Under the pieces are notes generated by a model that was given only the letters and a program-made list of their open reading frames with translations, was not told the origin of the DNA and searched no databases. The position numbers and the translations under genes are program-made. Shown here in pieces: positions 1 through 64,000 of a DNA stretch of 64,000 bases. The stretch is from Microthyrium microscopicum (lineage: Eukaryota), in assembly GCA_010405405.1 (NCBI GenBank), contig MU004237.1, positions 286,191 through 350,190 of the forward strand, given 5' to 3'. How positions within the stretch are numbered: the first letter of the stretch is position 1; each line of letters opens with the position of its first letter.

Positions 1-440
1 CCTTAGAAGTTCAGAAATGGTCTAAATTGCGATTGTACTGCGTCACGGCCTCCAGCCCTGACCACTATTTTGGACGAATGGCCTCATGTTGAACCACCAG
101 CTATTAATCTCAATCTATTAATACGTAGCAAGCTCTTAACTTGAGCATGAGCAGCGGTCCTTGATTAACGCGTGTTGCGAAACTTTAGTATGATCCATCG
201 TGGAGCTCCATGGCATCCTCTTACTATACATCGACAGGTCCCATGAGGCTCAGTGCTGCTGTTATACAAACAAGACGATAGTGAGCTGTCCTTCTAATTG
301 ACTCCTTGCAGGAGCAACAAAGATGCCAGAGCTACGAAAAACATGAAATTACAACGCTGTCGCTGATAATTTACTCGTTAAAATTACATTCACCTACCCA
401 CTGAACAAATGCGTTCCTCCACGATTTCTAGATCAACATC

Positions 441-1663
441 ATGCTGCGCCCTCCCAGCTTCGCTCTTCTCACGATCTTCACGGCCATTGAAGCTCAACTC
501 AACGCCATACCGATCCCTTCTCTCGCTCCATACATTGGCATCCGCCTCCCAAATTGGACTCTCCGCAACTTGACCTTAACATATCCCTTCCAAGGACCCG
601 GCTCCGTACTGCCAGCCGAGCTGTACGCACATAATGCCAGCATCGACTTTTCTATAACACAACAATCTCCGTTCCCATCAAGTCTACGTAGTCCACCTGC
701 CCACATCGTACACTGCAATGGTACCTGGGAGCCCGGTTACCCTCCCCTAGACTTCCTACGATGTAACGATGGCAGCAGCTGGCGCGTAAACCCCGACACC
801 AATTACGAAGAGAAGGATTTCTGGATCGATGTGATCCAGCCCAGTTACGTGCGGTAATATACCTACCACAAAAACCTACACATCCACAGAATCACTGATA
901 TTTGTAACTCCACAGACCGAATAATAGCGCCGAAAGCATCGGCGTAATACAAATCGCGCTCGCCCCAATCCACATTGAAGAAAAAGCCATGCTATGCTTC
1001 ACCATCCGCCTTGCCAACACCGTCGACACATGCTCCATTGATGCGCTCCCTCTCATCGTCAACGCTACCCATGACCCAACCAACAACGCCAATGGTAACG
1101 CCACCGACTCGAGCCGCAAGTCCGATCTTGTGCGTAATATTCCTTGGGAAGACCGCGGAATCCACATCAATGTGACGAGCATCGCGTCAACGCCTCCACC
1201 AAAAGCAGCTGGCAAGAGCGGGCGTGTACAAGATCTGGGCAATTCGCTAGACATGCGTGTAGGCGAGCGCGGGAAGACGGTCAAGTGTGAAGTGAACTTG
1301 ACGCCAGGAAGGGCGTTTCCGGACGCGCGGGATCCGACGAAGTGTGAGGGGAATGAGTATAGCTGGTATGTGTCGCGAGGAGGCATGAATGTGAAGAACG
1401 TGACGGTCAATGCAGCGGTACGGGTATTGAGGAAATTCAGCTCGTCCATTGACATGTCTTTTCTATCGAGGCCGAATTGGACGGTGGGATATGAGTTGCA
1501 ATACGAAGCGTTTGGGCTAGCAGATCGAGCGGATGAGTTTGAGTGGAAGTGTGATAAGTTCGACTATTGCTTAGGCAAGAGTTTGGAGACTGTCCAGACG
1601 AATGAGGTGAAGGCGCCTCATTTATACCATGTTGATTGGAGAAAAAGCTCGCTGATGCTTTGA
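441..1663 (+). CDS. Secreted protein (~386 aa), two similar Cys-paired beta-rich domains (Alt a 1/AA1-like fold possible)
   Basis: Signal-peptide-like N-terminus. Intron 854..915 (GTAATA...CTGAT...CAG) joins ORF 441..857 in frame to ORF 989..1663. Confidence 0.7.
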
Positions 1664-1860
1664 TGTGAGCGTATATCAAAACTGAGCCAGAAGATGTATA
1701 TATGGTTCGATTAATGCCAAAATATCTACTACCAATTCCTCTTGTGAAATGTTGACACAAGTTTAATATGCTGAACAGGTTCTATGATCTATAATGTACA
1801 ACTATCAACCTCTTTTGGTCTCATACTCCAGTGACTGTACCGTAAAAACGTTGAAATTGT

Positions 1861-2753
1861 TCATGCAGCACAACCAGTCTGTCTCGTTCTTACCACACTG
1901 CTCAGTTCTGACCCCAATGACTTTGCATACCTCAGCCATTGCTATAAAGGTTAGTGAAAATCTTCGCAGATAAAAACAAACTACCCAAAGGTCAAAAACT
2001 TACATCAACTTGAGGATCAGGAACATGCTGTTCGCGACTGAGAATCGTGAGCGCTTCAAAGTGTGCCGTCTGGACAATCATATAATTCTTCTCATAGACT
2101 AGAAAACAGACCTCACAGTTAGCCATATTGAAGCCGAAACGGGCACCCACGCGGCACGGAGATTTGGTCCTACCTTGTACAATATAATTCGGACCGGGAC
2201 AAGCCCCAGTTTTTTCCGATACTCCGTCAAGTGTCACTCTCAGCGCACCCTTTTCGCCGTATACTGGATTGACCGGAGAAGCCGAGCCTAGTACCTCAGT
2301 GGGCTGGCCATATCTTTTGCAATTATTTTTTACGCCTATCGTGCCATTGGCCTAGACAAGAAAGAGGTATGTCAGTTTTGGGCCCTGAGAGATATGGATT
2401 CGTAAAGGGAGAGACGTACGTTTTTGGTGTAGTCGGCCTTGACACATGTGCAGCCAAAGTTGTATAGCGTTTCTGTTCCTGCTTGTTGGTACCATTTTCC
2501 GAGGAACTCATTTGGTTTGAAGCGACCGTCTGGTTTGGGGTAGACGCAAGTACTGCCAGTAGCGTTAGCGATTGTTTTCACTCGCGTAGAACCTTCAGAG
2601 AACTGGAGGCAGCACTCACCCGTCCCATATCGTTTCGACCGCATCCTCTGATATTAGTAGGTCATTGTGTTGGTTGACCAGTTCGGATGGCGAAGGAGAT
2701 GGCAAAGCAGACACTGCCAGCAACGACGAGAGCAACACCACAAACTTGTACAT
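1861..2753 (-). CDS. Secreted lipocalin / apolipoprotein D-like (calycin) protein, ~5 exons
   Basis: ATG at 2753 gives signal peptide MYKFVVLLSSLLAVSALP. Spliced exons give DGTCVYPKPD..FLGKWYQQAG (lipocalin GxW), GCTCVKADY, CPGPNYIVQ and LTILSR. TGA at 1861-1863. Confidence 0.85.
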
Positions 2754-3705
2754 TATGGGCGATGAGAACGGCAATTCGAGGATATAGAAAAGACAAGAAC
2801 AAACCGCAATCGCAAAAAGCCGCTAGAAGATAACTTTTTTCTGTGTTCTGACAGGCGGGTACCTTTTTTAATAAGTAAACTCTATATGTACTAATTTCTC
2901 CATAACGCGCAAACGTGCTCGCGTGCCTCACGATCCTCAGGTCACTTTTATTAAACAGACGCACTATTTCAGACGAAAAAGACAACGTGTTTGGTATCTA
3001 GAACGGAGCTATATATACCAAGACCTATATATCTTAGTGTCTTAGATGAATATTGTACCATAATTTCAGGGTAGAGTGATTACGGATAAGAGTCTAATTT
3101 CTAGGCGGAGTTGTTTCCATTCTTCTTATGTAGACTAGTATCTATCAAGTCTGGGGTGTGCCCTAGGCACGGAGGTGAACTGGTGGACGAAATTTGACTA
3201 TATTTATGAAGTTGAGGTAGTGCACAGAGCCTCTTTGTGGTATTGGCCAAGGGATCTAGATTTCTCGGTTTCTGGCAGCCGGATAATACGTCCGGATGAC
3301 AGTTCAGGGATTCGAAAGGGTTAGATTCATAGTTAAACAGATGAGATTCGTGAGAGTGGTACGTGGTAAGTCCATGTATTGCCAAGGATATATATCACAT
3401 CCACATCCCACGCCTTCTAAAAGAACCGAATGCCTATCACCAAATCTTAACTTCGTAATGCGTATGCCCAACTGACCAGATTTCTGGTCGAAATTTCCGC
3501 TGTCTACGCAAGATGTCCAGGATACACCATGATTTTTGTATCACTGATCACAGACACACTGACTGTGCATATTTCGACCATCTGAAACGCGTTGATTGAT
3601 TGCCATGTCATTATTTCGTACCGGGGTATCATAAGTTTTGAATATCATGTTCACATCACACCACTCTCGCTAGCTCTTCCTTTCAGCTTCTTTTCAGATT
3701 TTCTT

Positions 3706-4073
3706 TCATTCTCCTCCACCATTGCGATCCTCCAAATTCAGCACGATCGAATATACGCTTGCTTTGAGTAGTGTAAACACCAGACTAGTCTTTCGCTCGA
3801 GGCCACGTAGACTGTCTAATATCGCGGGAGAAGGATTGGCTGCGAGTTCGCCGAGAATATCTGAGAGCTGCGAAATCGGTATTAGTGATCATACTATGGG
3901 GACCGAGACCTGCATAACAGACGAGGACATAGTGTTGCGAGCTGAGGCTAAGGAATCCTAATTACATTGTTGAGGTTACCGAGCAGCCGAGCATATTCGT
4001 CTAGGACTTCTTGTTCGAGAGGGGTGAGTGTCTCGTCAGGCAAGAGGGAGGATGATTGGGCGGAGGTGGACAT
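3706..4073 (-). CDS. DAD3: DASH/Dam1 kinetochore complex subunit Dad3 (2 exons; missing from ORF track)
   Basis: Exon 4073..3966 MSTSAQSSSLLPDETLTPLEQEVLDEYARLLGNLNN; intron 3965..3868; exon LSDILGELAANPSPAILDSLRGLERKTSLVFTLLKASVYSIVL. These are Dad3 signature motifs. Confidence 0.93.
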
Positions 4074-4191
4074 GATGAATATGAGATTTGGAGAGCTTAG
4101 GGAGGCTTGAGATTGGTATCTTGATCTAGTCTGTATGTTATAAACATATGATTGTCAATGGAAGTTGGAGTTGGGAATGATTGAAGTGAAG

Positions 4192-4201
4192 ACGCGTCGC
4201 G
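4192..4201. promoter_or_regulatory. MCB-like element ACGCGTCGCG upstream of DAD3
   Basis: ACGCGT core ~120 bp upstream of the DAD3 ATG. The identical decamer lies upstream of HIR1. Confidence 0.5.
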
Positions 4202-4833
4202 ATCGCAACTGGTTAACTAGCGCATTGATTCGATGCCAAGACTTTCCTCAGCCTTATGGATAAACCTCAACGTTTGCACAGCAAATATAGTTGCCCCCAC
4301 CAGTTCTGCTCCGTTCAGAATCTAATCGGCAAAACTTTGATACCTTTGGGTGGTCTATCCACAAGGCAACCGGTTCAGTTCGCATTGCAATGCAACTTCA
4401 GCGTCACTCAAGCACTTGATATTTCCAAACATCAACCATATCAGACTTCACATAATACATCACAGCACCAACAAATCAACCACCAAATCGTAATTCATAA
4501 AACTAATCGCACAAGGCTCACAGCCCAACAGCAAGAGTAACCCTCTCTCGCTTTAAGCATCTTTCAAACAAATCTAAGTGAGCCAGAGCCCGCTACTCCT
4601 AACAAGGAGTGTGATAATGGCACAAAACCAAACCAAGAGCCCCACAGCGCCATTCGCCTAGACAAGTACCGCTTTTTTCGCCAACGCATTGAAGATAGTG
4701 AACACAAAAGCTGAACAAAGTAAAACAAAGTAAACGGAGCGACCCAGGTAATAAGGTTAGATAAAAAACGCCATATATGCCAAGTCAATGCAACAAACAG
4801 GCTTAGCCCACGACTCCATCCAGCATGACTGGT

Positions 4834-6978
4834 CTATCTTGCTCTCCCTACCATACTCGCATCATGCGCCCGATACGTATCCTCATCATCATGATGTAGC
4901 GTAACACTGTTAAACTCCTCAAATGGATCCGCTGTTTCCTCGCCCGGTGTTCTTAGACCTGAATCTAGTGGGACGCCCTTTGCCGCCTTGAGATTCGAGC
5001 CCAGTGAGCTCATGTCCACGCTGGCGGATTCCTTGACGTTGCGAAAATTTACGGTATCAATGCCGGTGCGGCCTTGATGTGGAATGATGGGTGGTTTGGA
5101 GTGGCGGAGGAGGGCCCAGGAGGTTGTGCGGAAGAAGGGGTGGGCTTTGATGTCTGATGCGCCGGCGCGGGAGCCGATGCGGCGGAGTTCGTCTTTTGTG
5201 AGGAGTTTTTTGATGATTTGTTTGCAGAGACTGAACAGATGTGGTAAGTATGGTGGATGAATGTAAAGGGAGTGGAAAGATGACTGCTTACTTTGATACT
5301 TGAGGATAGCCGGCGCCTTCAGGAAAGGGGACCTCGTCACGGAGAATGTTGGCGAACGTTGCGTTGCGGTTCTTGCCTTTGAAGGGAGTGGTTCCATACA
5401 GCATCTCGTATATGAGGATTCCTAATGTCCACCAGTCGACGGCACTTGTGTGTCCGCATCCTTTGATTACTTCTGGAGCAATGTATTCTTCTGTACCTAC
5501 AAAAGAGTTTGTCCGGAAGTCGGCGATACATGATTTGGTGTCGATTGCGGGTAGATTGCTTGTCGAAGATCCGTTGCGGCCAAGAATCATGGTTGGTGCT
5601 CCTCCAGTATCTGATTGTTTTGAGAGATCGAAATCAGACAACATTATATGGCCGGACTGATGTAGTAAGATGTCTGAAAATGTCAGTATATAGATATCTG
5701 AGAGAAGTGGTATAACACACTTTCTGGCTTGAGATCACGATATATGAATCCCATGAGATGTAGATATTCTAGTGCTGCCGTGACTTCTGCGGCATAAAAT
5801 CTTGCGGCGTCTTCATCAACACATTTGTTGGGTCGCGTTTGTAGTGCTGCATCGTTTAGTATAGATCTCATGATACCGAAAACGGACTAACCTCTGAAGA
5901 ACTCTCCTCCGCTGCAATATTCCATGCAGAGATAAAGCTTGTCCTCCGATTGGAAGGAGTGATACAAAGTAACGATAAAAGGATGATTACTTGTCGCGAG
6001 AATTTCTTGCTCCGCTAGAGCTCTCTTGATCTTGTTTCGCTTGATCATCTCTTTCTTGTCAAGGACTAGATCCAGTCAGTAATCATAACTCGGCCTCTTG
6101 ACACGCTGTTTCGACATACCCTTCATCGCATACAGCCTTGTGGACTTCTTTTCCCGGACCAGATAAACCTTGCCAACATCGCCCTTGCCAATAAGTTTTA
6201 TCTTGTCAAAGCTGCTAGGCCCAACTTCCACACTACGGACTTTGATGGAATTGGAACTATACGTCCGTCTAAAGGCGACACTTTCTCGTATTTGACCGGG
6301 AGTGGGTATTCCATTAGCTCCTGGTACGGGTAATAAGTTGCCCATTGGTTCCACAAGACTCAAGGTTGAACCTCCGGCGTGTTGCAGTACAGGCTGTTTC
6401 CCTAGCTCTGCAGTAGAAGGCCGATCTGAATCCTTGCCTTTGGCAAACAGACCCTGAGCGTTTGGCGCAGAAGCTACGCGACGCAGTTTACGCGCCAATT
6501 CCTCTTTGCTTGCTGCCGTAGCCTTATCCCCGCTCTTTTTTCCCTTTCCTGGTAACGGTGGTGTATCTGGCGGTGAAGATGGTACGCTGCCATCATTGTG
6601 ATGGCGGATGGCGGGGAGTCCTTGGTGAACGAAATAGGGATTGGCGTTTGCTGTTGGTGAGAGGGTGACATCTTCAAGCGCGTTGCCTTCGGAGGCTACA
6701 GTGGTTGACCGACTGCGGCCAATATGGGGGAGGAATCTGGAATTTCTGAAGGATCTTTCTTTCTCGGGTTTTGAGGGTCTAGATGTTTCGGACGATCTTT
6801 GTGACGAGCCTCGCTCATGGTGTTTGTCGCCGGAGTTTATCCTGAAGAAGCTCTTGATCTTTTGCGTAACTTGTCCGTTGGATGATTGGCGATTGGAAGA
6901 AAAGCTGGTGGCACTGAAGACTCGCGGTTTCTCCTTGTCTTCTTTCGGAAAGGAGAGGTTGCTGAACAGTTGTGTCAT
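4834..6978 (-). CDS. nrc-2: AGC Ser/Thr kinase, nrc-2 / Kin82-Fpk1 (flippase kinase) family, multi-exon
   Basis: [23 protein letters not shown] (family-typical), [15 protein letters not shown] and [11 protein letters not shown] spread over spliced ORFs 6076..6978, 5683..5871, 5288..5644 and 4834..5397. Confidence 0.93.
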
Positions 6979-8257
6979 TGCGGCGGATCTGAAGCCGCAA
7001 AGTGTAGCGAGGGCGGGCTTATGGTTAGGAGGAGGAGATGATATGGATTGCAGAGAGTAGGATGTCTAGTGAAGGTCGTGAAAACAGTATTTGGTGGATT
7101 GGTAATTGACAAAGAAGGGTCACAGGATGGAGATGATCAGTATTGAGCTAGGACCTGGTGGTGGATTCGGATGTGGAGAGGGGGCAAGGAAGGGGCTGAA
7201 AGGTGTGACAGGCTTTCGGTCGAAGAGGGGAGTATTGAGAGGGCAAGGATTAATAAATACGGTTGAAATTGTGTGGCGCATCAGTGAACGATGGGAGAGT
7301 CTGGAGAAGAATGGGTTGTAAAGGTGATCAATCAGCCTGAGAGCGCAGTACTCTGGAGAGCCATGAAGTCGAGGAAGTTGAAGGAGTTGATGCTGCAATG
7401 CCAAGCTGGGGGATTAATAATTGGTGGAGTGTCGTTTGCGACTGCGGTCTAGAGGGACTTAAAGAACAGCATCCGGCGGCGTGGCTTGTCAGTTCCAACC
7501 TCCACAGCAACCACTTTATTGACTGTCTCTTCAATAGTCGGGATGACAACTTCAATATCTCATTATCAAGGTCACTTACCACTCCTGATATTTGTGATCA
7601 TACATGCTGAATGAAGCATTTATTCACATGTGAGGTACTTGTTTCCTTTTTCTCCTTCTTTGCCCGCAATGCCCGCAATGGCTGGTTCATGTGTAACTTG
7701 CGCTTGCCGAGCTCGCCCTTACGGAACATCAATTCCATCTTATGATTAGATCAGGATCTAGATCTAGACTCTTATCTTCAACATCTAGACAACTCCAATA
7801 TCAACTTTTGCTCCTCGGAGAGCTACTTATCTCCAACACATCTTGCGCCACTGCTATCAGTCACTTCTGTACTCCTTTCTGTTGCTTCGAAGCTTCGATA
7901 TGCTTTATAGCCTCAACAAAGGACAGAATGACTGGCACGCTCATCTCCATGGTGTTGGGCGCTATGCTTTTACACCAAGGCCATACCGATTGCGTATCGC
8001 ATCAGCTGACTGCCCAACTCTCTCTGTATTCAATTCAAGAATTCCAACCATCGACTTGATTTGAGTAGGAGGTAGTATATTACGTCTTATGATGATAACT
8101 CACGATATCAGCCATAATTGATGGCGACCTCCGACGTACCTGAGGGCACCTATTCACTTTAACCACGTATCGGCACACCATTGAGTTCCACTACTTTTCT
8201 ACAAGTATACGGAGTACATCTTTCAACACTGACATCAAAGCGTGGCATCACTCCCAT

Positions 8258-9226
8258 CTACCCTCCCAGGTTCTCCAAGTCACCAAGAATCTCAACCACC
8301 CGATCCAAATGAATCCTCACCCAATAAACAATCCCTCCCTGCACCCCTCCAATACTCTCACAAACCATTCTACTCGCCAAATTCTCAACATCAACATCCA
8401 CATGCCCCAATCCCATCTCCTCCACATCCATCCTCATCAACCGCACCGACAGCATCTTAGCTAGTCCCTGTCCTCTCCAATCCTCCTCCACATGCAAACT
8501 CACCAAACTCCCATCCACACCCGAATACGCCCACGCTATCGGCCGCTCACCCTGCCATATCGCGACAGAGGTTAGCCTTGCGAGCGTACTACTCTGCCGA
8601 GGAATTGATGAGCGCTCGCGCACAAATTCCACATCCGCCGGTGTATTCATCGTGCCCCAGCTCAATCCATCAGGGAGAGGGAAGTCGGCAGGTAGGTTGG
8701 ACAGGGGGACGATGTACTTGATATACGGAGTATGCGCGAGCGCTATATGTTCGGGAGATAAGACGTCTGCTAGTATATCCTTGACGCGCTCGTCGATGGA
8801 GCCGGCGAGTAAGATACTGTTGTTGGAATAGTGGGAAGCGTATTCACTATTTTCGCTGACGGTCTGGCCTGCGTGGATGCTGGTGGGGATGGGAAGGTTG
8901 GCGATGTGGGCGTAGATGGTGAGGATGTTGTGTCGGCAGCTGGGACAGTTTGGTGGACAGCTTGGTCTTGTAGATGATGAATTGGATTGGATGGAGGAGT
9001 AGGTCCAGGCTTCCGTTTCTGGGCGCAGGGCGCGATCTAGGAAGGTTATGGCGAAGCAGTTGGGTGGAGTAGTAGAGGGTGGGAACGTTGCGAGGAGAAT
9101 GGCGGAAGGTGTTGTAAAGTTGTGTTGGATGCGTCCATAGAGGGCAATGCTTTCAGGTAAGAGATCGCGGAGGAGGGGTAGAGTTGTTGAGCCATCTAGC
9201 GGATGAGCGTAGATTTGAGTCGGCAT
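8258..9226 (-). CDS. GNAT-family N-acetyltransferase with C-terminal FR47-like domain
   Basis: PIAWAYSGVDGSLVSLHVEEDWRGQGLAK (acetyl-CoA motif A) and VDVENLASRMVCESIG. Single exon. Confidence 0.88.
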   Translation of the reverse strand: MPTQIYAHPLDGSTTLPLLRDLLPESIALYGRIQHNFTTPSAILLATFPPSTTPPNCFAITFLDRALRPETEAWTYSSIQSNSSSTRPSCPPNCPSCRHNILTIYAHIANLPIPTSIHAGQTVSENSEYASHYSNNSILLAGSIDERVKDILADVLSPEHIALAHTPYIKYIVPLSNLPADFPLPDGLSWGTMNTPADVEFVRERSSIPRQSSTLARLTSVAIWQGERPIAWAYSGVDGSLVSLHVEEDWRGQGLAKMLSVRLMRMDVEEMGLGHVDVDVENLASRMVCESIGGVQGGIVYWVRIHLDRVVEILGDLENLGG

Positions 9227-10079
9227 TGTAGAGGGATTTGGGATCAATGGATCTCAATGGTTTAAAAAAGATGTAAGAAAGAAGGTAAGTTCGGCGTGAT
9301 AAATTTGCATCTGGGAAGGGTTGCTTTGATAATTAGTAGTCATGAGGCTGATATCTATTCTGGTGAGTCAAGAGGGCTAGCATATCCGATGACTGGCCGG
9401 TTCAAACGTCAAGATGCATCAAGAACCCTAAAGTTGAACACGATCAGCTCAAGGGGAGAGATATATGACATCTTATGAGGTACCTACTAGTAGATAGTCC
9501 ATGGTGTATCTTGAATGGACATAAATGTCGAGAGCTATCTCGGGGGACCAACAATAGAACGCGGCACCAACCCGATAGCGAAACCAGGCATTTCAAGTCC
9601 TCGCTATATGGGCAGTATGAAAGTAGAGCTCACCAGGCTGAGGCTCAAAAACAGTGCTGTGATTGGATGTCGGAGGATCCTTCAGCCAATTAAGACTTGG
9701 GAAATGCTTTGAATAATCGTTCTGAACAGTTTGAGGCAATAGCCTAGAGATTCCAAGCGCAAACGATCAAGTACCTACTGGACTGAGAAGTCAATACAGA
9801 GGCAAACTTTTTTAGTGCTGCTATTCATCTTCTAAGGAAGGTCAGCTCTACGGAGGTGATGTTAGATATCAATATCAACATTGTCTTCTTTGAGAACGAC
9901 CTAGTACAGTATGCTTCTAGCGCTCCGGTATAAAAACAGCTGTAGAATGCTCGTTCTTTAGCTCGTTGTCAAGAAGGGAGATTAGCAAAGTATGGCAGTA
10001 AGTTCGAGTATATCCAAGGAACATTAAGATACTTAGCATTTTGTCCTCAGATTCCTGATTACAGTGTATGGGAAACAGA

Positions 10080-11100
10080 TCACAGACAACATCAACAGCA
10101 TCAAGATGTGAAGGTTAACTGCATTGTCAAGCGGCCATACCTTAACGACAGTAAGACAACAGTTTGTTGTTGACTCGCATCGGCTACAAGTAACTCTTCG
10201 CAAATTGAATGAAGATCAATTTGCTGTAAACAAGGCATACAACATCAATGTGATGATTCTGCTCCAAAGCACAACATAGCAGAATCCAAAGATTCACCAC
10301 GTTTACAAGATTGAAACAAAAACATCCTTCCTTCCATCTAAACTATTGTGGAGAACTCCAAAAAAATGTTTTACAAAACCTCATCTTTTGAAACCTGAAA
10401 CTTCACGTTTCCAAATATCGCCACTGTCGAATCCATCAAATGATATCATGTCTGAAACATTCCTCCAGTACAATGGCTGTGAAGCCAGTGATATGGATGC
10501 AGGAACAGGCATTGCGATCCTTAATGCTGCATTGGACTTGATACAATATCAGTGCACAAGTGCTCGAAAGGAATTGCATCGACTACTATGCAATTCTGAT
10601 GGGTCAAGCTGTCTTTTAAAGTTTTTAATCTGATACATCAAATGCCAGACTAGATTTGACAAATGTGAGCGTGAGTCGTGACACGTCCAAGTAGTTGAAA
10701 AGCTGGTGGATGTGCGGTTGTCACTTGTCACTTGTCATCGTTTCAGCCTCAAGGATGTGCGGTTATCAACAAGGTCAGACACATTATGATCGGCCTCATT
10801 ATTATTGCGGTATTGCTTGAACTTACCAAAACAATGGCCAATCACTAATCAATAACTGGTGGAAGCAATGTTCGCAACCTCGAAGAAGTTACAAGACAGA
10901 TTGCAATATTCGCAATACTTCCCCAAGATCCAAATGATCCCAGATCCAGGGGAAAGAATCCAGCAAGATCCACACAAAGCCATGACGCCAAAGAAAGGTT
11001 CAAAAGGTCTGGCCAAGCGAGAAAACTTTAAAAGCTCTCGAGGCCTCACCGTTCAAGACTTGAAAAGAGTGGTTGCTTTGGCGTTGAAATGCCCAGACTC
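10080..11100 (-). ncRNA. Candidate long structured non-coding RNA (identity unknown)
   Basis: No credible ORF. Many 7-13 bp helices, several of which form only on the minus strand via G-U pairs. A CGCG-rich promoter-like segment sits at 11110-11235. Confidence 0.45.
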
Positions 11101-13592
11101 GCTACCGTAAAGGCGCGAAAGGGGAAATTGCGATGGAGTGGATTGATGGTTCGCGCGTGCGCTAACAGCGCTGGGCTGGAGAATAGGCTGAGAAAGCCAC
11201 GCGATGGAACAAAAAACACCAAAACCGCGTTTGCGCCTCTTACGTTAGTCTAATTTCGGAGGATTTATTTTTCTTACTGCTCCCCGCATTTTTGGTTGCT
11301 CGGACGTGTTGATGTTTGGATACCGGTAACCGGTACTTGCTGAATATATGCCAGCGCTTCAGTTGACAGAAATGGGAGGGAATGCAATGAAGCAAGAAGA
11401 TAAGTCTTGCGGAACATGAACTGAATTTGGAGGAAGGGATGTCATCTTATGGGGGCCGGATGTCGCCTGTGGCCGGGAGTTCGCTGTGCGGATCAACTTG
11501 CGTTGTATGATTTATTGTCAATCATTGCAGGTGAAGATCGGCTGTTGCAGCGGCTAGGGGTGTTCGCTTGCAACCGAAAAGGAGATTCTCTGACTTCTAA
11601 AGACTTGCTGTTTTGGGAAATTGAGAGATAAATAAAGATTGGGGGTTGAACGTAGTGATCAGTACATGTCTGATAGCAATAATTGGAGGTGTGAGATCTA
11701 AGATTTCGCATTGCATTTCATAGGTATAACAATATGTTAAAAGACTTTGAAGTCAGGTGTTTCAGGATATTTTGATAGTACATAAAGCTCGTTCCTAACT
11801 TCGTAAGGCAAGCAGTCCGTTGACCCCTTGCTGTCAAGTGGTATCCGTAATCCGTACTTCGTGGTCTTGGACGCTTCTTCACATGTCCATCTGGCATCGT
11901 GGTCCAAAATCGCGTAGTTACTCGTAAGTGAAATCGGTCCCTGAACCAGAAAGTGCTCTCTGGATTTAATAGCGAAGGCTTCTGGATCTCGACGAGTTCA
12001 TCGAGGCGTAGAGGATCGGTTTTGTAGCGAACTCGATGCTCTGAGGTTGAGCAGGGGGTACGCCACGAGCTGCTGGTGCGACAAGAGGTTCACACTAAAC
12101 CCTTTCGGTAACATGTATTCAGGAACAAGTGGATTGATGCGGTTCAAATTAGGGAGATCAAAAAGACGCCAGAAAACGGCTAGCAAGGTGTTTGAACAAG
12201 GCGACGCGGAGCCGGCCCCTGACATTAGTCGACATGCATGTGCTCCAGGGCCTGGCATCATCAAAGAGTCCTTGACCAGAACCACCACCAAACTGTCCAA
12301 ACTGTCGCAAAGACCACCAAAACCACCACAACTGCTCCACATATCACTTCAGTACCGTGGATGTGCCCGTATTTGACCACTTCTGATCCCAGTCGGCCGA
12401 CATCAGCAAGGTGTTTCCATACTCCACCAGTCCACATGGCTTTTGACATGCCCGTCGTCAAACCCAGCTCATCCTTCCTTTGACCCTTCCAAAGGGCCCA
12501 ATTGCATCTTTGTTTCTCACTTCTCTGGCAGACTTTTGGTAATATTTGCGTTGAGCAATATCAAGGCACCCGGCAGAGGATTCCACATGCACGGCAGCGC
12601 GTCATTCCTTGTGTAGCACCACTGCACTCTTTGCACCACCTTCTTTTCCGTTTCTTGCTGCTCCACCTGCTTCGTGCCCCGTACACTCTCTTCCACCCCA
12701 GGCTCGCCAGGTCGCTGTCGCTCCTTTGTTATTCTATTCCCATTTCCATTTCCATCTCTATCTTGATCTCCTTGCTCTCTGTGAGAGTCCCCCAGCAAGT
12801 CGACTCTTGCCATCAACTCCAAGCCCTTGACGGACATCAATGAGCCCTGCCAATCATAACAATTCAATCACAGAGACCCTCTCCACTGCTTTTAATCTGC
12901 GACGACTTTCTTCGCGTAGGTCCACAGCCCCAGGTCTTTGGCCTTACTCACGCTCTTTTCGGGCTCTCAATACAATCGGATTGGCTTATCGTATTTCGAA
13001 TACACCTTACTTCCAGGGTGTAGCTTCGCTCACGCAGTTTTAATCTCGACCTCGTGCTATCAGCAACTACCACCTGGAATCCCTAGGAGCTGGAAAGCCC
13101 GACCTTCAATCATTTCATCATCCCGCTGGATCAATTCATTAACTACCTATTCTATCATCTAGACATCAACCAAGGAGCCTAGTCACTGGCGACCAACCCC
13201 TTAGGCGACACATCGTACCACCAACCATTTATTATATCCGCGGCTATCGTGAGGCTCCATCTTCAATACCTCAATCTGCACCGCCGTAGTTTAGACTCTG
13301 ACCGGGCAATTCATCGGAATCTATTCTTGGTCCCTCGTGGTATACGGCATATCGGCGCTTCAAGCCAACGCAACGATTTCCGAGCCTCCAAGATCCACAT
13401 CTCAGGTTGGACAAGATTGTGGCTCTGCGTCATTCATCATTACACAACATAACACTGCGCCCCGCCGACATGATGAACTTTGGTCAGAATCGCTGATTGC
13501 TTTCTGAGATTGACCATCTAGGCAGTTATCCAGCCCGAGTGGTTTCGCTACCATATTATCCTTAGCTCGCCCCGTACACATCGATATCGATC

Positions 13593-16043
13593 ATGGGGAT
13601 ATCGAGACCGCCAATCGACCTTAATGGCGCCTGTTCGACCGTTTACAACAATACTCTATTTCTATACTCAGCCGCGGGATTTCAGGAAATACCACTGACC
13701 GACGGGGCAAAGTGGAAAGTACTTCCACCAGGTGTATCAGTATCTGGAGGGGTTTGCGTAAATGCACTGATTCCTGGAAATGATGCAGCATCTGCGCTAT
13801 ACATCGTTGGAGGCAGTGCAAACTCAACGGAACCCAACTATCCTGGAATGCAGCGTTACGTCTACTCATCTGGCACATGGGAGAACATACAAACCCAAGT
13901 ACTGGTCGCGCAAAATCGCCGAAATCATGGCGCGGCATTCTTACAAGAATCTGGATCCATCGCAATATATGCAGGCTCACAGGATTCTGCAAACACCAAT
14001 CCTTCATCACAAACTTTTCTAATTTCTACACAACCACCATATAGCGTTCTTTCATTCACATCTACCGCTCCCCCACTAACTGCCCCCATGTTTATGCCTT
14101 GGAACGAATCTCATGCTTTGATGGTCGGTGGATCAACCGACAACAAGAAGTTGTATCTTTTTGGCCGAGGGGGATGGTCTGATCTAGGTACAACAATACC
14201 TGAACCCATAGCTAATGACGAGACCCATTGTACAGTGGCAACCGGCGACGATGGTACCAAAGTGCTACAAGAATACAATCTTGGAGTATCACCCAACACT
14301 CTAACAAGATATCTACTCTGGAGCAATGGCCAGCCAGCTCCGGTTGGTACTCTTATTGGAGCACCAAAAGGGGCAAAGCGGAAAAGAGACTCGACGGGAA
14401 CCTGGCCAGCGTACAACGCATCTGGAGCACCAACAGAAATACGGCAGGACTTTTCCATTGCTCAAGCACCGAATGGCTATGCCATAATATCAGGAGGTAG
14501 TGATTCTAATCCTGTAGTAATATTTAACGAAAAACAAAACGCATGGGTTGATACCACCTCGGTATTTGGGAATCAACCTCAGACTCCATTAATCAATCCA
14601 TCATCCACAGCAAAGTCAAGCTCTGCTGCATCAACATCAACTTCCAAGCCCAGTACTACAGCAGCAGCCGGTGCAGGCGGATCAACAAGTCATGGACTCG
14701 TCGTCCTTGGAGCCACTTTAGGAGCCATTCTTGGAGTCGCTGCTCTACTGGTTGCCATCTTGCTCTTCCTTAAGAGACGATCAGACAAGAAAGCAATGGA
14801 AGCAGAAGGAGGCAGATCAAACGAGAAAAATAATCGTCTCAGCTTTGCAGACCAAGGTGCCGCGGATTTGAGTGTAGAGAAGCCTTTAGACCGGTCATAT
14901 CATGACTCGATAACCTCTCTCCAGATCTTTCAAGGCAAAGCCCCTGGTCATCGTCGCGGCCAAAACAGTGATAGCAGTACAGCAGGCCTCGTCCACAACA
15001 AGAGCGCCCTTGGTACTCATGAACCCTTGGAGCTCAACAACATAGGCAACCAATCTCCTCAAGCCAGTCGTGTCAACACACCACAATATAATCCCGAGAC
15101 GCAACAATACGGCGAACTCGACCGTGGTGAACAAAGCCGCTCTGCAGGCTGGTCCCAATACTTCAATGGCAACAATGTCACCGACTTGGGAGCCGGAGCA
15201 GCCGCCGGCGCAGCAGCAGGTGGTGCTCTGGCCGCTCACCACCATCATAATCAACAGCAACAACACCAGCAGCAAGGCGGTATTGGCCACAAAGGCACCT
15301 TCCTACACGACCCCCACCACTCCACGCAATCCTCCTTCTCCGGCAGCGACTATGACGAATCTCGCCGCACCACCTCCAACATGCGCCCTCTGGAACTAAA
15401 TCTTGGCCCCAAATTCGACAGTGACCGCATCCGTCGATCTCGCGACATAGGACCAACACGCGACGGCCACGACAGCTTCAACTTTGTAGCTGGCCGCGCC
15501 ATCTCCACCGGCTCTGGCTACTCATCCGTGTACTACGCCGACGATCCGCAACGCGTCAGCCAAATATCCGCCATCATGCCCGTGCCGCCCATCGGTTCGT
15601 CACAATACGGCAACGCGTTCGCGAATCGTCCAAGTACGGCGCCTGGCCACATCGCAACAAACATTTACGCAGTCCCACATCCGCAACCCGTGATGCCGCC
15701 GCTAAGGACAATGAACAGCGGCCAAGCGACCCCAGGCGCCGTATCAAGTCACATGGCAGCAATACCACAGAGCGCAGTCACATATAACACCAGCAGCAGC
15801 AGTGATTCCGGCGCAGCCCTCGCCCACGAATTCCCCATGCCAGCCGTCTACGACTCGCCGCAACGAGCCCTCCCCGCCTTCCCAAGAATAGCAGGACGAG
15901 GAGACAGCGCCGCCGGTCCCAGTGGAGCAAACAGCCCAATGCCAGAGTCACAGCCACGCTCCGGCCCAGTGTTACGCAAAATGACAGGCAGCGAAGATAT
16001 GTCCTGGCTAAACATCAATGCGCCAGCGGGACGACCGATATAG
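13593..16043 (+). CDS. Single-pass membrane protein with Kelch/galactose-oxidase-like beta-propeller, Ser/Thr stalk and long disordered cytoplasmic tail
   Basis: 816-aa ORF with LYIVGG/LMVGG/IISGG kelch-like repeats, an internal KRKR site, and TM LVVLGATLGAILGVAALLVAILLFL followed by KRR. Confidence 0.85.
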   Translation: MGISRPPIDLNGACSTVYNNTLFLYSAAGFQEIPLTDGAKWKVLPPGVSVSGGVCVNALIPGNDAASALYIVGGSANSTEPNYPGMQRYVYSSGTWENIQTQVLVAQNRRNHGAAFLQESGSIAIYAGSQDSANTNPSSQTFLISTQPPYSVLSFTSTAPPLTAPMFMPWNESHALMVGGSTDNKKLYLFGRGGWSDLGTTIPEPIANDETHCTVATGDDGTKVLQEYNLGVSPNTLTRYLLWSNGQPAPVGTLIGAPKGAKRKRDSTGTWPAYNASGAPTEIRQDFSIAQAPNGYAIISGGSDSNPVVIFNEKQNAWVDTTSVFGNQPQTPLINPSSTAKSSSAASTSTSKPSTTAAAGAGGSTSHGLVVLGATLGAILGVAALLVAILLFLKRRSDKKAMEAEGGRSNEKNNRLSFADQGAADLSVEKPLDRSYHDSITSLQIFQGKAPGHRRGQNSDSSTAGLVHNKSALGTHEPLELNNIGNQSPQASRVNTPQYNPETQQYGELDRGEQSRSAGWSQYFNGNNVTDLGAGAAAGAAAGGALAAHHHHNQQQQHQQQGGIGHKGTFLHDPHHSTQSSFSGSDYDESRRTTSNMRPLELNLGPKFDSDRIRRSRDIGPTRDGHDSFNFVAGRAISTGSGYSSVYYADDPQRVSQISAIMPVPPIGSSQYGNAFANRPSTAPGHIATNIYAVPHPQPVMPPLRTMNSGQATPGAVSSHMAAIPQSAVTYNTSSSSDSGAALAHEFPMPAVYDSPQRALPAFPRIAGRGDSAAGPSGANSPMPESQPRSGPVLRKMTGSEDMSWLNINAPAGRPI

Positions 16044-16477
16044 AACCCCACCAGGTGATGAACCATACCACCACCCATGAAAGAGGAGGAAATCATATTT
16101 TCTTGTATTGTATTAATGTCTTATACCAAAACGAACACCCAAGGTGCTTTACCCGCTCGGCGGAGCGTGAGCATGTGTCACTATTATTCTATTTCTTCTT
16201 CATCTTCTTTTTATTAGCGTCATTGGGCACCATTTTTATTTCTGTATATACGGGAAAAACTAGCTATTGCGGTTTAAGCATGGTGCTATGTATGGGTTGT
16301 TAGAGGTGTGGAGGTGGTGGCTGTATGATGATTGGAAGTGTATGTTGGTAATGTCTTTGGGAATGTGGTGAATGTGGGAGGATGGCGGATTATATATGTT
16401 GGTGGTGGAGGTGGTGAATGAGACAAGATTAAAGAATCTGCTGCGTTCTCTCGTGAAATGCTTGTGCTGGGATGTAG

Positions 16478-16992
16478 TCTTGAGGTGATATGACTTTGAG
16501 GTGGTATAGATTTGAGGTGATATAGATTTGAGGTGATGAAGATTTGAGGTGATATAGATTTGAGGTGCCATGTTTTCTTGAGGCGTGGCGTTGAGGTGGT
16601 CTAGGTTTGAGGTGGTTTATCTACGAGGTGGCATATCTACGAGGTGCTATCGATAAGTAGTCATGAGGTGGTATGTTTCGCAGGCTGTATAGTGTTGAGG
16701 TGATATGGTTTTAAGGCGGTCTAAGTTTGAGGTGATCAGATCTTGAGGGAGCCTTGCTTTGAGGTAGCATTGTTTTAAGGTGGTAGTTTGAGGTGCTAAC
16801 TTGAACGGTAATATGGCTTTGAGGTGATATGATTGCGAAAGGAGAAGGCCCCGAGTTATTGAGTTAGTGCTGAGTTGAGGTGGTGTAGTTTTGAGGTAGC
16901 TTCGAGGTGAGATGGTTTTGAGGTGAGATGGTTTTGAGGTGAGATGGATTTGAGGTGATTTAGCACCGACGTGATATAGCTACGAGGTGATA
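16478..16992. repeat. Degenerate minisatellite, 16-bp period, core TTGAGGTG, roughly 28-30 units
   Basis: TTGAGGTG recurs at 16480, 16496, 16512, 16528, 16544, 16560 ... 16918, 16934, 16950. Confidence 0.9.
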
Positions 16993-17262
16993 AGGATTAT
17001 GAATAATGTATGGTATGTTATTGAAAGTTGAATTCGATACGCCAAAGAGGATATATGCCATGTGCTATCTACACTTTTACAAGATCCACCGCCAATTCCA
17101 AAAGGCCAAATACCGCCGAAAACGCCGCGCTTGTTGAAGGCAGCACAACACAAGAAGCCTACTCGCACACTACCAATTTCACCCCCTTTTCCCTAACCAT
17201 CGCCAATCCCACCTGTTGAACATCGCGACCCCATTCTTTCTTTCAATTTCCATCACTCATAT

Positions 17263-18075
17263 CTATCCCTGCTTCTTCGCCCTCTCCGCCTCACGCTTCG
17301 CATAAATAGCCCCCGTGAACGGATCCTCATACCTCAACGCAATCCCATACGCAACCCAAACCAACCCCGTCATCAGCAAACCCGCCGGTTTTCCAAACCA
17401 CAACGCCGTCGCCGCAAAACTCATCGTTGACCCAAGGTACATCGGACAGCTAGATACATTGAATGGAAAGCCAGTGACCATGTCGTCCATTAGCATGCCA
17501 AAGTAGTCGCCCAAGTATGTGCCGGTGACGCCGAGAGCCCACATGGAAGTTAGGACGAGGGTGTTGCCGGAGAGGAAGAGGAGGGCGGCTAGGGGTGTTG
17601 TGAGAGAGGAGGATTGGAGGGTGGGAGAGGTTGGTTGGTTGCGGAGGGCGCGTTCATATCTGCGAGAGGGGGATGGTTAGTTGGTTTGATGTATGGGATG
17701 ATGCGGCTTGGGGAGATGTACAGAAAGTCGCGGAATATGCCGAGGGAGAAAATTGTTATGGCTAGGAGGTAGCAGCCATATCGAGGGTTGCCGCCGGCGA
17801 GTTTGGTGATTACTTTGTTGTTGTATTCTTCGCTTGATTAGTTCTTGAAGTCGAGAAGCTGATGGAGCTGCGTCTACCTGCTCTGGCGGCGATGCTGGAG
17901 ATGTTAGTGTATGTTCAATTGGTCTGGGATGATAGAACTCACTTCCAGAACGTTGGGTTGAATATGATGGACGCTATGGATACTGTAGAAGGTCAATTGG
18001 ACATCTATAGAGCTTGGGATGAAACATACTCCACAGCGTTGGCTGGTTAAAGTCGACGTATTTGAGGAAATCCAT
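17263..18075 (-). CDS. OPI3: Phosphatidyl-N-methylethanolamine N-methyltransferase (phospholipid methyltransferase), 5 exons
   Basis: MDFLKYVDFNQPTLW / IIFNPTFWN / ALGVTGTYLGDYFG / VTGFPFN / PMYLGST / YEDPFT. Includes a 17-nt microexon. Confidence 0.93.
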
Positions 18076-18725
18076 GTTTGCGAATGTATGAGATCAAGAA
18101 TGAGTGAGGGAGGGTCAATACGAAAACGAAGATGCTGATTTTCACAGGCTTATAGGCTGATGCTGGTATAAAAGCAAAGCAGCTCAATCGAGTAGAACAT
18201 AAAAAGTCTGGGGAAGAACAAGCAAACTGTGGTGTTTCATTTCGATTTGGTCCGAGCTCGGTCTAGAGTTAGCATGATGTGAGGATGCTTGGCCACGAAC
18301 ATCGCGACTCGATCACCAATGCAGTATGACGTTGTGTGGGGACACTTCCAAAAAGTTGTGTACAAGCCAATCCGTTGGCAACAAAGTACCATACGCTACA
18401 TGTACTCAATTGGGTCAATAACGACCTGGAAAATAATAAACAGCAGAGCAGAGAATTCGAAAATGTATCCCATGTATCCACACCTCGTCCAACCCAACTC
18501 CCAGCATATAAAATCACCATATGCTTTGCCGCTCCATGAAAATACTTCTATACAGCAATTCGCGAATGTACAAGACTAATCACAAGGGCGTTTAATATGC
18601 CTTAAACAAAACGTATAAGTACGAACTCATTGTGGCTGCATTGGCTGAGCTTTTCTCCAAATGTGGTGTTTTTGTGTGCAACGTTATTCTCGTCACGACA
18701 TGTGCTTCATAACTTTCGTGATTAT

Positions 18726-19704
18726 TCACCGAAATTCAAAGCCCATTTCAAAGCCAGGGTGAATGTTGGTTGGCTTGAGTTCGAGATGCTGAAAGCTGTA
18801 AACTGTTAGATTTGTAGTCTCAAAATGTGGAAGGCTATGCATACCGATCGCTTCTAGCATGATAGTATGCGCCAGTTATCGTTCCAGTTTTCTGATTGAA
18901 ACAGATGTAGTAGAACCCATCAAAACTAGCATCTGGCAGGTGTCTAACCGTATGGTCCGGAACAAGGAAATGTTCCTTCCAGCGCATCCAAATATTCTCC
19001 TTTTGCATCCAATTCTTATTGACAAAGTTTGGCTTGCGCGCATCTTTCTGGATCGGTCTCCATTGAGGAAATCGCCCCCAATGTTGCCAGTCCGTCTTTT
19101 CATTTGCGCCCCATTCAGGGTGTTGCGTCACGAAGCTATATTTTGTGCCAATCATCTCGCCCTCAAAGTAGGTTGTGAGTGACGGATGAGCCTCTGTCAG
19201 GCCGCGGATCTTGAGATATCCGCAGAGATATGAGTCTTCCATGTCGACGTGCTGGATGTCTACTACGACTTCATATTCGGCCTTATCCGAGCGCTGAATG
19301 CCGCTGAAACGTGCGCCGGGTTTGAGGAAGGATGACGAGGAATTGGGCCGGAATCTGACGGCTCGAAAGGGCTCGCATAGGAGGTCTGCGGTACTGCTTT
19401 GCCGAACTGGGGGCTCTGAAGATGTAAGGCCATGAGACGAGTGGTGTTGTTCAGACTCGAGGTTTGCGCTTCCTTCGTCTATACTGCTGACTGGAGTAGG
19501 AGTATCGCGAATTGGCTCTTCGATTTCTTGGGTGTTTGACTTTGGAGGATCTTCTGAGTCGACCAACATGGGTTCAGTCTGTGACGTATCCGGCTCCGAG
19601 AGGGAATCAGAGGATGTATTATCAAAGGAAGGTGGACAAAATGATCGGCCGCTTGCTTCAGCTTGCGGCTGAGCAAGAACCGGGGGTTCGTGTTCGGTAG
19701 GCAT
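18726..19704 (-). CDS. GID4: GID/CTLH E3 ligase substrate receptor Gid4 (Vid24)
   Basis: FLKPGARFSGIQRS, LCGYLKIRGLT, TYFEGEMIG, DWQHWGRF, MRWKEHFLVPD, SFDGFYYIC. The last exon after one intron ends ..FEFR* at 18726. Confidence 0.92.
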
Positions 19705-20612
19705 GACTGTATGTGTATGAGGGATTAAGGACTCGAGGCGTGTGGTGTGAGCATGTGTCTAAGTAATACAATTGGCGAAGGGACAAAAGAGAGCAATGAG
19801 TTGGAATGATGTGCAAGATTGGTGAAAGTCGAGGTTCCCATAGTGTGGAAGAGAGAGGTAATTAATCCATATTTGCGGAAGACAAAGGGAAGAATTGAAG
19901 GTTGGGCAAGTGGAAGTGGTGAGAAGATGGGAAGTTGGGATAGTGGAGACTTGTCGAGAGAGTAGTAGCGTGGTCAACTTCTCATAGAAGGGTCAAGGAA
20001 AGGGCTAGACACAGCGCAAGGTGTGGTTGGCTAGAATTGACCAGGGACGGCCGAAGATGGTGTACAGAGAAGGGAAATGGGCAATAGAGAATTGTGTTGA
20101 GGATAGAGCATAATGGTGTTTTATTTTCATACACTGAGGTACAGATGGTTGCTAGGCAGGACCATACATGTCTAGTGGTACCTGAGAGGGGAAGGCACGA
20201 TGGGCAAAACAGGAAAGCAGACCTCGTGGTTCGCAAGTTCAAAGTCGCGACTTCCGCAAAGTTCGCATCGCGGGCAGGAGCAATCGGCAATTTTCAAATC
20301 GTCCTGGCCAAATTCGGAATAGCTCAACGGAGGCTTGTCACGAGGATCACTTTAGGGAAACAACCAATCGATTATGCGGGGAAGAATGCCACACTTCTGG
20401 CCCCTTTGTTTTTTCCTCCTATCTCCAACTTCATCTTGTCTCTGCTCGAGGTTTATTTAATCATTCACCATCATGAAGAGCCTGGTTTCGATGGAAGTCT
20501 TCTTATGGACTGGCTGATTAACTGATTGTAGAAATACAAAGTCGTCAAAATGTTCAAACACAAAACCACAAGCCGAATAGCTCTCTGGCAGACAACAATT
20601 CCCAGAGATGAT

Positions 20613-22615
20613 TCACTGCGTATGGCTTGCTGGTAGTTCTACCGCAGCTGAATGAATGGCATCCGTATGCAACTCAACTGGAGCCGGTGCTGGTGGACTA
20701 TGCAACTCCACTGGTGCTGGCGGCGGCGGTCTATATAACTCTGTCGGAGGCCTGGAACCCATCAGTGTAGGACTATACAGCTCTGCCGGCATATTTGAGT
20801 CCATTCCTTGATATTTGGCTACATCAGCGTGCTGTGACTCGGGAGATATAGGAGGACTGGGATAGAAACTACTTCGTTCTGGTTTTGCGTCCCCTGGTTG
20901 TTCTGTTTTCAGGTCTCCACTTGGCTCAACATCAGGCTGTGCTTTTGCTTCACGCCGTTTCTTCATGCAAGTTATCGCAAGTATCACAGCAATTGCAACT
21001 GCGATCGCAAAGACACCTACGGCAATCCCCGCAATTGCCCCAATGCTCAATTTTGTCTCTGCGACCCCATTTCCTGATCCGGATCCGGATCCGGATCCAG
21101 AGCCCGGCCCACCAGGCGATGATGATGTTGACGATGATCCGCTGCCATTTATATCAACGGAATCGTCCGACCCGCATGATGCTACTGGTATGAGAGTGGA
21201 GTCAGTAGTTGGTTTTGCTCGCCACAATGTGAAAGTCATGGTATCCCAATTCACGAACAACACCACCGCAGAAAAAAACTGTCGACCGATCTTTGGCACG
21301 ACATTCTTCGTATCTCCAGTCAACCTGTCGACAAGGATGGTTCGGTTGCCAGTATCTGTACGGTAATACATCTTCCCATCGGACTCTTGGGCCACCAGCT
21401 CTGGAATCTTCAGCTGATTATTCGGTATCTGAATTGGATAGTTCGGGGGCAGCGTAAAGATGAAGGTTCCATTAAATCTGCATTGCTTATTAGAGATTCC
21501 ACTGCTCGGACTTATCACAGATTTGTTGCTTCACTTACGTGTCATTTCCAGGAAACACCTCGCTATACATGTTCGGTCCCCATGATACGATTTCCTGAAC
21601 TTGTTGGATCTTCGCGCTGCTCTTGAACGTCGTAAACATGTTCGTCGTCATGGAGAACATGGTGGGCCAGTCAGGAACGATGCAAAAGCTTTGCGGCGTG
21701 ATATCCAATATGTTAACCTTTGGAGGATATGCCTGAGGAAACTTCATGTATAAAGCGGTGACTGGTACAACCATTCCAGTTGTGCAATTATCACTAACGG
21801 CCAAAGGGAACGTGATATTGTCGCCCGTGATTTTGGCGGTGTCATAGCCTCCAAGAACTAGATTTCCATCGTGGTTTTCTTGATCTGGAGCCCCGGAGTC
21901 ACCCCACCAGTAAGACCAGGATAATGAATTAATCTTCCCGGCCTTTTTGAGGGAAGTAAGCAGAGTAGATTGTGGTCCCATACCAAGGAGATGTTGATTG
22001 TAGTACCAATCTTTGGACCATTGCATACTCTGTACCGCTAAAGGAAATTTGTCTAGAGAGTCAGAGCCTATGCCTCGTTAGTACTAATCTTGCAAACTTT
22101 ATTGATGCAGTCTGTGAGGTGGAAAAGAAATATTTACCATTGAGAGACATAGTATCAGTACCGAATAATGCTTTCTGCAAAACGGAATCCGAACTATCAT
22201 TTGGCGCCCCAGCATCTTTTGCGCTGCTCTTTGCAGACCAAGAGGACGACTTAGTGCTGTCAAACAAGTTCCCTCGGTATGAAACGCAGTAGTCTTTGGT
22301 AGTCGATACGCCAAAATGACTGGTAGTTGGACATGTATCGGCGTTAAAAACATAAGTGTTGCTAATATCACTAGTACTCGATCAGCAAGACTCCTAGACA
22401 TATGATGAACAAAGCACATACGCATGAACAATAAACGCCAAAGTCTGTGGTGGCGTTCCTACGGTGACTGCAGCACCACGAATGGTTTGTTGGTTTGATA
22501 ATTGAATGTTTGTAATCGGAATAGAGATTGCTTTGGCAACGTCTGCATGACAGCTGGTGGCTGCAGATACAATGGTGATAGCAATAGCAAAGGCGAAAAG
22601 CTTCGAGGTAGCCAT
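20613..22615 (-). CDS. Type I membrane protein with aspartic-peptidase (A1) fold, 4 exons; catalytic DTG/DSG motifs absent
   Basis: Signal peptide MATSKLFAFAIAITIVSA; VTVGTPPQ; LLGMGPQSTLL; GNLVLGGYD; IGRQFFSAVVLFVNWD; TM LSIGAIAGIAVGVFAIAVAIAVILAI; tail with PVEL repeats. Confidence 0.85.
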
Positions 22616-24319
22616 TGGAGCCGGTAACAAGCAACGGTTCCCTGAAGACACGCGAACACTTGGCTGATGTGAGAACGGAGCTGTGAATAATGAGATGGAT
22701 AGAGGGTATATGTACTGGTAGACACATTTATTGCCCAGGAACGGGCTTGTCGGCTGCTATGAGGCTGAAAATTGGCAATACCAACTCTCGGGAGGATTTT
22801 AGTCTGTGATCATACAATTTGGTCTAATACTTCGCCTTGCTTCTGCAATGCTTTGGTGACATATTAGTTGATGCATGGGGACGATTCGATATAATTCACG
22901 CCAGCACCACGCTGTAAGAACTATCGTACACCATTGTGGCCCCTCCGCGTCAGTCCAAAGTTTCTAGAAACAATCTTTGACCAATGAAAGGTTTGTTACT
23001 GGGAAAGGTGCCAATCAGATCCAGTATAATCTTTGTTATAGCAACACTACCCAAAAACATAACAGCTAATCATGGTCTGTTTTTGTAGTCTACACAGCTT
23101 CAAACGAATAAACAGCTCGTCTCTTCTATGACTATCACAGTCGAAAACAGTAAAATGGACCGCCTATGGAAATACTCTCGCTTATAGTATGTTGTGGCTA
23201 TGTCCCAGGCTCCCAGGCTTCGTGTTCAACCAAGTAGTACAGATATCAATAGCTAACGGGTATTACACTACACACATTTGTCCTCTCCTTCATACCGAGC
23301 TTTGCGTCCAGCGCCGTATGGACCAAAACCTGAGAGAACAATCTGAATGTAAGATTAGCCGTCACGGAAGATAGCGGTTGTTTAGCGCAGTGTGTAATAC
23401 GCAGTGTTCATCGTCACTTTTCGTCCAGGACACTAAATTCGACTGTTTATTCGAATCGCAGCTTCCGAAAGCGCTTTTGAAGAGCTGCCAGACAAAATCG
23501 TTCTTTAGTATAGCCGCTTCGTCGAGCTTCCGAATTTAGATAAGCTGAAAGTGTGCTCTGACACAACTAGAGTTGCTGTCGTCCGCAGACAATATCGAAT
23601 TCTGAATACGTGAGAAGAAACCTTACGAATCATCTCATGAATACCGTATTCGATATGCAAACTTTCCGGGAAAACGCTTCTTCTGACAGTCATACAGCCA
23701 AAAGAGCGGTAATTAGCCACTTCTCAACACCCAATTCTTCCACAGGGAACCTTTCTTACTGAAACATAACTTTGTCAGAAGTAGGCCATCCGTGAATAAT
23801 CTTAAGAGGATACAGGGTCACAATCCTAGAGCAAAGTGCTCCCTTTACTGCTCTGCTTCATCCTTCAACTCCATTCCCTCTTGATGAGACTCTCCACATG
23901 TTTGTAATGAATACTATAAGCAATGGTCGAATATAACCTTGGAGTGCCTGACAATATGCTGATGCAAGCCTCTATCTTCGACCGATCACCAATTCATCAC
24001 GCTAGCCAATCCGATAGCAACAGCGGCCCAACTTTCAACTGAGTCGATTCGGGAGAATCGACTTGCTCGACTTGTCTTTGCCTTTTCCGTTGATAATGAA
24101 AAAAAGTACAACAGTAAGCAAAGGCACAAAGGAGTGAAGTTGGATTAGTAAGTATATTGAGCATTTCGTTACATGATAATTTCTAAACGAGTAGGATTCC
24201 TGACCCAGATCCTTAGGGTCGCCCTAAAAAGACATTACCTAAACGGATGTCGAAGGCGGCCTACAGCGCGGCCTTGTAAATTTACCGTTACATCGATATA
24301 AGCCTATTTGTATTGCACA

Positions 24320-25015
24320 TCAAACTGCTCCACCCAGCAGCTTTTTCCAGTCAATATCCCATGTTGCGGCTTCTATAGCCGCAAGGCACTTTCTTTTATC
24401 GAATTGCTCAATTTTCGGCCACCCATGTTCTCGGTAAATACCTCTGACTTTCTCAATTGCAGCAAGGGCGTTCGGCGAATCCTTTCTATAGCCATTCAGC
24501 ACCTTCGTCTTGCTATTGAGCTTCATGAACTCGTTCTTGAGTATCTCGAAAAAGTGAGAAACACCGGTTCCGACCCAACCGCGGTGTTGGTAAAAGATCA
24601 TTCTCCCTAGGTTGATGTCCAACAGAAAGGTGGTATTACTCCTCGCGCCGCATGTGAGGCCAATAACATAGGGTGAATTGATAATGTTGGGCTCCGTCAA
24701 GGATTTGACAACATCAATACTCAAGAAACCTTCCGATAGCTTCTGAGAAATTAGGTTCCAATCAGCGAAGTAGCATTCAGCAGATGTCTGAGCCGATTCA
24801 TGATGATTAGCCGTAGTGCTGCAAATGTATGGCAGATGGCGAAGCATAGTGATGATTTGATCACACTTGCCCAAGCCCTTCAGGACTTGGGGTGTAATTG
24901 ACGGCCACCCGCCTGGCGGTGGCTCTACGACTTTCGATTCTTCAAGGTACAATGTGGTCAAGAATTTGTAGTATTGACGTACTGCTTGAACGATGGCAGC
25001 TTGAGTAGAGTTCAT
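24320..25015 (-). CDS. Conserved fungal hypothetical protein (YxFL..PPPGGWP.IT..LRHLPYI..IYREHGWP family)
   Basis: 231-aa ORF with motif pattern of a widespread Pezizomycotina family of unknown function. Confidence 0.7.
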   Translation of the reverse strand: MNSTQAAIVQAVRQYYKFLTTLYLEESKVVEPPPGGWPSITPQVLKGLGKCDQIITMLRHLPYICSTTANHHESAQTSAECYFADWNLISQKLSEGFLSIDVVKSLTEPNIINSPYVIGLTCGARSNTTFLLDINLGRMIFYQHRGWVGTGVSHFFEILKNEFMKLNSKTKVLNGYRKDSPNALAAIEKVRGIYREHGWPKIEQFDKRKCLAAIEAATWDIDWKKLLGGAV

Positions 25016-25123
25016 GTTGCTGGACTTAGGTGCTGTTGTTCGTGTGAAAAGAACTGAGAGTCTGAAGTTGAGTCGAGAAACAAAACAGAGGCAACATGAT
25101 TGTGAAGACGTGGTTTATATCTG

Positions 25124-25326
25124 TCGAACATTTCAGTATTGCAGACGAACAACCAAATTTTGGACCTGAGGTCCAAAAACGGACCCCCTGTACTCATTGA
25201 ATATTCCAGTAAAGAAGAACTCGGACACAGGGCCAGGATAAGACCCTTGTATCCATCGAATATTCAAGCATTGCAGACAGGCGACCAAAATTGGACCTAA
25301 GTTCCAAAAACGTACCCCCTGTTCCA
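25124..25326. repeat. Two ~72-bp direct repeats (period 132) with a palindromic core, separated by a diverged partial unit
   Basis: ATTGCAGAC..CCAAAWTTGGACCTRAGKTCCAAAAACGKACCCCCTGT at ~25138-25191 and ~25270-25322. Confidence 0.8.
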
Positions 25327-25850
25327 TCCTATCCTCCCTAATCGCCTCGCCGCACCGAATGAAGGTACGAATAGCTAAATGTTAAGGAGCATTGGCATCG
25401 GTCATACCTGCGTGAATTCTTTTCAAATCAGGCTCTGCGTGAACCTCAAGATTTCTTTGAGACTTGGTGAGTCTTTCGCGGAATCGTGCTATGCTGAGTT
25501 GATCAGGGGTGCTTCAATTCATGCCGCAAAAAGCATCGATGACAGTTGGACTGTGGCCCATGCATGTAGCGCTGAACGGTCCAGACATTGAACTAGCAAT
25601 CCATGAATCTCATTAGCATTTGATGACTGCGTACGACCACTGGATTGTAGTGGATGGAGTTGGTAATTTGGTGTTGGATGAAGGAGGTTGATATTTTGAT
25701 GCCAAGGCTAAAAGGCGAAATAAGCGAGCGGCTATGACTGTTAGTAGTTCCCTGTATTATGCGGCACAGCGCTTATTCTCAACCCTTTTTTATAAAGTAG
25801 TTTTTTCACGTCTGTAACGTCGAGCTAAAGGAGCTTGTCTGTGTCAGTGC

Positions 25851-25860
25851 ACGCGTCGCG
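25851..25860. promoter_or_regulatory. MCB-like element ACGCGTCGCG upstream of HIR1
   Basis: ACGCGT core ~210 bp upstream of the HIR1 ATG, just before a pyrimidine-rich initiation region. Confidence 0.5.
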
Positions 25861-26064
25861 CCTTTCACTTCTACTTCAACTTTCATCAACCATCACCACA
25901 TATCCACCCTCCATCAATCCATCAATCCATCTCTCTTCTTACCTTCAATTCCTTGCTCCTGCCAAACTCTGGATATCCCATCAATTCGAATTATCAATAG
26001 CAAACCCACGAGTTGTGCGCGCCTCATCTGCTGAGTATGAGGCAGGGCCTCAACTTCTGCCACC

Positions 26065-29000
26065 ATGCACATCGTGAAACCAGACTGGCTTCGACATACC
26101 CGTACGTGTCTTCCGCCACTTTCTATTATTTATAGCTAATCAGTCTAGTTGCCGGTGAGCTTCGCGACCATGAAGTATACAGTTGCGATGTCTCCCCTGA
26201 TGGAAAACGACTTGTAACCGCCGCCGGAGGTACGATCCCGCCTACACCCTCATTGAACATAACTAAACTATATCCCAGACTCCTACGTCCGTTTATGGTC
26301 TACCGAATCTGTATATCGCTCTCTGGATGGCGATTACACTGGCCCAAAACAATTAGCTGCCCTGAGCAACCACTCTGGCACCATCCACTCCGTCCGATTC
26401 TCACCAAACAATAAATACCTAGCATCCGGCGCTGACGACAAAATTGTCTGCATTTACGGACTCGACCCGACTCCTCCTGCCCAGACCCAAACCTTTGGTT
26501 AGATTCCGAATGCTCCACGACTTACAATTGCTAACGGACTGCACTAGGTTCAAATGAAGCACCCCCAGTAGAGAACTGGCGAGTATTGCGCCGTCTTGTA
26601 GGACACGACAACGACGTGCAAGATATTGCCTGGTCATATGATTCCTCCATCCTCATCTCCGTGGGCCTTGATTCCAAAGTTGTCGTCTGGTCCGGTCATT
26701 CATTCGAAAAATTAAAAACTCTCTCCCAACATCAAAGTCACGTCAAAGGCATCACATTCGATCCAGCAGGGAAATACTTTGCCACATGTAGCGATGACCG
26801 AACCATCAAAATCTTCCGCTTTTACTCTCCACCTCCCAATGCGACAGCCCACGATCAAGTCTCGAACTTTATGCTGGAGCAAACAATATCCGCCCCTTTC
26901 ATAGGCTCTCCTCTTACAACTTATTTTCGAAGATGTTCATGGTCACCAGACGGTTTACATATTGCAGCTGCAAATGCCATGAACGGACCAGTTTCTTCTG
27001 TTGCTATCATCACTCGTGGAACCTGGGACAGCGCCATCAATTTCATAGGCCATGAAGGACCGGTCGAAGTCTGCTCGTTCTGTCCTAGAATTTTCCACAA
27101 GGACAAAACCGACCCTAGCGTTGAGCACCATCAACCGTCAATCACAGTCGTCGCATGTGGAGGTCAAGACAAATCTCTGAGTATATGGAACACGAGCCTC
27201 ACGAGACCGCAGGTTATCACCCAAGCTCTATCAGGAAAACCTATATCTGACTTGTGTTGGTCTCCTGATGGCGAGAAGCTCTTCGTCACTACTCTGGATG
27301 GTGGCATTCTTACTGTCATCTTTGAACCAGGAGAGCTCGGTTATGTTGCTCCGCTAATAGAAAATGACAAAGCCCTCAGTCGATATGGTGCTGGTCGCAA
27401 GGCTGGAATAGTTGAGGGCCCTGAAGCCTTGCTCCTAGAAGAATTCAGCAAAGCGGATGAATTGAAGGGAGTACAAGGTCGAATGGGAGAACTCATGGGT
27501 GACAGTGGAACACAGATCGTGGTCAATGGAAACTCAGGTCCTACTACTAATGGGACAACACCAGCCACGAACGGCACTTCTAATGCCATGGATCTTGACA
27601 AGCCATCTCAGTCTGTTCCGGAGCCAAAGGTCAATCAATTAAAGCAGCGAGTCGAAATTGTCGGAGGCAAGAAACGAGTCAAGCCATTATTAATATCCGC
27701 AACTACAGCACCTATTTCGAATCTACCACAGACACAACTGGTCGCAAACACCACACAATCATTACGAGTTGGAGATGGTCCTCATGCTGTATTAGATCTG
27801 TCGAAGCCATACGATGGACTACCCAAGGGTGGCTTGACTGGGCTTCTAATAGGTAATAAACGCAAATGGGCTGATATTACAGCCGACGAGGAGAAACGGA
27901 CCGAGAAACGATTTGGAGCATCAGTCAAGGACGGCGCCGCACCATTACTCATTAACGGTGAGAATGGGCTGGTACCTCCTAGCATGGTTGATCGCGCCTT
28001 GTTAACCGCTCCCCCCGTCATAAACCCCGCCCTAGTAACCAGCCAAATGCGACTGGCTACCCCAGTACTTCGAAGTGTCATACTCCGAACCGCCGATGGC
28101 TCAGATCCCGCCAAAGCGGGCGAGACAGAAGCCACGTCCGACGTAGTAATGCTCGAAGCACGCAACGCCACAGGTCCTTCCCGTACAGGACGAGCTCAGG
28201 ATAGAGACCCGACTCGGATCAACTGTACGAAACAAGGCATCTCTCTCTGGCAAGATTATCTCCCACGCCCCGTCAGCCTCGTCACCGGCAACAGCCATTT
28301 TTGGGCCGCTGGTTGCGAAGACGGCTCTCTCTACGTCTGGACCCCGGCGGGACGCCGCCTCCTTAACGCGTTTATCCTCGAAGCCCAACCGGTCATAATG
28401 GACTGTCGTGGCTGGTGGCTCATGGCCATCACCGCTGTAGGCCAAGCACATGTGTGGAACATCAAAACCCTCAGCTCCCCACACCCACCTGTCTCGCTCG
28501 CCCCAATCTTTGACGTCGCCGTTCTGTCCGGCGGACCACATCTCAGCGCCACACCGGGAATTGCATTTGGCCGCCTCAACTCCAACGGCCGCATCATCGT
28601 CGGCATGACCAACGGCGACGGCTACTCATATAACCCTGGCATGTTTGTCTGGCAACGACTGTCCGAGCAGTGGTTCGCCGTTGGTAGCCAGTACTGGAAC
28701 ACCACCGACTCGGCTATCAGCAACATCCAAGCCAGCGCACCTAACGGTACGTCTCATGATGACGGCGACGACGAATTCATCTCCGCCGAGAACATCTCCG
28801 CAGGCATAATCCCACTCCTCGAGCGCAATACCACCGCACAAACGCTCCTCCGTGGACGCGCATACTTCCTCCAACGCCTCATCAAGCAATTGCTCGTAGC
28901 AGAAGGCTTCGAAGGCTTCGAAGCCAACGTATCCGTCGCCCATCTCGAGAACCGTCTTGCGGCAGCCATGGCGTTGGGCGCAAAGGACGAGCTCAAGATA

Positions 29001-29370
29001 TATCTAATGATGTATGCCAAACGAATCGGTGCTGAAGGTCTAAAGGCCAAAATCGAAGAGCTTCTGCGAACACTCCTTGGCGATATCTTCGATGAGGATG
29101 GGACAGAAGTCAAGCCAGCAGACGTCAAAGCACAGGGCTGGAATACGAAGGAGAAGGAGATCTTGGGGTGGAATCGCATGGACTTGTTGCGCGATGTTGT
29201 TCTAATTCTCGGTACGTTCAATCCCCCCCTATTCTCATAATGTGTATTCAAAACTAACCAAATTGATAGGCAAACATCGTGATATCCAGCGTCTAACCGT
29301 GCCATATTCACGTCTTCTGGGCGTAGGCGAAGAACGTCTGCCAATCGAAGATGCGAATATGAAAGAGTAG
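26065..29370 (+). CDS. HIR1: Histone chaperone HIRA/Hir1 (WD40 + B-domain + C-terminal Hira domain), 5 exons
   Basis: MHIVKPDWLRH; WD40 repeats (GHDNDVQDIAWS, HVKGITFDP, FRRCSWSPDG); GKKRVKPLLI B-motif; HLENRL; last exon KHRDIQRLTVPYSRLLG ending at TAG 29368-29370. Confidence 0.95.
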
Positions 29371-29886
29371 CAATCTCTCATGTCTCATCAACAATCGGGC
29401 ACACGGTCGGGGAAAGGCAAGCAGCGCTTGCAGATTGAAGACACGCCTATGGAGGATTAGCAGTCTGCCACCAGCAACAGCAACTTGGACGAACAGTTGG
29501 CGGCTATACCTAATGATGTGTTTGATGACGCGGGCGAGCAGATCGTGGAGAGTACAGAGTTGGATTCGGCAAAACCAAGCACAGCTTTGCGCTCCTTGTT
29601 ACCAAAGCCCAGTGCGATTTCAGAGGAGAGGGGTTCTGTTGCGAAGGATTCGCGGTCCGGTGCTTCGGACGAACTGGGTCATTTTCCTGATACAGTGCCT
29701 AGTAGCTCTACCAAGCCAGTGGCTAACTTTGCGATGGAAACGATGTCGTCAATGAAGAAGAAACTGGAACCAGCGAAGAAACGGGTCGTGTCATCAAAGG
29801 CCGCGTCTTTACAATCTCCTGAGACCGAGGCGACATTGAGGAAGAGTGCGAGGACTAAGGGAAAGAGTGTAGCCTACACCAGATAG
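29371..29886 (+). CDS. Putative in-frame C-terminal extension of HIR1 beyond two TAG codons
   Basis: Same frame as HIR1, with only one internal stop (29458-29460). Protein-like composition ending KKKLEPAKKR..LRKSARTKGKSVAYTR. Confidence 0.5.
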
Positions 29887-31082
29887 GTTGTAGCTGCTGT
29901 CGATTGTATATTATTAGTAGGACAGATACGAGTTTGTGTATGAATGCTGTGCCTGGCTGATCGCCAAGGCGAACATAACTTTTCCAAGTTTGAAGCTCTA
30001 TGACTTTGTGATGATGTGTTTCTACAAGGTGTGGCTGGATGCATCAAGGGCGCATGGATATTATTGATGTTGAGACGTGAGCGATGCTATCTCAAGGCGT
30101 TTACTAGCTGGACATGCCTATTCTTTCACTAAAAGCGTCTTCATCAGATCAAACATCAATCTGACTCACGACCAAGCCGACGAGCAAGACAATCCGCTCT
30201 GCTAGAAAGCCTCTGCTTTCTCGACGCTTCAGTGACCATAACATCAGGTCAAGTCAGCACACCAGAGGCGATCTCAACAACACGCAAACACAAGACCAAA
30301 AGAGTTGCAAAGCAAGCATATCTACTTGACGCTTTTGATTCGACTAATAGAGGTAATACAACCGTCTCTAATAATAAATACTGTGCTGTGTACTCGTCTT
30401 CACCAGCAACAAAAAAAAACGAAGAATAGAAAAGTCCCTTGTGTAGAAAGACAGCAACACAACCACCAAGTCCCCAGCTCTCCTCTCCAAGCCTCCGTCC
30501 TTCCTAACACAAGGAAAGGTATAAAAAGTGACCACAGGCTGGTGATTGATTCGCCTTTTCGTCAGTATGGGTAATAGTAGTGGTTGATTGTAAGAAAGAG
30601 AAAAGAAGCACGCTTTTTGTGATCTTTTTGGTCTGCTGGATATCAAATAACAAAAAGTGTTCCTGGTATCTTGCCCTCATTACGCTGATGGAATAAAAAG
30701 GAAACCCCCGCCACGTCCTGGTGGGTTGGGTGATTCTTGGGTAATGACAAGAATGCAATAACGCCGGCCCTGATGATTTGATGTCGGTGACTTTTATAAT
30801 ATATACCGATAGGGGAGATGTTCCCCGGTTGCATGCATGGTTGATGATGGTTTGACAAAATGAAAAGTGTTTACAGTGACAGCTGTGTGATCGCGGTATT
30901 GGTATGATTGACTGGTGAGTGAGAGAATGAAGTGTGTTTATGTGGTCGTTTAACAATCAGAACACTGATTGTGGAGATGGATTTGATCAGCTGAAAGGGT
31001 GTGACAACGAGATATTTGAGGAGGAAACGGCTGACGAATGGCTCATGATCTGGGAAGGTTTGAAGACTTGTCGGGTGGATGG

Positions 31083-34000
31083 TCACCGATCAAGAGCCTC
31101 CGACAAGTATTTGCCAATAGAATTCGTGATGCTTGTTTTCGTCTTTTCGCTCAAGTTTCCGCTTTGCCAGACCAATTTCAAGGACTGGAACGCTCGTCGA
31201 TCCTCCTCTTCAAACTCTTTCATCTCCGTCTTGACCCTTGATATTAAGTTTTCGAGAACGCAATCGCGAATTAAAGTTGGATGAAGTAGCATGCTGATTT
31301 GGAAATTGATGAGTTGTTGCACGCCAATGTCGTTATTCCGATGCTTGACATCCTCCTCAGCAAGATGTCGAAACTCCTCATACATGCGGTGATTGAAATT
31401 ACGGACTAAAAAGTGAGACCAAAACTGGTACAAAACGACCATGTCGCGGGGATAATTATCGTTTGAAGAATGCTGTCGCTGATTCAAAGCGTTCAAACGC
31501 ATGTCGGCATAAAGCGCAGAGGATGTATTTTCTGGCTTTTCAAAGGCTGGAAGGTCTGGGTCCTTTGGCCAGTATAGTTGTCGCGGGGGGATTGATTCGT
31601 CCGAAGGATTAGAGCTTCCTGAAGTGGTTTCCCAACTGGTGTGCGGGTCCGATGCAAAAATAAATTCCCTCACCTGAGGGGACGTAAGATCCTCAGAAGG
31701 ACTTCTGCAAAACGCCGAGGTTAGACGCAATTAAATATTCACACCGTCCTGGCTTACTCATGCGAGGATGAAGCCCCATTTGGAAGAGAGCTGGCAACCA
31801 CGCCGTTGACGCCCTGAGGCCCTTCCATGCTCGTGCTGACCACATTTCCGTTCGAGAGTGTCTGGGCCGCTGGAATTTGTGCGACGGAACCATTTGCATC
31901 TGGATTACGGTACATGACTTTAAGAGTGTCGACTTGAGCGTCGGACATCGCATCTCGCTGGGTCTCTGGATGTCCGTTGGGTTGATAACCAGCATACTGT
32001 CCTGGAGATTGAACGCGGTGATTGGTGTTAGCAGATCCGTTGGCAGCGAAGCCATGTGACATTGGTGGTGGGGACATTTGGTACTTGGCAAAGTCGTTTG
32101 AGTTTCCAGAGGCCGATCTAAAATATTCCGGCTGGTATATCTGGTTACTAAATGGCGGAACTGATCCTGGGGAACCTAGAGGAAGTGAGGGATTTCGAGC
32201 GCCGTTGCCCATAAACTGATCAAAGACAGCTGGATGGGGCATGGGGGCAACAGGAGCTGCTTCAACTCCTTCATGTTGAGCCTTGGGGTCTCGTTGGTTC
32301 ATTTCCAAGATCCACTTCTCCCATCCTTCTCTCTTCCGCACACGATCAATGCCATCAACTCCTAAACGATGTTCAAGGTTATGGGACTCTCGGCAGACAT
32401 ACTTGATCATTTCCATATCAGTGGTGAGAATCTTGACTCGGTGGAATCCCGCAATCAGATCGAGGGGAATGAATCCTTCAGAGTCCATGTGACCGCGAAG
32501 GAATATATCACGACACAAGTTGTCGATAGAGAAATAGTACTCTCTAAAAGTGGTGGTTAGCTCTTTACTTGTAACATTGTGATACAAAAGACTTACAGTT
32601 GGACGGAGACCATGCCTGTCAGGTTGTATGGATCAATGGTAGCGGAGTATGGTACAGCACTCATCGACTGGTTTGTAAAATCGTACATGCCTGGCGCAAC
32701 GTAGGTATTGAGTGAGGGCAAAGCACCGTTCGCCATATAATTGTTGGGGTACCGGCCATATGGGTCACCAGCTCCAGGCCCACGACCACGGAAGTTATTT
32801 TGATTTCGTCCCCACATATCGTAGCCCATGGTTGGAGACCGGGTCCCAAGAGCACCATTTTGAAATCCATGTGCGAGGTTAGGGGAATTTTGATGAGATG
32901 AGAAGCCATGATGGCCATTTCGCCCTCGCATACTCTGTCTGCGATTGTTGAAAGTGTTGCCATTTCGTGGTGGGAATTTAGGGTTATTCGAATCTGTGAA
33001 AACTCGCTTTTCCTCTTCTGCAGCTGGAACAAATTCCTCGACAGTTGGACGAGTTCCATTCTCTGGAGTGGCGCGCTGGCCATTAGGAATCACGGGTGAC
33101 TTGAACTTGTCCGCATCTACACCGTTCTCGGGCTTTCGTGGGGCTTTAGTTGGGTTGCCACCAGTGCGAGGTAGAGTGTTAGCTGCAGGGGCACGTTCAT
33201 CAGCACCAGTAGGTCGTGATCGTCCTCCTCCATTGACAACGTCTTTGGAAGTTCCAGCAGGTGTCTTGGACTCCCGCCGTACTGGAGTCTCCTCACTGAC
33301 AGAACGCTTTCCTCTCGGTGAGGCGCTTCGGCCTGATCGGTCTCGCTTCCAGTTGGAGGCAGTATCGCCACCATTTCGATCTGTTGGAGATGCCACAGGT
33401 CTAGAGCCGGCTGGGGATGTCCTAGAAGAGCTCTCTCGTCCCCCGCGGGCTCCTCCCCGACCACCGCGCTTGGCGAGCCCATTCGGGAGAGGTGTATTCC
33501 ATACAACACTATGTTGGACATCGACCTTTTTCCATTCTGGCTTCTTGTGTGACGACTTGGTTGGCTCAATCTTTTCAACCTTCTCTGCGGGCTTTTTGCG
33601 ATCGTCTTCAACTGCATGCTCAGGCGTTGGCCAAAAGACTTCATCCTGCAGTGGTGGAGGTGTAGCCTGAGGCTTCTCATCCTTCTTTGGCGTCCGCTTT
33701 GGTTTGGTCTCTTCCTCTGACCGTGCATCACGTTTGGCTTCCTTAGAGCGTGATGTAGCCTGGTCTGGTTTCTTCGCTGAGTTATCCGTTTGCCCACCGG
33801 TCCGTAGAGTCGCAGCTTTGCCCACGTTACTCGTATTCATGTTTTGTGGCTTCTTGGTAGACGTTTTCGCGTTTGCTTGTTCCATGCGCGCTTTCCAAAC
33901 ATTGACCGCAGGAACTGGTGCTTCATGTTCTTTCTTTGGCGCATCAACCTTGATCCAGCTATCCTTCATGTCCTTAGCTTTGTCTTTAACTGTGGTATCA

Positions 34001-34410
34001 CTAAGATCGGCCGACTTTTCGATAGCATTTGAAGCTTGTGAAATATTTTCCCAAGTAGATTCAGATGACGTGTTGGGGATCGATGCAGCATCATCTTCGC
34101 GCTGAAGCGTAGAGGTAGATGACTCGATATATGCCATGGACGGAGGACTTATGGATGCGGTCGATTCCGGCTTGGGCTTTTGTACTTCAAAATCAGCAGG
34201 CGTTGGTAGCTGGTTAGATTGTTCAGCCTCTTTCTGTCTAGAGGTAGGCGCATCGTCATCTGGCTTGATTGTTGAGCTGGTTGACTCCGTAGCGGGCGCG
34301 CCAGGAGACGCAGGAGTTATTGGCCCCGAGGGCATTCGACTAGAGGAATTTGAGGGTTTGGAAGATGTGAGACCTTTTGCGGCCTGCGCGTACGAGAATG
34401 GAACAGACAT
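31083..34410 (-). CDS. La-related RNA-binding protein (LARP1/Sro9-like: La motif + DM15 region), 3 coding exons
   Basis: FSYAQAAKG N-terminus; PVPAVNVW; QL/EYYFSIDNLCRDIFLRGHMDSEGFIPL La motif; LYQFWSHFLVRNFNHRMYEEFRHLAEED DM15. Confidence 0.92.
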
Positions 34411-37400
34411 GTCTGTAGCGGTTCCTGTTGTGAATGTGTGCAGCAACGCGCTTTTCGAGCTTCGAAGCTCAAGGTGCCAACGGGCTATATCCTATGGAGG
34501 ATAGAACCAGCGGCCTTCTCCACTCCACACCAGCTAGGTCGCTGGGCGACGCAACAGCTGAAACAGTATATGCTGATGAAGCTGAAAGCCGGAGGCGATT
34601 GGTATGGCTACCAAGTCCAAGTAGTCGCTATGTGAGGGAAGCGTTTTGGAGGCGTCGTGAGGTCGCGAGCTTCTCTAAGCAAATAATGACACAGAGAGAG
34701 GATGAAGATGGCAGTGGTCTGAGGCAGAAGGACGGTTAGAGTTGTTTGAGAAGATAAAGGATTAAAGTCGCAAGTGAGAAGAGGATGAGAGAGAGTTTGA
34801 TGAGGTTGCAAAGAGTTGGAGGTCGCAGACAAAAAGTGGAAGGCGCGGCTCAGACTCTTAAGCGCACGGGATCTGTGGTAAGGTCCAAGATCTGGCAGGA
34901 GCAATCCAGTTGTGCTAGACGTGGCAACCACCAGAAATAATGACCAAAGTCCAGAGACAATTTGCAATGAGAGAAATTTTATGAGGACAAGAGAAATGAC
35001 ACGACAAGTCTTCAGTGGGGGATAGAGTTGTGTGAGGGGAAAAGATGCAGGAGAGCAGAAAAGATTACAGTGGTAAACCGACAGGCAAGGTAACACTAAC
35101 AAGCAAAGTAGAAAAGCTACCGTACTAGTGAAATAGCTGGGCAACACACGATGACTTGGGCATACCTCAAAGATTTGACTGAAGAGTTAAAACTTGCTTG
35201 TGTTCGTTTGTGCGCAAGTGAAGAGTGGGGATAACCAGACTATTAGTCTATTACTGTGCAGAAATTGACAGCCAGGCCCGGAGTTAGGGACTGAGAAATG
35301 CTGACAGTAAATGGCATCCACAGACAAGGGAAAAGGTGAAAATGTGAGGCAAAGAGAGGTGACGGGCGAGGTCTGGGACCGTTATGGAATCAGAAGCCAA
35401 CACCAACAACCAACAGGTAGCAACACAGATCAAGCGGAAGGAAGATGCTGGAAAGAAATGACGAGTGGTATGACCGATCTACTCATTTCCAATCTGATAT
35501 CTTTGTAGTGCTGACCCAAAGGATACCTGCATTCAAGTTGCTAGTAGTTGGTCGTCTGCCACGGTGCTGGATCTCTTGCTGTTTGAAACTTTGAATGCTG
35601 GTCTTGCTGGAAATTCAATAATTGCAGATGGTCGTGTGCAATTGAGCCTAAGCCGTACCGAATAAAGGGCGACTAAAGTGTCGTTTGATCCTTGCTCGGC
35701 CCGACACCAGAAACACCCAAGGTCGGAATATCGGAAGATCAAAGCCAATATCAAATAAACTGAAAAAAATCGTTCCCACTTACATAAGTTCAGAATAGTG
35801 CTATTCAAGCTCAACTCCTGCGGACAAGGCGGTTGCGATTCTCTCGTCAGCCACCGGCCCTTGTAACGTCTTTGGTGTGACAAATGTTCGTACCCAACGC
35901 TCAGTGCCTGGCGGAGCGTTTTGTCTGCTGAGTGAGCGGTGAGGCTCTCCTCTGCCTGTGCAACGATGAATATTACTATTCCAGCAAGATGTCTTCAAGC
36001 TTGGAGCAAGCTGATAAGTCAAGCCGCAATTGAGGTCTTCAGCGAGGAGGCAGAGAAATAACTGTGGCCTGTTTGAATATAACGTTTATGCGAGAGAGCA
36101 AGCGATGAGAGGTAGTTGTTTGAGGATTGACAAGTTGGTTACTCGCTCGTGCTAGGAAGCAGTCGTTCGCAGTTGCGTAATACCAACAGCTTGTAGGCAG
36201 TAACAGGGCGATGGGTTGCGTACTAGCAGCTGTAGGTAACGACAGATCAAGTCACAGTTGATGATCAACTAGTTTGTACCGTGGAAGGAGGAGGAGGCAA
36301 GAGGGAGGAAGGAGGATGACAGCTACGTCGAGTCACTTCTTAGAGAAGAAGTAGCTAGATAGCAAGATGGAAGAGGTGAAGATGGAGAATAATTGAAGAG
36401 GGAATGGAAGGTTGTGGGAGCTGTGCGTGAGGCTCGCAGCACTAGGAGGAGTAGTTTGGCAGTGCGGTGGAATTTTTAGCTACCGTTCAACGGAGGATGA
36501 CCGAACCACAGAAACCACCGTAGTGAGAAGCGTCTGAGCAAGTCTGATGAATGTGACAGAGCCGCTGCACCGAGCAATGCCGTCTAGTCGTCCGACATTA
36601 TCTTATGCACGAATAACCCAGCCAGTAACCACCCACAGACTGCCGCAGTACTGTGTAAAGTGTCCTGCATTCTATTCATTATAACCGTCCTCCTTCGTAC
36701 CTGATAAAATACAAGCGCTGTGAGCGGATCTGGAGCAGCACTGCAGCAGCGAGGCAAAGCTTGCCGCGTTGCTGATTGGTCGCTCTGTCCTTTGCTTTGA
36801 ACAACTTCATCCGTCTTTTTATGCACATTCCCTCTATCAACATCCTTATAAACATCACTTAAGATATCTCTGAACTCTCTCAAAATAGATCTCAATGCAT
36901 CTACACACTACTCGTAACTCCAGTTAGACATTATCCTAGTCATCTCGTCTTCAAATCCTCTGTCCCTTCTCCGGCCATCGGCAGCTGCAATGAAAAAATA
37001 TTCATTGAGCCCGAGCTCTTCACACCAACCAGTTGACATGGACAAGCCTGGTCTTCCCGTCAATACGCTGCAAATTATCATCTAACTCTAGTCTCTATCC
37101 AGCATAGAGCCCTCTCGTGCTGCTGGCTTTTCTAGGTACTTACGGACCGTCTGTCAGTCCGTTCGCACAGCTATTAAATCTCGGGTCAGTCTTCTTTCTG
37201 CCATGTTTGGACCAGCTGTTAAAATGCCTGTCGCTTCCGCTTCCATTTGCGTAATCTGCACTTTAAACTATCCATTACATGCCAAAGAATTGATATTCCA
37301 TTATTTTATACACGCTATCAAATTTCTCAGAGCTTCTTAGAAATATACGTAGAAGCTGCTTATTTCCCCAGCCTAATTTCCGACCATTGGCTCTCGTTCT

Positions 37401-39117
37401 TTTCGTTCTCCGCAAAATCTCCTCTGCGGGCGCCCATACAGCATTCAATATTAGCACTATCAAAACCCGACCAACAGTTAACGCAAGCCTTGTCTTTCGA
37501 TCATTCATCACGCTCTCATCAAACACTGATCAACCGCGTATTCCCTATAGCAACCTGGCACCCTAGAAATGACACGCATCTACAGGCTTGCCAGAAGCAC
37601 ATCGTGATCACCCAGGCCGATCTTCTGAACTAGCTCCCATGGCAGCCTAGAACCTGCTTTTTCTCCTGGGAAAACTAGCCATGCCCACCCATCCAATCTC
37701 CAAGCGAACAGCAAAGACATTGGCCTTGTCAATAGAAATCTCACATATAGGACCCTTTCTCAAGAGCCTCGGGGCAAGCGTGGCAAGGAGTCCACGTGAA
37801 ATGCTGTTTCATATAGGTACCAGCTTCGATATTAAGCCATTATAAACTTTTCTCTCTCCTTGCCAACGAGGCTGCGTTACTGGACCCCAGTTCACACCCG
37901 GTGATCGGGCCCGTTATTGTTTGTCCTTCAATTTTATTCCACTATGGTTTTGTTGAAGATTGTGGCAAGACTCATCATCGAGAAATATCGGTTATGATGC
38001 GGTCTAGAAACGTATGTTCAGCATTAAATCGAGCTGCAAGTGATTCTCAAAGCATTTTCAGCTATTCGTGGCAGGCACGGAATTGATTCCCACAAGAAGC
38101 TTGGGAGTCGAAAGCTTAAATTTCCCCCATCTACGTTTCAAGTTGCTTGAGACAGTCGCTGGTGCTTTTATAGTCTAGGGTAGGTAATGTGTGCCTGTTT
38201 GACATGTAGTTTTTTGGCTTAGCAGAGAGCTTTGTTCCTTATAGCTGTTGCTATTAAGCTTTCTTTCTCACATTGGAACGCCGTATAACAAGAATATTCA
38301 TTCTGCATATAAGCAGATTTGCCAAATACGTTCAAGAGATTAACGCAGGCGGATATATCTTTTCCACCGCTGCAAAGATTTTGTTGTACGTAAGAATATT
38401 GTTGTTTCCTATTCTTAGGACGAACTGGTTCGTGAACGGATATAGTCTGGAGCTTGGCTAGATGCGTTCTGCGGAGAGTAGGATGGAGTATAGCTCATGT
38501 AAAGCCGAATATAACTATGAACTCGGACTTGAGCAGGTAGCTACTCTTGTTATATCATCTTGAAGCCTGCCTAAGCATACTATTGCGAGACCAAGTTACG
38601 TTATCATTCATGCACTATCATAGCCCGTATACGACTGAGCAGGCTGTCGACTCAAAGGCAATAGAGTTTGAAGCAGATGATTATACGGAACTGATCGAAA
38701 TTTGGCAGCACTGTCACATTTAGTACTGCTCAAAAATGCACTAGATACACAATCTAGAAAGAAATGGATGTACAGTTCTCAACTTCCTTAGTTTTAAGAG
38801 AATTTCCCTCAAATGCTTGCTTTTTGATTCCGATTGATACTACTAAGCTATGGAGGTTTACATCTTGATGTCATTCATATGAAGCCTTCCTTCGCTTTAT
38901 TTGTACATGTTTTTTTTGTGATTCGGTAGGCTATGCTTGTCATACTAAGCCAGCCGAGCCAAAGTCGGAGACAACGTCCAGAACATTCATCAAAGCATGC
39001 ATTAGAATTATGTATGCTGTAATACGTCCCACCCTGAATAAGTGATACGGTCTATGATGCTAAGAAGAGGTCAGCTTATGGATTGACCACCTAGGAAAAG
39101 CTTACAGGCAGTTCCCA

Positions 39118-40944
39118 TCAACCGTTGCGCCAAAGCAATCCCCGACAGTTGCGAGCTCCGCAGTGACAAGGAACCCGGGTCTTAGTCGTGTTCCCTTGTG
39201 AAGCTTGCGAAGCAAATGGAGCATCGTCACCCTGCGAGTCGGACTGCTCCTCTCCTTCAAGGTAGTCAAAGGTCAGCTCACTGCCGGCTGGAATGTCTTC
39301 CAAAGCGAAGAAGGCCGTGTTGTATCGTAGATAGTCGTTCTTGTTGTACGAGACAGCATAGACGCCACAATTGGGATCGCAAGAGTGGTTCATGAAGCGA
39401 GTGATTCCGCCCATCTTTTCTCCGTCGACGACCAACATCTGCTCTTCGAGGTCCTTGTTCCCCAGCGCCCACTTGTCCAGGTCGAAGAGATAAGACGCTT
39501 TGTCGGCAGGGCCAGATTCTTGACGGAGTTGGGCCTCGGCTACGGGAATGACTTCTCCCCAGTAGAGGTCGATGAATTGTCCTTTGATTAGATCTTGTTT
39601 GCACTTGAGACCCCAACCCCGATTTGGAGTTTTGAATATGGTCATGGGAACCTGACGGCCTTTCTGGGTGACTCGAGTTTTGCAGCTAGGTCCACACTCG
39701 CAAAGCTCGTTGCATTCGATGATGACATAACGACCTTCAAGATACTTCATTTGTAGCACCCAGAAGTCTGAATTGTTTGGCTTTTTGTAAGGGAACTTTC
39801 GGATGGGATGATCCTCGAGACAATCACACTTGTTGACATATTCGCATCCCATATTGCGGCCCATTTGAGGTCGGCAAGAGCTACAGCCAACTTGCGTGTC
39901 CTGAAAATTGACAGCGTCTGTGGCTGGGTCGAGAAAGACGTAACTGTCCATTAGCTTGAAGCTAAGAGGTGGAGACGATGAATCCAGGTCGTTGACAATG
40001 CTATCAATGCCTCCAGGTTTCTGGCTGCAATAATGCGCCAGCTTCTTCTCAAACTCCGCACGTATAACGCGCTCGGCGAAAGCTACGGATACATCCGCGG
40101 CATGGGCTAGCATAGCTGTTGTAGGTAGAAGACTGCTGTCGATGCCATTTTCTGCAACCTGTAACAGTGAGTGAGCGAAGCATTACGTCGCAATGGGGAA
40201 AGAAGACTTACGGGTTGCACACTAATACGACGTTTGCTAATCGACAACCGGCAGTTGAAGGTATCTCGATTATCTAGGATTTGTGTCCTATTTGGAGGGC
40301 GGATGGTGTTGCTCAAAGAGCTGTCCTCCCGAAAGATCGGAGCAAGTCGTAGGGGAATCTCATGATTGGAAATAGGCGATTGTTTCCGTTTTAGCGTATT
40401 CTCATGAGGATGTCTAAGAAGGTTGATTAGCACATTAGAGTTAGGCCAAAGGTGAGAGATACAAACTGGGAGAGTCGTGTTGTAGAAAGACCATTATCTT
40501 GGATATAATTTTGCACGTGAAGAAGAGCATCTGAGCGCTTCAGGACAGCGAGCGAGTGCCAGGAATAGGGTGCAATTGATCGCGGCAAAGCAACATCGAG
40601 TTTCCATTTGACTAAAAACTCTCGACTTTCCTGAGCAGGCTTATATTAGCGCATAATTAATGTTTAGAATGTAAAGCAAACTCACTCGGTGACACACAAT
40701 TACTTCGATCTAGATCTCCAAGATTAGCATGAGTAAGCACGGATTAGGACATCAGGGGTAAGAGCAGAAACAAGCTTCAAGCAGAACGCTGCTTATAATT
40801 GCCTAAACCTGAGTCATTGAGGAAACTCACATCTTTTGATCGAATGTAGATATCTGTATTTTCGACCATGATCATAGCAGTGGTCTTAGAGGATATCTTT
40901 TGCTGGTCTTTGGATTCGTCAAAACTAGAGACGAGCGGCGGCAT
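39118..40944 (-). CDS. dim-5: Histone H3K9 methyltransferase, DIM-5/Clr4/KMT1 family, with N-terminal chromodomain-like region (5 exons)
   Basis: Pre-SET Cys cluster, ECNELCECG, GWGL, RFMNHSCDPN, ELTFDY, post-SET CHCGARNCRG. Four upstream exons splice in frame from ATG 40944. Confidence 0.9.
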
Positions 40945-41751
40945 GCCGCTTTATCTTTCTAACGCTAAATTGAAAAAGGATTATTAGCAAACGTAAGCAC
41001 ACGCCAAAATTAATCAATTCTTACTAGAATTCCAAAGGAAAACAAGCGGCTTGTTCATACGCGCTGTCAGGTCAATGTTATTGTTATTTAGAAGTTAGGT
41101 ATTTGCAAGCAGCGCTAGACTTCGAGTTTTTATATATAACACGTGACTCTGTGTAAAGCTTAGTAGTATATAAAACGCACGCTTATTAATCTTTATCTTT
41201 ATACTTACTAAGCTCTAGAAAAGCATATAAAATAATAGATAGGTATTTACTTTAAATTCCTTATTTATTTATTTATAATTAGATAGACGTTTATACCGAC
41301 TTCTGCCTCCTAAAAGCGCGTATGTCCGCTTCAATTCAAAGAGTATTTATTTCTATAGCTTCTTATGTCTCTACGTTCTTTACAACTCTCTTTCTTAAAG
41401 GCGAAAAGAGAACGATCTTTTCCTGTCAATGAATTGCATATTTTCTTTGATTTATGCTTACCGCATCCTACCCAAGTAACTATATCAATTGACTATGTCG
41501 AATATTCTACGACCATGATACTCAATTCAAATAGGTATCCAAGGATTACATAAGCATCCCAGTTTGTGTAGTCGGCTCCTCATGCCGAAGTGAACAACGC
41601 GTTGAGGAGGCTGAAGCTAGTTTCATTAATCTCATAACATTCTTGTGCTTTTCGATAGCCAATGCTCTATATATCTTGCAGTATCTTTCAAGCATAATTA
41701 GACTCACAGTGCAGGCCTCCACGATAACAGAAACATACCAGTCCCGATAAG

Positions 41752-42547
41752 ATGTCAAAGGCCGCCATAACCACCCTGGTTCTAGGAACGATCACGTCCG
41801 TATACCTGTACAAGGACTATCAAACCTACATGTCTATGGGCCCTGGAGGTATTCCTCACAATGCAGTCGGATGGGCAATCGCGTCGCTACTGAAGCCTGT
41901 CGCGTTTGGCAAGGACGTGTTATCAACAAAGCTGTACGAAGCGTCTGAGGAGCCATCATTTTTACCGGAGAACTTTCCACCAAACCGGGAGGGTGTAAGA
42001 CCAGCCATCGGTCCTCATCCAATTCCACATCGCCAACTGGATCAGCTTCCTTCTGATGAGATCAAGGCGGCATTGATCCAGAAGTATGATTCTATTGGGC
42101 AAAAAGCCGAAAGCGCGAGCGCAGTATACATCTCCATGAGCCATTTAGAAAAACATACGACCGCTCTTTACACCAAGGCTTCGCAAAATACAGCTAGTGC
42201 TATGGCTCAGTCAGATGCTCTGGACACCAAGGGAGAGTTTGCACATGTGCACTCGACCGGAGATCATTCGGTCCATGTCATCCTTTCCCCAACGGACTGT
42301 AAGTGAAAAATACTGATCAGAGTTATTCACCGCTAATATTTCCTCAGGCAAGAAGGTGATGGATGCCGGCTGGGGAGAGCGCCATACGTTCGATGGTTCT
42401 GCATTCGTTCGTGCGGCTTTAAAGAAGCCTCTGCCTATGACTTATTTGCTGATCTACGCACCCCGAACGGAGGAGGAAGTTGAGACTGTGAGCAAGATTT
42501 TAGAAGCAAGCGTGACCTATATGACCGGGTGGAATGCTGAAAAGTGA
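41752..42547 (+). CDS. Fungal luciferase-family / DUF5519-like protein
   Basis: DYQTYMSMGPGG, PHRQLDQ, EFAHVH..DHSVHVILSP.DCK.V..GWGERH, IYAPRTEEE. Intron 42299..42347. Confidence 0.82.
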
Positions 42548-42937
42548 TCGGTCTGGCGCATGGAGTCTCTAGACTCCATAACTGAGCCGGATGTGTTAAG
42601 CGCATTGTGATCGTGATCATTCAAAGGGTTGCCTGCAATTCAAATATGCAATCCAAATGCTTTCAACGTGACTGTTGAGATGCTAGCATGGAGTTGAAAG
42701 AGAAATATGTCAAGGGCAGTAACTGCTAATGGTAGGAGCTCCTAGTCACTGCTGAGCGCGTTAAATAATGTAACAAGCTTATGAGCTATTTTATACCGTT
42801 TTTAAGTCTCTTAGTAACAAATTCAAACAGCTTAGCGCGGTTAGCGCGTTTCATTATCTAGCGCGCATTTTATGACTTGACGTCGATTCCAGTAACAAGT
42901 TCCCTGGGAGCCATTCCCACCAGTGTTAAATCTCACC

Positions 42938-45001
42938 ATGACGCTTGAAGACTTTGAAAAGAGCCTAGAAAAGCCTCGCGAGCACAAATCATCCCATCGA
43001 AAGCGCTCTCGCAGCCGCGACCGAGAACGCCGCCATCGCCATCACCACTCATCCCACCATCGAGATTCGCGCCGAAAAGACGATGATCACGAAAGTTCTC
43101 GACACCGACATAAACGAAGCAGACACTCCGACGATGAACCTCCAAAGGAAACCTCTCATAAGTCAAAGCGACGGGAAGAACCTGTGGTGCAAGACGTGGA
43201 GGACGACTGGATCGAAAAAGAGCCTGCTCCCCCACCTGGCGATGAGGAGTTAGATGACATGCTGGAGCATGTAGCGGATGCAGATATGCAGCGATCTGCT
43301 TGGATGCAAACTCCCTCGTCAATGGACGTCGAATACAAGGTACAGAAAAAGAAGGAAGACAAGTCTAAGTTCAAAAGATCCGCCGAAGATGAATACAAAG
43401 CAAAGCTTCATGAGAAAAAAACCCGGCATCAGTTGGAAGATCTAAATGACTCAGATAAGCCAGAGGCACCACTAGAACCGGAGAAGCGAGCAATCACGTA
43501 TACATTCGGCGACACAGGGTCTTCTTGGCGGATGACTAAGTTGAAGAATGTCTACAGACAGGCAAAAGAAACTGGACGATCGGTTGACGAGGTCGCCTTG
43601 GACCGCTTTGGAGATATGCGGGACTTCGACGATGCTAGAGAGGAAGAAAACGAACTCGACCGGCGGAAGATGTACGGTGAAGGCTATTCAGGCAAGGACA
43701 AACCCACAGGCGAGCTCTATGAAGAGCGAGTCAAGCTGAGCAAAGAGAAGGCTCTGAACACTGCGCAAGAAGAGCAACATGCATACGATATTAGTGCAAG
43801 AGTCGAACAGGTCCCAGACGAAGAACACGCCGCTCTGGATCAGACAGCCCTCAACAAACTAAAAGCTCAAATGATGAAAGCTAAACTCCGCAAAGACCCG
43901 AACGCTGCCAAACTCGAAGAACAGTATAACAAAGCCGCTGCCGCTGCCAGCAAGAAGCCTTCTGATGTCGTTGTTCTAAATGCTATGGAAAACCGCCTTC
44001 TCGCTGGCGGCCGTCGAGGGGAAGTCACCACCATCGACAACAAACGCGGCCGTGAGCGCCGTACCGTTGAAGAAAATCATGACATGACCATCGAAGACAT
44101 GGTCCGACAGGAACGACGCACCAAGGGCCGCGGCGAAGGCTCTGCGCTCGCTGAACGGATCGCCAAGGACGGCAAATTTACAGATGACCTCGATTACCTC
44201 GATGAGAATGCCGAGAAGCTCGCTAAGCACGTCATGCGCTCCGACATCAATTTGCGCAATATGGCAATTGGCGACTTCCAAAAGCTATCACGTATCCTCG
44301 ACGCATGTCCATTGTGTCACCATGAAGACAAGGGCACTGGACCGACGGCACCAGTCATTGCACTGGGAACGCGAGCATATCTGACACTGCCGACAGAGCC
44401 AGAGTTAAGTGAAGGTGGAGCGGTCATTGTGCCATCAGCGCATCATGATAACCTACTGGACTGCGATGAGGATGAGTGGGAGGAGATCCGGAACTTCATG
44501 AAGTGCTTGATCCGCATGTATCATGAACAAGGCCGCGAGGTCATCTTCTACGAGAATGCTGCTGCTCCGCATCGCAAACCACACGCTGCTATGGTTGCTG
44601 TGCCACTTCCTTACGCTTTGGGCGAGACGGCACCCGCTTTCTTTCGCGAAGCCATGTTATCATCCGATGAGGAGTGGAGTCAGCACAAGAAGGTTATTGA
44701 TACTCTTGCGAAAGCTAAGGGTGGACTAGGCCGTGCTGCGTTCCGCAAAACCTTGGTCAAGGAGATGCCATATTTTCATGTTTGGTTTGAGCTGGATGGC
44801 GGGTTGGGGCATGTGGTAGAAGATGCTGAGCGATGGCCACGCGGAGATCTGTTTGCTAGAGAAATCATTGGCGGTATGTTGGATGTCGATGCTGCTACGA
44901 TCAAGAGACAGGGCAGATGGCAAAGACACGATAAGCGCGCGGACGGGTTCAAGAAGCGCTTCAAGAAGTTTGACTGGACAAGAGTGCTGAGTGAAGCCTG
45001 A
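42938..45001 (+). CDS. CWF19: Spliceosome disassembly factor Cwf19 (CWF19L2/CwfJ)
   Basis: RS/His-rich N-terminus; GSSWRMTKL; DMTIEDMV; CPLC; WEEIRNFMKCL; EEWSQHKK; MPYFHVWF; FDWT C-terminus. Confidence 0.93.
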   Translation: MTLEDFEKSLEKPREHKSSHRKRSRSRDRERRHRHHHSSHHRDSRRKDDDHESSRHRHKRSRHSDDEPPKETSHKSKRREEPVVQDVEDDWIEKEPAPPPGDEELDDMLEHVADADMQRSAWMQTPSSMDVEYKVQKKKEDKSKFKRSAEDEYKAKLHEKKTRHQLEDLNDSDKPEAPLEPEKRAITYTFGDTGSSWRMTKLKNVYRQAKETGRSVDEVALDRFGDMRDFDDAREEENELDRRKMYGEGYSGKDKPTGELYEERVKLSKEKALNTAQEEQHAYDISARVEQVPDEEHAALDQTALNKLKAQMMKAKLRKDPNAAKLEEQYNKAAAAASKKPSDVVVLNAMENRLLAGGRRGEVTTIDNKRGRERRTVEENHDMTIEDMVRQERRTKGRGEGSALAERIAKDGKFTDDLDYLDENAEKLAKHVMRSDINLRNMAIGDFQKLSRILDACPLCHHEDKGTGPTAPVIALGTRAYLTLPTEPELSEGGAVIVPSAHHDNLLDCDEDEWEEIRNFMKCLIRMYHEQGREVIFYENAAAPHRKPHAAMVAVPLPYALGETAPAFFREAMLSSDEEWSQHKKVIDTLAKAKGGLGRAAFRKTLVKEMPYFHVWFELDGGLGHVVEDAERWPRGDLFAREIIGGMLDVDAATIKRQGRWQRHDKRADGFKKRFKKFDWTRVLSEA

Positions 45002-45491
45002 GTTCTGATCTGACATGGCTCTCCGCGGGTTCATTCTTCTCAGTGCTGGATAGTCGAAGTCTGGAAGTTCAAGTCTCTAACAATAGGTCCTTTGGCACAA
45101 TATATTGCAGGAGTAGAGCTCAGAACTGTAGAAAGCCATATTCCCTTTCTCTCACAAAATGGCTTTCAAACTCTATTATATTGGCTGTATTCTTCAAGCT
45201 TGACAAAAGCTTTTGTGAAGGTATTTTGACATTGAGAAATCAATCCTTCTGCCTACGGCATCGAAGGATACAGTGTCAGGAAGGGGATCGGACTTTGTAG
45301 CCTGGAAGGATTCAGTCACCTCGATCCTCAATTCCGTGGCCACTGGCCGGGTCAGCGCCCAAAATTATAATGCTACATAAAAGCAGCCGTCCCAAATCTT
45401 TCCATTTATAGTCATAACCTCATATCAATTTTGTAAAACAAGAATTGGTCGGTCACGACTACGATCCTCACAACCACAGACTGATATCAAG

Positions 45492-45959
45492 ATGTCTACG
45501 CTGCAAATCATCACGTCTCCATTTCAATGTGACGCTCTCCCCCAATCCTCAGTACGGCAAGCGACTAACAGGTCTAGAACCTTTCTTACTGTGGACATAA
45601 TATTTTGCTATTTGTGGGCCACTAGAAACCAACCCCAAAGTGAAAATTTGTTACCGCCAAAGATCATTGGTTTCTTTATACTCCAAGCACTTCTTGATTC
45701 GATAATCTCGGCTGGATGGCAGAACGATGCGTTGGGTACTTGTCCATCGCTCATACCCTTCTGGTTCAAAATCATAACTACAGTACCGAGCTGGATTGGA
45801 TGGATTGGCTCGTGAGTATTTCTTCTCCTTGCCCAATCTTGGACTGACGAGAAAAGGATTGTCATATTTCTTGTTATGCCTGTGTCTAAGGCTTGGTTCT
45901 TCATGAAAGGGCTGTTGTCCTGGGTTGTTGTGATAGGATATTCATTATGCCAGGCGTAG
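45492..45959 (+). CDS. Orphan multi-TM protein, family copy 1 (short N-terminus; possibly degenerate)
   Basis: Intron 45812..45856 extends the ORF to ..PVSKAWFFMKGLL..*. Shares start context CTGATATCAARATGTC with copy 2. Confidence 0.5.
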
Positions 45960-46417
45960 ACTTGATCGTAAAGGACAATGGACTTATGGAGATGGTTGCA
46001 TGTTGCATGGTCGTGTTCAATACTCGCTGTTGGAGGAGACGATCACTTTGCGTGTTTGTTTGAGTCATAAAGATATGATGTCCAATTGCTTAGCTATTGC
46101 CTGCTTTTCGGCAATTGAAATAATACTTACTATACCATTGACACGCCATGTGGCAATCACAGACAAAGACCAACACGTCTGGACCCAAACTACTGATACA
46201 GCATGTGAAGGAACTACTCGTGTTCAAAAGGAAACTTCACGAATTGCTCAGTTCTGTTGCTCTTTGTCGTTGATGAAGCCTTCAAAGTCCTGACACAATT
46301 TTAATGATATATCTGTCATTCCTTGACCAACTGTGACGACTTTAGAGCTCTTGAAATTGGAGGGAATCTCCATCGAGGAACCACACACATACAATAACTG
46401 TAACCGCTGATATCAAA

Positions 46418-47134
46418 ATGTCAAATCGCTGGCCTCCATTAAATTCAAATCCGGGAGCGCCGAGTGTTCCTGGATCAGCTTCAATTCAGCAACTCATGAG
46501 AGAGCAAAGGCTACGTGAAGACCTTAAAGCAGCCGCGCCATGGATATTCCTACTATTGATAGGAGGAATGCTCTGGCTTCAGGCACTATTGATCAAAACG
46601 CTATTTGATCTCTTCAAGTAAGCTTCTTGATATCACTACACGGTAGAGCAACAACTAACACGTGTAGTGCTTACATTGGGCTTGTGCTGTTGACAATCTT
46701 CTACGCATCTCGCTATTATACGCGTGAGATTCATGGACGCCCAGTCAATGAACGCCCAGATCGACCTCCATTCTTTAGTCGAACCATGATGTTGCAGTTG
46801 GCAATCGATTTTGCGATATACTCTTGGCCACCGGCTGTTCCTTCGACTTGTTCACCAATAATGATCGTTCATCTCAGCCTTGCAAAGCAATTCCTCGACT
46901 ACATAGTTCCAATGTCAATGTAAGTCGTTCTCTGTCCGTGAAGCTGCCCTATCTAATAAATATAGCTGTTTGTGGCCATTACCCACCTTCGTTGACAAGC
47001 GTTGGGCTTGGTTCAAAATTGGACTGTTCGGCATTTTCTACGCTGGCTGCGTGGCGTGTAGACTTCTAGTTATGTGGGCTTGGGTCAAGGATTTCGCGAC
47101 TCGAAACTGGATAATGGGATACCTCTTTTCTTGA
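46418..47134 (+). CDS. Orphan multi-TM protein (~206 aa), family copy 2
   Basis: Exons 46418-46617, 46668-46919 and 46966-47134 with canonical phase-2 introns and CTAAY branch sites give a continuous hydrophobic ORF. Confidence 0.7.
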
Positions 47135-48021
47135 GAACGGCCAAAATGCTAGATCTTCCCTAGAACACTGCCATCGATCATAACTGTATGCTAGATCCAA
47201 TTCCTATGGGGATGGTGAGTTCCCGAACTTCCCGTCGTATTAGTGCCAGACGAAAACGATATCTGCTTTTTGCCTTCCAGGGTGGTCACTGAAGAACATA
47301 TTAGCGATGGATAGACATGGAAGTAAAAACAATATATCTGGCCACCAAAGATCCGCTTCCAGCTATAATGCTCCAGGTTTTAGTCTCAGCTTCGAGTACA
47401 TCGCCATGTCGGACTTTGACGCTGTGAAATGAAAACTTATCGCGCATCAAACTTCAATCTCCGGCTACAATTATCGAATATGCTATACAGTTTATGGATC
47501 GCTGCCGAAGGAGCGACTGGGCAACTCGAGCTTCCGCATGAAGTGAGATGTAAAATCATAACCAAATCGTTAAAGCTCACAGAAATTTCCACACCAGAAA
47601 AACATGCACAAGATCAGCGCGAATGTATATGAATGACTTTGTCTGATACCCCTAACCTATTCAGCCAGGAGCTCAATTCCGTCTCAATTGTATACTCGCT
47701 AAACGAAAGAAAAATTCGTCCATGTCCTCGCCTTCATCAGTCATCATCAAGCATTACACCTCCTCCCAGCACCCAAACTCCCAACACCCAGCCTTTTTGA
47801 TGGCCAACGCCAAAACACAACAGACTCCATTGTTACAGCTGGTAATATCCAGCATATCCAGATAAACTATTTTGAAAAAACGAATAAGACTATTGCGAAA
47901 CGAGCTAGAAGGTTTTGCCAACACCAAAACAGCAACAACATGCAAACCAGACTCGCCAAGAAACAAGACCATAGTTTAGCCCCTCAGATACCTACAGGGT
48001 ACCGGGCGCGTCAATAGACGA

Positions 48022-51000
48022 CTAATCAAAGTCCCCCGAATAACTAAATCCTCTGAACTCTTCCTGCATGGCCTGACTCAACACACTCTGTACCGGCGTC
48101 AGCACGGGTGTGACACTGGTAAACTCGCTATCGAAATTCGAAGTGTCCGTAGCATTTTGAATCGTCGGGATAAAAGGCGGCTGGATGCGCTTGTTGTACA
48201 CGTCGTCCCAGTTGATGTTTCTAAAGAATGGCTGACTCATGACTTCTTGTGCGTCCGTTGGTCCAGCGCCTAGTCTGAGCTCCGGTTCGCGGATGAGGAG
48301 TTTTTGAAGGATGGAGACAGAGTCTCGGGCCATGGCGATGGGGTAGAGGGGTTCATCGGCGAGAATGGCGTCGTAAATTTCATCTTCGTCTTCACCGCGG
48401 AAGGGGGATTGCTGGAGCAGCATTTGGTAGATTAGGACACCAAAAGCCCACCAGTCTACTGCGCGGCCGTATTTCTTATCCAGCAAAATCTGGACGGGTT
48501 AGTATAAAGTAGGAATATGCCGAGGGAAATAACTTACCTCTGGAGCCATAAACTCGGGAGTACCACAGAAGGTACTGGTGGTAGAACCATACCACATGTC
48601 CTCTTTACACAGACCGTAATCAGCAATCTTTATATGTCCATCCATCGTCAACAGAATATTGTCGAGCTTCAGATCGCGGTAAATGACACCATTTTCGTGG
48701 AAGTACTTCAGTGCCAAACACACCTCCGCAGCGTAAAACTGTGCTCGCTTTGTGCCAAACGTTCCTCTTTGAATATGCAACATGAGATCACCACCACTGA
48801 TGTACTCTGAGACAAAGTAAACTCTGGTTTCAGTCTGGAAGCATGCGTGAAGGTTGAGCAGGAATGGATGTCGATCCTTGTTGGCTATTAAGAACACTCG
48901 TTTCTCAGACCTGGTACTCTCGACTTCATCATTTTCAATGATAAACTCCTTCTTAAGCACTTTGATAGCATATAGCTTTTTGGTTGCTTTCGTTTCCGCA
49001 AGCATGACTTTGCCGAAATTACCTTTTCCTAACACCGCGAGGAAATTGAAATGATCTAGACCAATACGTCGACCGGTTCCTTGAGCCATGGCGGATGGAG
49101 TGTCTCGTTGGGGTTGCTGCACTTGTGATTGAGCGGCGACAGCTTGTTGAGGTATTTCTTGAGGTTGTTGAATTTGAGGTAGCTGTGGCTGACCGTATGA
49201 TTGCTGATGAGCAGCAGCTTGGGGTTGATATTGGCCAGGTTGTTGGGCCTGTTGAGCATATTGTGCTTGCTGCTGTTGCTGTTGATATTGCTGATATTGT
49301 TGCGCTTGCTGGCTCTGTTCGTAGCTTGCGTATGCTTGTGGGTTGTAGGCCGGTCTTGTATCTGGTGTCTGAGCTGGCTGTTGATATGGTGATTGAGTAC
49401 CATACCCAGGCTGCCCTTGACTGCCCCCATAGTCAGATTGTGTCCTACCATACTGTGGATTTTTAGGCGGCGACGTTCCTGTTCGTCCAGCCAGGGCTGC
49501 AGCGGCAGCAGCAGCAGCAGGTGTTGACTCGGTGCGAGCACCTTGAGGGCGGCCAGGAGAAGGAGGGCCTTGACTTTGACCACTTTGATATGAGGCTCTA
49601 GCAGCATCCAAAGAAGCTTGAGACGGTTGAGCATAATGTCCTATATTGAATTAGAATTTCTTTTAGTAGATGACATGATATGTGCATACCTGGAGGCCCT
49701 TGTGAATCTGATGGAGTTGGAGGAGTTGGCTTCTGTTGCAGTTGTTGCTGGCCAGGTCGAAGTCTTCTGTTAGTCATTGACACTGATCCAGTTCGCCGTC
49801 TGGTGTTTTGAATCTCGCTGAGAATCATATTGGCCTTCTCCATAGACATGCCGCAGAAATCAGGAACGAAATGTGTACATGCCGCATGGCAAGTGAGAGC
49901 GCATTCTGTAGATTGTCAGCACTTTTCTCAGTACTCTCAGAAAATCAAACTTACCGCTACACTTTCTGCAGTTACTCTTTCCAAGAGGCAACATATATCC
50001 ACAATGGCAACACCAATTTGCACTAAGGTTGGCGAACGTATTCCAACGATGAGGAATCCGATGATTGATTTTACCCTCATCTGGATCCGTCTCTGCATTG
50101 GACTGTGTAATACACTTGGTGACAACCTTTTTGTAACAATTCTTGTGGCACGTGAACTTGCAGTCCGCGCATTGCATACCAGCAGCGTTCTTGAGAAATT
50201 CGCCACAGAGAGCGCATCGCATGACGCTGAAAAATTGTTGTTGAACAAACTTATGACCATACTGCTCATGGACTTCCTCCTTCTTCTGACGCACAGCGCC
50301 TTGACGGCCCAATCCCAGATCAAATTGCTGCTTGTTGCGATTTTGCTTGTTAAAACTGATGGTAAGCTGGATTCTCCCTACAGGTTCAACGGCAAACCAA
50401 GCAGTAATGAACACTGGCCCAGCTGGCTGGTTGCTTGGAGGAGTTGGCCTAGGAGAAGGCGCACCTGGGCGACCTTGCTGATTTGGAGGAGGTTGAAATT
50501 GTATATCAGGACGGATTCCGGAGGCCTCCATTTGATTTGCAGACACCCACCCATTGCTGTTAAATTCGGATTCAATCTTCTTTCGTCGCATTTCCTCTAC
50601 AATATCAGAGATTCTGATCCATAACATTCCAATAGGCATGGCCTGTTCGCCGTTCCGATCGTATACGGTAAGTTCAATCTCATTGGCCTTGTCCACGTCA
50701 ATATCATGGCTTTCCTGCTCCCAGCGACCATTTCGTGTGCCCTTGGTCCGAACTTTGAAATTGTCTTCAACTTTGACAATCACAAAGGTTTCCGGTCCTC
50801 GACTAAACCGACCGGTGGCGGCATGGTCGACATCGGCGACTGCATGGATTTTGATAGAGAAGCGACCGGTTAAAGGTTTGCGCTGACTGGGAACGTTTAC
50901 ACTATCATCTGGATCAAAAATTAGTAATTGTGGATAATCAAGATGAACTCTCAAAATACCGTCGTCGTGCTCGTCATCGCCAAAATCAGGAATATTGACA

Positions 51001-51665
51001 TCAGCATAGCGCCGAAGTGCTTGCTTGAGAAGTTGTATCTTTTGGTTACTTTCGATACCCTTATTCTCCGCATCTTGCTTGCTTTTACGATCACCCTCAA
51101 GCTGATACAATTTACTCATCTTGTCAATGCCTTCCTTGTACTGCTTTTCAACACTGAGTTTGAATTCGAGTTGCGACAGCATGAGCTGGATTCGGGGGCC
51201 GAGATGAGGAGTGTCATATTTGATCAAGTCTATTATAGTCAGTCAATGTCACTAAAACTCTCGAACCACCATACCAAGCTTGCTATAATTTGGTCTGGGT
51301 TTTGGTATACCAGGACCGGGACCAGACCTTGCATATGGGGCCGCTGGAGCAGCTAAGCCATCCGGTCCATATTGTTGTTGACCGTATTGTCCTTGTTGAT
51401 CGTAACCGGAAGCACCATAACCACCATCTTGATTAAGATTCATATCTCCCATTCGAGAGTTCATAACCTTCTCCTGGTGATCACGAAGGCGTGACTCGAG
51501 ATATTCTATATTCTTGCGGCCATCGCGAATCTTGGTATCGAGACCCTGCAAAACGAGCGGATTGGTGGTCGACTGTCGCATTTGGTTCGCGGCAGTAATA
51601 AGGGTCTTCTCCCGCTCGATTTTGCCGGTGATGGTACGCACCAGCTCATCATCGCTGCTACTCAT
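48022..51665 (-). CDS. PKC1: Protein kinase C (HR1 x2, C2, C1 x2, Q/A/P-rich linker, kinase)
   Basis: RQGAVRQK pseudosubstrate, [47 protein letters not shown] hydrophobic motif. Confidence 0.97.
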
Positions 51666-52737
51666 GGTGGCTGGGTATCAATGTAGACAATGCCCGCAAT
51701 TGCGGGGCAGAGGGGGGAGTTGTTTTGCTGTAGATATTGGGATCAAAAGCGAGCCGATAAAGTCGAGAGGAAGGAAAGGTGCCAATGCAAGATACGGAAG
51801 AGGAATTTAGGAACCGGCGGGTACAGTCGGGGCAAATATAGCGGTGTTGGCGGTATGACGGGTAGTGTGCCCAAAAGAGGCCGGGCAAGACAACAACAAT
51901 GTATGGGGTGACTGTCTCTCAAACGGGCGGGGATGGATAAGACTGGACAACGGGCCAGACAAACTTGTGTAAAATAATGAATTTAGACGCGAGACATGTA
52001 GGAGAGGTCGCTTGGGGAAAAGGAGAGCAAGCGGGAGGTTCTGATGTTGAGATAAGTGGATGGAGGAGGAGAGTTGTTGGACCAGGCTGGTTTGGGCTGT
52101 TGATTTTGGACCTCTGGTGGTTGAGTCTGTTTGGCAGTGGCCAGTGGCGGGGCTGAGTCTTTCCTTCCTCTTCTAGAAATCTCAAATCTCAACACCATCT
52201 TCTTGCTTCCTACTCCTCCCTTCTTGCCATCTTGACCGTGGAACATCCATTGCTACCTTGAGATGGAATGCTACTTTATATTGCTGCTCTATCTCAGTAA
52301 TAAACATCAGAATCCCCTGAAGTAAAGCTTACCGGATCGCCTCTTCCTCTCTCTAATCGGGGCTGTGTTCACACTATTGCTTTCAGCCATGGCCTCGTCT
52401 ATCTGTTTGCCTGCCCAACCGCCTGAAATCTACTGATGTTTTGCCGATTACTGCTTCCATCTGACAAGCATCTTCCAGATAGGTTAATCACACTGTAGCC
52501 CGGCAATATCAACTATTTCCATTATCATTATGCTTTCTCGCCAGAAGCTTGACACTAGTAGCACCGGAGACTGTTTATCCGAATGCGCAACTGAATATCA
52601 ATCCCCAACAACTAACAGCGCCCTCTATCCGCACTACAATTGTTCAATATCGCTCTTAACACGCGCCTGCCATTTCCAACTTGCTTTGCTTTGCTGTCCA
52701 CCCCGTCGCCATCATTTTTCTTCCCATCATGCTCCTC

Positions 52738-53376
52738 TCAGACCTCAAAATACGACCGTCTCGATTCACCCAATGATACACCCAACGATACCTTATGCGC
52801 CCTCTTGATCTCCTTCATTTTCAATATTCTCATGATCGAAATGCCCAGTATCACCAACCAGCAAACCAACACTCCCACCCCTAAATATGCTTTCACCGCT
52901 CCATGCGCCAGTAGCGGCCCTTTATACGGGCAAAAGCTATACTGTGGGCCTTTGATCTCGCAGCTAAACCATAAACTGATTTGTGCGATCCACGCAACCG
53001 TGAAGATGGAGGAGAGTATGATGCATGTTATATTGGCGATATCTCCCCGACATTCGATGATGAATAGTGGGACGTTGAGGAGGAATGTGAAGATGGATGT
53101 CATGAATGCGTAGATGCCAAAACTGTTCCTGTGAGTTATGTTAGTCTGATGTCGTGGACATGGGGGTTGAGGTATGTACCCGAGTTTGAGGCCGCTGGAT
53201 TGGATACTTCGCATCCAGAAGCCGGTTACGATTATATCTGCTGCGTTCATGAGGAGCATGAGTAGTAGAGCTGAAAATTGCCAGAAGTGTGATGTCCGTA
53301 GAACATTTGATTGAACTGCAGAAGTGTGCCGCTCAGCGACCCGCGGTGACTGAAGTGCGTTTTTTGCTTCTTTCAT
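52738..53376 (-). CDS. Four-TM MARVEL-like membrane protein
   Basis: Four hydrophobic segments with a Cys pair in the second loop. Probable in-frame intron near 53129-53179. Confidence 0.6.
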   Translation of the reverse strand: MKEAKNALQSPRVAERHTSAVQSNVLRTSHFWQFSALLLMLLMNAADIIVTGFWMRSIQSSGLKLGYIPQPPCPRHQTNITHRNSFGIYAFMTSIFTFLLNVPLFIIECRGDIANITCIILSSIFTVAWIAQISLWFSCEIKGPQYSFCPYKGPLLAHGAVKAYLGVGVLVCWLVILGISIMRILKMKEIKRAHKVSLGVSLGESRRSYFEV

Positions 53377-54576
53377 TTTTGACGTAATGGGATGGTGTAG
53401 TGACGACGTGCGATGCTGACGCTTATGGATATACGCTGATGAAAAGATGATGGTGGAGTTGATGATTGTCGACTATGGTTTGTATAGATGAGTTAGATGT
53501 CAGGGACGACAGTTCCTTAAATGCTCTTTGAGACTCATCATCGAGAGGTTAGAGACCATGAGCAATATAGCTTTTGCTGTGTAAAGCTTTGCTAGCATAC
53601 CGTGGTAGTTGGATGGCACCCAAAATCGTCTCTACCAAAATACAACACTGAGCTCTCAGCCTTGTCCGGCGCCAAGTTTCGCTCAATCATATCAACGAAA
53701 GTACTCAGCCTCGCCTCTGATCTTTGATGCGCGCATCAGACAACCAACGGAAATTCTTCATGGTAGATCTCAAAGCATGAAATGACGAATGGGAGCAGGC
53801 GCGATATGTTTGTTGAAATCAGGTCCGCGCGACTATTAGCGCAAGGCTGAAAATCTACCCGCCGAACCAACAGCACCGCTGTTTCATGTTATTTGATCAT
53901 CATAATGCGATCGGCTTTATTCAGTATTAACTGCGGCGATGGTGTGAACGGCAGCTATCTTGCTGACAGTCGACTTGCATAATGATGTTATTGATAGCAT
54001 TGTTGTATGTTGAATTAGCTAGCTAGACACACCATGACGCTCAATTCATTCACCACAAAGAATAGAGTCATTCCAAACGAAACAATGCATAGTTACGCCC
54101 TTGGAGATAGAGGACATTCTGGGAAGTACCTATTCTTAGGTAGTGATGGTGATGTTATGAAACTTCAAGCTCCACTACGCTGTAGACATCACTGCATCAC
54201 CAATTCACAACCTGAAGTAATTTTAGAAAAATAAAAGCATTGGCCAGTTGAAATCACACCTCGGATTCAAATCTCTGCATTTTCGATAGAACATCGAAGT
54301 TTTCAGCTTTTGCCAAATCGCTAGGCTGAACATGTAACATGAGTTTTAACCTTCAGCCTCAAATTTCGAAATCGCGAGACGTTCCAATTTTCGCACAAAA
54401 TTATACTCATTGCAAGCAGAGCCATTTACTTGAAAAGTAACATCTTTATTTTGGCGATACACCTTTATGCGCGAAGTAATTCAGCAGTGATGTTCCTAGC
54501 ATTTAACACAACAGACCCTCTCTCTACCATTTCAAACCAATGCTGCCTGTACGCCATAGCTTAAAGGCGTTCAACT

Positions 54577-55159
54577 CTAATCAGAAAGATTGAAAAGTTT
54601 GACCACAACCCCAGCGAGGAAACACAAGGTGTGTTGCAACAGTAAGATGAGCATCAGATTTAACTTCCATTCAACCCAGGAGCTATCCACCGGAATTCTG
54701 GACCTGAACCATAACCTGCGTGCCGTAAGTAAAGCATTCATCAATCTGTTCAAATGTTCTCCCGAAACCTTACGGGGCCAGTAACACCATCCAATACAGA
54801 CAATAGTGTGGGGCCTCGACAATTACTCGGTGGAATGCTGGACCGGTCTTTTTGGCGAGGAGAGGAATCAGCGAGTTGAACATGCTGTAGTCGATGATCG
54901 ATAGCAGAGATTTCCCTAGAAGGATTCCGGAAGGCGAATAGTTTATGCGGGAATTGCCCGGTGTTGCTTGTGGGATGACATATAGCTGGTAGAAACCGGC
55001 AAGTTGAGCAACAGTCCTGTTGTTGTTAGCGTGCGAACCCAATCAATGGGGTTGATATAGTACTTACTGTGCAGTATGCATGTATGTTTCAAGCACCACA
55101 TCCATTGGCCGATTCCCGGAGGGCAGCAAAGCCGAAGAAGTCACTAACCATCTCATCAT
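54577..55159 (-). CDS. Orphan multi-TM protein, family copy 3 (5' end uncertain)
   Basis: Exons 55159-55068, 55016-54774 and 54715-54577 with two phase-2 introns. Last exon contains ..PVDSSWVEWKLNL. Confidence 0.55.
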
Positions 55160-55543
55160 CGTTGCATATGGCCTCGATCTGTGTATCAGCTTGACAAGAT
55201 GAACGAGTATCAAAATGAGTCAATATTTCGTAACTCAAAGTCTAGCATACGATTGGACGAGCTTGTGGGTTACGAACTGAAGCAATGCATATTTATATCA
55301 AATTGGATGTTCTGCGATTGTGTTCACGCAATTGCGATATTCTTGGAATTAGCTTGCTAACAACTCATTGTTATGACCTGTTGTATTTCTTGATTGTTGA
55401 ATGAGCATAGCAAATTAACGAGGACTCAACAAAGGGCGTCGAGATCTGACGAGTGTGACTATGATCTAGTATTCTGGTACTGACCAAGAACGTTACTCTC
55501 ATCATGCTTTCAATGTATATCCAGATCCTCCATCTCGCCCTGC

Positions 55544-56533
55544 TCAATCCTGAATGCGTTGGTTACAAAACGGCGGCACCGCATAATAAATAAACGCGTG
55601 TATAACACACGCTGCCAAATCGCCCACCCAATGCACCCAGTGATACGTCCACCGATGACTCGCCGCCATCAGTCCCAAACACCTCGCCGGATTACACGAC
55701 AGTCCCAAATACCCCGGTCGTGCAATCCCACCCGCCAACAACGCAATTGCGCTGGATATGCCGACCAGAAACGGCCCCAAGCCTGGCCCAAACGATCCCG
55801 AATTGCGTGGATCTAACCCCAAGCCAAACGCTAGAAACAGCACAAACAACGCGCCCATAGTTTCCAGCGCAAATGCTTGCCTGCCCGGTATCTCAGAAGA
55901 ATCAATATAGCACCCCGGACTGAACGTAAGAACAGAAGGTTCTCCACCAAGCGCAGCACGCAGAACATACGCGCCCACAACACCGCCTATACAATGCGCA
56001 ATAATATACAGCACCATTCGTGGCAAACTCGTCAATTTCGCAAGAAATGTCGCAAACGTAATCAACGGACTCAGATGCGCACCCGTCACAGGTCCCAAAC
56101 TGAATATAAACAACGTCACCAACCCACACTGTACGGCCGCTGCCACCACCACGGGCACCAAGGCACCCAACTTTGTTGCCGTCGCGAGGTTCGATGTCCC
56201 ATGTGCGACGAGCCCGGCTATGAAGACCCAGAGGGCTAACGCGATGCCTTCGATTGCTGCGTATCGCCAGATGTGCACGTCACGAAAGGGGCGGAGGGAG
56301 AGGATGTGGATCCATTTAGGCGATTGGACTGCGTCAGGGTTCGTGTGTTGGACTGTTTGGTAGTCTGGATCGCTGGTTGCGATGGCGGCGAGTTGGTTGC
56401 CTCCGAGACGGCCGACGAAGGGTTGGGAGTTTATGTGGTTGTGAGGGATTGGGGCGGAGAGGTTTGTGCGCCAGCGTTGGATTGGAGGTGGGTCATCTTT
56501 TGCGCTGGTCGTTGGCTCGAGGAGTTTGTCCAT
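55544..56533 (-). CDS. Major intrinsic protein (aquaporin), XIP subfamily
   Basis: GAHLSPLIT (first NPA replaced by SPL), SCNPARC, PGC loop motif, HWVHWVG. Confidence 0.9.
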   Translation of the reverse strand: MDKLLEPTTSAKDDPPPIQRWRTNLSAPIPHNHINSQPFVGRLGGNQLAAIATSDPDYQTVQHTNPDAVQSPKWIHILSLRPFRDVHIWRYAAIEGIALALWVFIAGLVAHGTSNLATATKLGALVPVVVAAAVQCGLVTLFIFSLGPVTGAHLSPLITFATFLAKLTSLPRMVLYIIAHCIGGVVGAYVLRAALGGEPSVLTFSPGCYIDSSEIPGRQAFALETMGALFVLFLAFGLGLDPRNSGSFGPGLGPFLVGISSAIALLAGGIARPGYLGLSCNPARCLGLMAASHRWTYHWVHWVGDLAACVIHAFIYYAVPPFCNQRIQD

Positions 56534-57065
56534 TGTGATGACGGGAAAGAGTTATTTGTGTAAGAATTGAGTTATTGTTGAAGATGGAAGTTGAATGTGA
56601 GCATTTTGCAACGGCGTGTAAGCTGATATGGGGAGAAATATGCTAGGATAGTGGTATCTAGATGTAGAGATAAGTAATATATCACAGTGACAGAGGTTGG
56701 TAGAGAGAAAAGATTGTATGAGACATGATGTTATTGGATCTAGCTACAGGTTAGATGTACGATACTAGTAGGTTGAGAACTACAAGTCGTTGTACTGATA
56801 TCATAAGTGGAGTAGCAAGGGCATTGCGTAAAATCTTTTTGCTTTTGTGAAGATAAAGAACAGTCAAGGAAGATCTTGATCGGAGAACGGCGAGAACTAC
56901 AGTTGCATAACTTGCTAAGCCTATATTGGCAGCTATTCCCGACTCATCGACTCAACGACTGCCAATGTCAACTTCGATCAACCTCCATCACAAATCCATC
57001 GCACACTCTTAACACAGCTCTTCTTCATCTCTCCGCTCAAGGCGATAGAAACAGTGAAAAACTTG

Positions 57066-57223
57066 AAAAAAATGGTTTGGCTTCTCTTTGAGTTGCGTGT
57101 GTCATCCTTAGTGCAGGGGCCATGCTAACTAGGAGTTTGTTAGTATAAGATCATCTTCAACAAGGTGATCGGGGTACGTACTCTTCTCTGTATTGTTTCA
57201 ATTTGACCATGTGCCACGAGGGC
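57066..57223 (-). ncRNA. U6: U6 spliceosomal snRNA gene containing a 53-nt spliceosomal intron (57129..57181)
   Basis: Minus strand reads GCCCTCGTGGCACATGGTCAAATTGAAACAATACAGAGAAGA[intron]TTAGCATGGCCCCTGCACTAAGGATGACAC...TTTTTTT. It has the ACAGAGA box, AGC triad, ISL, internal A-box TGGTCAAATTG and Pol III T7 terminator. Confidence 0.97.
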
Positions 57224-57630
57224 GGAAAGGAAAAGAGAAATGCAAGATGGCAGAGGGATCAAGGTCTTAAGTACCACGCAGCATGGCGAGGCAGCAGCGT
57301 GGTCACTGGATAAACGTGACTTGGACCGTGGACTGGAAGCCTACCACGATATGCGCCACCATCAAAAAGTTTCTTCAAGCGCGATCACCAAGGAACGTGA
57401 CTTGTTGCCTATTTGCTACCTTTGAAATGATCACTGACCACGGCCAATGGATTTTCCGGTGCCAAACGAGTAAGATTCGGCTTAAACCTTGCGATCTTGG
57501 CCGTTGATCGGTGCGAATGCGTCGCTGTCACTGCATCATTGAAAGGCATTAGTGCTTTTCAGGTCTATCAAAAGATTGGCAAGATCATTGGCAAGAGCAA
57601 CCTAACAGTAAAAGTCTTGATTTCGAGCAT

Positions 57631-58338
57631 CTATCTTCCAGTCCAAAGCTTTGGTCCAGGAATCGGATAGCTGGTAAACTTCTTATACAAGTCAAAGTGA
57701 ATACCGCCATCATTTGGCGAATACAACCGACTTCCAGGCACACCTCCACTTATCGCACTTGATCCGCCTCCAGTAACCTTAATGTTGGCGCACTGAGGGT
57801 ACAATTGTGCCTGGCCTTGTCCACCACCATGCAGAGCGATAATCTCGTGTCGAATAACATAGTTGCCCGCCTTGAGCGAAGCTGGAATAACTGCAGTAGC
57901 GACATTTCCCCTCTTCATCATGGCGTCCGATGCCCACACGCCATTGCGGAAACCACCTTCTGCGATTTTGACGAATTGTAGACTAGCCTTGTTGACTGTT
58001 GTGCATTCGCCAGGGCATGCAGCGAGGTATGTCAACACTGGTCCTTTATGTGAGTCCGCCCAGGTGCTCCACTTCATCTTGAGGGTGTCGCCGGCTGCGA
58101 TGTTGAGATATTCTACACCCGGAGTAGCGTTCTTGTGGCAGATGATGTTTGGGCTGCTGAGTTCATTGGTACCAACAAAGCCATTATCGCCATTGTTTGC
58201 TTTCCAGGCTGCTGTCTTATCTTTTTTCCAGTAGTCTGCGCCGACTTCTGATGCAGTGCTGGAGGACCATTGCGAGACCAGGCCGTGGCCATGGCTGAAG
58301 CCAACGAGGGCCGAGACGAGAAGTGCTGTTGATTTCAT
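57631..58338 (-). CDS. AA9 (GH61) lytic polysaccharide monooxygenase
   Basis: Signal peptide then His1 (HGLV); IICHK; SHKGPV.YLA; RHEIIALH; AQLYPQC; YPIPGP. No CBM. Confidence 0.95.
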   Translation of the reverse strand: MKSTALLVSALVGFSHGHGLVSQWSSSTASEVGADYWKKDKTAAWKANNGDNGFVGTNELSSPNIICHKNATPGVEYLNIAAGDTLKMKWSTWADSHKGPVLTYLAACPGECTTVNKASLQFVKIAEGGFRNGVWASDAMMKRGNVATAVIPASLKAGNYVIRHEIIALHGGGQGQAQLYPQCANIKVTGGGSSAISGGVPGSRLYSPNDGGIHFDLYKKFTSYPIPGPKLWTGR

Positions 58339-60322
58339 GATGTGAGTCTGTAGCGAATGTGTGTGTTTCTGGGCGAGCAAGAAAGAGGTGCGAGCTTGAA
58401 TTGCAAGGCAAGTCTTTATTCTATTCATATGCTAGCATCTTATGATCCATCCATCCGTCCTTATTTTGCCATGATTCTATTGCTTCCAATGACCTACCGC
58501 ATTGATGAAAATCTCCGGCATAAATTTCCGCTCAATATACCTCCCGCCACATCGTGTTGTTTACCTGGGTCAATGAGAGGTCGATTTCCACGAATGCGGC
58601 TATGGTATTGGTCAAAGCCCAGCTCAGCTTCCCGATCCAATCGAAATTATCTAGATGAAACTTGACAAGGCTGACGACAACCAACGAAACACGTTTGCTC
58701 TGCAATATACAGCTGTCAACCCTACCTGGTATGACTAGGAATTACCCCAGATATTTTTCTAGCTCGTCCTTGGACCCTGTACTCCCTAACTTCTTGACTG
58801 AAAATCTAGGAACAGACGGACCTGGGCTCCGGTGTTGGTATCCTGGCTGGCCGTCCATGATACCCTTCTGAGATGTCTGGTAGTTTCCATCTCCTATTCC
58901 ACTATTATACTGCAAAATCCGGTAACTTGCTGCTACGGTAATCAATTCAAGAATATGTTAGGGAGCGAATAACTGTTCAGAGATGTCACTGATTATTCTC
59001 ACATAACGTAGTCACTAGATCAGAATAGACGCTATACAAGAAGGATACAGTTGGAGTTGAATAGATACAGAATGAGTGACAGGTCTCTTTGCACGTACAT
59101 ATTCGCCATGAGAATGACGCTTGGAAGCCCATTCATTACTCCACTTCTGAGTGAAAAATGGCACGGTCAGCACTCTGATTATGTTATCAGGACATTGATG
59201 TTTGGGGAAACTAAGAAGCGCATTGCGACACTTTATCACACTGGCAGTCACTCATTCAAGATGTTGAGAACAATCCTAGATTCTTTTAATGCCATACACT
59301 TTGGGTCTCTTTTGAAACTAGAATCAAAACTAGAAATCAAGTTATTAGAGAATGAGTTTAAATCGTAGTTGACAATGTGGTAGTTATATACGAATGACTG
59401 AGAATTCCTGATGTACTAATCCCGTACGCGGGCGATATTAGGTCCAAATATTGCAGATGAAGGCGCCTATTATATTACGACACTAGCCTGATGCAGAACA
59501 ATAGTCACCTCGACAAGATAAAGCTAAACGACAATTACCGACATGACCTTACCCGAGATCAATTCCGCGACAAGATAAGATCAAAAATCGAATCGAATCG
59601 TAAAAAATCCGCGGGATTTTGATAATATGCACCTCCAATAACATTGGGGCTGTGTTATGAAGTTTTGCTATTTTGATTTCAGACTTTCTTTTTGGTGGGT
59701 ATACTTCTGAATCCTTCTTCAGTGAGAGAAGCACGGTGAGATGTGTTAGAGTTTGAGCGCGCTGAAGTTGAGTTGAAGTTTCCCATGCTCTTGCTCTGAC
59801 CATTTGTTTTGAATTGAATTGAAGTGAGCCTGAGTTCATGATTCTCACTATTTGACATATTTCTAGCGCGTCACCAAAAGAAGGCGATTGAGTCTGTGGT
59901 CTACTTTGAGTTTGATCCTGTGACTACTAAACAAATACTGAAGCTCCAAGTTGCTTATAATGGCTCATTCTCTGTTGTCTTGGTCCTGGCAACTGCCATC
60001 TTAGCTATCTCAAAGTCTCTTGACTCCTTCAATAAGAGCCTCACTCTTTGCTCAGTTTGACGTCTATATCACTACCAGCTGAAACCTCACTCGCTATTCC
60101 AGCCACTTCTACCATGGATTTGCTGTGCTTAAAAGCTAGAGCTCCCTGTCATCTCTTGCAACTTCGCACCCACACTTGACAGCCTTGTTCGCATCATACC
60201 CAAGCGGAAGAGTTGACTTCTTGGTTCCCACCGTCAGACTTTGTCACCAAGCTCGCCTTATCCCAGCCTTCTCAAGATAACAGTAAGTATAGAGAAAACA
60301 GTGGTCACAATTCAATCTAACA

Positions 60323-61001
60323 ATGGCAGTCTTCGAAATGGACGACGAAGTTCCACCACCGGTTACTATAGAGCAGAGAGAGTTTCTCGCAAACTTCTGG
60401 AAAGGCTTGGAGCATTCCAAGAAAACCAAGTACATGGAAGACACCTTAAGAGGGGAGATGCTTCTCAGCAACGACTACAAGGTCAACGAGGTTAGAAGAA
60501 ACCTCCAAGGTGCGTGGGAAGACTATACTGACAAGGCTCTACCTATAGGAATGGCTCACATCTGGTCTGGACGAGATGGTCTGCAGAACCAACTTCCATA
60601 ACATCCCAGTACGCGCGGTTCGTAGAGCAATCCGATACTTCCATCTGGAGAACAATGAGCCGTTCAAGGTTGTTAAACCTTCCAAGTCAATTTTCGATCT
60701 GGAGTTCATCCCAGGCATGAGAATGAACACAGACGATGATGCTCCACTGTACTCGTCGACTGGCGGCGGCCAGTTCACTCACAGCCCTTACTACCGCAAT
60801 CCACACTTCGACCTCGCCAAATTGGAAGCAGAGGAAAGCCAAATGTTCGCGACGAACCCCGAGGCTGTCTACGCGCGTCGTTTCCAGAGACGCATGAACG
60901 CCCTGGAACACCGCTGCGGCTTGCTTGTTATGCTGCTGCTAGGCGAGGGCATTGACGTGCCGGAGAAGTTCAAGACTACTGACAACATCCCTCTCCGATA
61001 G
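60323..61001 (+). CDS. Hypothetical protein (~206 aa, 2 exons)
   Basis: Intron 60491..60548 (GTTAGA..CTGAC..TAG) joins ORFs 60323..60601 and 60576..61001 in frame. Confidence 0.65.
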
Positions 61002-62356
61002 ATCACAAGCCGAGTGTATGGCTGCTCGCGAAATTATGGATGGATCTGACCTTGGGGATGAGAATGACTGTGAGAGCCTTCAATGACCGGAACTTTGAGA
61101 AGCCTCAGCATATCATGCTTCCTGTTGTTGTGGGCGGAAACGTTGCCTACAAGCTGGGTTTGAGGTCGTGGTTTCGGCTAATGTTGTTAGTTTTCGTCAC
61201 ACCAAAATTATCATGAAATAACCTGATTTACAAATCATCTTCCGCGTGTGCTGTGCTTCGCGTAAATTGTGTTCTCGTGAAGGTTGATTCGGTTGTGGAC
61301 TTGTCATTTAACAGACTTTGGGCGTGATGGTGTCCAGCAGAGCTTACAAAATAAAAGTACCGCATGATCAACCAGGCAACATGTTGTCGAAAGTTGAGGC
61401 CTTCATTTCCAGCAGTTTTGGTGTTTCTGGATGAAGTTGGAGTTGAGCAATCGAGATCTTAGCGTGCGCTAGTGCCATCGACTCCGGCGACATGGTCACA
61501 GCGCCCTCGTGTCGCGCCTCCGGGCCCCTCTACCAAATCTGGTTTAGCTCATCTTTATCCCAACAACTTCCAACTTTCATCAACTTGAACGCTTTCAATA
61601 CAAAGCATGGCACACCAAGAACGAAACCGAGCGCCGAACAAAAGACCAAGAAATCAGAGTATCTTCGCTGGTCGTACGAAGGCTCGAGCCGGGCCTTTCA
61701 TTTCAACGAGCATGCAAGGATCTCGATTTGAAGAGGACCACATGCACTGCCATCGAATGGTTTGCATGTCTTGTCTGGATTGGCAAATGTAGATCTTGGA
61801 CTGAATAAATGCATGCCTCTAGGTGCTGGCACCAATACATCTGCTGCAGGTGGGAAGCTGGACTTGAAATGACCCAGTCAATTCAGGAACAGATAAATGC
61901 GGATGCCCAAAGAAAAGTCAATACTAACGCAGACCGATCGGAATCGTCTAGCTTAGCAGAGGGCTGGCAATATTACAACTTTGGCATATTACACTTGTGT
62001 TTGGTCATGGTGATCTTCGCGGGCTCCGCGAGGCAAGAGAACTTCATTCATCTCTAAGCGACTGGTGATTTCAAGAGCCTTGGCATCTGGAGAAAAGACG
62101 AGAAGTGTAACCACGATTGATGCAAGATATGCAGCCACTGTACATAACTCTCCATCCCGATCATGCATGCGAGATGCAGCAAAGAGAGAACTCGACAAGA
62201 ATTGAGTAGAGCAATATAGTTGAAGTAAAAAGGTACAAACAGATGCTAACCACTATAAAGGTAGCGTATCCTTTGGTCAGAGTACGTTATGATTTAGACT
62301 TCCTGCAAATTTGTGTACTTTGCATCACTCCGAGTTCCTGGGCATTTCCAGTCACG

Positions 62357-64000
62357 ATGATCAGCGCAACTTCGTTGTGTCTACTGCTCACCATTTGGTC
62401 CGCACTGACTTATTTTCCGGTAGTGTTCGCAGCTGATCCAAGTATCGACCTGGGATACGTCAAATATATTGGAAAGCCAGGTTCTGCTATTAAGTATGCG
62501 AACAATTCAGCGTAATGGACCAGATGCCTTGTTTTGAATTTCGATGGCTGATCTGGGAATAGTGCACCATATCATTTCGCCTTGCCATATGCTTACCCAC
62601 CCGTCGGCTCTCTGAGATGGCTTGCTCCAAAGCCAATCTATGGGAGCCCGCCATCAACCATTAGTATCATCAGTGCAATAGTCCCCGGCCCTGCTTGTAT
62701 TCAAGGCGTTCCTGCATGGCACGCTAATCCCTTCGCGAGCCCTACGTGTCCAGTCTCTGAAGCTTGCCTCACTCTCGATATCATCACGCCGAATAATGCC
62801 AACAATCTACCAGTCATGCTTCGTATCCATGGTGGTGGCTACACTGAAGGACAATCCGAATACAGTAATGGTATACCTGATTTGACACACTCGAAATGGG
62901 CCTTCGTATGGGTCAGTATACAATATAGATTGGGCGCATATGGCTTCTTTGAACGTCGGGGAGAATGGAGGTGAGGTCGATACCGTATTACTGGATCAGC
63001 GAGCTGCAATCGACTGGGTCAAGAATACTTTGCGAACTTTGGCGATGACCCAAATCACATCCCGCTTGAAGGGGGAAGTGCGGGAGGTGGCAGCGTGACT
63101 GCAAAAATGATATTACGGGGGGCCTAAGGAGAGGCGCCTTTTGTAGCAGCTATTGCAGAATATCTCTGGTGGCCACCTCACCATGAGACGAATGTCCAAG
63201 TGAGTCAATTTCAAGACATACTACAAGAAACTGGATGCCCAGATGTGGCTTGCTTGAGGAGTTGGGGTGAACGAAAACTCGCCAATGTGACTCGGAAAAC
63301 ATATGTGACTGCATATTTCAACCATCAATATGGGTATGGAGATTTCTACTTTGGACCAGTAGTAGACGGCAAAGTCATACTTGATCTTCCTTCACGGGAA
63401 TTCGAGCGAGGTCGTTTTCGTCAGGTATTTAAACCATCGCATCGACTTTTCTGCAACGAGGGAATTTAATAAAGCTCCAGGTACCACTGATGACCACTCA
63501 TACACAATATGAGTTCTTCATCTTCTCCAATGGCACGATGAAAACGGGACTGGAGTTGATTAGCGACCTCAAGCAATTCTTCCCAAACGCGACCAATCCT
63601 TTCGTTGAGCAGATCATCCTACTCTATCCTACAGCAAAATCATAGCAGCACACACACTATTCCGGAGAATCGCAATTTATAGTGATGCAATATTGAAATG
63701 CCCGAGCAGGTGGATGGCCGAGGCCGGTACAGCATAAAACCAGCCCGCCAGAAAGATGATTTTCCATGCGAGTAGTCAAATCCACGGTGCAGAAGCAGTT
63801 TATTGGCTTTCTCGAAGTTATGGGAGTATGCATTGGAAGTATGAAGCATTTCGCACAAGACTAACATAATCTAGGCAAAAGTGGCTCACACGTTACGCCT
63901 GCAAAGGACATGAAGGATTGGCTTATCAGCCTTGTCGTCCAGGAAGATCCAAATAGTCTGACATGGTCTCCCAGCTTGACAAAACCCGCATGCCCTAAGT
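62357..64000 (+). pseudogene. Type-B carboxylesterase/lipase pseudogene (runs off window end)
   Basis: Signal peptide, PYAYPPVGSLRW, SEACLTLDI, IHGGGY, IQYRLGAYGF, LLDQRAAIDWV and GGSAGGGSV are recognisable. They are broken by frameshifts near 62950-63035 and an in-frame TAA at 63125. Confidence 0.8.

Follow-up and report, generated by a model that had tools for sequence, protein, structure and literature searches.

The HIR1/HIRA gene of the leaf-dwelling fungus Microthyrium microscopicum is followed, in its own reading frame, by two TAG stop codons in series and then by a tail of 141 codons that has the statistics of coding sequence and is not a chance open frame. The locus lies in a 64,000-nucleotide stretch of contig MU004237.1 (the window), on the plus strand. 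To judge from their alignment, the two stop regions arose by tandem duplication of a unit of about 90 nt that has since diverged and that comprises the last 16 codons of HIR1, the stop, CAR-TCT and the next codons. The best reading of this arrangement, and a tentative one, is that translation may continue past both UAGs to give a minor or conditional long Hir1 isoform. For HIRA/Hir1, a conserved H3 chaperone that acts independently of replication, we know of no report of a long isoform obtained via stop bypass.

HIR1 occupies positions 26065..29370, TAG included, in five exons (26065-26101, 26149-26229, 26279-26497, 26548-29211 and 29270-29370) separated by four introns of 47, 49, 50 and 58 nt. 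The spliced translation of this model is 100% identical to the deposited 1033-aa Hira-domain-containing protein of Microthyrium microscopicum (P0003), and the annotated HIR1 thus stops at the first TAG. Pfam places the CAF1B/HIR1 beta-propeller (N-terminal WD40; PF24105, 2.4e-50) at residues 22-376 and recognises the Hira domain (PF07569, 1.5e-75); translation identity and domains together bear out the identification of the gene as HIR1, which had been made from the letters alone. As is typical of the family, the Hira domain is followed by a short exon of the KHRDLQR..PYARLLG type and then by an acidic end. The canonical end, at TAG 29368, falls 32 residues past the KHRDIQR motif. Among 120 Hir1 relatives retrieved, 73 have a modelled last exon and all 73 end 25-51 residues past KHRDLQR, typically with a C-terminus of the form ..(D/E)xxM(I/V)TDx, against 204 residues past the motif for a read-through Hir1 in M. 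microscopicum. Judged by sequence, copy 1 of the duplication is the orthologous Hir1 end.

The last exon reads ..LLGVGEERLPIEDANMKE (..IEDANMKE) up to TAG 29368-29370, after which come CAA and TCT. The same frame stays open for 29 codons (29371..29457, QSLMSHQQSGTRSGKGKQRLQIEDTPMED) that end ..QRLQIEDTPMED (..IEDTPMED) before TAG 29458-29460, with CAG and TCT next, and then for 141 further codons (29461-29883) that end ..TLRKSARTKGKSVAYTR and are closed by TAG 29884-29886. The earlier note had HIR1's frame running through both stops to 29886, and every coordinate of that description holds. The tail ORF (29461..29886, stop included) begins with an acidic stretch, passes through a Ser/Thr-rich middle and KKKLEPAKKR, and terminates in LRKSARTKGKSVAYTR. 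Its single-sequence fold prediction is mostly disordered (pLDDT 60, pTM 0.16), which fits disorder and is weak evidence for it. The first 90 codons of the tail are without an ATG, the first in-frame one being codon 91 (29731); the nearest ATG upstream, at 29380 inside the inter-stop segment, is separated from the tail by the second TAG. Sequencing error was rejected as the origin of the stops: there are two TAGs, and the first stands where all relatives stop. Reassignment of TAG, or its bypass throughout the window, was likewise rejected, TAG being in no excess among the 47 in-frame stops of the window that split two ORFs of at least 60 codons (14 TAG, 14 TAA, 19 TGA).

The duplication was detected by an offset scan. 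Copy 1 (29319..29408) consists of GVGEERLPIEDANMKE, TAG 29368-29370, CAA TCT and 11 more codons; copy 2 (29409..29498) consists of GKGKQRLQIEDTPMED, TAG 29458-29460, CAG TCT and 11 more codons. At an offset of exactly 90 nt, 37 of 57 bases are identical between 29319-29375 and 29409-29465, as compared with a mean of 28.8 and a maximum of 35 for the best match at any offset in 300 shuffles. Identity over the whole unit of about 90 nt is 50/90, that over TAG-CAR-TCT is 8/9, and the protein alignment pairs GVGEERLPIEDANMKE-stop-QS with GKGKQRLQIEDTPMED-stop-QS. Neither a repeat search with seed 6 nor TRF (0 rows) reported the duplication. The likeness of the two stop contexts and of their peptides, pointed out before, thus stands above shuffled sequence, and what falls is their independence: because one context was duplicated, the two count once. 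Over the first 19 codons, a comparison of copy with copy gives a pS of 0.91 and a pN of 0.23 (ratio 0.26), with differences at 10/11 synonymous and 10/43 non-synonymous sites (Fisher p 7e-5). Silent sites are thus saturated, yet residues are kept, which would lean toward translation through at least the first stop; this argument is suggestive only, because it uses 19 codons picked where identity is highest. A pN/pS taken between copies does not separate the two lineages. Had copy 2 undergone neutral drift for as long as its silent sites imply, its replacement sites would be expected to be about twice as diverged, a point that is again suggestive only.

Under the local base composition, an open run of 141 codons has a probability of about 0.0018. 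The three-position base make-up of the tail gives a chi2 of 40.4, against 7.1 +/- 3.9 in open-frame nulls, none of which (0/1000) reaches the observed value; an equal-length piece of HIR1 exon gives 47.3 and the next two pieces downstream of the tail give 10.9 and 3.6. Each half of the tail is periodic by itself, with 5/1000 nulls reaching the value of the first (chi2 20.2) and 1/1000 that of the second. The inter-stop segment, too short for such a test, has a chi2 of 7.6, reached by 333/1000 nulls. When codon usage is scored with 12 long ORFs of the window as training set, the tail obtains 0.098, open nulls obtain -0.036 +/- 0.054 (8/2000 reach the tail's score) and real coding windows 0.176 +/- 0.081. 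At -0.194, an overlapping ORF of 130 codons in another frame of that strand (29363-29755) behaves like a shadow frame. The frame-likelihood scan is positive mainly over about 29420-29780 and slightly negative over the last 50 or so codons of the tail, where the codon bias is not coding-like. An antisense gene was rejected as the source of the periodicity: the minus-strand ORFs over the tail are of at most 96 codons and score -0.081.

The composition of the locus changes beyond the tail. GC is 0.42-0.58 across 29300-29899 and drops to 0.34 (T 0.38) at 29900-29949, within a UTR-like shift at 29887..29950. Because GC drops there, untranslated-looking sequence begins past the tail's stop and not past HIR1's annotated stop. 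No UTR- or promoter-like composition is seen between the HIR1 stop and the tail (29300-29899), and the level GC up to 29899 therefore leaves no room for a 3'UTR plus a promoter between the two. TGTATA, which we take to be a yeast-type 3'-end element, stands at 29905 and occurs nowhere else within 29201-30500. The next gene is LARP1-like (La and LARP1 HEAT domains); it lies on the minus strand, convergent with HIR1, from about 31083, and the convergent gap between the two genes is about 1.7 kb. The lack of an in-frame ATG in the first 90 codons of the tail, the lack of a UTR- or promoter-like stretch and the convergent orientation of the neighbour together favour a shared mRNA and a link of the tail to Hir1.

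The tail has no recognisable counterpart in the collections searched. No homologue was found in a 5.8-billion-protein index among proteins of 77-247 aa (29 candidates) or 248-2000 aa (2187 candidates), nor by HMMER in 1.84 billion representatives; because there is no self-match in either protein library, the deposited proteome is without a model containing the tail. A search of the ESM Atlas gave no usable match, and in a BLASTP comparison of the tail with Hir1 itself the lowest E was 2.1. No Pfam family matches the tail at E <= 10, and the shugoshin-like and H3-like motifs proposed for it find no support there, the R-x-S-x-R..V-x-Y resemblance being one seen by eye. Metagenomes scanned for the conserved C-terminal region of Hir1 yielded 49 related loci at 53-68% identity; the last exon was located in all but L004, L010, L038 and L049, which leaves 45 loci, and several of the 45 are near-duplicates, so that they represent fewer than 45 independent species. 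The best tblastn match of the tail on the 49 loci (E 0.17) is off target, in HIR1's own middle region. The tail is present in 0/45 related HIR1 loci and in 0/73 related Hir1 proteins. The comparison with relatives that the earlier note had proposed, by tBLASTn of the extension, thus goes against conservation; its in-frame HIR1 tail is upheld as to frame and coding-like statistics and fails as to conservation among relatives. The 45 loci end HIR1 with TAG in 23 cases, TGA in 13 and TAA in nine; none has TAG-CAR at the stop, and a single locus (L014) has TGA-CAG. Their post-stop frames stay open for a median of 17 codons and a maximum of 108, and none of the nine post-stop ORFs of at least 45 codons is periodic (best 42/500). 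The closest relatives available are 68-77% identical in the conserved Hir1 C-terminal domain, a distance at which a fast-evolving disordered tail could have become unrecognisable. On this sequence comparison, the tail is a lineage-specific and not an old feature of Hir1, a statement that says nothing on selection within Microthyrium.

How might such a tail come to be attached to Hir1? In the normal case HIR1 would give the 1033-aa protein, which like that of all relatives ends at the first stop (TAG 29368). The second TAG with its CAR-TCT would stem from an old tandem duplication, in frame, of about 90 nt that span the last 16 codons, the stop and the codons after it, and the lineage-specific 141-codon sequence beyond it, which has no usable start codon of its own, would have evolved as coding sequence. 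The HIR1 mRNA would extend to about 29900, and a minor or conditional share of ribosomes would pass both UAGs by near-cognate readthrough at UAG-CAR or, less likely, after UAG-to-UGG editing. The product would be Hir1 with a disordered tail of about 171 residues, acidic at first, then Ser-rich, then basic. What is observed is the layout of the locus, the duplication, its coding-like statistics and the non-conservation; the placement of the tail on the HIR1 mRNA, its translation and the route to it are inferred. As to its role, one may conjecture nuclear or chromatin targeting, or destabilisation as in the edited tails of Fusarium.

Readthrough stops of type I are defined by a six-base context, which also works in yeast. 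Their consensus is UAG-CAR-YYA according to the excerpted text of PMC3542737, and both HIR1 stops, as UAG-CAR-UCU, match it at five of the six bases: each has UAG and CAR (TAG CAA at 29368, TAG CAG at 29458), and at both the second downstream codon is TCT, YYU instead of YYA, with U and not A as the sixth base. The claim of a leaky context made in the earlier note thus survives for UAG-CAR and not for YYA, and it goes without a 3' structure: no stable structure is predicted 3' of the stops, with z of +0.20 and +0.31, no better than shuffles. A hairpin is predicted ahead of the first stop, in the last HIR1 exon (29303..29361, plus strand; arms 29303-29317/29347-29361, 87% complementary), at -29.1 kcal/mol with a z of -2.59, and 4/200 shuffles fold as well. 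It is followed by a weak 4-bp stem whose 7-nt loop, UAGCAAU, contains the first stop; the second TAG falls in an internal loop, and the fold around it does not surpass shuffles (z +0.20). The HIR1 arrangement resembles the type-I readthrough of the tobacco mosaic virus replicase in its UAG, in the CAA or CAG and two pyrimidines that follow, in its in-frame coding-like extension and, going by the same excerpts (PMC3542737), in that no 3' structure is needed. It differs from type-I readthrough in its sixth base, U, in having two serial stops 90 nt apart, and in that HIR1 is a cellular chromatin gene whose feature occurs in 0/45 related loci. Programmed readthrough is usually recognised by conservation of extension and context, which was found in 0/45 loci, and by a coding signature in the species itself, which is present (0/1000 nulls for periodicity, 8/2000 for the codon score).

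A further parallel is found in fungal enzymes that acquire cryptic C-terminal extensions, made by readthrough or alternative splicing, for peroxisomal targeting in Ustilago and Aspergillus. As in those enzymes, there would be a normal short protein and a minor longer isoform, with a candidate motif at the very end. The peroxisomal extensions are short stretches conserved between species, typically behind UGA, and carry a defined targeting signal at their end; by contrast, the Hir1 tail is 171 residues long, species-specific and without a recognised signal.

Several observations speak for a long isoform: the frame is continuous with HIR1, the tail combines periodicity and codon score with 90 codons lacking an ATG, GC is exon-like to 29899, the post-stop ORFs of related loci are aperiodic, and between the copies silent sites have diverged with residues and TAG-CAR-TCT (8/9) kept. 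The stretch between the stops is also exon-like with poor intron signals, and UAG-CAR is the type-I core in the excerpts of PMC3542737. On the other side, two serial stops multiply the inefficiency of readthrough, and little product would be expected; the context is YYU and not YYA, without a 3' structure; tail and TAG-CAR occur in no relative examined; no deposited model has the tail; the pN/pS has a 19-codon basis; and the last 50 or so codons are not coding-like.

That the tail is no part of Hir1 at all, but a young orphan gene of unrecognised structure or the recently inactivated relic of a lost gene, is a doubtful reading that nevertheless has some of the same observations on its side, the coding-like statistics being silent on which start is used. 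Such a gene might use ATG 29380 and remove the second TAG by splicing, or encode a small basic protein from ATG 29731; ATG 29380 is in frame, ATG 29731 and 29740 carry G or A at -3, the gap of about 1.7 kb to the LARP1-like gene is roomy enough for a small extra gene, and being in frame with HIR1 by accident has a one in three chance. The failure to find a homologue in the protein libraries searched is as expected for an orphan; the deposited proteome, however, holds no gene model for one, and no UTR- or promoter-like composition separates the HIR1 stop from the tail. A start at 29380 would require a frame-keeping intron that skips the second TAG, and those available begin with poor donors (GTCTCA, GTCGGG) and lack a branch site, whereas a start at 29731 leaves unexplained the periodic first half of the tail (chi2 20.2, 5/1000). 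For a relic, the second TAG cannot be a fresh nonsense mutation because it is as old as the duplication, and neutral sequence of that age, as gauged by the divergence of the copies, should have gathered stops.

Less favoured, and unlikely, is a splice of the exitron type, in which the donor GTAGGC at 29323 (after the conserved ..PYSRLLG) would be joined to 29460/29463 or to 29541, both stops being removed and the acidic end of Hir1 replaced. Exitrons are parts of a coding sequence whose optional removal by splicing keeps the frame, and the candidate (29323..29463, plus strand) is like them a GT..AG stretch, a multiple of three in length and inside coding sequence, whose retention gives the canonical protein; it differs in being a prediction from the bases, and its signals fall short of those in HIR1's four introns. 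The phase-0 donor and the frame-keeping acceptors TAG 29460 and CAG 29463 are where they had been pointed out before, and the doubt then raised about a branch site was well founded, no CTRAY lying 10-14 nt before either. Every listed pairing of the donor with an acceptor (TAG 29370, TAG 29460, CAG 29463 and CAG 29541) keeps the frame; the shortest, of 48 nt with its acceptor at the first TAG (29370), would produce an isoform with the C-terminus of copy 2, ..IEDTPMED. GTAGGC fits the loose donors of the gene, which are GTACGT twice, GTACGA and GTTAGA, three of HIR1's four introns also end in TAG, TAG|CAG forms a tandem acceptor, and CAG 29541 is preceded by CTAAT at 28 nt and by ATGAC at 13 nt. 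Splicing would also supply the long isoform in useful quantity, whereas two leaky stops would not. Against these points, the candidates measure 138/141 nt (to 29460/29463) and 219 nt (to 29541), as compared with 47-58 nt for the real introns, and they depart from the intron pattern of the gene: the four real introns have CTAAY or CTAAA 10-14 nt before the acceptor, a GC of 0.36-0.46 and a T of 0.22-0.40, whereas the candidates have an exon-like GC of 0.50-0.52 and T of 0.18-0.19. The deposited gene model does not use the splice, and the residue conservation of copy 2 would be unexplained if it were purely intronic.

It is improbable that there is nothing functional here, only a chance open frame in HIR1's 3'UTR or intergenic DNA that was noticed since many genes were scanned: at a probability of about 0.002, frames of 141 codons are expected about once per window (53 stop-to-stop ORFs of at least 141 codons occur in it, exons and shadows included), related loci show junk-like in-frame post-stop ORFs of up to 108 codons and the tail is neither conserved nor endowed with a domain, yet periodicity, which was not the selection criterion, matches that of a real HIR1 exon (40.4 vs 47.3; 0/1000), the codon score beats the open-frame nulls (8/2000), the other long same-strand ORF (29363-29755) is shadow-like at -0.194, and composition shifts sharply at the tail's stop.

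A long isoform obtained by passage through both UAGs keeps its place as the favoured, if tentative, reading, and what remains to be weighed is editing as a second route past the stops. According to the excerpted texts of PMC11156358 and PMC11087585, A-to-I editing of mRNA is on record for Sordariomycetes and Pyronema only, has not been found in Aspergillus nidulans or Botrytis cinerea, and depends on an Ame1-Tad3 interaction with its origin in Sordariomycetes. For the Dothideomycetes, the excerpts of PMC13123824 and PMC10041177 report no editing, the class figuring just in phylogenetic comparisons; a 2024 review, as excerpted, leaves open whether editing occurs in classes not yet examined (PMC11156358). 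In Fusarium and Neurospora, stop editing is frequent and results in long tails that are disordered and destabilising (403 genes in F. graminearum), as stated in the portion of PMC13123824 at hand, and the favoured editing triplet is UAG in that of PMC11156358. Both HIR1 stops have the U before the edited A that UAG implies. As to placement in a hairpin loop, the first TAG sits in a small predicted loop (7 nt on a 4-bp stem), and the second lies in an internal loop (z +0.20). Parallels are found in the stop-loss and premature-stop-correcting editing of Sordariomycetes, as in Fusarium graminearum DBF2 and PUK1, with UAG stops and a long predicted-disordered extension in the excerpts of PMC13123824 and PMC11156358, and particularly in PUK1, where two tandem UAGs both need editing according to the excerpt of PMC4817773. 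Unlike in Sordariomycete editing, the host is a Dothideomycete and the HIR1 stem is only 4 bp. Of the editing route suggested before, the UAG triplet is in place and the lineage speaks against it, editing being reported only from Sordariomycetes and Pyronema in the excerpted literature. A very improbable elaboration would have a stage-specific editing system in Dothideomycetes convert UAG 29369 and 29459 to UGG in fruiting bodies, switching Hir1 to a long form whose tail (the acidic stretch, KKKLEPAKKR and the terminal RKSARTKGKSVAY) would alter its stability or tether the H3.3 chaperone to chromatin, with the duplicated cassette acting as a double lock against the long form in vegetative cells.

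If the tail is not made, the locus would still show cleanly how a stop cassette, once duplicated, and a coding-like orphan ORF can mimic programmed readthrough. If the route were editing, fungal A-to-I mRNA editing would reach a class in which it has not yet been looked for. If the tail is made, two leaky stops, one the duplicate of the other, would follow each other in a natural gene, and a core chromatin factor would have gained, in one lineage, a disordered module for regulation or targeting.

The last exon of HIR1, the histone-chaperone gene, contains a predicted 15-bp stem (window 29303-29361; 87% complementary; fold z -2.59) that pairs the PYSRLL codons with the IEDANM codons. Complementarity of 75% also links its 5' arm to the IEDTPME codons (29437-29452) of the duplicate copy, the second unit of the tandem duplication of the HIR1 end, and two alternative predicted hairpins are therefore possible. 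Between the two in-frame stops, an in-frame ATG at 29380, 10 nt past the HIR1 stop, opens the 26-codon reading frame MSHQQSGTRSGKGKQRLQIEDTPMED, which runs to a stop at the second TAG; its start context is weak, with a C at -3.

Within the tail ORF, the coding-like run in frame behind HIR1, positions 29683-29705 resemble a textbook 3' splice region, namely TTTTCCTGAT and, after 12-15 nt, CTAG|TAG. This candidate acceptor is probably unused, because the sole reasonable upstream donor, GTGCGA at 29612, would lead into a shifted and closed frame. Beyond the tail's stop lie approximately 1.2 kb free of assigned features, followed by the next gene downstream, a LARP1-like gene on the minus strand (31083-34491; La domain, 2.7e-19; LARP1 HEAT region, 1.3e-13) that is convergent with HIR1.

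A related HIR1 locus from the metagenome scan, L040, is distant (57% identity to the window in the Hir1 C-terminal region). Its HIR1 stop is likewise a TAG, behind which 68 protein-like codons continue in frame (4749-4958) with weak periodicity (49/500). BLASTP detected no similarity between this stretch and the window tail (E 0.89). The stretch closes with TPRRRSARSRRTSLRFGFSH, the last residues of which are similar to the window tail's TLRKSARTKGKSVAYTR, each directly before a stop; this likeness may be coincidental, and the motif pattern for the two ends was drawn up only once both sequences were known. Two related Hir1 protein models, P0026 and P0048, both of which carry the DIQRLTVPY variant also present in the window's Hir1, extend 16-18 residues beyond the usual ..MQD end, and this added segment is rich in Ser, Thr and Ala (..S(V)T(S)AT..LGFV..). 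Where the stop falls is thus variable in the DIQRLTVPY part of the Hir1 family.
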